DNA of 64,000 nucleotides from Bacteroidales bacterium (GTDB lineage: Bacteria > Bacteroidota > Bacteroidia > Bacteroidales > UBA932). The stretch is taken from the NCBI GenBank assembly GCA_017962025.1, contig JAGCWD010000083.1:5725-69724 (forward strand), given 5' to 3'. Positions 1 to 64,000 of the stretch are shown one piece after another. The notes under the pieces were generated by a model. The model was not told the DNA's origin. It saw only the letters and a list, made by a program, of their open reading frames with translations, and searched no databases. Made by a program: the position numbers and the translations under genes. Numbering within the stretch: position 1 is the stretch's first letter; each line of letters starts with the position of its first letter.

Positions 1-122
1 GCGATGCTGCGCTGGGCGAATTCGCAAAAGCAAGGAACCATTGGTTTGTCGGACCTTACTGCCTTGTCAGGGTGGAACCGGATAATACTGAAATAGATAC
101 AAACAATATAAACGAACTTTAA
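1..122 (+). CDS. Possible 3' end of an upstream CDS (partial, product unknown)
   Basis: Frame 3 is open from the window edge (DAALGEFAKARNHWFVGPYCLVRVEPDNTEIDTNNINEL) to TAA at 120-122, 10 nt before the glnA ATG. Confidence 0.35.
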   Translation, partial: DAALGEFAKARNHWFVGPYCLVRVEPDNTEIDTNNINEL

Positions 123-132
123 TCAGGTAATT

Positions 133-5656
<5,524 letters not shown>

Positions 5657-5673
<17 letters not shown>

Positions 5674-6985
5674 GCCGGCAGATCAGTGTGGCGGATGTGC
5701 AGGATTCGACGGTGACATAGACATAGTCACCGGCCTTGTGTACCTTGTCCGGGAAGACGCACATCTTGTTGCTGCCTGTCCGGCCGCAGAGTTCTTCAGG
5801 ATTTTTCTTAGAGGGACCTTCGACAAGTACGGTATATGTTTTTCCGATTTCGGCGAGGTTGCTCTTCAGGCTGAGTTCGTTCTGAAGGGAGATTATCTCA
5901 TTCAGCCTTCTGGTCTTGACTTCCTGGGGAACGTCGTCAGGATATTTCCGTGCGGCCAGGGTTCCGGGACGCTCTGAATAGTTGAACATGAAAGCGTAGT
6001 CAAATCCCACTTCCCTGAACAGGGAGAGTGTGTCCTGATGGTCCTCTTCAGTCTCGGAGCAGAATCCGGCGATTACGTCTGTGGTGATTCCGCAGCCTGG
6101 AAGGATTTCACGGATCTTGCGAACCCTCTCCAGGTACCATTCGCGGGTGTAGCGGCGCCTCATCTTTTCCAGGAGACGATCGCTTCCGGACTGGACCGGC
6201 AGATGGATATGCTTGCAGATGTTTTCATGTCGGGCCATGGCCTCGATAAGCTCGTCGCTGATGTCCTTCGGGTGGTTCGTAGCGAAGCGCACTCTCAGTT
6301 CCGGACTGATTTCCGCCACCGATTCGAGCAGCTGGGCGAAATTGACTGTCCTTGCATCGCATTTCCAGAGATAGGAATCTACGTTCTGTCCCAGCAGTGT
6401 GACTTCCTTGTAGCCGCGGCTGAACACATCCCTTGCCTCAGCAAGGATGGTTTCGGGATCCCTGCTACGCTCGGCACCACGGGTATAGGGCACAACACAG
6501 TAGGAACAGACAGTGTTGCAACCCCTCATTATGGAGATGAAAGCCGAGACCCCGTTCTTGTCCGTCCTGACCGGCACGATGTCGGCATAGGTTTCCTCGT
6601 GGGAAAGGAGAACGTTTATCTGAGGCTTTTCAGGGGCTATGTTCCTTATCAGTTCAGGAATTGTCCTGTACGAATCCGGACCGGCCACCAGGTCAACCTT
6701 CCCGGTTTCAGTGAGTTTGTCCTTGAGCCTTTCGGCCATACATCCGACTATTCCGACCACCACTTCCGGCCTTCTCTCCTTCTGCTTGTGGAAGAGTTCG
6801 ATTCGCCCCCAGATCCTCTGTTCGGCGTTGTCCCGGACAGAACAGGTGTTGGCCAGGATAACGTCGGCCTCATCCATCGACTCGGTACGCTTGTAACCTT
6901 CCTTGGCCATGATTGCGAATATCACTTCAGAATCTACCACGTTCATCTGGCAGCCGTAGGTCTCGATATAGATCTTTCTTTCCAT
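5657..6985 (-). CDS. miaB: tRNA i6A37 methylthiotransferase MiaB
   Basis: IYIETYGCQMN, NTCSVR, radical SAM CxxxCxxC (GCNTVCSYCVVP), C-terminal TRAM domain; start placed at ATG 6985 downstream of a TATCTTTG box. Confidence 0.96.
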
Positions 6986-7006
6986 CCTGGTACACTTGTT
7001 GTCGGA

Positions 7007-7051
7007 CAAAGATAGGATTTTTCAACGAATAAGTATTTTTTCATATCTTTG
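7007..7051. promoter_or_regulatory. Divergent Bacteroidetes -7 promoter boxes (miaB / 7077 operon)
   Basis: CAAAGATA at 7007-7014 (TATCTTTG on minus strand) and TATCTTTG at 7044-7051. Confidence 0.7.
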
Positions 7052-7076
7052 TAGAATAAGGTAATATTTTGCCGCG

Positions 7077-7559
7077 ATGAAATTGGCGAGGAACATATTT
7101 TTATTTTTGGTGGCAGTCTTGTCCTTCATTTCAATTGAAGGTTGCGAGGGCGTTTCAAAGATAAAGGACATCAAGGTAACCTCTTGTGGAGTTGAGAATT
7201 ATTCGCTCAAGGGGCTGCGTTCGCTTGATGCCGTCCTTGCCATCGGGATAGACAATCCCGCCATGGCCTTCACGGTCACAGGATTGAGCGGCATCCTTAA
7301 ATACATGGGAGAGGACGTGGCTTTCTACACTGCCGACACGGTTCATGTGGACAAGCAGAGCAGCAAGGTTTATGAACTCCCGTGCAGTGCCACCCTGTCG
7401 GAGAATATAAGTCTCATGCAGGCCCTTCAGTTTGCCAGGAAAGGGTCTCTGGAAGGCTTCACCACTGACATCGAGGCGAAGGTTAAACTTAGGAATGGTG
7501 CAGGGAAGACCTTGAAATTCAAGGACCTGGACCTTCAGGAAATGGCTGAGAGACAATGA
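7077..7559 (+). CDS. Hypothetical lipoprotein, LEA-2/WHy-like
   Basis: Signal peptide ending IEGC; beta-strand pattern IGIDNPAMAFTV resembles LEA_2 proteins. Confidence 0.6.
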   Translation: MKLARNIFLFLVAVLSFISIEGCEGVSKIKDIKVTSCGVENYSLKGLRSLDAVLAIGIDNPAMAFTVTGLSGILKYMGEDVAFYTADTVHVDKQSSKVYELPCSATLSENISLMQALQFARKGSLEGFTTDIEAKVKLRNGAGKTLKFKDLDLQEMAERQ

Positions 7560-8062
7560 GAAGGATAATCGCTACAGCATTTGTGGCATGCCTTATGGTT
7601 TTTTCCATGGCTGCCCAGACCGAATCCTCCCCGGGCGGTGGCCCGGCGCTCGATTCCACCCTCGTGGGGAAGAACATATTCAGCATCCTGCCTTCTAAGG
7701 ACAAGGGTGCAAAGGCTGACATCACTGTTCATCAGTCGCAGGACATACTGAAAGCTCTGAACAACCAGATTGCCTCCAACTCTTCCAGGAAGATGTCAGG
7801 CTATCGGGTCAGGATATTCAATGACAACAAGCAGACTTCCCGCGGTGCTTCCGAGGCGGCGATGAACCGCTTCAAGGGTATGTATCCGGGAATAACCGCC
7901 TACAGGACATATTCCAATCCCTTCTTCAAAGTGACGGTGGGGGACTTCCGCACCAAATCGGAAGCCATGCAGCTCCTCCAGCAGATAAAGGGCTCCTTCC
8001 CGTCCGCCTTTATTGTGAAGGAATCCTCAATCAACTATCCCCCGGTGGGGTCAATCTATTAG
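7556..8062 (+). CDS. SPOR domain protein
   Basis: Signal peptide; GYRVRIF...FKVTVGDFRTKSEA...FPSAFIV SPOR signature. Confidence 0.88.
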   Translation: MRRIIATAFVACLMVFSMAAQTESSPGGGPALDSTLVGKNIFSILPSKDKGAKADITVHQSQDILKALNNQIASNSSRKMSGYRVRIFNDNKQTSRGASEAAMNRFKGMYPGITAYRTYSNPFFKVTVGDFRTKSEAMQLLQQIKGSFPSAFIVKESSINYPPVGSIY

Positions 8063-8066
8063 GAAT

Positions 8067-9479
8067 ATGCTGAAGCAAGGTCTCGAACTAAAACAGACAC
8101 AGAAGCTTTCACCTCTCCAGATCCAGACTATCAAGCTGATAGAGCTGCCTATACAGGAGCTCGAGCAGCGTGTCAAGGCAGAGTTGGAGGAGAATCCCGT
8201 GCTCGACGATTCTCCCGCTCCGGACAAGGAAGACAGAGACGATGAGCCTAAGGATGTCTCCATAGACGAGATCGATGAGAATGATCCCATTCCTTCGTAC
8301 AAGCTTCGGGTCAATAATTACGGCAAGGACGAACGCCCGCAGTACAACACATTCTCGGTGAAGGAAAGTTTCACACAGAGCCTTATGGAGCAGCTGGGCT
8401 ACCGTAACCTCTCCAAGCACGACCATGATGTGGCAGCTTTCATCATCGGCAGCCTTGACGAAGACGGCTATCTCAGGAGGGATGTCGAGAGCATAGTTGA
8501 CGACCTGGCATTCAGGGCTAACATCCAGTCCGATCCGGAAGAGGTACTCAGGATCCTTAAGATCATCCAGGAGTTCGAGCCGGTGGGAGTTGGTGCCCGT
8601 GACCTAAGGGAGTGCCTCATTCTCCAGCTTCACTCCCAGAAGCAGACAAGGGAGGTGCAGCTTGCTGAGACAGTCCTGACCGACTATTTCCAGGAGTTCT
8701 CAAACAAGCATTTCCAGAAGATCATTACAAAACTCGGACTCAGCGAGGACGACATGAAGGCAGTGATCTCCAGGATCGTAAAGCTCAATCCCGCTCCTGG
8801 TGGACAGATCGATGACTCATACAACGACCAGGCACAACAGATAGTCCCTGACTTCGTGCTCGACATTGAAGACGGAGACCTTAAACTTACTATGCCACGG
8901 TTTTCCATACCTGAGATAAGGGTCAACCGGAAATACGCCGAACTCCTTGCCGATGCACAGGGATCGACTGACAGGCAGCAGAAAGAAGCGGCCACATTCG
9001 TAAAGCAGAAACTGGATTCCGCCAAATGGTTCGTGGAGGCCCTCAAACAGCGCCACAACACTCTGGAGAGTACCATGAAGGCAATCCTGGACTACCAGCA
9101 TGAGTATTTCCTTGATGGGGATGAATCCCATCTGCGTCCCATGGTTCTGAAGGACATTGCGGAGGTGACAGGCTTTGACATCTCGACTATCTCCAGAGTA
9201 GTCAACAGCAAGTACATAGAGACTCATTTCGGAATCTTCCCCCTTAAGTATTTCTTCTCGGAAGGCCTTGAGAACCAAGAGGGTGAAGAAGTTTCCACCA
9301 GGGAACTCAAGATGGCCCTGAGGGAATGTGTGGATTCTGAGGACAAGAGAAAACCCCTTACTGACGACCAGCTGGTTGCCGAAATGAACAAGAGAGGTTA
9401 CAAGGTCGCACGCCGTACCATTGCCAAGTACCGCGACCAGCTGGATATTCCTAAGGCAAGACTACGTAAGGAATTATAG
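8067..9479 (+). CDS. rpoN: RNA polymerase sigma-54 factor
   Basis: Gln/Leu-rich N-terminus, PVGVGARDLRECL, HTH DISTISRV, RpoN box ARRTIAKYR. Confidence 0.98.
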   Translation: MLKQGLELKQTQKLSPLQIQTIKLIELPIQELEQRVKAELEENPVLDDSPAPDKEDRDDEPKDVSIDEIDENDPIPSYKLRVNNYGKDERPQYNTFSVKESFTQSLMEQLGYRNLSKHDHDVAAFIIGSLDEDGYLRRDVESIVDDLAFRANIQSDPEEVLRILKIIQEFEPVGVGARDLRECLILQLHSQKQTREVQLAETVLTDYFQEFSNKHFQKIITKLGLSEDDMKAVISRIVKLNPAPGGQIDDSYNDQAQQIVPDFVLDIEDGDLKLTMPRFSIPEIRVNRKYAELLADAQGSTDRQQKEAATFVKQKLDSAKWFVEALKQRHNTLESTMKAILDYQHEYFLDGDESHLRPMVLKDIAEVTGFDISTISRVVNSKYIETHFGIFPLKYFFSEGLENQEGEEVSTRELKMALRECVDSEDKRKPLTDDQLVAEMNKRGYKVARRTIAKYRDQLDIPKARLRKEL

Positions 9480-10133
9480 GTTCAACTTGGCGCCGAAAGC
9501 CAGGTCACCCGCGTCCCCAAGACCCGGGATGATGAAGGATTTGCTTGTCAGTTCCTCATCCACGGCAGCTGTCCACAGGCAGGTGTTCTCAGGGAGTCTC
9601 TTCTGAAGATACTCTATGGCGTAGATGCTGGAAATGGGGCTGATGAAATGGGTATGAATCGGGTCTCCACCTTCGTCCACCAGCTTGTTGTAAGCTATTT
9701 CCATAGATGCCCCGGTTGCGATCATGGTGTCGGAGACGATCAGGATCTTGCCATTGAGGTTCGGGCAGGAACAGTACTCTATCGCGATGTGGAAGTCATC
9801 TCCCTTGTCATATTTCCTGAAGGCGGCGATGAATGCACTTTCAGCATTGTCGAAAATGTCCAGAATGCCTTTGTGGATAGGAAGACCGGCCCTGAGGATG
9901 GTCGCTGCAACGATCTTGGAATCGCAGGTGCAGACGTTGGCTGTGGCCAGCGGAGTCGAGATTTCCCTCGGTGAATACTCCAGCACCTTGCTGAGTTCGT
10001 AAGCGAAAATCTGACCGAGCCTTTCGAGGTTGAAACGGAAACGAAGGCAGTCTTTCTGGATTTTCCTGTCGCGGACCTGCGCGATGATGTTGTTGAGGGC
10101 CGAGTTGGTCTCGCCTAGATTGATGACTTTCAT
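9474..10133 (-). CDS. upp: Uracil phosphoribosyltransferase
   Basis: TILRAGL, DTMIATGAS PRPP motif, IIPGLGDAGD. Confidence 0.95.
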   Translation of the reverse strand: MKVINLGETNSALNNIIAQVRDRKIQKDCLRFRFNLERLGQIFAYELSKVLEYSPREISTPLATANVCTCDSKIVAATILRAGLPIHKGILDIFDNAESAFIAAFRKYDKGDDFHIAIEYCSCPNLNGKILIVSDTMIATGASMEIAYNKLVDEGGDPIHTHFISPISSIYAIEYLQKRLPENTCLWTAAVDEELTSKSFIIPGLGDAGDLAFGAKLNL

Positions 10134-10195
10134 TGGTTTTGTGAACTTATTCGCAAAACCAAAAGTAAAGATTTATTTCTACTCCTGCAAATTTT

Positions 10196-10894
10196 TCATG
10201 CCGGCCTGTCTGCGATGTACACCTTGTCGTCAGAGAAACTGAAAAAGCGGTCGTCACAGACGATGACATGGTCTATCAGGGAGATGTCGAAGGTCTCCAG
10301 GGCTTTCTTGATAACCATTGTCTGGGTAAGGTCTTCATGACCGGGCCGGGGATTTCCGGAGGGATGGTTATGTACCAGTATGACTCCGGTGGCATGCTTG
10401 TCCAAAGCCTTCTTTACCACAAGTTTCGAGTCCACAACCGTGCTGGAAATTCCTCCAGTGCTCAGCTTTTCCTTGTGTACCACATAGTTGGCCCTGTTAA
10501 GGAGGATAACCCAGAACTCTTCATGCTCGAGTCCTTTCAATAACGGAATCATCGTCCTGTAAGCTACCTTTGGGCTGCAGACAGGAACCCTATCGATACC
10601 AGGATCCTCGAGACAGCACCTTTTCCCGAGTTCCAAAGCAGCAGCGATGGATGAATACCGGACTTTGCCGATACCATCCATCGCCATCATCTTGCAAGGA
10701 TCCATCCCGGCTATGCCGGAGAGTTTCCCCTCGCTTGCCGCAAGCAGCCTGTTTGCTACCTCAAGCACATTTTCCTTCCTTGTGCCGGAGCCGATGAGGA
10801 TAGCCAGAAGTTCTGCATTGCTCATCGCTCCCGCCCCTTTGGAAAGCATCTTCTCGCGTGGACGCTCGTCCACGCACAAATCTTTGAGTTTCAT
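10196..10894 (-). CDS. radC: RadC family JAB-domain protein
   Basis: ERPREKM, ELLAILIGSG, HNHPSG, DHVIV. Confidence 0.95.
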   Translation of the reverse strand: MKLKDLCVDERPREKMLSKGAGAMSNAELLAILIGSGTRKENVLEVANRLLAASEGKLSGIAGMDPCKMMAMDGIGKVRYSSIAAALELGKRCCLEDPGIDRVPVCSPKVAYRTMIPLLKGLEHEEFWVILLNRANYVVHKEKLSTGGISSTVVDSKLVVKKALDKHATGVILVHNHPSGNPRPGHEDLTQTMVIKKALETFDISLIDHVIVCDDRFFSFSDDKVYIADRPA

Positions 10895-10917
10895 AGTTTA
10901 AGAAGTTTGTTTTGGAA

Positions 10918-11868
10918 TTATTTGCGCTCGATCACCCTGCGCGCGGCTTCCGCAATGTTGTCAGCATCTATTCCGTAGGCGGCTAGCAACTCGCCGGGAG
11001 TACCGCTCTGGCCGAAGGTGTCCTTGCCGTTGACATATTCTATCGGCTTGGGAGAAGTGGCCGCGAGAACGCCTGCGACAAGTTCGCCGAGTCCACCGGC
11101 CATGTTGTGCTCCTCCGCTACGACTACCGCTCCGGTCTTGATGGCCGATGCCAGGATAGTGGGGGTGTCAAGGGGCTTGATGGTGGCCACGTCGATGACT
11201 TCCGCGCAGATACCTTCTGTCTCGAGAACTTCGGCAGCCTTCAAGGCTTCCCACACCATGTGTCCGGTAGCTATTATGGATACATCCTTTCCTCCGTTGA
11301 GGACATAGGCCTTTCCAATCTCAAAGGGCTCGTCAGGCATGAAGTCTGCCACTTTCGGCCTTCCGAAGCGGAGATAGACCGGTCCGTTGTACTTTGCCGC
11401 GGCTATTGTGGCATTCTTGGTCTGGGTCCAGTCGCATGGATTGATGACCACCATGTCGGGAAGTGCTCTCATGAGGGCGATGTCTTCCATTGTCTGGTGG
11501 GTCGCACCATCCTCGCCGAGGGTTATTCCGGCATGGGAAGAAGCTATCTTCACGTTGGCCTTGCCGTAGCACACTTCCATCCTGACCTGGTCGTAAACAC
11601 GTCCTGTCACGAATTCGGCAAATGATCCGGCAAACGGAACAAGTCCGGTAATAGCCATTCCGGATGCAACTCCGATCATGTTCGCCTCTGCGATTCCGCA
11701 CTCGAAGTACCTGTCCGGGAATTCTGCCGCGAAGGCATCCATCTTTAGCGAACCTTTTAGGTCGGCAGTGAGGGCTACAACCCTGGGATCAGCCTTTCCT
11801 GCCAGATGAAGACCTTCTCCGAAACCGCTGCGGGTGTCTTTCTTTCCTCTGTCAATGTATTTTTTCAT
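10918..11868 (-). CDS. tktB: Transketolase, C-terminal (pyrimidine-binding) subunit
   Basis: GIAEANM, GEDGATHQ, YLRFGR, TIKPLD, EEH; start at ATG 11868. Confidence 0.93.
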   Translation of the reverse strand: MKKYIDRGKKDTRSGFGEGLHLAGKADPRVVALTADLKGSLKMDAFAAEFPDRYFECGIAEANMIGVASGMAITGLVPFAGSFAEFVTGRVYDQVRMEVCYGKANVKIASSHAGITLGEDGATHQTMEDIALMRALPDMVVINPCDWTQTKNATIAAAKYNGPVYLRFGRPKVADFMPDEPFEIGKAYVLNGGKDVSIIATGHMVWEALKAAEVLETEGICAEVIDVATIKPLDTPTILASAIKTGAVVVAEEHNMAGGLGELVAGVLAATSPKPIEYVNGKDTFGQSGTPGELLAAYGIDADNIAEAARRVIERK

Positions 11869-11881
11869 GATGCTGTCATTT

Positions 11882-12727
11882 TTAGAAATCTCCCAAAGTC
11901 TCTTCAAGCTGTTTCAAAGCGATGGCACACTGGTCCGCATTGGGCACACTTCCGTGCCATTTGTGGGTCCCTGCCATGAAATCGACACCATGGCCCATTT
12001 CAGTGCGGAAAAGGATCATCACCGGCTTGCCTTTGCCTTCCAGCCCCTTTGCGGTGCTGAAAGCCTTTAGGATGGCGTCCATGTCGTGACCGTCAGCGGA
12101 GATGGTCTCCCAGCCGAAGGCCTTCCATTTGGCATCGAGGTCTCCCAGTCCGGCGACCTCTTCAGTGGTACCGTCGATCTGCTGTCCGTTGACATCGGTC
12201 ATGGCGATGAGGTTGTCCACCTTGTGATGGGCGGCGAACATGGCTGCCTCCCAAATCTCTCCTTCTTCGGTTTCTCCGTCACCGCAAAGGCAGAAGACGG
12301 AGTGGTTGTCCTTGGCGGCCTTCTTTCCGAGAGCCATTCCGACTGCGACGGAGAGGCCCTGTCCGAGGGAACCTGCTGCCTGGAAGACACCGGGAAGGCC
12401 CTTCCTTACTGACGGATGTCCCTGAAGGCGGGTACCGAACTTGCGGAAACTGGCCAGCTCGCTGGTCGGGAAATATCCGGCCCTGGAAAGGATTGAATAA
12501 TACATGGGAGTAAGGTGGCCGGCGGAGAGGACGAACATGTCCTGGCCCTTGCCCTCGCGGGTCCAAGTGGCAGGGTCATGGTCCATTACTCCGAAATAGA
12601 GCGCCGTCATGAAGTCGGTGCTGCTCATCGATCCGCCCGGATGTCCGGACTTGGCCTCGACGACCATCCTGATGATGTCTCTTCTGACTTGAGAGGCAAT
12701 CTTCTTCAGATCTTCAGTTGATTGCAT
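11882..12727 (-). CDS. tktA: Transketolase, N-terminal (ThDP-binding) subunit
   Basis: SGHPGGS, FVLSAGH, LQGHP, GSLGQG, GDGE...EG.IWEA, WHG; start at ATG 12727. Confidence 0.93.
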   Translation of the reverse strand: MQSTEDLKKIASQVRRDIIRMVVEAKSGHPGGSMSSTDFMTALYFGVMDHDPATWTREGKGQDMFVLSAGHLTPMYYSILSRAGYFPTSELASFRKFGTRLQGHPSVRKGLPGVFQAAGSLGQGLSVAVGMALGKKAAKDNHSVFCLCGDGETEEGEIWEAAMFAAHHKVDNLIAMTDVNGQQIDGTTEEVAGLGDLDAKWKAFGWETISADGHDMDAILKAFSTAKGLEGKGKPVMILFRTEMGHGVDFMAGTHKWHGSVPNADQCAIALKQLEETLGDF

Positions 12728-12775
12728 TTGCTGTTTGATATTTTGAATTTGAATTATGCTTTTTGTATAAGCATA

Positions 12776-12818
12776 CAAATATAAACCTTTTTTATCTCAA
12801 GAGGAAATTTTAACTTTG
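12776..12818. promoter_or_regulatory. Divergent -7 boxes for transketolase and the E2-E3-E1 operon
   Basis: CAAATATA at 12776-12783 (TATATTTG on minus strand) and TAACTTTG at 12811-12818. Confidence 0.65.
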
Positions 12819-12856
12819 TATGATCTTTCAGAGGTTCAAAAATAATAGCATAATCG

Positions 12857-14260
12857 ATGGCACAAGTTGTTATAATGCCCAAACAGGGGCAGTCTGTTGA
12901 AAGTTGCATAGTCACTGAATTCAAGAAAAAACCTGGCGACAAAGTCGCAGTCGGAGACATCCTTTTCAGTTATGAAACTGACAAGGCTTCTTTCGATGAG
13001 GAATCAAAGTTCGAGGGCACCGTCCTGGCTTGCTTCTTCAATGACAACGATGAGATTCCGTGCCTGACAAACGTGATGGTTATCGGTGAGCCCGGCGAGT
13101 CTTTCGAGGAGTTCGCTCCGGGGAATTCTGCGTCTGGGGATAATGGTGGTGAGGCGGGGGAGACTATATCCCCTGAAACCACTGCCACCCTCGGCACGTT
13201 AAGAGGGGGGACCGGAATGGAACGAGGTGGAGTGAGCGGTGGGGTCGAGCGAAGCGAGACGGTTTCAGGGGGTATAGTCTCCTCCGTCTTTTCTTCCGCC
13301 GTATCACCACGTGCTAGGCGTCTCGCGGCAGAGAAGGGAGTCGATGCTTCCCATATTGCCGGAAGCGGTCCCGGCGGCCGTGTCATCGAGAGGGATGTGC
13401 TCGCAGCCGCAACCGTCCCGATGTCCGGTCTGGCAAAAGCCATGATGAAGGAAGGCAATCTCCAGGCTCCTGCATTCGGTACCGGCATCGGTGGAATGGT
13501 CAGGGGTTCAGACCTCAAGACATGGAAACCTTCCCACTCGGAGATCCCCGGAGAAGGGACGGATTTCACCGTCGAGAAGATGTCCAACATGCGCAAGCTG
13601 ATTGCCAAGAGCATGTACAATTCCCTCCAGAACTCAGCCCAGCTAACCCACATGCTCGGAGCCGATGCCAGGAAGGTCCAGGCTCTTCGCAAGAAGGCAA
13701 AGAAGGCCCTCGAGGAAGGAAAGATCGATGCTAACGTTACCATCAACGATTTCGTCTGCTTTGCTGTCATAAAGGCCCTCCAGAAGTTTCCAAAGGTCAA
13801 TTCCCACTGCCTCGGTGATTCAATGAGGTTATTCAAGACAGTCAACCTGGGTTGTGCGGTTGATACGGAGCGCGGCCTCATGGTCCCGTGCATCAAGCAC
13901 GCTGAGGAACTTGACATCATAGCTCTCAGCAAAGCCCTCAAGCAGGTGGCCGATGACTGCCGTAAAGGCAGCATCAATCCCGACCTTCTCTCTTCGGAGG
14001 CTGCTTCCTTCACTGTCTCCAACCTCGGCGGTTTCGGGGTTGAGTGGTTCACTCCTGTGATCAACCTGCCTCAGAGCTGTATTCTCGGAGTGGGTACCAT
14101 AGTGCCGCGTCCGAAGGCTCTCGGCGGCGGTGAGTATGAGTTCGTCCCTTACCTCGGCCTGTCGCTCACTTATGACCACAGGGCGCTGGACGGTGGAGAG
14201 GCTACCCGCTTCCTCAAGCAGGTTGCAACTGAGATAGAGAATCTCGAGATTGATTTTTAG
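12857..14260 (+). CDS. Dihydrolipoamide acyltransferase E2 of a 2-oxoacid/acetoin dehydrogenase-like complex
   Basis: Lipoyl domain YETDKA, E3-binding SPRARRLA...GSGPGGRV, catalytic FTVSNLG and DHRALDG; linker contains a repeat element. Confidence 0.95.
   Translation: MAQVVIMPKQGQSVESCIVTEFKKKPGDKVAVGDILFSYETDKASFDEESKFEGTVLACFFNDNDEIPCLTNVMVIGEPGESFEEFAPGNSASGDNGGEAGETISPETTATLGTLRGGTGMERGGVSGGVERSETVSGGIVSSVFSSAVSPRARRLAAEKGVDASHIAGSGPGGRVIERDVLAAATVPMSGLAKAMMKEGNLQAPAFGTGIGGMVRGSDLKTWKPSHSEIPGEGTDFTVEKMSNMRKLIAKSMYNSLQNSAQLTHMLGADARKVQALRKKAKKALEEGKIDANVTINDFVCFAVIKALQKFPKVNSHCLGDSMRLFKTVNLGCAVDTERGLMVPCIKHAEELDIIALSKALKQVADDCRKGSINPDLLSSEAASFTVSNLGGFGVEWFTPVINLPQSCILGVGTIVPRPKALGGGEYEFVPYLGLSLTYDHRALDGGEATRFLKQVATEIENLEIDF
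13151..13290 (+). repeat. Structured palindromic repeat, copy A (in frame within E2)
   Basis: 30-bp terminal stem (13151-13180 / 13261-13290; 26 Watson-Crick plus 4 G-T pairs) around a core shared with 18198-18275. Confidence 0.9.
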
Positions 14261-14284
14261 TCCAAGGATATTAATTACTTCAAT

Positions 14285-15664
14285 ATGTACGATTTAGCGA
14301 TTATCGGCGGCGGTCCCGGTGGTTATGTGGCCGCAGAAAGGGCCGGAGCAGCCGGCCTCAAGGTCGTTCTTTTCGAAAGGAAGTCGCTCGGCGGAGTCTG
14401 CCTCAATGAAGGCTGCATCCCTACCAAGACCATTCTTTACAGCGCCAAGGTTTACAACTATGCCAAGACCGGCGACCATTATGGTGTCTATGTCAGCGAT
14501 CCCACATTCAAGTATGACGAGATCGTTGCCAGGAAGAACAAGGTTGTGAAGAAACTGGTCGGAGGAGTCCGGGTGGCCATGAAGGGAAACGGAGTCGAAG
14601 TCGTCGCAGAGAATGCCACTATCCAGGGTCGTGATGCCGAAGGAATCAAGGTCGAGGCTGCCGGCAACGTCTATGCTGCAAAGAACCTCCTGATCTGTAC
14701 CGGTTCTGAAGCTGCTGTTCCACCGTTCCCTGGCCTAAAGGAAGCCGGTGACGTCATCGTGACGAACCGCGAAATCCTGGCCATGACCGAAAGGCCAGAA
14801 GAGCTTGTCGTAATCGGTGGCGGAGTTATCGGAATGGAGTTTGCCGCTTTCTTCAGCACCCTTGGAACGAAGGTCACAGTGGTCGAGATGCTTCCCAAGA
14901 TTCTCGGACCCCTCGATGATGAGATCAGCGAGATGCTGCAGAAGCAGTATGAGAAGAGGGGAGTCGAGTTCTGCCTTCGCTGCAAGGTCACCGGAATCGA
15001 GGGCAATACCGTAGTTTATGAGGATCCGGAAGGTAAGGTCTGCCGCGTCAGCGGAGACAAGATCCTTGTGAGCGTGGGCCGCAGGGCCAGCCTCCAGGGC
15101 TTCGGTCTTGAGAACATCGGAGTCGAACTCGCTCTCAATCCCGCCGGACGTCCCTACGGCATCAAGGTCGACGAGAGGATGCGCACCAATGTCCCGGGAG
15201 TCTATGCTGCCGGAGACGTAACCGGTTTTTCAATGCTGGCCCACACCGCTTCACGAGAGGGCGAGGTTGCAGTAAACAATATCCTCGGAAAGGATGACAG
15301 GATGCGTTACAACGCCATCCCCGGTGTTGTCTATACCAATCCTGAGGTCGCAGGAGCCGGGATTACCGAGGCAGAAGCCAAGGCAAAGGGCATCGACTAC
15401 AAGGTCGTCAAGCTCCCTATGGCATATTCAGGTCGTTTTGTGGCCGAGAACGAGAGGGGAGAGGGAATCTGCAAGATCATAGTGGGCGCCGCCCATCATG
15501 AGGTCCTGGGAGTCCACATGCTTGGCAACCCCTGCTCCGAGATCATCCACAGCGCATGCCTGGCAATTGAGACAGAGATGACCCTGGAGCAGCTCCAGGA
15601 AGTCGTTTTCCCTCACCCTACAGTGTCAGAAATCATCAAGGAAACAGCATTTACAATCAAATAA
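14285..15664 (+). CDS. lpdA: Dihydrolipoamide dehydrogenase E3
   Basis: GGGPGGY, GGVCLNEGCIPTK redox disulfide, GGGVIG, HPTVSE. Confidence 0.97.
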   Translation: MYDLAIIGGGPGGYVAAERAGAAGLKVVLFERKSLGGVCLNEGCIPTKTILYSAKVYNYAKTGDHYGVYVSDPTFKYDEIVARKNKVVKKLVGGVRVAMKGNGVEVVAENATIQGRDAEGIKVEAAGNVYAAKNLLICTGSEAAVPPFPGLKEAGDVIVTNREILAMTERPEELVVIGGGVIGMEFAAFFSTLGTKVTVVEMLPKILGPLDDEISEMLQKQYEKRGVEFCLRCKVTGIEGNTVVYEDPEGKVCRVSGDKILVSVGRRASLQGFGLENIGVELALNPAGRPYGIKVDERMRTNVPGVYAAGDVTGFSMLAHTASREGEVAVNNILGKDDRMRYNAIPGVVYTNPEVAGAGITEAEAKAKGIDYKVVKLPMAYSGRFVAENERGEGICKIIVGAAHHEVLGVHMLGNPCSEIIHSACLAIETEMTLEQLQEVVFPHPTVSEIIKETAFTIK

Positions 15665-15677
15665 AAAGGAATTGACC

Positions 15678-18161
15678 ATGCCTAAAGCACTTTACATAGA
15701 TCCAGAAGTCACCCTGCGTCCCCAGGAACACGAACTCAAGCTCCCGGCCATCCCGGTGATGAAGTACAACAAGACCGTCAAGGAAGAGATCGAGAGCGGC
15801 CGTTTCACCAAGGAGGACCTTCTCCGCATTTTCCGTGACATGTCTTACATCCGCGAGTTCGAGACCATGCTCAACCTGGTCAAGACCACAGGAGGTTACA
15901 ATGGCGTTCCTTACAACAACCCCGGCCCTGCCCATCTATCAGCCGGTCAGGAAGCCGCTGCCGTCGGTATGGCCTATGCTCTTGACACTGACGACTTCAT
16001 ATTCGGAAGCCACCGCTCCCACGGCGAGATCCTGGCGAAGGGTCTCCGTTCGATCCAGATCCTTCCCGATGAGGAACTCAAGAAGGTTATGGATGAGTTC
16101 TGGGATGGTGCTACCGTGGCAGTAGCCAAGAAGGCATATTCAGGAACCGACACCAAGGAGTTGGGAATACGTTTCCTCCTCTACGGTGCAATGGCCGAGA
16201 TATTCGCCCGCACTACCGGTTTCAACAAGGGACTCGGTGGTTCGATGCACACCTTCTTCACTCCTTTCGGAATATATCCGAACAATGCGATCGTTGGTGG
16301 AAGCGGTTCCATCGCTGTGGGTGCCGCCCTCTTCAAGAAGGTCAACAGGAAGAAGGGTATCGTCGTAGCCAACCTCGGTGACGGTGCAATGGCCCGCGGT
16401 CCAGTGCTCGAAGGAATGACCTTCGCTTCAATGGACCAGGTCAACACCCTCTGGGAGGGTGACATGAAGGGTGGCCTGCCCGTCCTCTTCAATGTCATGG
16501 ACAACCAGTATGCAATGGGTGGCCAGACCAAGGGAGAGACCATGGGCTATACCTTCCCAGCACGTCTCGGCGCAGGTTTCAAGGCTGATGCCATGGACGC
16601 TGAGAGGGTTGACGGCTACAATCCTCTTGCAGTTATAGATGCCTTCTACCGCAAGAAGGCTTACCTCCTCGAGAAGAAGGGACCGGCCCTCCTGGATGTA
16701 GTGACCTACCGTTACAGCGGCCATTCCCCATCCGACCAGAGCTCCTACCGTACCAAGGAAGAGATCGAGGCCTGGGAGAAAGAAGACTGCATCGTAGCAT
16801 TCGGAAAGAAACTCATCGAGGCCGGAGTGGCCGATCAGGCAGCCCTTGACGCTATCCGCACCGAGGTTAACGCCAATATCTTCGAGTGCTACAAGCTTGC
16901 TATCGACGAGGAAATCTCTCCGAGGATGGATCTTGTGAAGCAGGATGAGCTTCTTGGCGAGATGATGTTCTCCAACCAGAGCATAGATTCCCTTTCTGAC
17001 GCAAAACCCGACGTACTGATGCCTATGGAGGATAATCCCCGAGTAAAACAGATTGCCGGAAAGGAGCGTTTCTGGCTTGGAAAGGACGGCAAGCCTGCCA
17101 GCAGCATGAAGGCATACAACTTCCGCGACGGAGTTTTCGAAGCTATAGTGGATCGCTTCTACAAAGATGCTTCCCTTATCGCCTATGGTGAGGAGAACCG
17201 CGAGTGGGGCGGTGCCTTCGCAGTTTATCGTGGACTGACTGAAGCCCTTCCTTATCACCGTCTGTTCAACTCTCCGATTGCCGAGGCTGCCATCATCGGT
17301 ACCGCTATCGGTTACGCGATGTGCGGTGGCCGTGTCATTCCTGAGATAATGTACTGCGACTTCCTCGGTTGCTGCGGCGACGAGATATTCAACCAGCTTC
17401 CTAAGTGGCAGGCCATGTCCGGCAACATCCTCAAGATGCCTGTGGTCGTGCGCGTTTCCGTCGGTTCCAAGTATGGTGCCCAGCACAGTCAGGACTGGAC
17501 AAGTCTCTGTACACATATTCCCGGACTGAAGGTTTGCTTCCCCGCGACTCCTTACGATGCCAAGGGTTTGATGAACGCTGCATTGCAGGGTACCGACCCT
17601 GTGATCTTCTTCGAGAGCCAGCGTCTCTACGGCATTGCCGAGAAGTTCCACGAAGGCGGAGTTCCGGAAGGCTACTATGAGATTCCTTTCGGAGAACCGG
17701 ACATCAAACGCGCCGGGAAGGATGTCACCATCCTTACAATCGGTGCTACCCTTTACAGGGCTTTTGAGGCTGCTGACATCCTGAAGGAGAAGTACGGAAT
17801 GGAGGCCGAGGTCATAGACGCCCGGTCCCTTGTCCCGTTCAATTACGACAAGGTGATCGAGTCAGTCAAGAAGACGGGCCGTATCATCATCGCTGGAGAT
17901 GCATGCGCCCGCGGATCCTACCTAAACGACCTCGCTGCCAATATCTCGGAGATGGCATTCGACTATCTGGATGCAGCACCCGTAGTCCTCGGTTCCCGCA
18001 ACTGGATCACTCCTTGTCATGAACTTGAGGAGGCCTTCTTCCCTCAGCCGTCCTGGTTCCTCGACGCTATCCACGAGAAGATCGTCCCTCTCAAGGACTA
18101 TGTTCCCACAAGCAACCAGACCATCGCCCAGATGCGTCTGCATGCCCGTAAAGGTATTTAA
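15678..18161 (+). CDS. Fused E1 alpha/beta ThDP-dependent dehydrogenase (AcoAB/PdhAB-like)
   Basis: Alpha: HLSAGQEA, HRSHG, GGSMH, GDGA...DNQY, YRYSGHS; beta: NSPIAE, EIMYCDF, GAQHSQ, IDARSL. Confidence 0.92.
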   Translation: MPKALYIDPEVTLRPQEHELKLPAIPVMKYNKTVKEEIESGRFTKEDLLRIFRDMSYIREFETMLNLVKTTGGYNGVPYNNPGPAHLSAGQEAAAVGMAYALDTDDFIFGSHRSHGEILAKGLRSIQILPDEELKKVMDEFWDGATVAVAKKAYSGTDTKELGIRFLLYGAMAEIFARTTGFNKGLGGSMHTFFTPFGIYPNNAIVGGSGSIAVGAALFKKVNRKKGIVVANLGDGAMARGPVLEGMTFASMDQVNTLWEGDMKGGLPVLFNVMDNQYAMGGQTKGETMGYTFPARLGAGFKADAMDAERVDGYNPLAVIDAFYRKKAYLLEKKGPALLDVVTYRYSGHSPSDQSSYRTKEEIEAWEKEDCIVAFGKKLIEAGVADQAALDAIRTEVNANIFECYKLAIDEEISPRMDLVKQDELLGEMMFSNQSIDSLSDAKPDVLMPMEDNPRVKQIAGKERFWLGKDGKPASSMKAYNFRDGVFEAIVDRFYKDASLIAYGEENREWGGAFAVYRGLTEALPYHRLFNSPIAEAAIIGTAIGYAMCGGRVIPEIMYCDFLGCCGDEIFNQLPKWQAMSGNILKMPVVVRVSVGSKYGAQHSQDWTSLCTHIPGLKVCFPATPYDAKGLMNAALQGTDPVIFFESQRLYGIAEKFHEGGVPEGYYEIPFGEPDIKRAGKDVTILTIGATLYRAFEAADILKEKYGMEAEVIDARSLVPFNYDKVIESVKKTGRIIIAGDACARGSYLNDLAANISEMAFDYLDAAPVVLGSRNWITPCHELEEAFFPQPSWFLDAIHEKIVPLKDYVPTSNQTIAQMRLHARKGI

Positions 18162-18176
18162 TCCTTCATGATGATG

Positions 18177-18296
18177 GACAGCCCCTTTCCATTTCCGAAC
18201 CGTCTCGCTGCGCTCGACCCCACCGTTCGCTGCGCTCCGGTCCCCCCTCTTAACGTGCCGAGGGTGGCAGTGGTTCTGAAACGGAAAGGGGCTGTC
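18177..18296 (-). repeat. Structured palindromic repeat, copy B (intergenic)
   Basis: 25-bp terminal stem (18177-18201 / 18272-18296, 2 mismatches); core is the reverse complement of the copy A core. Confidence 0.9.
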
Positions 18297-18327
18297 ATCG
18301 AAGAAATTGAAACAAAATAATCAGAAT

Positions 18328-19605
18328 ATGAAGACAAAAGCGGTACGCCTTTACGGCAAGGAAGACCTGAGGCTTGAGGAGTTCGAACTTCCTGAGATGA
18401 AGGAAGACGAAATTCTGGCCAAGGTAGTAAGCGACAGCATCTGCATGTCGTCCTATAAATCCTCCCATCAGGGAACGGACCACAAAAGGGTCCCCAATGA
18501 CATCGCAGAGAATCCTACGATCATCGGTCACGAATTCGCAGGAGTCATTGAGAAAGTCGGTTCGAAATGGAAGGACCAGTTCAAGCCCGGAGACAAGTTC
18601 TCCATTCAGCCTGCCATCAACTTTCCCGGAGGACCGGTCGGTGTGCTTTCTTCTCCCGGTTATTCCTACAAATACTCCGGAGGAGATGCGACTTATATCA
18701 TTATTCCTGCCGAGGTTATGGAGCAAGGCTGCCTTTTGCCTTACAACGGCCCTGGATTCTATCCTGCTTCATTGAGCGAACCCCTATCCTGTGTAATCGG
18801 TGCGATGCACGCATGCTACCACACCACCCCAGGATCCTATGTACATCAGATGGAGATTAAAGACGGAGGAAAGATGGCGCTGCTCGCAGGTGTCGGACCC
18901 ATGGGTCTTGCCATGATCAACTATGTCCTTCATCGTGAAGACCGTCGCCCTTCGCTCTTTGTGGTAACCGACATTGATCAGGCCCGCCTTGACAGGGCTG
19001 CGTCCCTTTACACCAAGGAATATGCTGCATCAAGGGGAGTCGATCTCCGCTATGTCAACACCGGTTCTGTCGAGAATCCTGCTGCATTCCTGCGTGAGAT
19101 CTCCGGGGGAACCGGCTACGACGAGGTTGTGGTCATGGCCCCTGTTCCCTCTGTCGTTGAACAGGGAGACGATATCCTCGGACAGGACGGTTGCCTCAAC
19201 TTCTTCTCCGGTCCGAGCAAGGCTGATTTCAAGGCACCGCTAAATTTCTACAATGTCCATTATGCTGCTACCCACATAGTTGGCACCAGCGGCGGAAATA
19301 CCGAGGACATGAAAGAAGCCCTCGACCTCATGGGTAAAGGAATGGATCCTGCCGGTCTTGTGACTCACATCGGTGGACTCAACGTTGTTCCTGAGACCAC
19401 TCTTCATCTCCCGGAAATCAAGGGAGGTAAGAAACTGATCTACACACATGTGGAGATGCCTCTGACTGCTATTACAGAGTTTGAGGAGAAGGGAAAGACC
19501 AACCCGGTCTATGCCGAACTCGACCGTCTCTGCAAGGCCAACAACGGTCTCTGGAACGTTGAAGCAGAAGAATATCTTCTCAGCCACGCCGACCAGCTGG
19601 CATAG
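18328..19605 (+). CDS. Zn-dependent MDR dehydrogenase, L-sorbose-1-phosphate reductase (SorE/YggP)-like
   Basis: MKTKAVRLYGKEDLRLEEFELP, SICMSS, GHEF, LSEPLSC, GVGPMG, VTDID; no structural-Zn Cys4 loop. Confidence 0.85.
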   Translation: MKTKAVRLYGKEDLRLEEFELPEMKEDEILAKVVSDSICMSSYKSSHQGTDHKRVPNDIAENPTIIGHEFAGVIEKVGSKWKDQFKPGDKFSIQPAINFPGGPVGVLSSPGYSYKYSGGDATYIIIPAEVMEQGCLLPYNGPGFYPASLSEPLSCVIGAMHACYHTTPGSYVHQMEIKDGGKMALLAGVGPMGLAMINYVLHREDRRPSLFVVTDIDQARLDRAASLYTKEYAASRGVDLRYVNTGSVENPAAFLREISGGTGYDEVVVMAPVPSVVEQGDDILGQDGCLNFFSGPSKADFKAPLNFYNVHYAATHIVGTSGGNTEDMKEALDLMGKGMDPAGLVTHIGGLNVVPETTLHLPEIKGGKKLIYTHVEMPLTAITEFEEKGKTNPVYAELDRLCKANNGLWNVEAEEYLLSHADQLA

Positions 19606-19624
19606 CCTTGATAGATGTTTTATT

Positions 19625-19658
19625 AAATGACCCGGGCTGCCTGCCCGGGTCATTTTTT
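19625..19658. terminator. Intrinsic terminator between convergent genes
   Basis: AAATGACCCGGGC-TGCCT-GCCCGGGTCATTTTTT hairpin with T tract. Confidence 0.9.
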
Positions 19659-19692
19659 ACCTTGTATTACAGAGACAAAACAGTGCTGAATA

Positions 19693-20088
19693 TCAATCAG
19701 TTGATTGATTATCTCCGGCGTTTTTCGATGGTGGTAAAAGACGTAACTTGTTAATATTCAATAAGGAATCGCATCCGAGAAAAATGGAGATTAACGTAAC
19801 AGAGATTGATGCGAAAATTGCGATGTACAGTTTCCATTCCCCAACGAATGTACGTATGCTGTCCATAGGGGCCAGGAGGATGAATGCCGTGATAAGGCAT
19901 CCTGTCACCATGCCTATGAGCAGGGTAACTGACATGGTAATGTGTCCGAGCCTCCGTTGACGGTCAACTTCATACTTGATTCCTTCAACGGCATTCAGCC
20001 TTTGCCTGACTTCCAGCAGGAAGGCCGGATCATCCTTGACAAGAGGCCTGTTTTCCCGGAGGAGCTTCTCTAATTCAATATCATTCAT
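19693..20088 (-). CDS. Membrane protein, probable anti-sigma factor
   Basis: Overlaps the stop of the ECF sigma gene; soluble N-terminus plus two hydrophobic helices. Confidence 0.6.
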   Translation of the reverse strand: MNDIELEKLLRENRPLVKDDPAFLLEVRQRLNAVEGIKYEVDRQRRLGHITMSVTLLIGMVTGCLITAFILLAPMDSIRTFVGEWKLYIAIFASISVTLISIFLGCDSLLNINKLRLLPPSKNAGDNQSTD

Positions 20089-20570
20089 AGGCTTAAATGC
20101 TCTTTAAGATGTTGTCTCCCTATTGAGAGATGATACTTGACTGTTCCCGAAGGGATGCCAAGGATTGATGCGATTTCCTTTATGCTCCGGTCTTCGAAAT
20201 AGAACAGGATTATAACTGTTCTTTCTTTTTCCGAGAGCTTGTCTAAGGCTTGGTAGAGCTGCTGGAACCGGAAAGATACATCGGAGGTATTCCTGTCCTC
20301 GAGGTTTAATGCTTCGTGTCCATCGATTGGGGCTTGTCCGGGATGCTTCTTCCTGCGATGGTCAACATAGCAGTTGTAGGCAATCCTGAAGAGCCAGGTA
20401 CGGAATGAGGAGAGCCCCATGAAAGATCCCGAAGCTACATAAGCTCTCATGAGGGTGTCTTGGGCGATGTCATCGGCTTGGGCGGAATCACCGCTGCACA
20501 AGGCAAGCAGGAACCGTCTCAGGGGTTCCTGCTCCACTCTGACCAGGTCGATGAACCGCTTCTCAGTCAT
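20085..20570 (-). CDS. ECF-type sigma-70 factor
   Basis: ADDIAQDT, FRTWLFRIAYN, region 4 IKEIASILGIPSGTVKYHL. Confidence 0.93.
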   Translation of the reverse strand: MTEKRFIDLVRVEQEPLRRFLLALCSGDSAQADDIAQDTLMRAYVASGSFMGLSSFRTWLFRIAYNCYVDHRRKKHPGQAPIDGHEALNLEDRNTSDVSFRFQQLYQALDKLSEKERTVIILFYFEDRSIKEIASILGIPSGTVKYHLSIGRQHLKEHLSL

Positions 20571-21028
20571 TGCTCCTTGGGCGTCTCCAGTGCTTTTTCC
20601 TCTTTCTCAATCTCCTTGGCAAGAGTCTTTTTTCTGATAAAGTAAACTACAAGCAGTGCGGCTCCAACAGCAAACAGAATTCCCCCGAAATACGGTAACA
20701 GAATCATTACTGAGGGCCCGGTCTCATAAGTATAATTGTTTACAAGGCAGAAAACTATCCCGAGAATGATTAAGCATAATCCCAAGCCGATAAGGATGCA
20801 GGCTGCCGTCAAATAACCAAGAAGTCTTTCCTTGATGCTCTTCTTCCTAAAGGTTTGAGTTTGTGTTTTAAAGAGGTCATGGTCTAAAGGTGTGCCCGTC
20901 TCGATGGCCTTCAGCATTATTTCGGCCATCTTGTTGGTTTCATTCAGTTTTGTCCTCATTACCAGCCAGACGATAGCAATCGGCATTACTACGCACATGA
21001 AAAGGGGGAGGATAATGTCTTCCATCAT
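20567..21028 (-). CDS. Membrane protein (DUF6249-like), first gene of the ECF operon
   Basis: CVVMPIAIVW...IMLKAIETG pattern, 3 hydrophobic segments, 4-nt overlap with the sigma gene. Confidence 0.65.
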   Translation of the reverse strand: MMEDIILPLFMCVVMPIAIVWLVMRTKLNETNKMAEIMLKAIETGTPLDHDLFKTQTQTFRKKSIKERLLGYLTAACILIGLGLCLIILGIVFCLVNNYTYETGPSVMILLPYFGGILFAVGAALLVVYFIRKKTLAKEIEKEEKALETPKEQ

Positions 21029-21079
21029 AATATTGAAATTTGTGATTAACAATTACCGCAATCAGGGCGGTTACATATG

Positions 21080-21109
21080 TTAGACGGAGAAACTGTCTGA
21101 AAGGTTGGG
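21080..21109 (-). promoter_or_regulatory. Putative ECF-dependent (autoregulatory) promoter
   Basis: Minus strand reads CCAAC-N17-CGTCTAA, the AAC/CGT architecture typical of ECF promoters. Confidence 0.6.
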
Positions 21110-21115
21110 AAAATC

Positions 21116-22102
21116 TTAATGTAATAGCAAGTCAAGAATCGTTGCGGAAGCAGTGTCCCGGAAGCAGCGGGAGACAGTGGCGTCATTCAGGACGCGGGAA
21201 AGGGCGGCACGTTCGAAGCGGCATCCGGTCAATTTGGATTCCAACTCCGTCACAGGTTCATCAAACAGGAAGTCTCCGCTGAAAGAAATGGAGGTGATAA
21301 GGCCATGGTCCAGATTGATGGCGGCCTCGACCGTTCCGCAGGGTAGTTTGGCCTTCCGGACGAATCCGGTCTGCCGAGAGCGGCCGTAGATGAAATCCCA
21401 GGTGGCGAACTTCTCATCAGCCATCTTTTGTACTTCTGTGAACTGGTCTTCGGACAGTTCGATAATCCCTTCACCATCGGCAAGTATCTCCTGGAGAGCA
21501 GACTGCAGTTCATCCAGAGTACTGAAGCCGGGAAGATATTCCTTGAGATTGGCAACCCTGCTTCTGACGGAACCTATTCCTTTGGCCTGAAGCTTCGATT
21601 CAGGGGTGTCCAGGACATGTGTCAGTGTCTCCAGATCCACGTCGTACATGAGGGTGCCGTGGATAATTTCCTGGCATCCGTAAACCCTTCTGGCGTACCC
21701 GGAGACTTTGCGTCCTTCTACGAATATGTCGTTGCGGCCGGAAAGTTCAGCAGGAACGCCAAGCCGGCGCAGGGCGTCGATAATCGGCTGGGGCGTAAGA
21801 CCCGGCCCTTCGGCAGGCTTAGTAACTGGAGAGGATTTCCCTACGATAGTGTAGTTCAGGTTCTGCAGGTCGTGATAGACAGCACCGCCACCGGTGACCC
21901 GGCGGACAAGGTTGATACCGTTAGCCCGTAGATAGGGGAGGTTGACTTCAGAATAAGCATTCTGGTTAAGGCCGATAATCACGGATGGCCGGTTCCTCCA
22001 CAGATAGAAATACGGCTCCTCCATGACGATGTTCTCAAGGCAGAACTCGTCCAGGGCCATATTGAAATATGGATCCGTTGAACTATTCAGAAGGTATTTC
22101 AT
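21116..22102 (-). CDS. lplA: Lipoate-protein ligase A
   Basis: DPYFNMALDE, IIGLNQN, RRVTGGGAVYHD, GRNDI...KVSG, HGTL, SVRSRV. Confidence 0.95.
   Translation of the reverse strand: MKYLLNSSTDPYFNMALDEFCLENIVMEEPYFYLWRNRPSVIIGLNQNAYSEVNLPYLRANGINLVRRVTGGGAVYHDLQNLNYTIVGKSSPVTKPAEGPGLTPQPIIDALRRLGVPAELSGRNDIFVEGRKVSGYARRVYGCQEIIHGTLMYDVDLETLTHVLDTPESKLQAKGIGSVRSRVANLKEYLPGFSTLDELQSALQEILADGEGIIELSEDQFTEVQKMADEKFATWDFIYGRSRQTGFVRKAKLPCGTVEAAINLDHGLITSISFSGDFLFDEPVTELESKLTGCRFERAALSRVLNDATVSRCFRDTASATILDLLLH
21802..21829 (-). repeat. Degenerate REP-like half element in frame within lplA
   Basis: CCAGTTACTAAGCCTGCCGAAGGGCCGG (PVTKPAEGP) resembles the CTGAGCCTGTCGAAG-type REP, recalled from Bacteroidetes genomes. 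Confidence 0.4.
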
Positions 22103-22661
22103 CGAGGATTACCGGTAGTAAATACTTCTTGATCTGGGGGAAATTGGGAAGATGGGTCCCCGGGTAGCGATGGCCGCGGTCCGGGTAATGGAGGAGGAAT
22201 TCTCCGAAGCAGTCCACCATCTCGTCATGGTCTGCGAACATACCGTAGGTCAAAGATATCTCACCAATCTCCAGGGATTCGAACTGGGTCTTTTCCAGGG
22301 CCTCATAGGCGTTGCAGATCTCATCAGTAATGGAAAAAGAGGTTGCACCGTCCTGCCGGGGGGAAAGGTATTCCATTACACCTGTCTTTGTCCTCAACAG
22401 CCGTGATGGATGCAGGTCCGGATTAACTAGCAATTTGCGGAAACCTCTGAGTTTCTGCGCCCAGAAACCTCCGAGGGAAAGGCCGACTATGAGGTCCGGC
22501 TTTTCACGTGAACATATTCCTTGAAGAAGGGCCAGGGCATCCGATGGCTTGATGGGAACGTCAGGGGAGATCACCTCGCTTCCTTTCAGGAGGATCCTGA
22601 GGGATGAGGCCATCTTGTAGGCACCGGACGAGGCGAGTCCGTGTATGAACAGGACCTTCAT
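22083..22661 (-). CDS. YqiA/YcfP-family alpha/beta hydrolase (esterase)
   Basis: FIHGLASS, nucleophile elbow GLSLGG, LVNP, GTH. Confidence 0.85.
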   Translation of the reverse strand: MKVLFIHGLASSGAYKMASSLRILLKGSEVISPDVPIKPSDALALLQGICSREKPDLIVGLSLGGFWAQKLRGFRKLLVNPDLHPSRLLRTKTGVMEYLSPRQDGATSFSITDEICNAYEALEKTQFESLEIGEISLTYGMFADHDEMVDCFGEFLLHYPDRGHRYPGTHLPNFPQIKKYLLPVILDEIPSE

Positions 22662-23522
22662 CTATGAACGGTGGCTTTCGAGGATAAGGTCTCCGAGTTC
22701 CTTCAGGTCCCTGACTATGAAGTCGGCGGTGCCGGCTTCCAGTGCAGTTTCAAGGGTAGTCTCACCGGATAGGACCAGGACGCTGACCGCTCCCGCCCTG
22801 CGGCCCATCTCGATGTCTGTGTAGATCCTGTCGCCGACCATCGCGATTTCTTCGGGCATCAGCCCATGACGGTCACGGATGCCATCCAGCATAGTAGGAT
22901 CCGGTTTGCCCATCACCTTGTCCGGCTTCCTGCCGGTAGCGGCCTCGATACATTTCTGGAGGGAGCCGCAGTCAACGAGGATGGTCTCGGCATCAGTAGG
23001 ACAGACCCAATCGGGATTGGTGGCAATGTAGGGGATTCCCTGCTTCGCCCACCATGCAGCCCTGCAGAGCCTTGAATACACCAGGGTGGTATCGAAGGCT
23101 ACTATCAGCATGTCCGGCCTGTCGGAAGGGTCGTCCTCGCAGGAGATGAACCCGGCTTCCACGAACTGCTCACGCATACTGGGAGTTCCTAACATGAATA
23201 GGCGCTTGACTTCCGGATAGGCCTTCTTTATGTAGTCGATGGTCGCTATGGGAGTGGTGTACATATCCTCGAAGGCGCAGTCAATTCCCATCCTGGCCAG
23301 TTTTGCCACATAGTCCCCAACGGATTTCGTGGGATTGTTGGTGAGGAAGGAATGTCCGACACCATCTGCCTTCAAGGCGCCCAAAGTTGGGATGGTGAAT
23401 GGGAATATGTTGTTCTCCATGTAGATAGTCCCATCCATATCGAGGGCAAGATGCCTTATTTTGCGGAGTTTTTCTTTCTGGGAAGGGGTCAGTACCTTGT
23501 TGTAGTTGTCTTCATTAACCAT
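22662..23522 (-). CDS. HAD-IIA (NagD-like) phosphatase
   Basis: DMDGT, LTNN, ATNPD, GKP, VGDRIYTDI, VLSGET. Confidence 0.92.
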   Translation of the reverse strand: MVNEDNYNKVLTPSQKEKLRKIRHLALDMDGTIYMENNIFPFTIPTLGALKADGVGHSFLTNNPTKSVGDYVAKLARMGIDCAFEDMYTTPIATIDYIKKAYPEVKRLFMLGTPSMREQFVEAGFISCEDDPSDRPDMLIVAFDTTLVYSRLCRAAWWAKQGIPYIATNPDWVCPTDAETILVDCGSLQKCIEAATGRKPDKVMGKPDPTMLDGIRDRHGLMPEEIAMVGDRIYTDIEMGRRAGAVSVLVLSGETTLETALEAGTADFIVRDLKELGDLILESHRS

Positions 23523-23580
23523 AATACACAAATTTACTAAATATCTTCAATTTGATACTGGATTTCGCTATATTTGTGTT

Positions 23581-32859: not shown

Positions 32860-35625
32860 ATGGATTACGATTTCAGGAAAATTGAAAAGAAGTGGCAGGC
32901 CTTCTGGGCTGGTAACGGTACATTCAGGACCAAGGAAGATCCTTCAAAACCGAAGTATTATGTCCTGGACATGTTCCCCTATCCTTCCGGAGCGGGACTT
33001 CATGTCGGACATCCGCTCGGCTACATTGCGAGCGACATCTTCTCCCGTTATAAGAGGTTGTAGGGTTTCAACGTCCTCCATCCGATGGGTTATGATGCTT
33101 TCGGCCTCCCTGCCGAGCAGTATGCCATCCAGACCGGTCAGCATCCTGAAGTTACTACTGAGAAGAACATCGCCAGATATCGCCAGCAAATGGACCGCAT
33201 CGGATTCTCCTATGACTGGGACCGTGAAGTCCGTACCTGCGATCCTGAGTACTACAAATGGACACAGTGGGCTTTCCTGAAGATGTTTGGAAGCTGGTAC
33301 GACAACGATCTTGACAAAGCACGTCCCATCGAGGATCTCGTCTCTGCCTTTGAGAAGGGTGGAAGCAGCGCTGTCAATGCCTCCTGCTCAGACCATGATC
33401 CTTTCACTGCCTCTCAGTGGAAAGCTTTCTCTGAAAAGGAAAAGTCGGACATGCTGATGAACTATCGTATTGCCTATCAGGGTGAGACTTCTGTCAACTG
33501 GTGTGCCGGACTTGGGACTGTCCTTGCCAACGACGAGGTTAAGGACGGGCTTTCGGTACGCGGCGGTTTCCCTGTGGAGCAGAAGAAGATGAAGCAGTGG
33601 CAGCTGCGGGTCTCTGCATATGCCGGAAGGCTTCTCGAGGGACTCGACAGGATCGATTGGACCGATTCCCTCAAGGAGATGCAGCGCAACTGGATCGGCA
33701 AGTCCAACGGTTGTGAAGTAGTGTTCAAATGCTACAATGGAGAGACCGAGCATGACGTAACCATATTCACGACCAGGGTGGATACCCTCTTCGGGGTAAC
33801 TTTCATGGTTCTTGCTCCCGAAAGTGACTTGGTTCATGTTCTTACAACTCCCCATCAGGAAAAGGCCGTTGAAGAGTACCTTGGCTACGTCAAGAAGAAG
33901 ACCGAGAGAGAGAGGATCGCCGAGACCAAGACAGTCACAGGTGTTTTCTCCGGGTCCTATGGAGTCAATCCCCTTACCGGGGAACGCGTTCCAATCTGGA
34001 TCTCTGAATATGTCCTCGCGGGTTATGGTACGGGAGCCATCATGGCGGTCCCTGCGCATGACAGCCGTGACTATGTATTCGCGAAGATATTCAATCTTCC
34101 TATAGTCCCTATCATAGAGGGTTGCGATGTCAGTGAAGAGAGTTTCGATGCAAAGGAAGGGAAGATGGTCAACTCCGGCTTCATGGACGGAATGGAAGTC
34201 AAGGAAGCCATCCCTGCGGCTATCGATTATGTCGAAAAACATGGACTCGGACACAGAAAGGTAAACTACAGGCTTCGTGATGCCATTTTCAGTCGCCAGA
34301 GATACTGGGGAGAGCCTTTCCCTATATTTTTCAAGGACGGAATCCCTACCCCCGTACCATTCGAAGATTTGCCTCTGACCCTTCCGGAGATAGACGAGTT
34401 CAAGCCCACAGAGAAGGGAGAACCTCCTCTCGCCAGGGCCAAAAACTGGAACTACAAGGGTTATCCGCTTGAAACCAGCACTATGCCTGGCTTTGCCGGA
34501 TCCAGTGCCTACTATCTCCGCTATATGGATCCCCGCAACGGTGAAGCCCTTGTGGACAGGGAGGTGAATGCATACTGGCGTGACGTGGACCTGTACATCG
34601 GAGGAACGGAGCATGCTACCGGTCACCTTATCTATTCCCGCTTCTGGAACAAGTTCCTCTTCGACCTTGGTTATGTCTGCGAGGACGAGCCTTTCCGCAA
34701 GCTTATCAACCAGGGAATGATCCAGGGCCGTTCCAATTTCGTCTATCGCATCGTAGGGACGAACACGTTCGTTTCCCTTGGGCTGAAGGATAGATATCAG
34801 ACCACTGAGATCCATGTGGACATCAGCCTTGTCAGGAACGACAGGCTCGACCTTGAGGCATTCAAGGCCTGGAGGCCAGAGTTCGCGGACGCAGAGTTCA
34901 TCCTCGAGAACGGTGAATATATCTGCGGATGGGCTGTCGAGAAGATGAGCAAGTCAATGTTCAACGTCGTCAATCCTGACCAGATCTGCGACGATTACGG
35001 CGCTGACACCCTAAGGCTCTATGAAATGTTCCTCGGCCCTCTTGAGCAGAGTAAACCCTGGGACACCAAGGGAATCGACGGTGTCAACCGTTTCCTCAAG
35101 AAATTCTGGAGATTGTTCTTCGAGGGCGATGAACTGGCAGTTTCTGATGAGCCTGCTACACCTGAAGAGTTGAAGGTCCTTCACAAACTCATCGGCAAGG
35201 AGGAGTATGATATAGAGCACTTCTCGTTCAATACAACTGTGAGTGCCTTTATGATAGCCCTTAACGACCTTGGCGCCCTGAAGTGCCGCAAACGTGCCAT
35301 CTTGGAGCCGATGACCGTCCTCCTTTCCCCGTTTGCCCCTCATATCGCAGAGGAACTCTGGTCGCTTCTCGGGCATGAGGAGAGCATCACCTATGCCAGT
35401 TTCCCTGTCTTTGATCCGGCCCTGGCTGCTGAGGATAGCGTGAAGTATCCGGTGTCCTTCAACGGCAAGATGAGATTCACGGTTGACCTGCCCAAGTCCA
35501 TGCCTGCCGCTGAAGTGGAATCCACCATTCGTGGGATGGACCAGACCGCCAAGTGGGTGGCAGACAAGTCGATAGTCAAGGTTATAGTGGTTCCCGGAAG
35601 GATTGTCAACATAGTCCTTAAATAG
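32860..35625 (+). CDS. leuS: Leucine--tRNA ligase, interrupted by an in-frame TAG at 33061-33063
   Basis: ORFs 32860-33063 and 33085-35625 are in the same frame; MFPYPSG, HVGH (HIGH), [27 protein letters not shown]. Confidence 0.93.
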
Positions 35626-35632
35626 TTTGATA

Positions 35633-36580
35633 ATGGCAAATAAGGAAAATAAAACACTCAAGGCGTCCATCTTATCCACAGTCGGTGACTATCTGGTCAT
35701 AACCGTGGGAGTGTTGTTGTACACTTTCGCTTGGTCTGCCATGCTCATTCCCAACGGGATAGCCAGTGGCGGCCTTACGGGTGCTTGTACGATCCTCAAC
35801 TTTGCAACCGGCATTCCGGTCTATTTATCATACATAGTCATAAACTCTCTGCTGATCATTACAGGTGCATTGATTCTTGGAAAGGGATTCGGACTGAAGA
35901 CTTTGTTTGCGATCGGCCTATCCACTTTGTGCCTCGACGTCATGGCCAACTGGGAGTTCCTACATGTATTCTTCGATAACAAGCTCCTTCTGGTCGTTGT
36001 CGCCGCCATCATCGAGTCAATCGGAATCTCATTCATCCTCGCCAGGGGTGGCAGTACCGGAGGAACCGACATAGTAGCACTGGTTGTCAATAAGTTCTGG
36101 CCGGTTTCCTTGGGTAAGGTCTTCCTTGTACTGGACATGTTCATCATCGCTTCCGTCCTCCTTATCCCCGGCAAGACCATAGAGGACATGGTGTACGGAT
36201 ATGTTGCTATGGTAATATTCTCAGTGTTTGTGGACTGGGTGATGCTGGGGCGCAATTCGACCTGGCAGATTATGGTTTTCTCAAACAAGTACAAGGATAT
36301 TGCAGACACTGTCATCAATGACCTGAACAGGGGAGTGACTGCCCTGGATGCCCAGGGGTGGTATTCCGGAGAGAGCAAGAAGGTACTCCTTATCCTGGTT
36401 CGCAAGGCCGAACTCCACACCATCACCAAAGTCGTAAAGGAAATAGATCCCAAGGCATTTGTAACCGTTTCATCGGCCAGCACCGTTTACGGTGAAGGTT
36501 TCGACGAGATGAAGACCGGAATCAAACTGAAGCTAAAGAAGAAGGAAAATGCAAGAAAAGAACGTACTTCGAACAATTAA
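35633..36580 (+). CDS. YitT family membrane protein
   Basis: SGGLTG, GGSTGGTDI, RGVT...GWYSG, DPKAFV, VYGEGF. Confidence 0.9.
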   Translation: MANKENKTLKASILSTVGDYLVITVGVLLYTFAWSAMLIPNGIASGGLTGACTILNFATGIPVYLSYIVINSLLIITGALILGKGFGLKTLFAIGLSTLCLDVMANWEFLHVFFDNKLLLVVVAAIIESIGISFILARGGSTGGTDIVALVVNKFWPVSLGKVFLVLDMFIIASVLLIPGKTIEDMVYGYVAMVIFSVFVDWVMLGRNSTWQIMVFSNKYKDIADTVINDLNRGVTALDAQGWYSGESKKVLLILVRKAELHTITKVVKEIDPKAFVTVSSASTVYGEGFDEMKTGIKLKLKKKENARKERTSNN

Positions 36581-37472
36581 GGAGTATATCCTCATCACCC
36601 TTGGAATCCTGATCTATACCTGCGGATGGACGATCTTCCTGACCCCGAACAACATGTTCGGAGGCGGTGTTTCAGGTATCAGTGCTATCATCCAGTACGC
36701 TACCGGTATCAAGATGGGTTATACTTACTTCGTGATCAATGCTATCCTTCTTGTGATCTCATTGTTCATCATAGGCCCCTCTTTCGGAATCAAGACTGTC
36801 TATGCCATCTTCCTGGCGTCTTTCTGCCTGAATATAGAGCAGACCCTTATCCCAGCCCAGATCATTCAGGATTTCGCCCTGTCGAATGGGAAACTGATGT
36901 GTGCTATCATAGGAGGTTCCATGGCTGGCCTGGGGATAGGAATGTCGATTTCCCAGGGCGGCAGCTCGGGTGGAACCGACATCATAGCCCTTATTATTAC
37001 CAAGTACAGGAATATATCCCCGGGCAAGGTAATCCTTCTTATAGATGTCTTCATCATCGCCTCATCGTTGCTGGTGCCTTCCTTCACTGCTGACGGTCAG
37101 CCACTTCAGTTTGTCGACAAGTTCATCACCGCAGTTTACGGAATGATCATAGTGACCGTCTGCGGCAACATTGCCGACATCTACCTGGCTGGTTCTAAGC
37201 AGAGCGTACAGTTGTTCATCCTCACCCACAAGCACGAAGCTGTCGCCGACATGATCGCAAGGGACTTCCACAGGGGAGTTACCGTCCTGGACGGTCAGGG
37301 CTGGTACACAAAGAGGGTCACTTCCGTATTGATGGTACTCACCAGGAAGACGGATGTCAACCTTCTCCTTCGTGCAATTAAGCGGATAGATCCCGAAGCG
37401 TTTATTTCAATCTCTTCAGTGACAGGAGTTTACGGAAAGGGCTTCGATTCCATCAAGGATAAGAAATCCTAA
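36549..37472 (+). CDS. YitT family membrane protein (paralog)
   Basis: GGGVSG, GGSSGGTDI, RGVT...GWYT, DPEAFI, VYGKGF. Confidence 0.9.
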   Translation: MQEKNVLRTIKEYILITLGILIYTCGWTIFLTPNNMFGGGVSGISAIIQYATGIKMGYTYFVINAILLVISLFIIGPSFGIKTVYAIFLASFCLNIEQTLIPAQIIQDFALSNGKLMCAIIGGSMAGLGIGMSISQGGSSGGTDIIALIITKYRNISPGKVILLIDVFIIASSLLVPSFTADGQPLQFVDKFITAVYGMIIVTVCGNIADIYLAGSKQSVQLFILTHKHEAVADMIARDFHRGVTVLDGQGWYTKRVTSVLMVLTRKTDVNLLLRAIKRIDPEAFISISSVTGVYGKGFDSIKDKKS

Positions 37473-37504
37473 TTTCTGTTCCTTTTTATCTTTTTTTGTG
37501 AAAT

Positions 37505-37536
37505 ACCCCCGGCATGTAAGTGCCGGAGGTTTTTTT
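37505..37536 (+). terminator. Intrinsic terminator
   Basis: ACCCCCGGCA-TGTAAG-TGCCGGAGGT followed by a T run. Confidence 0.8.
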
Positions 37537-37586
37537 CTTTCATAAATTGATGCCTGAACTATGATGGACCGCTAAAACTATAGCTT

Positions 37587-38678
37587 ATGAAGGTAGTGAT
37601 TGCATTTTCGTTGCTCTTGGAACTGTTTTCCTTCCTTATCTTCGATCTTGCAAAGAACCGGGCTGGAACAACTCTTAAACTCTTGATCCGCCTCCTTTCT
37701 GCTTCAGCTGGGCTGATCTTGATTTCCATGGACCTTCTTCTTGTAAGGCCAAGTTCTTCCGACAGCATCCTTTCTGACATGCTTGTCGTTACGGCAATCC
37801 TTTCCATGTACCCTTGTTCGTTCGAGAAACCTGCCCTGGCCTTCAGGATTTCTGTGATTCTGGCCTTGGCCGGTTTTGCAATGTCGTTATCAAGGGTTTT
37901 CCTCCCGTCTGGTCATGATTCTTTCCGGACACAAGGATCTGTCTCGACCATGTCCCTTGTTCTCCTTGTCTTCGCCGTTTATTATGTAATTGTTTCAGTC
38001 CGTCGATTCAAGGGTATAAGGCTCTTCTTCAGGAATGCTGCTGTCTGGTACGGCATTGAAGACTATTCCCGATTTCTCTATTCCATGGCCTTCCTTTGCG
38101 TCTGCATCCTTACCATGTGTTCTGCCTCCGTGCCGGGTGATGCGGGGATTGTCCTGGATCTGGTGTGCGGGGGAGTATTGGCAGTCCTTTACATGCTTCT
38201 TTACCTCAGGGCAATGACAGGCCGTACTTTCATACTGGACGAAGACACTGAGACCAGGATCAAAGACATAATCAAGGGTAACCTGAGGACTTCCTACATC
38301 GACAAGGCCGAGGAAGACCGTATGATGAACAACCTTTACCGTAAGGTGATGCTCTACATGTCCGAAGATAAACCCTATCTTGATCCCTCGTTCTGCATGA
38401 GCGACCTTGCCACCAGGGTCTATTCCAATAAGCTTTACCTTTCCAGGACCATCAATATCCTCTCCGGCAGGAATTTCCGCCAGTTTGTCAATTACCATAG
38501 GGTACAGTATGCAATAGCCTTGTTCAAGAAGGACCCCAAACTGAAAGTGGCGGAAGCAGCCGAGATGTCCGGCTTCAATTCAGGTGTGTCATTCAATATG
38601 GCATTCAAGGTAAACACCGGCAAGACTCCTTCTGAATGGCTCCGGGAGTATGTGATGGAGATGAGGGATCGATTGTGA
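37587..38678 (+). CDS. Membrane-anchored AraC-family regulator
   Basis: Several N-terminal TM helices; C-terminal PYLDP, YLSRTIN, NFRQFVN..R, SGFNS..SF..AFK..TGKTP. Confidence 0.9.
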   Translation: MKVVIAFSLLLELFSFLIFDLAKNRAGTTLKLLIRLLSASAGLILISMDLLLVRPSSSDSILSDMLVVTAILSMYPCSFEKPALAFRISVILALAGFAMSLSRVFLPSGHDSFRTQGSVSTMSLVLLVFAVYYVIVSVRRFKGIRLFFRNAAVWYGIEDYSRFLYSMAFLCVCILTMCSASVPGDAGIVLDLVCGGVLAVLYMLLYLRAMTGRTFILDEDTETRIKDIIKGNLRTSYIDKAEEDRMMNNLYRKVMLYMSEDKPYLDPSFCMSDLATRVYSNKLYLSRTINILSGRNFRQFVNYHRVQYAIALFKKDPKLKVAEAAEMSGFNSGVSFNMAFKVNTGKTPSEWLREYVMEMRDRL

Positions 38679-38737
38679 AGTTTTTTATTATATTTGTAAA
38701 GTTGTGAACTTGATAACTCTATAAACTATAGCTGCAA

Positions 38738-39406
38738 ATGAAGAGAATCATCCTTATCGCCCTGGCCGGCCTGATGGCATTGGCTCCGGCAGGAGCCCAG
38801 GGCAGGAAAGCCGTCAAACAGGCCAAAGAGGACAGCAAACCTGTTATTAGCCAGCTCAAGCAGGATGGCTACAAACCTCTTGACAATATCAAACTCGATG
38901 ACGCCGTTAAGGATTACCTCGCCGTAAAGTATTCTGAGAAGAATCTTATGGAGGTGGTCGGACGTGGGAATTCAAAGACTTTGAATGAGGCCAAGTCCCT
39001 GGCCCGCGAGGATGCAATATCCTTCTATCCCCTTGGCGATGTTGCTAATTCTTTCTTTGTCTACAAGAAAGACAGGAGAAGGTATGACGTAATCTGTTAT
39101 GCCCTCCTCAGGACTACTTCCAGGAGTTCCGGCTCTGTCCGGAATGCCAGTGGCGCTCCATCTGCTTTCGAGAGGGTTGAAAAGGCTTCAAAGGAAGCCC
39201 AGGCTGATGCCAGGAAGCAGCAGGAACAGGCCAGGAAGGAGATGCAGAAGGCACAGAAGAAGGCCCAGAAAGAGGCTGAGAAAGCCAGGGTAAAGGCCGA
39301 CAAGGCTCATCAGAAAGCAGTTGACAAGGCTAACGAAAAAGCCCGGAAAGCCATCGAGAAGGCAGACCGGGAAAGGGCAAAAGCCCTTGAGGGCTACAGG
39401 TACTAA
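38738..39406 (+). CDS. Hypothetical exported protein with Lys/Ala/Glu-rich coiled-coil C-terminus
   Basis: Signal peptide (AGA-Q); upstream TATATTTG box at 38689-38696. Confidence 0.7.
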   Translation: MKRIILIALAGLMALAPAGAQGRKAVKQAKEDSKPVISQLKQDGYKPLDNIKLDDAVKDYLAVKYSEKNLMEVVGRGNSKTLNEAKSLAREDAISFYPLGDVANSFFVYKKDRRRYDVICYALLRTTSRSSGSVRNASGAPSAFERVEKASKEAQADARKQQEQARKEMQKAQKKAQKEAEKARVKADKAHQKAVDKANEKARKAIEKADRERAKALEGYRY

Positions 39407-40116
39407 AGGAAATCCCTGATCCCTTTCCAGGAAGCCGGCGGTGGAGCTATGATGTCCACTTCGTCCTTGTGGACGGGGTGGACAAACTTTATCTCACGGG
39501 AATGCAGGCAGATGCCTCCGTCAGGATTTGAGCGGGGAGCTCCGTATTTCAAGTCTCCCTTGATCACGCAACCCATACCGGAGAGTTGGCAGCGTATCTG
39601 GTGGTGCCGTCCTGTAAGGAGCTTTACTTCAAGCAGAAAATACCTGTCAGTCCTGCCAATGAGTCTGTAGAGCAGCCTTGCCTCCTTTGCACCAGAAGTG
39701 CCGGGCTTGACGATGAAGCTCTTGTTCATCTTTTCATTCCTGGTGAGCCAGTTGATGAGTTCTCCTGATTCCTTTTCAGGGGTATCGCAGCAGAGTGCCC
39801 AGTAGGTCTTGTGGACATCTCCAGTACGGAACATCTCAGTGAGCCTGGAGAGGGCTTTGGAAGTTTTGGCGAAGATAACTATTCCACTGACCGGCCTGTC
39901 AAGACGATGTGGAATGCCCAGGAACACTTTCCCGGGCTTTCCGTCTCGTTGTGCGATAAAGGCTTTCAGGGTTTCGGCCAGGCATTCGTCTCCGGTCTTG
40001 TCTCCCTGGACGATTTCTCCGATGGCCTTGTTGAAGACCAGGATATGGTTGTCCTCAAAGAGGATCCTCGAGGAGATGTCCGCATTTTCTGCGGCTTCAA
40101 GTCTCCTGTATTCCAT
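39403..40116 (-). CDS. RluA-family RNA pseudouridine synthase
   Basis: HRLDRPVSG, TGRHHQIR, GDLKYG, LHS. Confidence 0.93.
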   Translation of the reverse strand: MEYRRLEAAENADISSRILFEDNHILVFNKAIGEIVQGDKTGDECLAETLKAFIAQRDGKPGKVFLGIPHRLDRPVSGIVIFAKTSKALSRLTEMFRTGDVHKTYWALCCDTPEKESGELINWLTRNEKMNKSFIVKPGTSGAKEARLLYRLIGRTDRYFLLEVKLLTGRHHQIRCQLSGMGCVIKGDLKYGAPRSNPDGGICLHSREIKFVHPVHKDEVDIIAPPPASWKGIRDFL

Positions 40117-40117
40117 T

Positions 40118-40552
40118 TTACTTCTGGATAGGAACGAGGGCGAAGGAAGGCTCTCCCTTGCAGCAGAGTTCCCCGTTCACTGTAAGCTTGGCAGAGCAGA
40201 AGAACAGTTGACCGCGCCTGTCGTCCAGGCTTGCAGTGACCTCGCAGAGATCGCCCGGCCTGACTGTGTTCTTGAAGCGGACCTTGTCGATTCCTGCGTA
40301 GAGTGTGATATTGCCGGGAATCTCGTCCTTGACGAGGATGGCACAACTCTGAGCCATTATCTCGCAGAGGATAACTCCGGGGACTACAGGGTTGCCCGGG
40401 AAATGGCCCCTTGTGAAGAACTCGTCTTCCTTGATGCGATACTTGGAGTGGGCGAGACCTTCGTCATCTATATAGGCTTCTTCGATAAGAAGCATGGGCT
40501 CCCTGTGGGGCATGAACTTCTTTATGTCTTCCTTTGTAAGAATTTCAGTCAT
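40118..40552 (-). CDS. fabZ: 3-hydroxyacyl-ACP dehydratase (stand-alone)
   Basis: PHREPMLLI, GHFPGNPVVPGV..E..AQ, RFK..V.PGD. Confidence 0.93.
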   Translation of the reverse strand: MTEILTKEDIKKFMPHREPMLLIEEAYIDDEGLAHSKYRIKEDEFFTRGHFPGNPVVPGVILCEIMAQSCAILVKDEIPGNITLYAGIDKVRFKNTVRPGDLCEVTASLDDRRGQLFFCSAKLTVNGELCCKGEPSFALVPIQK

Positions 40553-40564
40553 GGTCGTTCAGTT

Positions 40565-41824
40565 TTAGTCCTCACATTTCCTGAATGCTACGCATGCATC
40601 ATGTCCTCCGAAGCCGAATGAATCGGAAATACCCAGTGTGAGGTCAGCCTTGACAGCCTTGTTAGGGGTGTAGTCAAGGTCGCACTCGGGGTCAGGAGTG
40701 TCCAGGTTGATAGTAGGAGGACAGATTCCGTCCCTGAGGGCAAGGATAGTGGCGATTGCCTCTGCGGCTCCGGCGGCTCCGAACATGTGCCCTGTCATGG
40801 ACTTGATGGAACTGATGTGGGCCTTGTAGGCGAAATCTCCGAGAGCATTCTTGTAAGCCTGGGTCTCGGCAGCGTCATTGAGCTTGGTGCCTGTTCCGTG
40901 AGCATTGATATAGAGAGTATCCTTCTCCTTGTCGAAACAGGCTTCTTCAAGAGCCAGTTCGATACATTTTGCCTGGGTGGTACCGTCGGGCCTGGGGGCG
41001 GTCGAGTGATATGCGTCACAGGTGTTTCCATAACCGACCATCTCCCCGAGGATCTTGGCTCCACGGGCCTTCGCATGCTCATATTCCTCAAGGATCAGAG
41101 AGGCAGAGCCGTCACCCATAACGAAACCGGCGCGGTTGGCGTTGAATGGGAGAGATGCATACTTGGGATCGGTAGACCTGGACAGGGCCTTGAGATTTGC
41201 AAAGCCGGCGATACCGATCGGAATTGTTGCATTTTCGCTTCCTCCGGTGATGATGGCATCTGCATATCCATGCTTTATTGCCCTGTAGGCTTCTCCCATC
41301 GCGTTCGTAGATGTTGCGCAGGCAGTTACTATATCGAGGCAGGGTCCTTCGGCATGATTGAGGATGGCAATCTGTCCTGCAGCGATGTTGGAGATCATGG
41401 TGGGGATGAACAGGGGGGAAATCCACTGGCCGGAAGGATCATCGATCATCTTTGCCATCTCCCTGAACTGGGTCGCAAAGCCTCCGATACCAGATCCGAA
41501 ATAGACGCCGAACCTGAAAGGATCGATGTTACAGTCATCACCTGTTGAGACAAGTCCGGACTGCTTTACCGCCTGGTAGGCAGCTGCCACTCCAAATTGG
41601 GTGAACAGGTCCTGTTTGCGGATAAAAGGCTTGTCCATCCCATACTCTTCTGCATGGAAATCTTTCACTTTTCCAGCGATTCTGACAGGAAGCTGCTCAG
41701 TGTCCTCACTTTCGATGACTTCGATTCCACAGTAACCTTCGCAGAGGTTCTTCCAGAAAGTTGCGACATCATTACCAACGGGGGAGATGACTCCCATTCC
41801 TGTTATGACTACTCTTCTGTTCAT
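40565..41824 (-). CDS. fabF: Beta-ketoacyl-ACP synthase II
   Basis: RRVVITGMG, TACATS, INAHGT, KSMTGH, SFGFGGH. Confidence 0.95.
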   Translation of the reverse strand: MNRRVVITGMGVISPVGNDVATFWKNLCEGYCGIEVIESEDTEQLPVRIAGKVKDFHAEEYGMDKPFIRKQDLFTQFGVAAAYQAVKQSGLVSTGDDCNIDPFRFGVYFGSGIGGFATQFREMAKMIDDPSGQWISPLFIPTMISNIAAGQIAILNHAEGPCLDIVTACATSTNAMGEAYRAIKHGYADAIITGGSENATIPIGIAGFANLKALSRSTDPKYASLPFNANRAGFVMGDGSASLILEEYEHAKARGAKILGEMVGYGNTCDAYHSTAPRPDGTTQAKCIELALEEACFDKEKDTLYINAHGTGTKLNDAAETQAYKNALGDFAYKAHISSIKSMTGHMFGAAGAAEAIATILALRDGICPPTINLDTPDPECDLDYTPNKAVKADLTLGISDSFGFGGHDACVAFRKCED

Positions 41825-41881
41825 CTCGATATGTTTCTTTATTATTTTCAGTAATTTACAAATATAGCAATTTTTATGTGA

Positions 41882-42829
41882 CTACCATTCAAGAATTGCG
41901 GCACCTGAGAGCAGTCCTGCTCCGAAAGCGCTGAATACTATTAGGTCTCCTTCCTTGAACATCCCTTTCCGGTTACATTCGTCCAGAAGGATCGGGCAGG
42001 ATGCTGAAGATGAATTCCCATGGTCATGGATATTGACGGGGAATCTGCTGGAAGGAACTTTCATGAAATCGATAATGGAATCGATGATTCTCTTGTTGGC
42101 CTGGTGTACCATGAACCAGGAAATATCATCCTTGTCTATTCCTGATTCATCAAGAAGGTTCTTTACCCCTTTCGTACATGCATTGACGGCAAAACGGAAA
42201 ACCTCCCTTCCTTTCATCTGCATCGGTACAAGTCCATCTTTCCAAATGGCGTAGGGGTTGTCAACAAGGGGACGGGTCATCCAGATCTTGTCCACATCAG
42301 GCTCTGCATTGAGCTTTATACCCTTTATGTTGTCACCCTCGGTGAGAACCACGGCTCCGGCTCCGTCTCCGAACAGGATGCAAGTTGCCCTGTCATCCCA
42401 GCTTGCCATCCTTGAAGGTTCTTCAATGCACGCGATTACGACATTCTTGACTTTGCCTGCCTTGTAATATGACTCAGCCATGTCGAGGGCATAGATGAAG
42501 CCGGGGCATGCACAGTTGATATCAAACATGGGACATTTCAGGCCCGTCTTTGCGGCAACTATGCAACTGAGGCTGGGGGTATCGTATCCATTGAGTACAT
42601 TTGAAACGATGAAGAGGTCGATATCGGAAACTCCCAGTCCGGACATTTCAAGAGCCTTGTTTACGGCTTCCGCTCCAAGATCTTCGAGTCTCTCGTCAGT
42701 GATTATATGACGGGATTTGATACCGGTCCTGGTGGTGATCCACTCATCGCTTGTGTCGAGGAATCCGGCCAGCATTTCATTTGTGATGATCTTTTTTGGC
42801 AGGGCGCTTCCTGTTCCGATAATTTTCAT
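41882..42829 (-). CDS. fabH: Beta-ketoacyl-ACP synthase III
   Basis: DTSDEWITTRTGI, NCACPGF, LFGDGAGA, HQAN, GNSSSAS, FGAG. Confidence 0.93.
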   Translation of the reverse strand: MKIIGTGSALPKKIITNEMLAGFLDTSDEWITTRTGIKSRHIITDERLEDLGAEAVNKALEMSGLGVSDIDLFIVSNVLNGYDTPSLSCIVAAKTGLKCPMFDINCACPGFIYALDMAESYYKAGKVKNVVIACIEEPSRMASWDDRATCILFGDGAGAVVLTEGDNIKGIKLNAEPDVDKIWMTRPLVDNPYAIWKDGLVPMQMKGREVFRFAVNACTKGVKNLLDESGIDKDDISWFMVHQANKRIIDSIIDFMKVPSSRFPVNIHDHGNSSSASCPILLDECNRKGMFKEGDLIVFSAFGAGLLSGAAILEW

Positions 42830-42860
42830 AATAAAATCTTCAGTCTTGTTAAAACGATCA

Positions 42861-42891
42861 CAAAATTACCACCCCTCGCGCACGCGACAAA
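42861..42891 (-). promoter_or_regulatory. fabH promoter, TTTG-N19-TAATTTTG
   Basis: CAAA at 42888-42891 and CAAAATTA at 42861-42868 match the Bacteroidetes -33/-7 consensus on the minus strand. Confidence 0.7.
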
Positions 42892-43022
42892 ATAATTGTG
42901 GCGAATGTGACTCCAATGATGCGAGCGCCACTTCTGTGGGGTGATTTCTACGTATTTGTGGCGTAATCGTTATTTTTATTAATCCTAAAAAGTGTCTATC
43001 TTTGTAAGATTAAAGGACAATT

Positions 43023-43907
43023 ATGGCGTCTCCTACCAAAGATTTGCCCGACTATTTCAGGGGTAAGAACCAATTGATCTACACCGTGACTTTCGCGGCG
43101 TTGTTCTCTATTGTGTTCCTGCTTTTGAGTCTTCCTTTTTCGCATAACAGCTGGATGGCGCTTGGTAATTCCAGGTTCTTCGTTTTCACCGTCCTTTTCG
43201 CGACCGGATCGCTTCTCCTGGTAGTATTGAGCAAGTTCTTGATGTACAAGACAAGGAACCGGATCAGGATGACCTATCTTGGCTATGTCCTGTGGTGCCT
43301 TGCCGAGGTTCTTATAATCTGCCTTGCCTATTCCTTCATCACCGTTCCGTTGACAAAGATCGGTTGGGAACGTTTCCCTGAGACCTTGGGGAATGCCCTT
43401 CTCTACGGAACCATCTCTCTGGTTATTCCATACATCCTTTCCGGAATGTATTTCGCTATCCAGGACAAGAACCAGACTATCCGTCTGATGAATTATGGCA
43501 ATGTGGTCCTTGACGAAAATGTGCTTCCCTCGAAGCTGGAGAAGATCACCCTTTTTGACAACAGCGGTGACCTCAAGCTCTGTGTCAGCGCATCCAACCT
43601 TTTCTACATAGAGTCCGACGACAATTACATCCGTGTCTGGTATTCCGACAGCAAGGGCGATCTCAAACGCTACATGCTTCGTTGCCGATTGAAGACGGTG
43701 GAGGAAAGTTTCAGGGGCAGCAGTCTCGTCCGCTGCCACAGGAAGTACATTGTGAATATGGACAAGGTCGAGATCCTCAGGAAGGAAAAGGAAGGATATG
43801 ACCTGGATCTTGACCAGGATTCCATTCCGCCTATTCCTATCTCCAAGACATACGAAAAGAACGTCCTGGCTTATTTCAATAACAATCCAAGACGTTCGGT
43901 CAATTAA
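43023..43907 (+). CDS. Membrane-bound LytTR-family transcriptional regulator
   Basis: 4 TM segments, then YIESDDNY, LVRCHRKYIVN, IPISK; TATCTTTG box at 42997-43004. Confidence 0.9.
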   Translation: MASPTKDLPDYFRGKNQLIYTVTFAALFSIVFLLLSLPFSHNSWMALGNSRFFVFTVLFATGSLLLVVLSKFLMYKTRNRIRMTYLGYVLWCLAEVLIICLAYSFITVPLTKIGWERFPETLGNALLYGTISLVIPYILSGMYFAIQDKNQTIRLMNYGNVVLDENVLPSKLEKITLFDNSGDLKLCVSASNLFYIESDDNYIRVWYSDSKGDLKRYMLRCRLKTVEESFRGSSLVRCHRKYIVNMDKVEILRKEKEGYDLDLDQDSIPPIPISKTYEKNVLAYFNNNPRRSVN

Positions 43908-43925
43908 TTTCTCCAGGAATCCGGT

Positions 43926-44795
43926 CTATCTCGTGAGCCTGTCAAGCGAAAGCTCGGCAAGGCCTTTTATCATGGATTTGTAATCCGGATTACTGCTTTT
44001 CAGATAGCGGTTTGCTATCGCGCAGCAGATAGTTCCGGCCTTGTGACCAAGATGCTTTGCAAGTCCGGAGATTGCTGAACTTTCCATTTCGAAATTGGTG
44101 ATACGATAATCTCTGTGACGGAATGATTCGAAACGGTCAAGCATGTCAGGCATGGCAAGTCCCAGTCTGATCACCCTTCCCTGGGGACCGTAGAAGCCAG
44201 GAGCTGAAATAGTCACCCCCTTGACTGTGCAGTCTTCGAAACGGGAAATCAATTCGTCGTTGGCCTTGACAAAGTAGGGCGATGGAAGGTTCCTGTCCCA
44301 TCCTGTGTATTCCTTGAAGGCTTCTTCCATCTCTTTGTCAGTAATCTTGTCGCGGTCGGCGTACCAGTTAAGAAGTCCGTCGCAGCCGATAGAGTAGTGG
44401 GAGAAGATGGGAGCTCCGATTGGAATGTCAGGCTGGATGGCTCCTGTGGTACCGATCCTAAGGATAGTCAGGCTCTTGAGATCTTCCTTTGGTTCGCGGG
44501 TTTCGAAATCCACGTTGGCAAGGGCGTCGAGCTCAGTCATGACTATATCACAGTTGTCAGTTCCTATGCCGGTAGAGAGTATGGTCAGTCGTTTACCATT
44601 GTACTTTCCGGTGATCGACACGAATTCACGTGAGGCATGGCGGAATTCCACATCGTAGAGGTATTCCCCGATCATGTCCACTCTTCCCGGATCACCGACA
44701 AGTATGACTTTGTCAGCAAGTTCTTCAGGCCTCATGTGTATGTGGAATGCCGATCCGTCTTCGTTGATGATTAGTTCAGATTCTGCTATTCTCAT
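43926..44795 (-). CDS. Uridine/nucleoside phosphorylase (PNP_UDP_1)
   Basis: VGDPGRV, STGIG, RIGTTG, GFYGPQGR, NFEMES. Confidence 0.92.
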   Translation of the reverse strand: MRIAESELIINEDGSAFHIHMRPEELADKVILVGDPGRVDMIGEYLYDVEFRHASREFVSITGKYNGKRLTILSTGIGTDNCDIVMTELDALANVDFETREPKEDLKSLTILRIGTTGAIQPDIPIGAPIFSHYSIGCDGLLNWYADRDKITDKEMEEAFKEYTGWDRNLPSPYFVKANDELISRFEDCTVKGVTISAPGFYGPQGRVIRLGLAMPDMLDRFESFRHRDYRITNFEMESSAISGLAKHLGHKAGTICCAIANRYLKSSNPDYKSMIKGLAELSLDRLTR

Positions 44796-44861
44796 TTTCT
44801 TTGTTGTTGTGGTTAAAAATCAAATATAAGAAAATTCAATGGAAATAGCTATTTTTGCACC

Positions 44862-45299
44862 ATGTGGCAAAGAATTCAGACATTATACCTGGCCGTTGCG
44901 ACAGGTCTTGTAGTGGCGCTCTTCTTCTGCGTCAAGTCATTTTCGTTAGGCCCGGGGGGAACTCATGTCGATGAATTGAAGTATATTCAGTTCTTCCCTT
45001 ACCTGACCCTTCTGATCCTGGTCAGCCTTTTACAGTTGATAGCTCTCGGATCATTCAATGTACGGGTTCTTCAGATGCGTACGGCAGTGCTCTCAGGCCT
45101 TCTCCTTATAGCTTTGCAGGCATGGCTTGCAGTGGATTATTTCACTGCAGCTGACGGAGTGGTGTTCAAGTGGACAGCCATTTTCCCTATCCTGGCGGCA
45201 ATCCTTGATTTCATGGCAGCCAGGAACATTCTTCGTGACCAACTTCTGGTCGAGAGCATCTCCCGCCTTCGGTCAAGGAAGAAGAATCACAAGATCTAA
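44862..45299 (+). CDS. DUF4293 family membrane protein
   Basis: MWQRIQTLYL N-terminus and I.RD..LV.S..RLR C-terminus. Confidence 0.85.
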   Translation: MWQRIQTLYLAVATGLVVALFFCVKSFSLGPGGTHVDELKYIQFFPYLTLLILVSLLQLIALGSFNVRVLQMRTAVLSGLLLIALQAWLAVDYFTAADGVVFKWTAIFPILAAILDFMAARNILRDQLLVESISRLRSRKKNHKI

Positions 45300-48200
45300 C
45301 TGTTGAGGTACGCTGCAAGGTCAGACTCGATCTTCTCTGCGAGTTCCTTGTCTCCACACTTCTTGATTTCGTTTGCCAGATAGTAGATCAACTGGCAGTT
45401 GTACTCGAATTCCTCCTTGTAGTCGGGATAGAAGTCGAGGTACAGCATGGTGGACTCCATTATTTCCTTGACGAGCTCATCAATCACCGGTCTGGCCTTT
45501 TCCGGCTTTCCGAGGGCGTAGTAATCCTTGATGAGTTCAATGGGGTACAGGGCGTTTGAAGCCCATCCGTAAATGGAGTTGTCATAAGGGAACGTCTCGG
45601 GCTTCATCACTTCGCAGCACTTGTCCAGCATCTGTTCGGCCCGGTCAGTTTCCCCAGCATTGAAGAAAGCGTTGGCGGAGGACATGAACAGGTTCCTGAT
45701 TGACATGACTCCCAGGAAAGTGTACATGTTCTGGTAATCCGCAAAGTAATCGTCACGTGAGAGGGCGTCGAACTTGAAGACCTTGGTCATCTTCTCGTAC
45801 AATTCATCGGTGTCCACAAGTCCGGGTTCGAGAGACGCGACTTTGTTGCGGATCGGAGTGAGCCTGGTCGAGAAACCGTCGTACATCAGGTAATTCTTAA
45901 GTCCGATGTTGAGGTCGCCGCCCTGGTTCAGCATGTTGATGGGACGGTCCCACTGGTAGTTGGAAAGCAGGTCCAGGATGAAGAGTTCAGGCTTGGTAAT
46001 GGCCGACTTCCCCTCGGGAATCTCCAACACTATGGAATCTGGTATTTCAGAAGCGAATTTTTCACTTACTATTCCGTACTTGAGGCAGTTCTCCTTGTTG
46101 ACCGGAACAATCATCTTTCGTGAGACCCAGTAATCCAACTTCCTGCCATCTGAAGTTGCCACTTTGGCATCAGGGTGCTTGAAGACTTTAATGCAGTCCG
46201 AAAGCAGGACTGCCTGGCCTCTGCTGTCCTGGATCGGTACCCAGTCGTTTGTACCGTACAGGTACTGTTCCTGACCTATCGAAAGATCGAGAGGGGCTGA
46301 ATTGTTTATGGCATATCTCATCTGGTCTATGTACCAGTCGGTACCCAGCAAAGAGGTGTTGCAGATCCTCACATCGTTCCTGATCCCTTCAACTTCCTGT
46401 GCATACCAAAGAGGGAAGGTATCGTTGTCTCCATGGGTGATGAGAAGGCCGTTCTGGCCTACTGAGTTGAGATAATTGTATGCGATTTCCACCGCAGTCC
46501 TGCGGTTGCTGCGGTCATGGTCGTCCCATTCCTGGGCGCACATGAGGGCAGGTACACCGAGACATACAACAGTAGTTATGGCAGCCACAAGGGTTTCCTT
46601 TCTGTGCCTGGTGAGGGAAGTAATCCATGAATATATGGCCGCGACTGCAAAACCTATCCAGATGGTGAATGCATAGAAGGAGCCGGCATAGGCGTAGTCC
46701 CTCTCGCGAACCTGGTAAGGAGGTTGGTTGAGGTAAACCACGATTGCTATTCCGGTCATGAAGAACAGCAGGAATGTGAGCCAGCAACCTCTCTTGTCCC
46801 TGTCGAACTGGAAGAACAATCCTAGAAGACCGAGGAGAAGGGGAAGGAAGAAGAGGTGATTCTTTCCACGGTTTTCCTTCAGCCACTGGGGAGCATTGTC
46901 CTGGTTGCCCAGGTGGATGTTGTCTATCGCCTTGATGCCACTCTCCCAGTTCCCAGTAAACAGGTCTGCAGCCGGGGAATGGATCTCATTCTGTCGCCCT
47001 ACGAAGTTCCACATGAAATACCTCCAGTACATCCATCCCAGTTGGAAATCGAAGAAGTATGAGAGGTTGGCTCCGAATGTTGGTTTCTTGTAATCAGCGC
47101 CTGGGATAGCCTTTCCTTTGCCTCCAGTGTAGGTTTGGTAGAATTGGATAGCCTTCTCATCGCTGCTGTACATTCTGGGGAAAAGCATCTTTCCGGAAGA
47201 GTCATAAACCGGTTCGACAGGGCTGGCCGCCTTGATGTACTTTCCGTTCATAGGCGCCCAATACCTGCCCTGCTTGAGTTCATATGGCGAGCCGAAGTAA
47301 TGGCCATAAATCAGGGGATTGGATCCATACTGTTCACGGGACAGGTACCTTACAAGAGTGAACGCGTTATCGGGCTGGTACTCGTTGGTAGGGGTCTTTG
47401 CACAGGAACGGATGATCACTATACTGAAAAGGGAGAATCCTATAATGATGGTGGTGAAACAGAGAAGGGCCGTGTTCCAGAAGACCTTACCCTTGTCCAG
47501 AGTCTTGAAAAGGCCCCAGAAACAAGCCACCAGCAGGGCGATCATGAAGAAGGCGGCTCCACTATTGAACGGGAGCCCCAGGACGTTCACGAAGAATAAG
47601 TCGAAGTAAGCCGCGAATTTGGGTAGTAACGGTACTATGATGAACAGGATGAATGCCAGGATGGCCACCGATACAAGGAAGATCTTGACTGTTTCCCAGA
47701 AGGTGAAAGGCTTGTCCTCGCGCATCTTGTAATAGTACATGAAGACAATCATCGGGATCGCCAGCAGATTCAGCAAGTGGATTCCGATGGAAAGCCCCAT
47801 GAGGAAGGAAATCAGAACTATCCAACGGTTGGCATAACGCCTGTCCTCAGTCTCGTACCACTTTGTCATGGCCCAGACGACCAGAGCAGTGAACAGGGAC
47901 GACATCGCATAGACTTCTCCTTCTACAGCTGAAAACCAGAAGGTGTCTGAGAAGCAGTAGGCAAGCGCACCTACAGCACCGCTTCCGAAGATGGCTAATG
48001 ACTGACCCAGTGAATAGTTTTCACTTCCATCTTCCTTTTTCTCCGGCCTAATCACCCTTTTCACCAGGAAAACGATAGTGAGGTAAAGGAAGAAAATGGT
48101 CAAAGCTGAGCAGATTGCACTCATCGAATTCACCATTACGGCAGCCTTGTCGGGGCCGGTGAACATGGTGAAGAACCTGACGATTATCTGGAATACAGGG

Positions 48201-48367
48201 TTTCCCGGGGGATGGCCCACTTCCAGTTTGTAGGATGAGGCGATGAATTCACCGCAATCCCAGAAAGATGCCGTGGGTTCGATGGTGGAGAGATATGTTA
48301 CCGCCGAAACCAGGAAGACCGCGGCTGCGGTCAGGATGTTCCAGCGCTTGAATTTCTTCATGTCCAT
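45296..48367 (-). CDS. DUF2723 / TMEM260-like GT-C membrane glycosyltransferase
   Basis: SFWDCGEFI, VGHPPG, AVEGEVY, RERDYAY, GDNDTFPLWY. Confidence 0.88.
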   Translation of the reverse strand: MDMKKFKRWNILTAAAVFLVSAVTYLSTIEPTASFWDCGEFIASSYKLEVGHPPGNPVFQIIVRFFTMFTGPDKAAVMVNSMSAICSALTIFFLYLTIVFLVKRVIRPEKKEDGSENYSLGQSLAIFGSGAVGALAYCFSDTFWFSAVEGEVYAMSSLFTALVVWAMTKWYETEDRRYANRWIVLISFLMGLSIGIHLLNLLAIPMIVFMYYYKMREDKPFTFWETVKIFLVSVAILAFILFIIVPLLPKFAAYFDLFFVNVLGLPFNSGAAFFMIALLVACFWGLFKTLDKGKVFWNTALLCFTTIIIGFSLFSIVIIRSCAKTPTNEYQPDNAFTLVRYLSREQYGSNPLIYGHYFGSPYELKQGRYWAPMNGKYIKAASPVEPVYDSSGKMLFPRMYSSDEKAIQFYQTYTGGKGKAIPGADYKKPTFGANLSYFFDFQLGWMYWRYFMWNFVGRQNEIHSPAADLFTGNWESGIKAIDNIHLGNQDNAPQWLKENRGKNHLFFLPLLLGLLGLFFQFDRDKRGCWLTFLLFFMTGIAIVVYLNQPPYQVRERDYAYAGSFYAFTIWIGFAVAAIYSWITSLTRHRKETLVAAITTVVCLGVPALMCAQEWDDHDRSNRRTAVEIAYNYLNSVGQNGLLITHGDNDTFPLWYAQEVEGIRNDVRICNTSLLGTDWYIDQMRYAINNSAPLDLSIGQEQYLYGTNDWVPIQDSRGQAVLLSDCIKVFKHPDAKVATSDGRKLDYWVSRKMIVPVNKENCLKYGIVSEKFASEIPDSIVLEIPEGKSAITKPELFILDLLSNYQWDRPINMLNQGGDLNIGLKNYLMYDGFSTRLTPIRNKVASLEPGLVDTDELYEKMTKVFKFDALSRDDYFADYQNMYTFLGVMSIRNLFMSSANAFFNAGETDRAEQMLDKCCEVMKPETFPYDNSIYGWASNALYPIELIKDYYALGKPEKARPVIDELVKEIMESTMLYLDFYPDYKEEFEYNCQLIYYLANEIKKCGDKELAEKIESDLAAYLNS

Positions 48368-48438
48368 GATTAAAAAAGAATATATTCGGACAAAGATACA
48401 AAAGGATTGGCTATCTTTGCAAAAATAGATTCAATAAA

Positions 48439-48786
48439 ATGAAACCGGAAAACGACTGGAAACAACGCCTCGGAGTGGTCTATTCGACTGATCCCGGTTT
48501 CAACTATGTCAAGGAGGAGACCTCCGAGGAAACAACCCTGGAACCATCGAAACAGAAGTTGATAGTGACGATAGACCGGAAAGGGCGCGGTGGAAAACAG
48601 GTTACCCTTGTTTCTGGTTTCATAGGGACCGAAGAAGACCTTGCTGACCTTGGAAGGACGCTCAAGATGAAGTGTGGTGTGGGCGGAACGGCCAAGGATG
48701 GACAGATCACAGTCCAGGGTGACTTGCGTGATAAGGTCACCTCTCTTTTAAAGGAGATGGGTTACAACGCAAAGAGGGGGAACTGA
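48439..48786 (+). CDS. SUI1/YciH translation initiation factor
   Basis: VYSTDP, RKGRGGKQVT, CGVGG..KDG.I.VQGD. Confidence 0.92.
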   Translation: MKPENDWKQRLGVVYSTDPGFNYVKEETSEETTLEPSKQKLIVTIDRKGRGGKQVTLVSGFIGTEEDLADLGRTLKMKCGVGGTAKDGQITVQGDLRDKVTSLLKEMGYNAKRGN

Positions 48787-49424
48787 TGGACGTTTTCGAC
48801 AACCCTGTCTTCTCCGGCCTGGCCGTGTTCTTTACCTTTCTTTTCCTTCTGAATCTCAGGAGTTTGATAAAGATAACGCCGTCCCTTGCCGATTGCGTAA
48901 TGAGGTGGAAGGGAAGCCTTGACCTTGAAGACAGCATCCAGTTGAGCAGGAGCCGTAACTGGATAGCGGCCATCTTGTTCGTCCCTTTCTGCATGGTAGT
49001 CTATTCCTACAGGCTTTACGATCCTGACATCATCGCCGACCAGCCATCCTTGATCCGTCTCGGGGCCATAGCCGGAGCCTTGGTCGTTTACCTTCTCTTG
49101 AGGACTTTTCTGAACTGGCAGCTTGAGATGCACAACTACAGGTCCAAGGCTTTCATCGCGGCAAACAGGGCATTCCTTAATTATGTGGTCATACTCTTCT
49201 TCCTGCTGTTTTTCACCGGTGCAGTAGTGAAGGCGTTGGGAGGAGATGAAAGCCTTGTCAAGAGGGTTCTGCTATGGATTATCGCATTGACTTACTTGTT
49301 CTTCATCATCCGTCGCGGGCAGATTTTCGCCTCTACTTGCAATCCTTTCACAACATTTTTGTATCTTTGCAGCCTTGAATTGCTCCCTACTGCTGCTCTG
49401 GTCATTTCGGCCGTCCTGCTTTGA
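48786..49424 (+). CDS. DUF4271 membrane protein
   Basis: Multiple TM segments, C-terminal FLYLCSLELLP, usual position upstream of hemD. Confidence 0.8.
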   Translation: MDVFDNPVFSGLAVFFTFLFLLNLRSLIKITPSLADCVMRWKGSLDLEDSIQLSRSRNWIAAILFVPFCMVVYSYRLYDPDIIADQPSLIRLGAIAGALVVYLLLRTFLNWQLEMHNYRSKAFIAANRAFLNYVVILFFLLFFTGAVVKALGGDESLVKRVLLWIIALTYLFFIIRRGQIFASTCNPFTTFLYLCSLELLPTAALVISAVLL

Positions 49425-49451
49425 TAGATTAGGGAGATATTAAGACTGGAT

Positions 49452-50195
49452 ATGGCCATTAAAAAGATATTGATATCCCAGCGTCCTCCTCTCAATGAGG
49501 CTCCTTACAATGCATTGAAGGAGAAATATGGCGTTGACATCACTTTCCGGCAGTTTTTCCTCATAGAGCCTCTATCTTCAAGGGAGTTCAGGGCCCAGAG
49601 GATCAACATTCTGGATTACACTGCCGTCATCTTTTCCTCCCGCCATGCCATAGACGCTTTCTATGGGCTTTGTGAGGATTTAAGGGTGAAAGTCCCTGAG
49701 ACGATGAAGTATTTCTGTACTACCGAAGCAGTTGCGATGTATCTCCAGAAACACATCGTTTACCGCAAGCGCAAGATATTCTTTGGCAACGGCACCCCTG
49801 AATCTGTTCTTGCCCAAATAGGAACCAAGCACAAGGGAGAGCATTTCCTTGTGACTCAGTCCGATTCAAGTGGCAGCAATGCCTTGACGAATTTGCTCGA
49901 TGCACAGGGTATCGACTATAAGACTGCTGTTTTCATCAAGAGCGTTCCTCAAGATCTCAAGGATATCTCCATGTCTGATTATGACATGGTCGTGTTCTAT
50001 AATCCCTATGACGTCAAGTCACTGTTGGAGAATTTCCCCGGTTTCGAACAGGGGGACATCAAGTTCGTTTCCTATGGTAAATCCATAGTCAAAGCCATGG
50101 AGGAAGCGGGACTGAGGATAGATGTAAAGGCTCCTACTCCCGAAGCTCCCTCGGTGGCGAGGGCGATTGAGATCTACCTTCAGAATCAGCAATAG
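49452..50195 (+). CDS. hemD: Uroporphyrinogen-III synthase-like protein
   Basis: IKKILISQ, MKYFC..EAVA.YLQK.I.YRKRKI, APTPEAPS (Bacteroidetes HemD family). Confidence 0.85.
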   Translation: MAIKKILISQRPPLNEAPYNALKEKYGVDITFRQFFLIEPLSSREFRAQRINILDYTAVIFSSRHAIDAFYGLCEDLRVKVPETMKYFCTTEAVAMYLQKHIVYRKRKIFFGNGTPESVLAQIGTKHKGEHFLVTQSDSSGSNALTNLLDAQGIDYKTAVFIKSVPQDLKDISMSDYDMVVFYNPYDVKSLLENFPGFEQGDIKFVSYGKSIVKAMEEAGLRIDVKAPTPEAPSVARAIEIYLQNQQ

Positions 50196-50204
50196 AATCT
50201 TCCG

Positions 50205-50570
50205 ATGAACACCCTACCGAAATCCGAGCGTATCAAAGGGAAGGCTCCGGTTTCGGCTCTGTTGTCAAAGGGCCGCTGGGGTGTCGTGGGCGGAATGAAA
50301 TACTGTTATCTTGTCCGTGGAGGAGATGATCCTGTTTCTCCAAACAGGGTACTGGTCTCTGTTCCCAAGCGTTTTTTCAAAAGGGCAGTCAAAAGGAATC
50401 TTCTCAAAAGAAGGATGAGGGAAGCATACAGGACCCATAAGGACATGCTCCCTCAGTTTGGAATGGATCTTATGCTTGTGTACAACAACACCGAATTGAT
50501 GGATTCAGCTGTTGTCGCCAATGATGTCGCCGGTGTCTTGAAAAGAATAAGTGATGAAAGACAGTTATAG
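50205..50570 (+). CDS. rnpA: Ribonuclease P protein component
   Basis: TLPKSER, VSVPKR.FKRAVKRN.LKR.MREAYR. Confidence 0.92.
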   Translation: MNTLPKSERIKGKAPVSALLSKGRWGVVGGMKYCYLVRGGDDPVSPNRVLVSVPKRFFKRAVKRNLLKRRMREAYRTHKDMLPQFGMDLMLVYNNTELMDSAVVANDVAGVLKRISDERQL

Positions 50571-50814
50571 CATACCGTCATGGCGTAGGACGTTGAGGAA
50601 TGTTCTCAGCTTTCCTTTTCTCGCTCTTATCTGGTTCTACAGGAAATGCATAGGCCCTTATATTCCCAAGACCTGCAGGTTCGAGCCATCATGTTCGACA
50701 TATGCGATTGAGGCATTTCGCAAATGGGGACCTTTCAAGGGGCTTTATCTCACTGTCTGGAGAGTCCTCAGATGCAATCCCTGGGGCGGCAGCGGTTACG
50801 ATCCGGTGCCTTGA
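50554..50814 (+). CDS. yidD: Membrane protein insertion efficiency factor
   Basis: CRFEPSCS.Y, RVLRCNPWGGSGYDPVP. Confidence 0.93.
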   Translation: MKDSYSIPSWRRTLRNVLSFPFLALIWFYRKCIGPYIPKTCRFEPSCSTYAIEAFRKWGPFKGLYLTVWRVLRCNPWGGSGYDPVP

Positions 50815-51717
50815 TTACCTTTTAAGCCTGACGAATATCGAGAGGGGAAGGACTTTCCCGAAGCCATCCCTGAGCGCCAATTCTCCGGAATCCAAGGAAT
50901 AATCTGGAGAAAGGCCTAGGGCTTGCCGTACGACTGTTTCTCCCAGTGATGCCGAGAAGCCGTTTGAGTAAAGATTGAGGACCATGAAACTGTCCTGAGG
51001 TGCCAGTATTCGTCCAACGTCCTTCATCAGGTCGAAAAGGCATTCGTCCAATTTCCATTTTTCCCCATCCGGTCCGTGCCCATATGCGGGAGGGTCGAGG
51101 ATTATTCCTTGATAGACATTTCCCCTGCGGGCTTCCCTTCGAGCGAATTTCATTGCATCCTCAACAACCCAGCGGATACCGTCAAGACCGCTTCTGTCCT
51201 GGTTTTCATGGGCCCAGGTGACAACCTGGCGTACCGAATCAAGATGGGTTACATCCGCTCCGGCCTTTCTGGCTGCGAGGGATGCGGCTCCCGTGTAGGC
51301 GAAAAGGTTGAGGACTTTGGGGCGAGAGGTAGTCTTTTCCGCGATCACCTTGGTCTGGCTGAAAATATATTCCCAGTTTGGCGCCTGTTCAGGAAATACA
51401 CCGACATGCTTGAAAGATGTAAGGCCAAGTCTGAGGGAGAAGAAGTCCCTGTACCGGATCCACCATTGGTCAGGCATCTTGCGGATCCTGTCCCAAGTAC
51501 CGCTGTCTTCCTTTCCGGCTTTTCCGAAACCGGCTCCAGGAGTAAAGCGGGTGTGGGTTGCGGACTCCCATTGTCCGTCACTCATGTCCTTGTCCCAAAG
51601 GGCTTTGGGCTCAGGACGGGAGAGTACGTAACTGCCGAATCTTTCGAGCTTCATGCCTCCGCCGGAGTCAAGGAGTTCGTAGTCTTTCCAATGTGTTGAG
51701 GGAAACTCTGTCGCCAT
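50815..51717 (-). CDS. RlmI/K-like class I SAM-dependent methyltransferase
   Basis: DYELLDSG..KLERFG, HVGVFPEQ, LNLFAYTG, ILDPP; start at ATG 51717. Confidence 0.88.
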   Translation of the reverse strand: MATEFPSTHWKDYELLDSGGGMKLERFGSYVLSRPEPKALWDKDMSDGQWESATHTRFTPGAGFGKAGKEDSGTWDRIRKMPDQWWIRYRDFFSLRLGLTSFKHVGVFPEQAPNWEYIFSQTKVIAEKTTSRPKVLNLFAYTGAASLAARKAGADVTHLDSVRQVVTWAHENQDRSGLDGIRWVVEDAMKFARREARRGNVYQGIILDPPAYGHGPDGEKWKLDECLFDLMKDVGRILAPQDSFMVLNLYSNGFSASLGETVVRQALGLSPDYSLDSGELALRDGFGKVLPLSIFVRLKR

Positions 51718-51784
51718 GATGGTGCAAAGATAAAAAAATAGTATCTTTGCTCCGGAAAAAAACGACAACAAAATAATTAATCTC

Positions 51785-53038
51785 ATGCAACAGCACATTG
51801 ACTCTTACGATTTCAAAGGCAAGAAGGCCATAGTCAGGGTGGACTTCAACGTTCCGCTAGACGAGAACTTCAACATCACTGACGACACCCGTATCCGCGC
51901 AGCCCTTCCTACTCTCAAGAAGGTCCTTGCCGAAGGTGGTTCACTCATCCTCATGTCCCATCTCGGACGCCCCAAGGGAGTGACTGAGAAATTCTCCCTC
52001 AAGCATATAGTTAATCATGTCTCTGAGTGCCTGGGTGTTCCCGTACAGTTTGCTGAAGACTGCCAGAAGGCGGACGGGCAGGCAGCCGCCCTAAAGCCGG
52101 GAGAGGTCCTGATGCTCGAAAACCTTCGTTTCTATGCAGAGGAAGAGGGTAAGCCGAGGGGACTTGCCGAGGATGCTACCGACGAAGAGAAGAAGGAAGC
52201 CAAGAAAGCTGTGAAAGAGAGCCAGAAGGAATTCGTCAAGAAACTGGCCTCCTATGCAGATTGCTACATCAACGATGCATTCGGCACTGCCCACAGGGCA
52301 CATGCTTCAACTGCCCTCATAGCTGCTTATTTCCCTGAGGATAAAATGTTCGGTTACCTGATGGAGAAAGAAATCAAGGCTATTGACAACGTTCTGAAGA
52401 ATGCCCGCCATCCTTTCACCGCCATCATCGGAGGTTCCAAGGTCTCTTCCAAACTGGCTGTTTTGGAGAACCTTCTCGGTAAGGTGGACAACCTCATCAT
52501 CTGCGGAGGAATGGGCTATACCTTCATCAAGGCCGAAGGTGGAAGCATCGGTGATTCCCTCCACGAAGATGACCTCATCCCGCAGGCACAGGAAATAATG
52601 AACAAAGCTCAGGAACTTGGAGTTAATGTCTCCCTCTCCGTCCAGACGCGTGTTACCCAGTCATTCAGCAATGACGCTCCCGAGATGGTAGTCCCTTCTC
52701 ACAAGATTCCTGACGGATGGGAAGGTTTGGACTGCGGCCAGGCTTCCATCGAAAACTGGGGAAGGATCATTCTTGCCTCCAAGACCATCCTGTGGAACGG
52801 TCCTGCTGGAGTGTTTGAGTTCCCTAATTTCGCCACAGGAACCGAGAAGATCGCTGAACTTGTCGCCAGGGCAACTGAGCATGGAGCATACTCCCTTGTC
52901 GGAGGTGGTGACTCTGTCGCTGCCGTGACCAAGATGGGATTCGCAAACAAGGTCAGTTATGTCAGCACCGGTGGCGGAGCTATGCTCGAGGCCATTGAGG
53001 GCAAGACCCTTCCCGGAATCGCTGCCATTCAGGAATAA
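51785..53038 (+). CDS. pgk: Phosphoglycerate kinase
   Basis: [35 protein letters not shown]. Confidence 0.98.
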
Positions 53039-53047
53039 ACTTTTACC

Positions 53048-53935
53048 ATGATCCCGCTCGTCGTACATTGGAACATGAATCCCGAGATCTTCAGGATCGG
53101 GGGATTTGCAGTCAGGTGGTACGGACTCCTTTTCGTGTCCGGATTCATCCTAGGCTATTGGATATTCATGAAATTCTTCGAGCGGGAAAAACTCAACAAG
53201 GCCATCCTTGACCCGCTCCTGTACACCCTGCTGATAGGAACCCTTGTCTGCGCCAGGCTGGGCCACTGCCTATTCTATGGGTTCGATTACTATTTCGGAT
53301 CGTGGAAAGGATTCCTTGAGATCTTCAAGGTCTGGGAAGGAGGGCTCGCCAGCCATGGAGGAACGCTGATGCTTCTTCTGTGTATGTGGTGGTTTGCCAG
53401 GAAATATGGTAAAAAGAACCATATTGACTTTCTATGGATCCTTGATCATCTCTGCATTGCCGTAGCTTTTGCCGCCACCTTTATTAGGTTGGGAAATCTT
53501 TGTAATTCAGAGATTTATGGCAATGTCACCTCCCTCCCGTGGGGATTTATTTTCGAGCGGAGGGGAGAGACGGAACCCAAGCATCCGACCCAGATTTATG
53601 AGGCTCTGAGCTATCTTCTTCTGGGATTGGGACTGGTTTGGCTCTATGTCAAGAAACTGGACAAGATGTACAGGGGATCGTTCATCGGGATATTTTTCAT
53701 CGTATGTTTCGGGATGCGCTTCCTGATCGAGTTCATCAAGGAACCCCAAGAGGCTTTCGAAAATGACATGATCCTCAACATGGGGCAGATTCTGAGCATT
53801 CCGTTCATCCTGCTTGGCATTGGGTTGCTTGTTTATGCGTACCGGAAGAAGGCCCCTGCCAAGGCCGTCATTCCTGACACCCGTACCAGGAAAGCCGAGC
53901 CTACCCATTATGCTAAAAGCCTGGTTGACAAATGA
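53048..53935 (+). CDS. lgt: Prolipoprotein diacylglyceryl transferase
   Basis: RWYG, ARLGH, WEGGLASHGG, RLGN..N.E.YG, HPTQIYE. Confidence 0.96.
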   Translation: MIPLVVHWNMNPEIFRIGGFAVRWYGLLFVSGFILGYWIFMKFFEREKLNKAILDPLLYTLLIGTLVCARLGHCLFYGFDYYFGSWKGFLEIFKVWEGGLASHGGTLMLLLCMWWFARKYGKKNHIDFLWILDHLCIAVAFAATFIRLGNLCNSEIYGNVTSLPWGFIFERRGETEPKHPTQIYEALSYLLLGLGLVWLYVKKLDKMYRGSFIGIFFIVCFGMRFLIEFIKEPQEAFENDMILNMGQILSIPFILLGIGLLVYAYRKKAPAKAVIPDTRTRKAEPTHYAKSLVDK

Positions 53936-54708
53936 TAAAGGCCTTGTTTTTTGACATTGACGGCACCCTGGTGGGGTTTGATACCCACCGGATGTCCGAA
54001 AGGTTGAAAGATTGTCTTGAAGAGCTTCGCGCAAAAGGCGTGAAGCTCTTTATTTCAAGCGGCCGCCATACTTTGGTGATGAACAATCTTGAAGATTTCC
54101 CCTTTGACGGATACATCGCCATGAACGGGGCGCTAAATATACTTGGAGGAGAAGTGATTGACCATCATCCTCTTCCCAGAGACCTGGCGGCAAGTATCGC
54201 CAGGACAGCCCGGGAACTGAATATCCCATGCTGGTCTTTTGCAGACAATATCTGCGGGATCAATTTCGAGAACAAGCAAACCCGTGAAGTTTCCAGGCAG
54301 TTGAATTTCTATCCTGAGAACTATATCGACCTGGAAGAAGTGGCTTCCGGACACAGTGTCTATCAGTACACCATCTACCTGGACAAGGAGCAGGAGGAAA
54401 GGATCCTGCATCCTCTTCTTCATGGGGTTGACTATCCCAGGTGGCATCCTTATTTCACGGACATTGTCTGTAAGGGATTGTCCAAGTCAAAAGGTGCGTC
54501 ATTGATTCTTGAACGCCTGGGAATCTCTCCGGAGGAGTGCATGGCCTTCGGGGATGGAGGGAATGACATCCCCCTGATCAAGTTTGCCGGAATCGGGATC
54601 GCGATGGGCAATGCTCCGGAAGATGTCAAAATGGCGGCTGACTATGTGACTGACCCTGTCGGGGAAGATGGAGTGGTCACTGCGCTCCACCATTTTGGTG
54701 TAATTTAA
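53932..54708 (+). CDS. Cof-type HAD-IIB hydrolase
   Basis: DIDGTL, SSGR, MNG, FGDGGND, AMGNA. Confidence 0.92.
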   Translation: MIKALFFDIDGTLVGFDTHRMSERLKDCLEELRAKGVKLFISSGRHTLVMNNLEDFPFDGYIAMNGALNILGGEVIDHHPLPRDLAASIARTARELNIPCWSFADNICGINFENKQTREVSRQLNFYPENYIDLEEVASGHSVYQYTIYLDKEQEERILHPLLHGVDYPRWHPYFTDIVCKGLSKSKGASLILERLGISPEECMAFGDGGNDIPLIKFAGIGIAMGNAPEDVKMAADYVTDPVGEDGVVTALHHFGVI

Positions 54709-54769
54709 CAGGCTTTTCAGTCTCTTTTTGCTATACATCGTTTTATGCCTTTAATAGCAGGGTATCAGG

Positions 54770-54785
54770 CACTACATTTGTAGTG
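54770..54785 (+). promoter_or_regulatory. Palindrome overlapping the -7 box of the efflux operon (candidate operator)
   Basis: CACTACA-TT-TGTAGTG contains TACATTTG. Confidence 0.5.
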
Positions 54786-54810
54786 TTTTTATGATTTTTA
54801 TTGCATTGAA

Positions 54811-56343
54811 ATGACTAGGACAACTGAAAGACTGATATTCATCACGGTTCTCTCCGCCCTCTCTTTCCCTTCTTTCGGACAATACATGACCGATACCGTA
54901 CAGCCGTCTTCCACTACTGACACGTCAACCGTAGTTATTACCCTTGACGATGCCCTGAAGATCGCGTTGAGCGAAAATGTGGCAGTAAAGGTGGCTGACA
55001 AGGAGATTGAGAGGAGCGAGTATGCCAAGAAAGGGACATATTCATCCCTTTTCCCCCAGATAAGCGGTTCTGGATCTTATCAGAGGACAATAAAGAAACA
55101 GATAATGTACATGGATTCCGACAGCGGAGACGATGAAGATGGAGGTGGTTTCGGAATGCTCAGTTCCCTTGCTCCTTATTTCATCAGGATCAATGAGTTG
55201 TCGGCCATTCAGGGTTTGCCGCTGATTGTTCCCGGAGAGAGTGAAAACACCAGTTCCAACAGTGGTTTTGCAGTGGGACGGTGGAACACTTACAACTACG
55301 GAGTGTCCGCCCAGATGCCTCTTGTCAACGCTCAGCTTTGGGAAAGCCTTAAGATTTCCGGCCAGGCTGTCGATCTTGCAGTCGAGAAGGCTAGGTCTTC
55401 AAGACTTGACATGGTTACCCAGGTCAAGCAGGCTTACTACGCGGTACTGCTTGCCAAGGAGGCTTTCAATGTGTATAAGGATGTCTATGAGAATGCCGTC
55501 GAGAACTTCGTCCAGACAGAGAAGAGGTTCAATGCTGAAAAGGCATCGGAACTGGAGTACACTAGAGCAAAGTCCGTGGTGGCGAACGCCATTCCGAATG
55601 TCTATAACGCTGAGAGTTCGATAATCCTCGCTCTCTGGCAGCTCAAGGCGGTAATGGGTGTCGACCTTGAAAGGAACATCGATGTGGCGGGATCTCTCGG
55701 AGACTATTCCACTCAGATGTTCAAGGACATTCATGATAACGATGACCCTTCTCTGAAGTACAATACCAATCTCCGTCAGCTCGAGATCCAGGCTGATCAA
55801 CTGGCCTCATCAGTACGCATGTACAAGGCTTCATACCTTCCGACTCTTTCTGCAGCCTTTGCCTACAACATGATCGCAATGACCAATGACTTCAAGTTCA
55901 GCGAGTACAAATGGTCTCCTTATTCCTATGTCGGACTCAGCTTGAACATTCCGATCTTTACAGGTGGAAAACGCCATTTCGATGTTCAGCAGGCAAAGAT
56001 CCAGGCTACCGAACTGGACCTCCAGAGGATCGACGCTGAGAGGCAGCTGCGGATCGCCATCCGCCAGTTGCTGAACACCATGGAAACCAGTATGAACAGC
56101 TATAATTCGGCAACTGAGGCAGTTGGACTTGCCCAGAAAGCATATGACATAGCGGCGAAATCCTACAAGGTCGGTAAGAGTACGATAACCGACATGAACG
56201 ATGCCCAGCTGACTCTAACCCAGGCCAGCCTTCAGCAGAGCCAGGCTATCTATAATTTCATCGTTGCCAAATCCAATCTTGAGAAGACCCTTGGTTACGA
56301 TTTCATAGATGACAAAGGAGAAGTTGACCTGGAAAACATGTAA
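54811..56343 (+). CDS. TolC-family outer membrane efflux protein
   Basis: Signal peptide; two OEP repeats (FPQIS, YLPTLS, LNIPIFTG). Confidence 0.92.
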   Translation: MTRTTERLIFITVLSALSFPSFGQYMTDTVQPSSTTDTSTVVITLDDALKIALSENVAVKVADKEIERSEYAKKGTYSSLFPQISGSGSYQRTIKKQIMYMDSDSGDDEDGGGFGMLSSLAPYFIRINELSAIQGLPLIVPGESENTSSNSGFAVGRWNTYNYGVSAQMPLVNAQLWESLKISGQAVDLAVEKARSSRLDMVTQVKQAYYAVLLAKEAFNVYKDVYENAVENFVQTEKRFNAEKASELEYTRAKSVVANAIPNVYNAESSIILALWQLKAVMGVDLERNIDVAGSLGDYSTQMFKDIHDNDDPSLKYNTNLRQLEIQADQLASSVRMYKASYLPTLSAAFAYNMIAMTNDFKFSEYKWSPYSYVGLSLNIPIFTGGKRHFDVQQAKIQATELDLQRIDAERQLRIAIRQLLNTMETSMNSYNSATEAVGLAQKAYDIAAKSYKVGKSTITDMNDAQLTLTQASLQQSQAIYNFIVAKSNLEKTLGYDFIDDKGEVDLENM

Positions 56344-56373
56344 TTATCTCGATAATAATAGAAACAGATAGAA

Positions 56374-57402
56374 ATGAACAAGATTTTCAAGACATTGACT
56401 TTCGTAGGGCTTACCATCGTGATGGTTTCCTGTGGACTTGGGAAGAAGGATGACAGTGCAGCAATGTCAGAGGAAGAAAAGGCCACTCTGGTGTCCACTG
56501 CGACAGCTGTGGTGATGGAAGTCCCCCAAACGGAGATTTATTCCTCTACTGTCGAGGCTTATGCGATTAACAACATCGCGCCGCAGGCCGGGGGAAGGAT
56601 CCAGAGTATCAGGGCTGATGTCGGTTCCTTCGTAGGAAGGGGGCAGGTCCTTGCGACAATGGATGCCGCCCAACTTGACCAGACCAGGCTGAAGCTGGTT
56701 AATGATTCCACCGAGCTGAGCCGTCTGAGGAGCCTCTATGAGGCAGGGGGAGTATCAAAGTCGGATTTCGATGCTGTTGAGATGGCTTACAATGTGAGCC
56801 GCCGTTCCTACAACAACCTTGCAGAGAACACATATCTTCGCTCTCCGATCAGTGGAGTGGTGACAGCCAGGAACTACGACCGTGGTGACCTCTACAACGG
56901 ACAGCCTATTTTCGTAGTCCAGCAGATCACACCTGTAAAGCTTCATGTAGGAGTCTCTGAGAGCGACTACACCAAGGTCAAGCTTGGAAACCAGGTAGAA
57001 ATCACTGTTGACGCCCTTCCCGGTAGGACTTTCACCGGAAAGATCAACAAGATCTATCCTACTATGGATGCTTTGTCCCACACCTTCATTACTGAAATCC
57101 TCGTTCAGAACTCTGACCGCGTCCTTCGTCCCGGAATGTTTGCCAGGGTAAAGGTCGAATTCGGAATAAACAACAGTGTCGTCGTCCCTGAAGAGGCCGT
57201 CGTAAAGATGCAAGGTTCGGGTCAGAGGTGCGTCTATATTCTCCAGCCTGACAACACGGTAGAAAGCTCTCTCGTGAAGCTCGGCCGGCACATAGAAGGA
57301 ATGTACGAGATTCTCGAAGGTGTCTCCGAAGGCGATGTCGTTGCTGCCAAGGGCAGCTCCAGCCTCAGGGATGGCAGCAAGGTCGAGGTATCCAACAAAT
57401 AA
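56374..57402 (+). CDS. RND periplasmic adaptor (MFP) lipoprotein
   Basis: Lipobox MVSC, LRSPISGVV, LRPGMFA. Confidence 0.93.
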   Translation: MNKIFKTLTFVGLTIVMVSCGLGKKDDSAAMSEEEKATLVSTATAVVMEVPQTEIYSSTVEAYAINNIAPQAGGRIQSIRADVGSFVGRGQVLATMDAAQLDQTRLKLVNDSTELSRLRSLYEAGGVSKSDFDAVEMAYNVSRRSYNNLAENTYLRSPISGVVTARNYDRGDLYNGQPIFVVQQITPVKLHVGVSESDYTKVKLGNQVEITVDALPGRTFTGKINKIYPTMDALSHTFITEILVQNSDRVLRPGMFARVKVEFGINNSVVVPEEAVVKMQGSGQRCVYILQPDNTVESSLVKLGRHIEGMYEILEGVSEGDVVAAKGSSSLRDGSKVEVSNK

Positions 57403-57414
57403 TACCGGGAAACT

Positions 57415-60400
57415 ATGAGTGTAATCAGATCCGCGGTAAACAAACCGGTCACGACTGCCCTGGTCTTCCTGGCTTTCGCGATCTTCGGTATCTATTCCCT
57501 GACAAGTACCTCTGTCGCATTGTTCCCCGATTTCGATGCAAATGTGGTGCTGGTCATGTCCTCCTATCCGGGGGCAAGTGCTTCCGATGTGGAGAACAAC
57601 CTGACAAAACTCCTTGAGAATACCCTGAACAGTGTTGCCAACCTGAAAAACCTGACTTCCAGGTCCAGGGAGAATGTCTCGATCGTAATGCTTGAGTTCA
57701 AATACGGTACTGACATAGACGAGGCAAGTAATGACATAAGGGACAAGTTGGACCTTGTGAATTCGGCGCTCCCTGACGGAGCGTCGGTACCCGTGCTGTT
57801 CAAGTTCGGCATGGATGATATGCCCGTCCTGATCCTTTCCGCCACGGCGGACAAGAGCATGGCCGGCCTGGACAGGATTCTGGATGATAGGGTGGTAACT
57901 CCATTGGGACGAGTTACAGGAGTAGGAACTGTCTCCGTAGCAGGAGCTCCCGCTAGGGAGATCCATGTTTATTGCGACCCTAACAAACTTGCTGCGTACG
58001 GTCTCAGCGTTGCCGGAATATCCCAGATAATCGCGTCTGAGAACCGCAATGTCCCCTCAGGCTCGATCGACATTGGTTCGGAGTCATTTTCCCTCAGGGT
58101 CGAGAAGGAATTTAAAGATCCTTCGGAACTTCTCAATGTGGTCGTCAGCTATCGCAATGGACAAGTGGTTTATCTCAAGGATGTAGCCCGTGTAGAGGAT
58201 GGCCTGGAGGAAAAATCACAGGAGTCATACACCAATGGCAACCAGTCTGCCATGATTGCTATCCAGAAGCAGTCAGGGGCAAATACCGTCAATGTTGTAA
58301 AAGCCGCTAAGCAGAAGATCCAGGAGATAGCCCCGACCCTTCCCTCAGACATCCAGATTACCGAGGTTGTTGACAACTCTTCCGAGATCCTGAATACGAT
58401 CGATTCTTTGAAAGAGACCATAATCATCACCCTGCTCGTGGTCATGCTGGTGGTCTTTGTCTTCCTCGGAAGATGGAGGGCTACTTTCATCATCGTCCTC
58501 TCGATACCTATCGCCCTGCTGGGCTCTCTGGTCTATCTCTTCGCCACTGGGAACACATTGAATATCATCTCTATGTCGGCCCTCTCCATAGCGATTGGAA
58601 TGGTCGTTGATGATGCAATCGTGGTCCTTGAAAACATCTCCACCCATCTTGAAAGGGGAGAAAAACCCAAAGAGGCCGCAGTCCATGCCACGTCCGAGGT
58701 AGGTATCTCCGTTATTGCTTCCACCCTCACGATGCTCTGCGTCTTCCTGCCCTTGACAATGGTCTCCGGAATGGCCGGAATCATGTTCAAGCAGCTGGGA
58801 TTCATAGTTAGCATCATCATGATCATCTCAACCACGGCCGCCTTGACCCTTGTCCCGATGCTTTGCTCAAGGATGTTGAAGGCAGGTCCGAAGACAGGAA
58901 AACTACACAGGGCTATCTTCGATCCCATCGAGACAGGCCTTGACAAGCTGTCAGTGTGGTATTCAAAGATCATAGCTTGGGCTGTAACCCACAGGAAGAC
59001 TGTCATTTTCGGTGCTCTGGCCATCTTCGTTGCAGTACTCGCCCTGTTGGCCCCGGGCCTCAAGACTGAATTCTTCCCTACGATGGATGGAGGGCGTCTG
59101 TCAGTCTCAATTGAATTGCCGGTAGGTACTGAACAGAGCGTCGCAGGCGCTTTCGCCAAAGAGATTTCCGATCGTCTGGAGGAGGAAATTCCTGAGATAA
59201 AAGTCCTGCAATACCGTTTTGGCCAGGCCAGTTCGGAAAATGTGATTGGAAGCATGCAGAACAACGGCTCCCATGTCATCTCGATGAACGTGAACATAGG
59301 ATCGATGGAGAACCGTAAGCGTTCCTCTTCAGAGATTGCCGACATCATCCGCAATGACCTACGAGAGTATCCCGAGGTGAAGAAAGCCACGGTTACGGAG
59401 GGTATGGGAGGAGTCGGAGGTGCAGCCTCCCTGCGTCTTGAGATCTATGGCTACGATTTTGATGAGACCGATAGGATTGCCAAGGAAGCCCAGGCGAAGA
59501 TGCTAGCAGACCCTTCGTTCACACAGGTAATCCTGAGCCGCGATGACTACACACCTGAATACCAGGTAGATTTCGACCGTGAAAAGCTGGCCTTGAACGG
59601 ACTAAACTCCACAACTGCCGCTGCGGCTTTTAGTGCTGCCATGAGTGGCTCGGTGAATTCCTTCTACCGTGAGGATGGCGACGAGTATAACATCAGGGTA
59701 ATCTACGACAAACGCTTCCGTACAAGTGTTGAAGACATTGAGAACATATTGATTTACACTCCTTTAGGTGGTACTGTCAGGATAAAGGACCTTGGAACGG
59801 TCGTGGAGTCGAAAGTTCCTCCTACGATTGAGAGGAAGAATCGGGAGAGGTACATTTCTGTGACTGGTATTGTCACTAGGGGATATGCCTTGAGCGATGG
59901 AGTCGCCACTACAAACAGGATTCTCTCCGAGATCGATATACCGAACAATATCTCCACAGAAATAACGGGAGACTTCGAAGACCAGCAGAGCATGTTCAAG
60001 GATCTCATTATCCTCATGATATTGATTATTATCCTTGTCTATATGGTCATGGCCTCCCAGTTCGAGTCTTTCATGAGCCCACTCGTCATCATGTTCTCCG
60101 TCCCGTTCGCATTCATAGGAGTAATCCTTGGACTAAGGCTCACGGGCACTGCGCTCGGAGTCATGGCGATGATCGGTATCATCATCCTGTTGGGAATAGT
60201 TGTTAAGAACGGTATTGTGTTGATAGACTACACCATACTCATGAGGGAAAGAGGGATGAATGTCATCGATGCCTCGGTGACAGCAGCCAGAAGCCGATTG
60301 AGACCCATCCTTATGACCACTCTCACCACCGTCCTCGGTATGCTCCCGATGGCTTTGGGCAGGGGCGAAGGCTCAGAGATGTGGCGCTCCCTTGGAATGA

Positions 60401-60507
60401 CGGTGTGTTGGGGTCTTTCTTTCTCAACCCTGATTACACTAGTCCTGATTCCGGCTGTTTACTGCGTGTTCGCCTCCCGTCAGGAGAAGCGCCACGCAAA
60501 AATATAA
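57415..60507 (+). CDS. RND efflux transporter (AcrB/AcrD/AcrF family)
   Basis: 1030 aa; GMVVDDAIVVLENI, KNGIVLID, RLRPILMTT. Confidence 0.96.
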   Translation: MSVIRSAVNKPVTTALVFLAFAIFGIYSLTSTSVALFPDFDANVVLVMSSYPGASASDVENNLTKLLENTLNSVANLKNLTSRSRENVSIVMLEFKYGTDIDEASNDIRDKLDLVNSALPDGASVPVLFKFGMDDMPVLILSATADKSMAGLDRILDDRVVTPLGRVTGVGTVSVAGAPAREIHVYCDPNKLAAYGLSVAGISQIIASENRNVPSGSIDIGSESFSLRVEKEFKDPSELLNVVVSYRNGQVVYLKDVARVEDGLEEKSQESYTNGNQSAMIAIQKQSGANTVNVVKAAKQKIQEIAPTLPSDIQITEVVDNSSEILNTIDSLKETIIITLLVVMLVVFVFLGRWRATFIIVLSIPIALLGSLVYLFATGNTLNIISMSALSIAIGMVVDDAIVVLENISTHLERGEKPKEAAVHATSEVGISVIASTLTMLCVFLPLTMVSGMAGIMFKQLGFIVSIIMIISTTAALTLVPMLCSRMLKAGPKTGKLHRAIFDPIETGLDKLSVWYSKIIAWAVTHRKTVIFGALAIFVAVLALLAPGLKTEFFPTMDGGRLSVSIELPVGTEQSVAGAFAKEISDRLEEEIPEIKVLQYRFGQASSENVIGSMQNNGSHVISMNVNIGSMENRKRSSSEIADIIRNDLREYPEVKKATVTEGMGGVGGAASLRLEIYGYDFDETDRIAKEAQAKMLADPSFTQVILSRDDYTPEYQVDFDREKLALNGLNSTTAAAAFSAAMSGSVNSFYREDGDEYNIRVIYDKRFRTSVEDIENILIYTPLGGTVRIKDLGTVVESKVPPTIERKNRERYISVTGIVTRGYALSDGVATTNRILSEIDIPNNISTEITGDFEDQQSMFKDLIILMILIIILVYMVMASQFESFMSPLVIMFSVPFAFIGVILGLRLTGTALGVMAMIGIIILLGIVVKNGIVLIDYTILMRERGMNVIDASVTAARSRLRPILMTTLTTVLGMLPMALGRGEGSEMWRSLGMTVCWGLSFSTLITLVLIPAVYCVFASRQEKRHAKI

Positions 60508-60519
60508 ATCCATGACGAT

Positions 60520-60813
60520 ATGAAAGCGATATTCATAGCATACAACCAGGCCTATGGCAATGAAATTGTCGATCTTCTCAGTGAATATGGCCAGAGAGGT
60601 TTCACCCAATGGACTGACATCCAGGGAAGGGGAGGCGAAACTGGTGAGCCTCATTACGGCAACCATGCCTGGCCTACCCAGAATTACGCAATCCTGACTA
60701 TGGTCCCAGACGAAAAGGCTCCAGAACTTATGGATGCCTTACAGGATACTGACAAAAAGTACCCAGACCTGGGTCTCAGGGCTTTCCAATGGACATTGGA
60801 AAAGATGATTTAG
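60520..60813 (+). CDS. PG0541-family PII-like transporter-associated protein
   Basis: MKAIFIAYNQ, RGFT.W....GRG...GEPH.G.HAWP. Confidence 0.85.
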   Translation: MKAIFIAYNQAYGNEIVDLLSEYGQRGFTQWTDIQGRGGETGEPHYGNHAWPTQNYAILTMVPDEKAPELMDALQDTDKKYPDLGLRAFQWTLEKMI

Positions 60814-60818
60814 CCTTT

Positions 60819-60850
60819 TTTGCAAGACAGATTGGAATTTGTTACTTTTG
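60819..60850 (+). promoter_or_regulatory. trxA promoter TTTG-N20-TACTTTTG
   Basis: Canonical Bacteroidetes -33/-7 spacing. Confidence 0.7.
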
Positions 60851-60876
60851 TGACATAGAATAAACACTATTTAAAT

Positions 60877-61191
60877 ATGGAAATTACAGCAACCAACGGA
60901 AATTTCGCGGAGATCCTTTCCGCCAATAATGTCGTGCTGGTCGATTTCTGGGCGACCTGGTGCGGTCCATGCCGCATGCTGGGTCCTACAGTCGAGACTG
61001 TTGCGAATGAATATGACGGCAAGGTGGCCGTGGTAAAGTGCAATGTGGACGAGTGCGAGGACATCGCAGTCCAGTATGGAATCAGGAATATTCCCACATT
61101 GATTTTCTTCAAGGGCGGCCAGGCTGTCGACAAGCTCGTAGGCAATGTCCCCAAGGCCGAGATTACGGCCAAGCTTGATGCCCTTCTTTAA
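60877..61191 (+). CDS. trxA: Thioredoxin
   Basis: DFWATWCGPC, IPTL. Confidence 0.97.
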   Translation: MEITATNGNFAEILSANNVVLVDFWATWCGPCRMLGPTVETVANEYDGKVAVVKCNVDECEDIAVQYGIRNIPTLIFFKGGQAVDKLVGNVPKAEITAKLDALL

Positions 61192-61222
61192 TTCAGATTA
61201 ATCAGAACCAGTTTTTAACAAA

Positions 61223-61846
61223 ATGAAAAGAATTCTTATTGCAGCATTTGCAGCTGCCCTTGCTTTCAGTGTAAACGTTCAGGCACAGCATTATAACAAT
61301 GCCAGGGTAGGTGTCATCGGCGGTGTGACCTCCACATCTACCACAATTAAGGAAGTTGACACCAAGTCAATCGCCCAGTACCATGCAGGTCTCGTAGCAG
61401 AGATTCCTCTTGGAGCAGGTTTCGCAGTCCAGCCCGGACTCCTTTATCAGGTAAAGGGAATGTCTCTGGACAAATGGGGAGACAACACCGGAAGCGATAT
61501 TTCCAAGTCTCTGGAAACCAAGTTGGGCTATGTGGAGATTCCTGTCCAGCTCCAGTGGGGCCCTGACCTAGTAGCTTTCAGGCCTTATGCTTTCGTAGAG
61601 CCATTCATCGGTTACCAGATCACTGAAAAGAATAAGGATGAGATAAAGAGCGTGGACACCGAGCTTGTGAAGGTTGAGTACGGAATGAGCCTGGGTGCCG
61701 GTATCGACATCTCCCATTTCCAGATTTCCGCCAAATATTTCTGGAACTTCGGTAATGTTTACAAAGGAAACATCAACAAGACCGGAACGGCAATCAAGGA
61801 TTTCAACTTCAACGGATTCGCCATCTCTGTCGCACTCTTCTTCTAA
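61223..61846 (+). CDS. Outer membrane beta-barrel (porin/PorT-like) protein
   Basis: Signal peptide, QPGLLY..KG, YVEIPV, C-terminal Phe. Confidence 0.8.
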   Translation: MKRILIAAFAAALAFSVNVQAQHYNNARVGVIGGVTSTSTTIKEVDTKSIAQYHAGLVAEIPLGAGFAVQPGLLYQVKGMSLDKWGDNTGSDISKSLETKLGYVEIPVQLQWGPDLVAFRPYAFVEPFIGYQITEKNKDEIKSVDTELVKVEYGMSLGAGIDISHFQISAKYFWNFGNVYKGNINKTGTAIKDFNFNGFAISVALFF

Positions 61847-62391
61847 TGGACGTCCATGCAGAAGGGGAGCGGAAGATCGTAATCTTCTGCTCTGCAAGCA
61901 ATGACATAGATCCGAATTTTAACCAAGCTGCGCGGAATCTTGTCCGCGCGGCTTGTTCGCTTGGTTACACCATAGTTTCCGGTGGTACTGTCAAGGGTAC
62001 CATGAAGGTTGTGGCTGATGAGGTCATTGCCTGTGGAGGTACCCATTTAGGGATACTTCCTCGATTCATGACCGAGTATCATTATCCTGCCCTGACCCGG
62101 ACAATTTGGACTGAGACCATGGCAGAACGGAAGGAGAAGATGCGCGAGGGAGCAGACGCCGCCATCGCATTGCCTGGTGGTATCGGTACCCTGGACGAGT
62201 TGATAGACACTCTGACCCTCGCCAAGCTTGGAATCTTCAAAGGCAGGGTAATAGCTCTCAACATTGACGGATTCTATGACCCTCTGGTCTCCCTTCTCGA
62301 CCATTATGTCTCGACGGGTATGCTGGATCCTGAATCCAGGTCGTTGATTGATTTCCCTTCGAGTGTCGAGGAGCTTGCTGAACTCTTGTAA
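61846..62391 (+). CDS. LOG family nucleotide monophosphate nucleosidase
   Basis: IFCSAS, MAERK, PGGIGTLDE. Confidence 0.9.
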   Translation: MDVHAEGERKIVIFCSASNDIDPNFNQAARNLVRAACSLGYTIVSGGTVKGTMKVVADEVIACGGTHLGILPRFMTEYHYPALTRTIWTETMAERKEKMREGADAAIALPGGIGTLDELIDTLTLAKLGIFKGRVIALNIDGFYDPLVSLLDHYVSTGMLDPESRSLIDFPSSVEELAELL

Positions 62392-62408
62392 TAGTGTAGT
62401 GTTCCCTG

Positions 62409-63392
62409 ATGAATCTTGACGAACTAAGGACCTTTCTCGGTGAGGACTGGATCAATACCTTGAAATTGATCCACAGTACACTCCAGAGCGATATCGATCT
62501 TCTGAACAAGACAAATTCCGCCATCCTTTCACATGGAGGAAAACAACTCCGTCCCCTCATGTCACTTCTTGTGGCAAGGGCCTGCTCGGGAGGTCTGACA
62601 ACCGCTGACAGCTTCCGTTTTGCTGCAGCTTCCGAACTCCTTCACAACGCCACCCTTCTCCACGATGATGTGGTTGACGGAAGTTCCGAAAGGCGTGGGG
62701 TCCCTACAGTGATGTCATTGCTCGGAGGACCTGCTTCTGTTCTGATCGGTGACTATTGGCTCGTCAAGGCTGTGGATAACATCCTCGCTTCTCCGGTCCA
62801 TAGCGAGGAGGCAATCCGGATTTTCGCAAAGACCTTAAGTGATCTTGCCAAGGGTGAGATACTCCAGCTGCAGAAGTCAACCTGCTGCGATACTGACGAA
62901 GAGGACTATCTCCGTATTATCTACAGTAAAACCGCCTCTCTGTTCGAAGCTACCGGTGTTTCGGCTGCCATATCCGTAGATGCTCCTGCTGAAATGGTCG
63001 AGGCTGTCAGGGAGTATTCCATCAGTCTTGGGATGGCTTTTCAGATAAAGGATGACATTCTCGACTACTGCGGCGAAACCATCTTGGGAAAGCCTGTCGG
63101 AGTGGATCTCGGGGAGCAGAAGATAACCCTTCCCTTGCTTGGTGCCCTGTCAAAGGTGGATGATGACATGGCTGCGATGATCAGGCGGAAAGTCCTTCAG
63201 ATCCAGGACCATCCCGAATTCAAGGAAGAAATCCGTGGATTCGTCTTCGACAATGGCGGCAATGAATATGCTGACTCCAGATTACAGGAATATGTCAAGA
63301 AGGCGATGGATTCTCTTGGGATGCTTCCTGATTCAAAAGAAAAAGATTATCTTGCAGCAATAGCCGAATTCACGGCCAAAAGGGACAGATGA
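62409..63392 (+). CDS. Polyprenyl diphosphate synthase (IspB-like)
   Basis: GGKQLRP, LLHDDVVD...RRG, FQIKDDILD. Confidence 0.93.
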   Translation: MNLDELRTFLGEDWINTLKLIHSTLQSDIDLLNKTNSAILSHGGKQLRPLMSLLVARACSGGLTTADSFRFAAASELLHNATLLHDDVVDGSSERRGVPTVMSLLGGPASVLIGDYWLVKAVDNILASPVHSEEAIRIFAKTLSDLAKGEILQLQKSTCCDTDEEDYLRIIYSKTASLFEATGVSAAISVDAPAEMVEAVREYSISLGMAFQIKDDILDYCGETILGKPVGVDLGEQKITLPLLGALSKVDDDMAAMIRRKVLQIQDHPEFKEEIRGFVFDNGGNEYADSRLQEYVKKAMDSLGMLPDSKEKDYLAAIAEFTAKRDR

Positions 63393-64000
63393 CCCTCGAC
63401 AGTATCATAGGTAACAAGGATGCCGTGACCGCTTTGACCGGCATGGTTCGCGACGGAAGGATTCCGCACGCGATGATGCTCTATGAGAATGATGGTTGCG
63501 GGGCAATGGCGATTATCCTCGCTTTCCTTAGCGAGGTCTTTCAGGATGAGCACAAGGTATCCGGCCTGATTCATCCGGATGTCCACTACATCTATCCGGT
63601 GGCAGCAGGAAGCAAGGTCACAGAAAAAGTGCAGAACCTCCGCGCTGAATTGTTCCTGAAGTATTGGCGCGATTTGATGAAGGCTAATCCTTATGCCCTG
63701 GAGTCGGAAGTGAACGAGGCCTTCGGGATCGAGGGGAAGCAGACTGTCATCAATAATGCAGAGGCGCGTGAGATCCTGGAGACAATCTACCTTACACCCG
63801 TTGAAGGAGGTTGGAAGGCTGTCGTTGTCTATCTGCCGGAGAAGATGAACGCCACTGCGGCCAACAGGCTTCTCAAGGCTGTGGAGGAACCTCCGGAGAA
63901 GACCATATTCCTTATGGTGACCCATGCTCCCGAGAAGGTGATGCAGACTATCTCATCCAGATGTCAGGCACTGCGGATCCTTCCTTATTCAAGGGAAGAT
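63389..64000 (+). CDS. holB: DNA polymerase III delta' subunit (partial, runs off the window)
   Basis: Not in the ORF track; ATG 63389 gives MTLDSIIGN...RIPHA...HPDVH...EKMNATAANRLLKAVEEPP...TISSRCQ. Confidence 0.9.
   Translation, partial: MTLDSIIGNKDAVTALTGMVRDGRIPHAMMLYENDGCGAMAIILAFLSEVFQDEHKVSGLIHPDVHYIYPVAAGSKVTEKVQNLRAELFLKYWRDLMKANPYALESEVNEAFGIEGKQTVINNAEAREILETIYLTPVEGGWKAVVVYLPEKMNATAANRLLKAVEEPPEKTIFLMVTHAPEKVMQTISSRCQALRILPYSRED

Follow-up and report, generated by a model that had tools for sequence, protein, structure and literature searches.

The closest described counterparts of the locus analysed here are the Rickettsia palindromic elements (RPE; Ogata et al. 2000), which the account in PMC10969869 presents as palindromic, non-autonomous sequences of ~100-150 bp that often lie in frame within unrelated metabolic and housekeeping genes, adding a peptide without breaking the protein, and whose mobilising enzyme it gives as unknown. 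The present family is alike in kind, being palindromic, multi-copy (27-28 in the MAG) and non-autonomous, with an element length of 108-162 nt per copy and closing stems of 25-38 bp that differ among copies, and it frequently resides in frame within intact protein-coding genes. It differs from RPE in belonging to another phylum and an unrelated host lineage (Bacteroidales, not Rickettsiales), in having a covarying core pseudoknot and in inverting in place. Moreover, RPE families are defined by a whole-length consensus, whereas the present family conserves only its interior, with terminal arms that are distinct in almost all copies.

The REP/REPIN sequences with their RAYT transposases are similar in that they are short, dispersed, non-autonomous hairpins that fold single-stranded, and leave no target duplication. 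REPs are linked to a single-domain Y1 HUH enzyme encoded elsewhere, and the MAG has three RAYT-like genes. However, REPs are 20-40 nt long and extragenic, with conserved stems and variable loops, whereas the present elements are 108-162 nt long, 44% genic and reversed in architecture. In addition, REPs normally lie on both sides of their own RAYT gene, but the RAYT-like gene on contig C10 of the MAG adjoins a different hairpin. Likeness also extends to MITEs and the IS200/IS605-derived PATEs, which are small, non-coding, multi-copy and mobilised in trans, and to IS200/IS605 derivatives through the hairpins, the strand asymmetry and the lack of target duplication. The conserved terminal inverted repeats and the target-site duplications typical of classical MITEs were not seen in the present family, and a parent insertion sequence with the same core was not found.

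Two copies in the window and the family they represent

The window, i.e., the whole stretch of 64,000 nucleotides that was analysed, contains two copies, A and B, in opposite orientation and with the following parts.

12857..14260, + strand: E2 (dihydrolipoamide acyltransferase) gene that hosts copy A; 467 aa, with the reading frame open across the element
13151..13290, + strand: copy A, whole hairpin, in frame within the E2 acyltransferase gene, in the lipoyl / E3-binding domain linker
13151..13176, + strand: copy A 5' arm, copy-specific, pairing with 13265-13290; four wobble pairs, otherwise mismatch-free
13177..13264, + strand: copy A core
13177-13180 with 13261-13264, + strand: copy A closing pairs of the core, AACC with GGTT
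13183-13186 with 13193-13196, + strand: copy A stem S1, TGCC with GGCA
13188-13192 with 13203-13207, + strand: copy A stem S2, CCCTC with GAGGG, forming a pseudoknot with S1
13211-13240, + strand: copy A variable hairpin 2
13244-13260, + strand: copy A GNA-triloop hairpin 3
13265..13290, + strand: copy A 3' arm
18162..18321, no strand: ~160 nt at the copy B site, replacing the 7-nt spacer TTGATTG / TTAATTG of relatives G076 and G048
18173..18299, - strand: copy B, entire hairpin, lying in a spacer flanked by the fused E1 gene (end 18161) and the next gene (ATG 18325)
18198..18275, - strand: copy B core, AACC ... GGTT

Both copies were located where the preliminary description had placed them, and its 40 nt of complete identity (13177-13216 in A; 18275-18236, minus strand, in B) and variable arms of 20 nt in A and 10 nt in B were reproduced; for copy B, the hairpin itself was recovered, but its limits lie a few bases past the 18177-18296 given there. 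In the 28 nt after the variable arm, one base differs between A and B. The stem of A comprises 30 bp, with all four non-Watson-Crick positions being wobbles on the element strand (three G.T, one T.G), and that of B, of ~27 pairs, includes a G.T, an A.G and a single bulge. Copy A is read through as a peptide of the E2 linker, a point absent from the preliminary description, as is the genic location of half the family. The folds of the element strand far beat those of shuffles (A, z = -6.9; B, z = -5.3) and many further copies exist, so that chance was rejected for the two hairpins; an assembly artefact was rejected as well.

The family comprises at least 27 copies in this MAG, which is 81% complete (28 matches by nhmmer and 26-27 by the covariance model), and several of the element copies sit at contig ends. 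The covariance model detected it in 111 of the 151 genomes of the genus (a count of 27 per genome stands for at least 27) and in none of the 119 other families of the order (0/119). It is also present in five sister genera of the same family, with one genome harbouring at least 34 copies. The genomes of the genus bear the names rumen Bacteroidales and 'Ca. Cryptobacteroides'. The element has no coding capacity of its own, in agreement with the non-autonomous nature proposed earlier. No Rfam family matched window positions 12800-18700 on either strand at E up to 1, and no described Bacteroidales or Cryptobacteroides repeat of such a kind was found in the literature; the hairpin family is apparently undescribed. 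With a probability of roughly 0.6, A and B represent a mobile repeat of rumen Bacteroidales that is hairpin-shaped and non-autonomous, behaves like a MITE or an RPE, moves as a whole and folds single-stranded.

Gain and loss of whole hairpins and inversion of the core

Presence polymorphism among relatives, in support of the preliminary reading, was seen as filled sites versus empty or remnant ones. Copy B is absent in G076 and G048, and the ~160 nt of extra DNA at its site consists of the hairpin and tails of ~8 and ~25 nt. The site on contig C34 is filled in three relatives and empty in three, and occupancy of the QueH and PurD sites likewise varies among relatives, some being filled and others empty. 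In MiaA, G076 retains exactly one arm and G101 part of one arm; since these one-arm genomes are nested among carriers, they are better read as deletions. The whole hairpin, arms together with core, is the unit that was inserted and lost. Furthermore, the orientation of the core is reversed in place between species at orthologous sites, and the centre would have been flipped most simply via recombination between the two arms. A target duplication was not detected, the longest word common to both flanks averaging 3.82 nt versus 3.56 nt for permuted partners, and element ends, cleavage sites or a target or flank motif were not definable from the flanks.

The arms of 131 distinct copies are almost all dissimilar, orthologues excepted, and a classical MITE was rejected on the basis of these mostly unrelated arms and the lack of target duplication. 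Within this MAG, no two of the 21 full copies share arms, suggesting that recent copying is rare or that the donors are unassembled, and searches of the arms against the MAG's own genome returned chance-level matches only. No donor of copy B was found, its arm having no match with 0-1 mismatches in 400 genomes of the genus; at 2 mismatches, matches occurred in 46 genomes, compared with roughly 30 matches of a reversed control pattern. Nor did scanning metagenomes for the arms of either copy, B or A, yield a match. The arms showed a weak tendency to form hairpins of their own (mean z -0.49 versus -0.21 for controls).

In orthologous copies, the core is kept while the arms diverge with compensatory changes. 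Between this MAG (G000) and G088, the MiaA arms are ~65% alike (by eye), whereas core blocks of 38 and 25 nt (read from the alignment) are identical, and the E2 and QueH copies of G000 and G076 likewise have drifting arms and a held core. Being constrained merely to pair mutually, the arms would undergo rapid compensatory drift, leaving unrelated stems in old copies, and such drift probably also accounts for the divergence of arms among paralogues.

The preliminary description had suggested that the stems might arise by inverted copying of flanking DNA. In a local model of this kind, the core would insert without arms, and the neighbouring host DNA would then be copied in inverted form through fold-back or template-switch synthesis, making each stem a copy of its own flank. 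In MiaA, TTTCTGCTA and TAGCAGAGA form the last 9 bp at the outer end of the G000 stem, where TAGCAGAGA spans the conserved host codons Ala-Glu-Ile and TTTCTGCTA aligns with host sequence of G076; in QueH, the 5' arm begins with a stretch resembling sequence retained in G135; and in PurD of G000, the remains of an older element adjoin a perfect, new 3' arm together with another, partial copy of hairpin 3, all of which is consistent with local building. However, the 7-nt empty site of G076 and G048 lacks both arms of B, the three empty sites of the C34 copy likewise lack both of its arms, and the nested one-arm states of MiaA fit deletion better. Moreover, two copies at unrelated loci (L137 and L213) are ~97% alike over ~135 nt that include both arms, and their flanks are unrelated on either side. 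Local building of the stems is thus unlikely and was set aside as the main mechanism, given the arms missing at the empty B and C34 sites and the arms shared by L137 and L213, whereas outward growth of the stem into host codons may operate in MiaA as a secondary process.

Folding and conservation of the core

The core consists of a covarying H-type pseudoknot and two hairpins, one variable and one with a GNA triloop, closed by AACC/GGTT. Among 98 distinct copies, all of the outer pairs vary on both sides (14/14), with 94% of the cells paired. The S1 pair at alignment columns 21/35 occurs as UA (57), GC (16), AU (11) and CG (5), and S2 shows five compensatory cells and is 99.8% paired. The TGCC/GGCA stem and the CCCTC/GAGGG pairing first proposed from A and B are therefore both backed by compensatory changes among these copies, and the proposed architecture of a conserved interior with variable arms proved real. 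In addition, mismatches on the core-sense strand (alignment-based count) comprise 81 wobble versus 33 A.C and 48 G.A versus 5 C.T, and the bias persists in genic antisense copies (23 versus 7). This concentration of wobble and G.A mismatches bears out a strand-specific folded element, and the asymmetry indicates that the core-sense strand folds alone irrespective of the direction of the host gene. Such independence points to a single-stranded intermediate, probably of DNA rather than host mRNA. The core, held nearly constant, would be the recognised part.

Orthologous cores are near-identical across species whose flanks are 74-89% alike. A purely selfish element should decay in place, yet the cores hold, which would have to be explained by ectopic gene conversion, by rapid removal of decayed copies or by a function at the host level. 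In the last case, the core would be a functional host element under selection at each locus (a structured small RNA, or a protein-binding or structure-forming DNA site), and mobility would be its origin only. The near-identity of orthologous cores at synonymous positions too, while arms and flanks diverge, the covariation in every helix and an asymmetry that tracks the core strand, not the host gene, are all in keeping with host function. Nevertheless, such a function is doubtful, considering that half of the copies lie within unrelated housekeeping genes in both orientations, that the species distribution is patchy, with frequent loss and decayed copies, that no Rfam family matches, and that the copies were found through core similarity, which favours intact cores. 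It is also quite improbable that the core, beyond serving as a transposase handle, is a functional single-stranded motif (pseudoknot and GNA hairpins) kept by selection, for example because an insertion is tolerated only if the core is intact, with arm-mediated flipping as a built-in switch between two peptide versions of a 35-55-residue loop in a housekeeping enzyme.

Residence in genes and the candidate enzyme

As a mobile repeat that moves whole, the family would persist where it does little harm, either in intergenic regions or in in-frame linkers and surface loops, as 35-55 extra residues. In total, 55 of 126 copies (~44%) lie in frames that are open for at least 60 codons on both sides, 26 in sense and 29 in antisense orientation. 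The host genes in this MAG include E2, PurD, PurH, MiaA, QueH, TrmB and a GH3 enzyme, and at least six of the host proteins keep a single frame with Pfam domains flanking the insert on both sides (GH3, PurD, QueH and SpoU methylase domains lie on either side of inserts). Although the long stem juxtaposes both insertion boundaries and stems of 25-38 bp are long enough for RNase III substrates, it is very improbable that the hairpin is an intervening sequence cut from mRNA at the base of the stem, with its ends rejoined and the host proteins lacking the extra residues, and an intron-like RNA element was rejected, because these six or more hosts remain open through the insert between Pfam domains, the frame and stop-codon hygiene of the 55 copies in open frames would be needless if the insert were removed, and antisense copies, where the mRNA carries the weaker-pairing strand, are equally common.

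The enzyme that mobilises the repeat would act in trans, and a RAYT-type Y1 HUH tyrosine transposase is tentatively proposed as the leading candidate. The three RAYT-like Y1 copies of this MAG lie on contigs other than that of the window, and the Y1-like proteins carry the HUH (NHIHFL) and Y-x3-N motifs. The co-occurrence of a Y1-like protein and the element gave an odds ratio of 12 (one protein query; small sample of related genomes), and Pfam Y1_Tnp was found in 5/5 high-copy versus 2/5 element-free genomes (small, related samples). Y1-like proteins are both common and diverse, and genomes that are related cannot count as independent samples. The 105-nt hairpins on either side of the Y1-like gene at C10:19930-20808 of this MAG are its own and unrelated to the element family of the window, and none of the three Y1-like paralogues in the MAG adjoins an element copy. 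A search for a reverse transcriptase (RVT_1) in this MAG returned no match, and a PDB sequence search with the Y1-like protein returned no useful match.

Rickettsia has so far been the textbook example of selfish hairpin DNA within essential genes, and the present family would add another that is independent of it and lives in bacteria abundant in gut and rumen. Its reversed architecture splits what must pair from what must be recognised and would thus offer a clean setting in which to search for the enzyme and the single-stranded intermediate. Furthermore, the inserts interfere with gene calling, protein alignment and MAG assembly in rumen Bacteroidales, and in-place flipping, which alters the peptide of a housekeeping enzyme, is a possible source of novelty in protein loops.

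Architecture, size and range of the hairpin repeat family

Two copies of the hairpin repeat occur in the window, with the following features:

13151-13290 (+), copy A, inside the E2 acyltransferase gene; 30-bp closing stem in which four wobble pairs are the only non-Watson-Crick positions
18173-18299 (-), copy B, in an intergenic spacer; closing stem of ~27 pairs, interrupted by one bulge and including one G.T and one A.G

As the preliminary description had stated, the copies share 40 identical bases, a variable arm (20 nt in A, 10 nt in B) and then 27 of 28 identical bases, and each has a long closing stem of its own sequence. Compared with shuffles, folding of the element strand gave z = -6.9 for A and -5.3 for B.

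Searching the whole metagenome-assembled genome (MAG; 2.27 Mb, 132 contigs, 81% complete) with the core extended the repeat beyond the two copies first described: the exact 40-mer occurs six times (nine allowing up to 3 mismatches), and iterated nhmmer revealed 28 family matches, a number that the true copy number exceeds because several copies end contigs. The ends of contigs C36 (25358-25403) and C119 (7891-7971) apparently lie in one same copy, with a common arm GTTATCCCCTG and the core variant ACTGTTA, and here the repeat breaks the assembly. The covariance model R1, with up to 27 candidates scored per genome, matched the family in 111 of 151 genomes from the genus. It also matched seven genomes from five other genera of the same taxonomic family, one of them with at least 34 copies, and none in the 119 other families of the order. 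When one genome per species was scanned for an exact 18-base pattern, nearly all matches were rumen or gut Bacteroidales MAGs, including one with the label Candidatus Cryptobacteroides, and the few high-GC outliers were about as numerous as chance was estimated to give in 596 billion bases. The Rfam comparison suggested at the outset returned no match, and no described repeat like this one was found in the literature searched.

Conserved fold and folding strand

Full copies measure 108-162 nt and are layered, from the outside inward and then along the core, as follows:

Outermost layer: arm pair of 20-35 bp, specific to each copy
Next layer inward: a frequent A.G mismatch, lying a few pairs away from the conserved closing helix on its outer side
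Closing helix: AACC/GGTT
S1: TGCC-ACCCTC-GGCA
S2: S1 loop paired with the downstream GAGGG
Hairpin 2: variable, in ACCGG..CGGT or GGCCC..GGG forms
GGGG: between hairpins 2 and 3
Hairpin 3: G-N-A triloop (GCGAAGC, GCGCAGC or GCGGAGC)

In a set of 98 distinct copies drawn from many species, each of the 14 outer pairs in the model varies on both sides, and 94% of cells are paired. At alignment columns 21/35, the S1 pair occurs as UA (57), GC (16), AU (11) and CG (5). Pairing in S2 reaches 99.8%, and five of its cells are compensatory, in an alignment fitted to S2 and unfitted to S1. This covariation in both helices bears out the earlier proposal that the TGCC/GGCA loop pairs with the downstream GAGGG. 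S1 and S2 are mutually exclusive as nested helices; together they form a compact H-type pseudoknot.

An alignment-based count, in which all mismatches were treated alike, revealed 81 G.T/T.G against 33 A.C/C.A mismatches on the core-sense strand (p = 8e-6), and 48 G.A/A.G against 5 C.T/T.C. The wobble bias persists in copies lying antisense within genes (23 vs 7), indicating that selection acts on the fold of the element's own strand rather than on that of host mRNA, in line with the strand-specific folded element first envisaged. No target duplication was found. The strand bias, the GNA triloops and this lack of duplication are consistent with an intermediate made of single-stranded DNA; a transcript borne by the element could alternatively be involved.

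Residence, turnover and the inserted unit

In the MAG (G000), in-frame copies reside in the E2 linker (copy A), between two GH3 domains, after the MiaA P-loop helix, within the PurD GARS_C domain, near the PurH end, within QueH and in a SpoU-methylase linker, and one copy lies antisense inside TrmB. When copies from different species are pooled, 55 of 126 fall within frames that stay open for at least 60 codons on either side (26 sense, 29 antisense), and by reading of the core consensus four of its six frames are open. Insert-free relatives have ordinary Ala/Pro linkers in E2, and in PurD and QueH their native loops are short.

Orthologous sites in related genomes differ in occupancy. At the B site of G076 and G048, the stop codon is separated from AATATG by just TTGATTG or TTAATTG, with neither B arm present, where G000 has ~160 nt in place of the short spacer. 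Besides hairpin B, the G000 spacer (window 18162-18324) holds an A-rich stretch of ~25 nt that abuts the start of the next gene on its upstream side; the relatives are without it, so the B insertion also replaced that gene's leader. At the site on contig C34, three genomes (G000, G088 and G048) carry the element and three (G076, G135 and G101) are empty. The MiaA site is filled in G000, G088 and G135 and holds a decayed copy in G048, where the composite miaA insert (C66:74553-75821, locus L240) retains the element's 3' half intact and has ~130 nt of other GC-rich hairpin sequence in place of the 5' half. Exactly one arm is kept in G076 and part of one arm in G101, and because carriers surround both genomes in flank similarity, we read these states as deletion remnants. 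In purD of G000 (C116:15200-15420, locus L230), the 3' half of an older copy, still whole in G076, comes immediately after a complete element; thus the same loop was hit twice, or else the core was replaced. A different GC-rich insert, with small hairpins of its own (GCGAAAGC, GGTTTGGGGGCGGCCAAACCCC), occupies queH of G101 (C242:28500-29228, locus L249) at the loop that holds the element in G000 and G076, and may belong to a second repeat family or be a decayed copy.

The arms vary from copy to copy. Those of the 21 full MAG copies had no above-chance match in the rest of the MAG, and among 131 distinct copies from ~100 genomes just a dozen arm pairs were alike; three of the best five examined were orthologous sites. 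Orthologous arms diverge through compensatory pairs, as in MiaA (GGGAGG/CCTCCC in G000, TGGAAG/CTTCCA in G088) and in E2 (T-A to C-G between G000 and G076), and the conserved core blocks are identical in the same comparisons. Two copies, L137 and L213, share the whole hairpin and a few flanking bases at ~97% with both flanks otherwise unrelated, so that the arms, at least sometimes, travel with the element. Taken with the empty B and C34 sites, this pair of copies favours the whole hairpin as the inserted unit and speaks against the suggestion that the stems were, in the main, copied from flanking or target DNA. Local outward growth into host codons is possible, for instance in the outer 9 bp of the MiaA stem.

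The core is also found in opposite direction at orthologous sites with unchanged flanks and recognisably the same arms (L088 vs L091, L077 vs L122, the C34 site in G048, MiaA in G135 and, probably, E2 in G048). Recombination from arm to arm would be the simplest route to such inversion, and would also keep the arms alike via gene conversion.

Candidate enzyme and related systems

No RVT_1 match was detected in the MAG. Three paralogous proteins of ~295 aa match Y1_Tnp/REP-associated tyrosine transposases weakly and carry an HUH motif (NHIHFL) and a Tyr-x3-Asn motif. Presence of a homologue tracks the element in the 151 genomes (71/5/40/35; odds ratio 12), and Pfam Y1 hits occur in 5/5 high-copy and 2/5 element-free genomes, the genomes being related in both comparisons. 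Beyond the window, G000 has a RAYT-like gene of the Y1 HUH type (C10:19930-20808, locus L265) that is bracketed by hairpins unrelated to the family:

C10:19791-19896, 105-nt hairpin
C10:20910-21016, 105-nt hairpin

In both, AT-rich outer arms (CTGTTATGTAAGTA...) enclose a CAGACGGTCTCGATTTCGGGACCGTCTG hairpin, and the layout is as expected for an IS200-like or REP-RAYT unit. The relatedness of the genomes, the diversity of the protein family and the C10 gene's own unrelated hairpins weaken the candidacy of the Y1-like protein as mobilising enzyme, which from these sequence comparisons is a lead, nothing more.

By their defining tests, the family is neither a REP/REPIN nor a classical MITE. In behaviour, the closest system is that of the Rickettsia palindromic elements (PMC10969869).

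Follow-up and report, generated by a model that had tools for sequence, protein, structure and literature searches.

How does the swinging-arm linker of a central enzyme come to consist mostly of a palindromic DNA repeat? The question is raised by a gene for dihydrolipoamide acyltransferase (E2) in the window, the whole stretch of 64,000 nucleotides of Bacteroidales DNA that was analysed. The gene occupies 12857..14260 on the plus strand, forms an intact open reading frame of 467 amino acids and heads an E2-E3-E1 cluster. Pfam recognizes the three domains of an E2 in the expected order, all above the curated cut-offs. These are the lipoyl domain (aa 4-67, 12866..13057, plus strand; Biotin_lipoyl PF00364, E = 2.2e-9), the E3-binding or peripheral subunit-binding domain (aa 149-182, 13301..13402, plus strand; PF02817, E = 7e-16) and the catalytic acyltransferase domain, 2-oxoacid_dh (aa 236-464, 13562..14248, plus strand; PF00198, E = 3.2e-66). 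The translation contains both the lipoyl-lysine motif ETDKA and the catalytic DHRALDGG (His/Asp) motif. A dihydrolipoyl dehydrogenase-like reading frame follows at 14285-15664, and a fused E1 reading frame of 829 amino acids lies after it at 15672-18161. Upstream of the cluster, divergent and on the minus strand, are split transketolase genes, with the N- and C-terminal halves as separate reading frames (window 10918-12778). The first interdomain linker of E2, between the lipoyl and the E3-binding domain, is filled at aa 99-145 by the element studied here. The initial annotation had read the stretch between the lipoyl domain and the SPRARRLA motif as the translation of a repeat, with no stop codon and no frameshift, and translation of the open reading frame bears this out. 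An AlphaFold2 model of E2 from a 20-sequence alignment reached a mean pLDDT of 47.6, which is too poor to judge disorder of the linker.

The repeat in E2, copy A, is 140 nt long (13151..13290, plus strand) and lies forward and in frame. Structurally, it is a long stem enclosing three smaller hairpins. The outer stem of about 30 bp spans 13151 to 13290, with a copy-specific left arm at 13151..13180 and a right arm at 13261..13290 (alignment columns 4-33 pairing with columns 114-143). Within it, all on the plus strand, lie core hairpin 1 (13185..13209), which has seven invariant pairs and a TTAA in its loop that closes two of the six reading frames, and core hairpin 2 (13211..13240), a length-variable module with 26 nt between a 4-bp base. 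Core hairpin 3 (13244..13260) is a mini-hairpin of the GCGAAGC type and is invariant in 14 E2 orthologues. Folded as RNA, positions 13130-13310 reach -97.2 kcal/mol, whereas shuffled versions average -67.2 (z = -6.3) and none of 200 matches the observed fold. An assembly artefact is ruled out, as independent metagenome-assembled genomes (MAGs) and about 50 strain-level protein variants share the in-frame E2 insert.

We consider it highly probable that most of the E2 linker derives from reading through a palindromic repeat, comparable to the Rickettsia palindromic elements (RPEs), that was fixed in the ancestor of one clade. A dispersed repeat would have become fixed in the DNA of the swinging-arm linker in the ancestor of a rumen-type Bacteroidales clade, probably Ca. 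Cryptobacteroides. Such a repeat, keeping the frame and free of stop codons, would be read through, giving a Gly/Ser/Thr/Glu/Arg-rich peptide or, in alleles with the palindrome reversed, a Pro/Ser/Val-rich one. The repeat peptide would now make up 46-49 of the approximately 60 linker residues, with most of the native Ala/Pro linker gone. The same process would operate at permissive loops and interdomain linkers of many housekeeping genes, E2 being one instance. Judging from the conserved open frames only, translation would proceed through the -97 kcal/mol stem, and the peptide is presumably tolerated as a flexible tether. On the common view, only length and flexibility matter in an E2 linker.

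Copy A is one member of a family. The search of the genome (2.27 Mb in 132 contigs, 81% complete) found about 25 copies, several of them at contig ends, which indicates that the repeat breaks the assembly. For annotation, such inserts inflate protein families through a common low-complexity peptide, in addition to breaking short-read assemblies. Copy B is intergenic and in the opposite orientation (~18173-18299, minus strand), about 12 nt past the stop codon of E1 (18161). Copies A and B have in common a core of about 80-90 nt, with a shorter hairpin 2 in copy B, and their outer stems are wholly different, each being self-complementary. Copy B has no T-run past its stem, and so does not resemble a classical intrinsic terminator. 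It sits before a reading frame like that of a zinc-type alcohol dehydrogenase, starting near 18329. Nine intergenic copies lie 17-80 nt past the ends of reading frames, several of them about 30 nt past, which is roughly one arm. The family unit is about 140-150 nt: a long outer stem, specific to each copy, encloses a conserved core of three hairpins. Among the matches listed, more than 115 stretches of Bacteroidales MAGs from rumen, omasum and faeces contain an exact 23-mer of the core. Of 401 species sampled from the genus, 68 have the core, and a core search of 16 genomes belonging to other families of the order did not find it.

Eight copies in the genome lie inside long reading frames. Seven of the hosts have Pfam domains flanking or around the insert, and the eighth is a reading frame of 391 amino acids with no Pfam match. 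Besides E2, at least seven hosts carry the element in frame, namely MiaA, PurH, QueH, a GH3 enzyme, two methyltransferases and one unknown protein. The position of the insert within the host is specific in each case: directly after the P-loop helix in MiaA, between the N- and C-terminal domains in the GH3 glycosidase, and between the domains of the SpoU methylase. In QueH it splits the domain into two stretches, and in the TrmB-like methylase it lies in reverse orientation. In other MAGs, 29 of 81 copies are inside reading frames of at least 200 amino acids. Ten of these hosts were checked and all are real genes, namely KsgA, IspH, RsmF, Fmt, MatE, aldehyde dehydrogenase (two MAGs) and GH3 (three MAGs). 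One GH3 reading frame (L117:1-2067) contains two reverse-orientation copies about 300 amino acids apart. The initial annotation proposed looking in unrelated proteins for the linker peptide and for the other five reading frames of the core. The linker peptide and that of the reverse-complement frame are indeed carried by unrelated real proteins (MiaA, PurH, QueH, GH3, SpoU methylase, KsgA and IspH), with RsmF, Fmt, aldehyde dehydrogenase and MatE as further hosts of either one.

The frames in which these copies are read are far from random. Seventeen of the 29 copies use the frame containing TLGTLRGG, ten use the reverse-strand frame containing PPLNVPRVA, and two use another reverse frame. In each orientation a single frame accounts for nearly all in-gene copies. 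The four frames that the TTAA of hairpin 1 leaves available are open across the element in 35-62% of copies, and the Cys/His-rich forward frame is used 0 times, versus 17 for the Gly/Thr-rich frame. The lengths of 107 copies are evenly spread modulo 3 (38/35/34). The element itself therefore does not impose the frame, and in-gene copies keep it through filtering. The simplest cause of this filtering would be selection on the host protein.

Filled and empty sites can be compared directly at MiaA. The insert is 147-150 nt in the source genome (G000), and six relatives are empty, the site there measuring 72-78 nt. The 51 extra residues of MiaA map to a one-residue turn in the solved MiaA structure 3d3q. 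In another relative (G044), the element at MiaA is reversed with the frame kept. The closest relative (G041; miaA at L266) retains a remnant of 36 nt equal to one arm, a footprint of 12 amino acids, which fits deletion of the core across short direct repeats present in each arm. Where the source genome has the element in QueH and PurH, some relatives carry different inserts, partly palindromic or decayed. One genome (G014) carries other inserts, unrelated or decayed, at the element's own sites in both queH (L070) and miaA (L067). Its QueH insert region is about 240 nt and folds at -119 kcal/mol. Inserts of this sort at these very sites suggest either permissive hot spots or additional repeat families.

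The history of the E2 linker itself was followed in 69 full-length orthologues from species representatives. No trace of the element is seen in 50 of these, and their linkers are Ala-rich (35% Ala) with a median of 45.5 amino acids. The carriers fall mainly in one clade of 18 sequences (SH-aLRT 98) in a tree that comes from a quick search only and is poorly resolved. Seventeen members carry the element, and the remaining one (L194) is the sole member with a plain Ala/Pro linker. Seven of the 17 carriers, the source genome included, have the element forward, six have it reverse-complemented in frame, and four have a hybrid sharing only hairpin 3. Two further carriers lie outside the clade, one forward (L200) and one hybrid (L230). 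With these two exceptions, E2s of the same genus outside the clade have Ala/Pro/Glu-rich linkers devoid of the peptide, an outcome in favour of the initial annotation. The carrier linkers have a median of 59-60 amino acids, of which the element supplies 46-49. The earlier wording, that the element replaced or expanded the linker, can now be narrowed: the native linker is largely lost, so replacement describes most of the change, and the expansion is slight (about 14 amino acids). The linkers of the nearest non-carriers cannot be aligned, so the insertion boundaries are not derivable at base level. An Ala/Pro arm swapped for two differing repeat-encoded peptides in at least 17 species represents a natural experiment on how much change a swinging arm tolerates.

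Further diversity is seen within the carriers. In the protein collection, fifteen E2 clusters at 90% identity contain the forward peptide, with the core-encoded residues invariant and the arm-encoded residues variable. One E2 variant (P0025) combines a left arm typical of one E2 cluster with the hairpin-2 peptide of another, and this mosaic indicates recombination between alleles within the element. The hybrid elements of four linkers (L191, L196, L197 and L202) have a longer, different left half, which forms hairpins of its own and leads into the same hairpin 3. Linkers with this hybrid element are 71-85 amino acids long. From the hybrids, the element family seems to be modular.

The outer stem covaries. 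Fourteen orthologous E2 copies were oriented by their core and then aligned, and the DNA symmetry is preserved in all fourteen, with 93% of outer-stem cells paired, which again favours the initial annotation. Compensatory double changes are present in 20 of the 28 outer-stem pairs. Across these pairs 95.6% of cells are paired. Shuffles give 83.5%, with none of the 500 attaining the observed figure, and sliding the partners lowers it to about 46%. Variation in the three inner hairpins is minimal, with 14 of 16 pairs invariant, and one-sided changes of the G-U type are rare in the E2 copies. Whichever strand the mRNA corresponds to, the core strand or its complement, the Watson-Crick pairs retained are the same, and thus the constraint looks as though it acts on DNA. 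The complementarity of the stem would then be kept by a DNA-level process, either arm-to-arm correction, such as template switching at quasi-palindromes, or selection on a hairpin or cruciform. It had also been proposed that the mRNA stem slows translation between the domains; this role is not favoured, as covariation restricted to Watson-Crick pairs in both orientations would speak otherwise.

The core behaves differently from the arms. Its two conserved blocks are 94% identical on average (minimum 87.5%), compared with 44% at fourfold-degenerate sites of the catalytic domain of the same genes, a value that represents saturation. Neutral decay of a dead insert therefore cannot explain the core. 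Taken from these identities, conservation of this order would need either selection in situ or repeated renewal by conversion or re-insertion. A neutral selfish insert would not be expected to hold a core at 94% identity over such saturated divergence, which points to some further constraint.

The most serious alternative to a fixed, read-through repeat holds that the element is a recoding intragenic inverton, a palindrome that flips by recombination between its arms and offers two alternative linker or loop peptides per gene, with the core carrying signals for flipping or serving some other role at the DNA level. Such invertons have been documented in Bacteroides (PMC10028968), and like them the element is a segment flanked by inverted repeats within a Bacteroidales gene, with an open frame both ways. 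In E2, MiaA and the aldehyde dehydrogenase gene, one and the same site is occupied by the element in either orientation, always in frame. Close relatives differ in orientation, as in L188/L264 and L258/L195, with fourfold-site identities of 0.88 and 0.90. In the reversed alleles the arms and an asymmetric bulge travel with the core, so that the whole palindrome is reversed between unchanged flanks, and the core is conserved beyond the neutral level. However, the Bacteroides invertons are single-locus switches, found in mixed orientations in one culture and attributed to invertases, whereas the element is a multi-copy repeat family whose orientation differs, as far as seen, only between species, and no invertase is linked to it. 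The roughly 50 E2 variants at strain level, which come from independent assemblies and form four 90%-identity clusters, are all forward, although this is a weak test, since a flip changes about 10% of residues and a flipped variant might fall outside its cluster. Linker alleles are incongruent with the poorly resolved E2 tree, and recombination of old alleles or re-insertion explains this equally well. On this balance, we regard the inverton as an unlikely, though not a negligible, explanation. Similarly tentative is the related proposal that the three-hairpin core is under nucleotide-level selection at each locus and that the palindrome reverses in place. If this were true, the elements would be movable, invertible coding cassettes, or a DNA-level module that rewrites loops and linkers of essential enzymes throughout a large genus of rumen Bacteroidales.

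According to a second alternative, RNA excision, translational bypassing or protein splicing takes the element out before translation or in its course, and the linker peptide is never made. In its favour, the stem has extreme stability, and double-strand RNases act on substrates of this kind, a perfect duplex of about 30 bp. Removal would, however, free the insert from any demand on frame, length or stop codons, yet the in-gene copies are all open, reversed ones included, and of the four open frames only two serve nearly all of these copies. The insert contains no intein or other Pfam domain. Rfam returned nothing credible, either at the gathering threshold for the whole window or at E up to 10 for the element, and ARAGORN called no tRNA-like gene. 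Removal is therefore very improbable. The idea that the peptide is an ancestral, selected E2 linker motif with incidental DNA symmetry draws on its invariant core in the 15 E2 clusters and can practically be dismissed, as the same nucleotides are also present between genes and within unrelated genes, are equally conserved when reverse-complemented to encode a different peptide, and are missing from 50 of the 69 E2 orthologues.

The reading of the linker as a fixed, translated repeat has its closest precedent in the RPEs, in-frame palindromic repeats in genes (Ogata et al. 2000, 2002; Claverie and Ogata 2003, as summarized in PMC10969869 and PMC3733652). Like the element, RPEs are palindromic repeats of about 100-150 bp dispersed between genes and, in frame, within numerous unrelated housekeeping genes. 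Each contributes a conserved peptide where the fold permits it, and no transposase is known for either. The two differ in several respects. The hosts here are Bacteroidota, free-living anaerobes of gut and rumen, and the element has an asymmetric, conserved three-hairpin core within a long, copy-specific, covarying stem. It occupies the same site in both orientations, each of them readable, and in E2 it replaces a functional swinging-arm linker. The RPE-like source of new peptide that was initially proposed for Bacteroidales thus holds as a description of behaviour, that is, of in-frame copies in many genes. By analogy, the element may be said to work like an RPE, a likeness that implies neither sequence relation nor membership. 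Rickettsia-style coding palindromes would then also be at work extensively in free-living Bacteroidales of gut and rumen, and in a mechanically important part of a central enzyme. A literature search with incomplete journal coverage found no published account of the family or its kin in rumen Bacteroidales or Bacteroidota.

Smaller palindromic repeats have likewise been found in frame. GTAG/CGTC-tagged REPs occur in several phyla, some of them in frame inside reading frames (Di Nocera et al. 2013, PMC3733652), and in-frame palindromic repeats are also documented in Bordetella, where they are the betaproteobacterial repeat element BRE (Hot et al. 2011, cited in PMC3184786). Like the present family, these are mostly downstream of genes, and some lie in reading frames where they code for 20-30 extra residues. 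They are, however, single stem-loops or dimers of 20-40 bp with a terminal tetranucleotide tag, in contrast to about 140 nt with three inner hairpins. The element is not a tagged REP: its size is outside the range, and CGTC adjoins hairpin 3 in only 25 of 107 copies. Bacterial MITEs are also short, non-coding and multi-copy with inverted-repeat ends. MITE membership is rejected as well, as the arms of the element are copy-specific rather than common to all copies, there is no parent insertion sequence, and the search for target-site duplications and for terminal repeats common to copies found none, with direct-flank identity at chance level.

The origin of the arms can be constrained further. 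The empty MiaA sites have neither arm, and the arms follow a loose family-wide consensus. The possibility that the arms are pre-existing host hairpins invaded by the core is therefore rejected at coding sites. Were the arms an inverted copy of the host flanks, at most their outermost 5-7 nt could have that origin. A conserved core, compensating copy-specific stems and no known transposase together make the family a tractable system for the spread and persistence of intragenic repeats. We call the element mobile from its presence or absence and its copy number only, and no linked transposase was found. The candidate considered was a Y1/RAYT transposase, as associated with REPs. Two weak Y1_Tnp-like reading frames of about 293 amino acids with an HxH motif are present in the source genome (G000:C10:19930-20808, that is L270:907-1788, minus strand; and G000:C73:14490-15365). 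Homologues turned up in 14 of the 24 species sampled within the genus and in none of 16 other families; in the source genome and in G045 they lie in synteny close to miaA. Neither reading frame is flanked by the element, and their presence is uncorrelated with it: such genes occur in element-free genomes, and were not found in one genome that has the element. The Y1/RAYT transposase was therefore rejected as the mobiliser. A separate palindrome of 52 nt adjoins the first of the two Y1_Tnp-like reading frames (L270:771-876).
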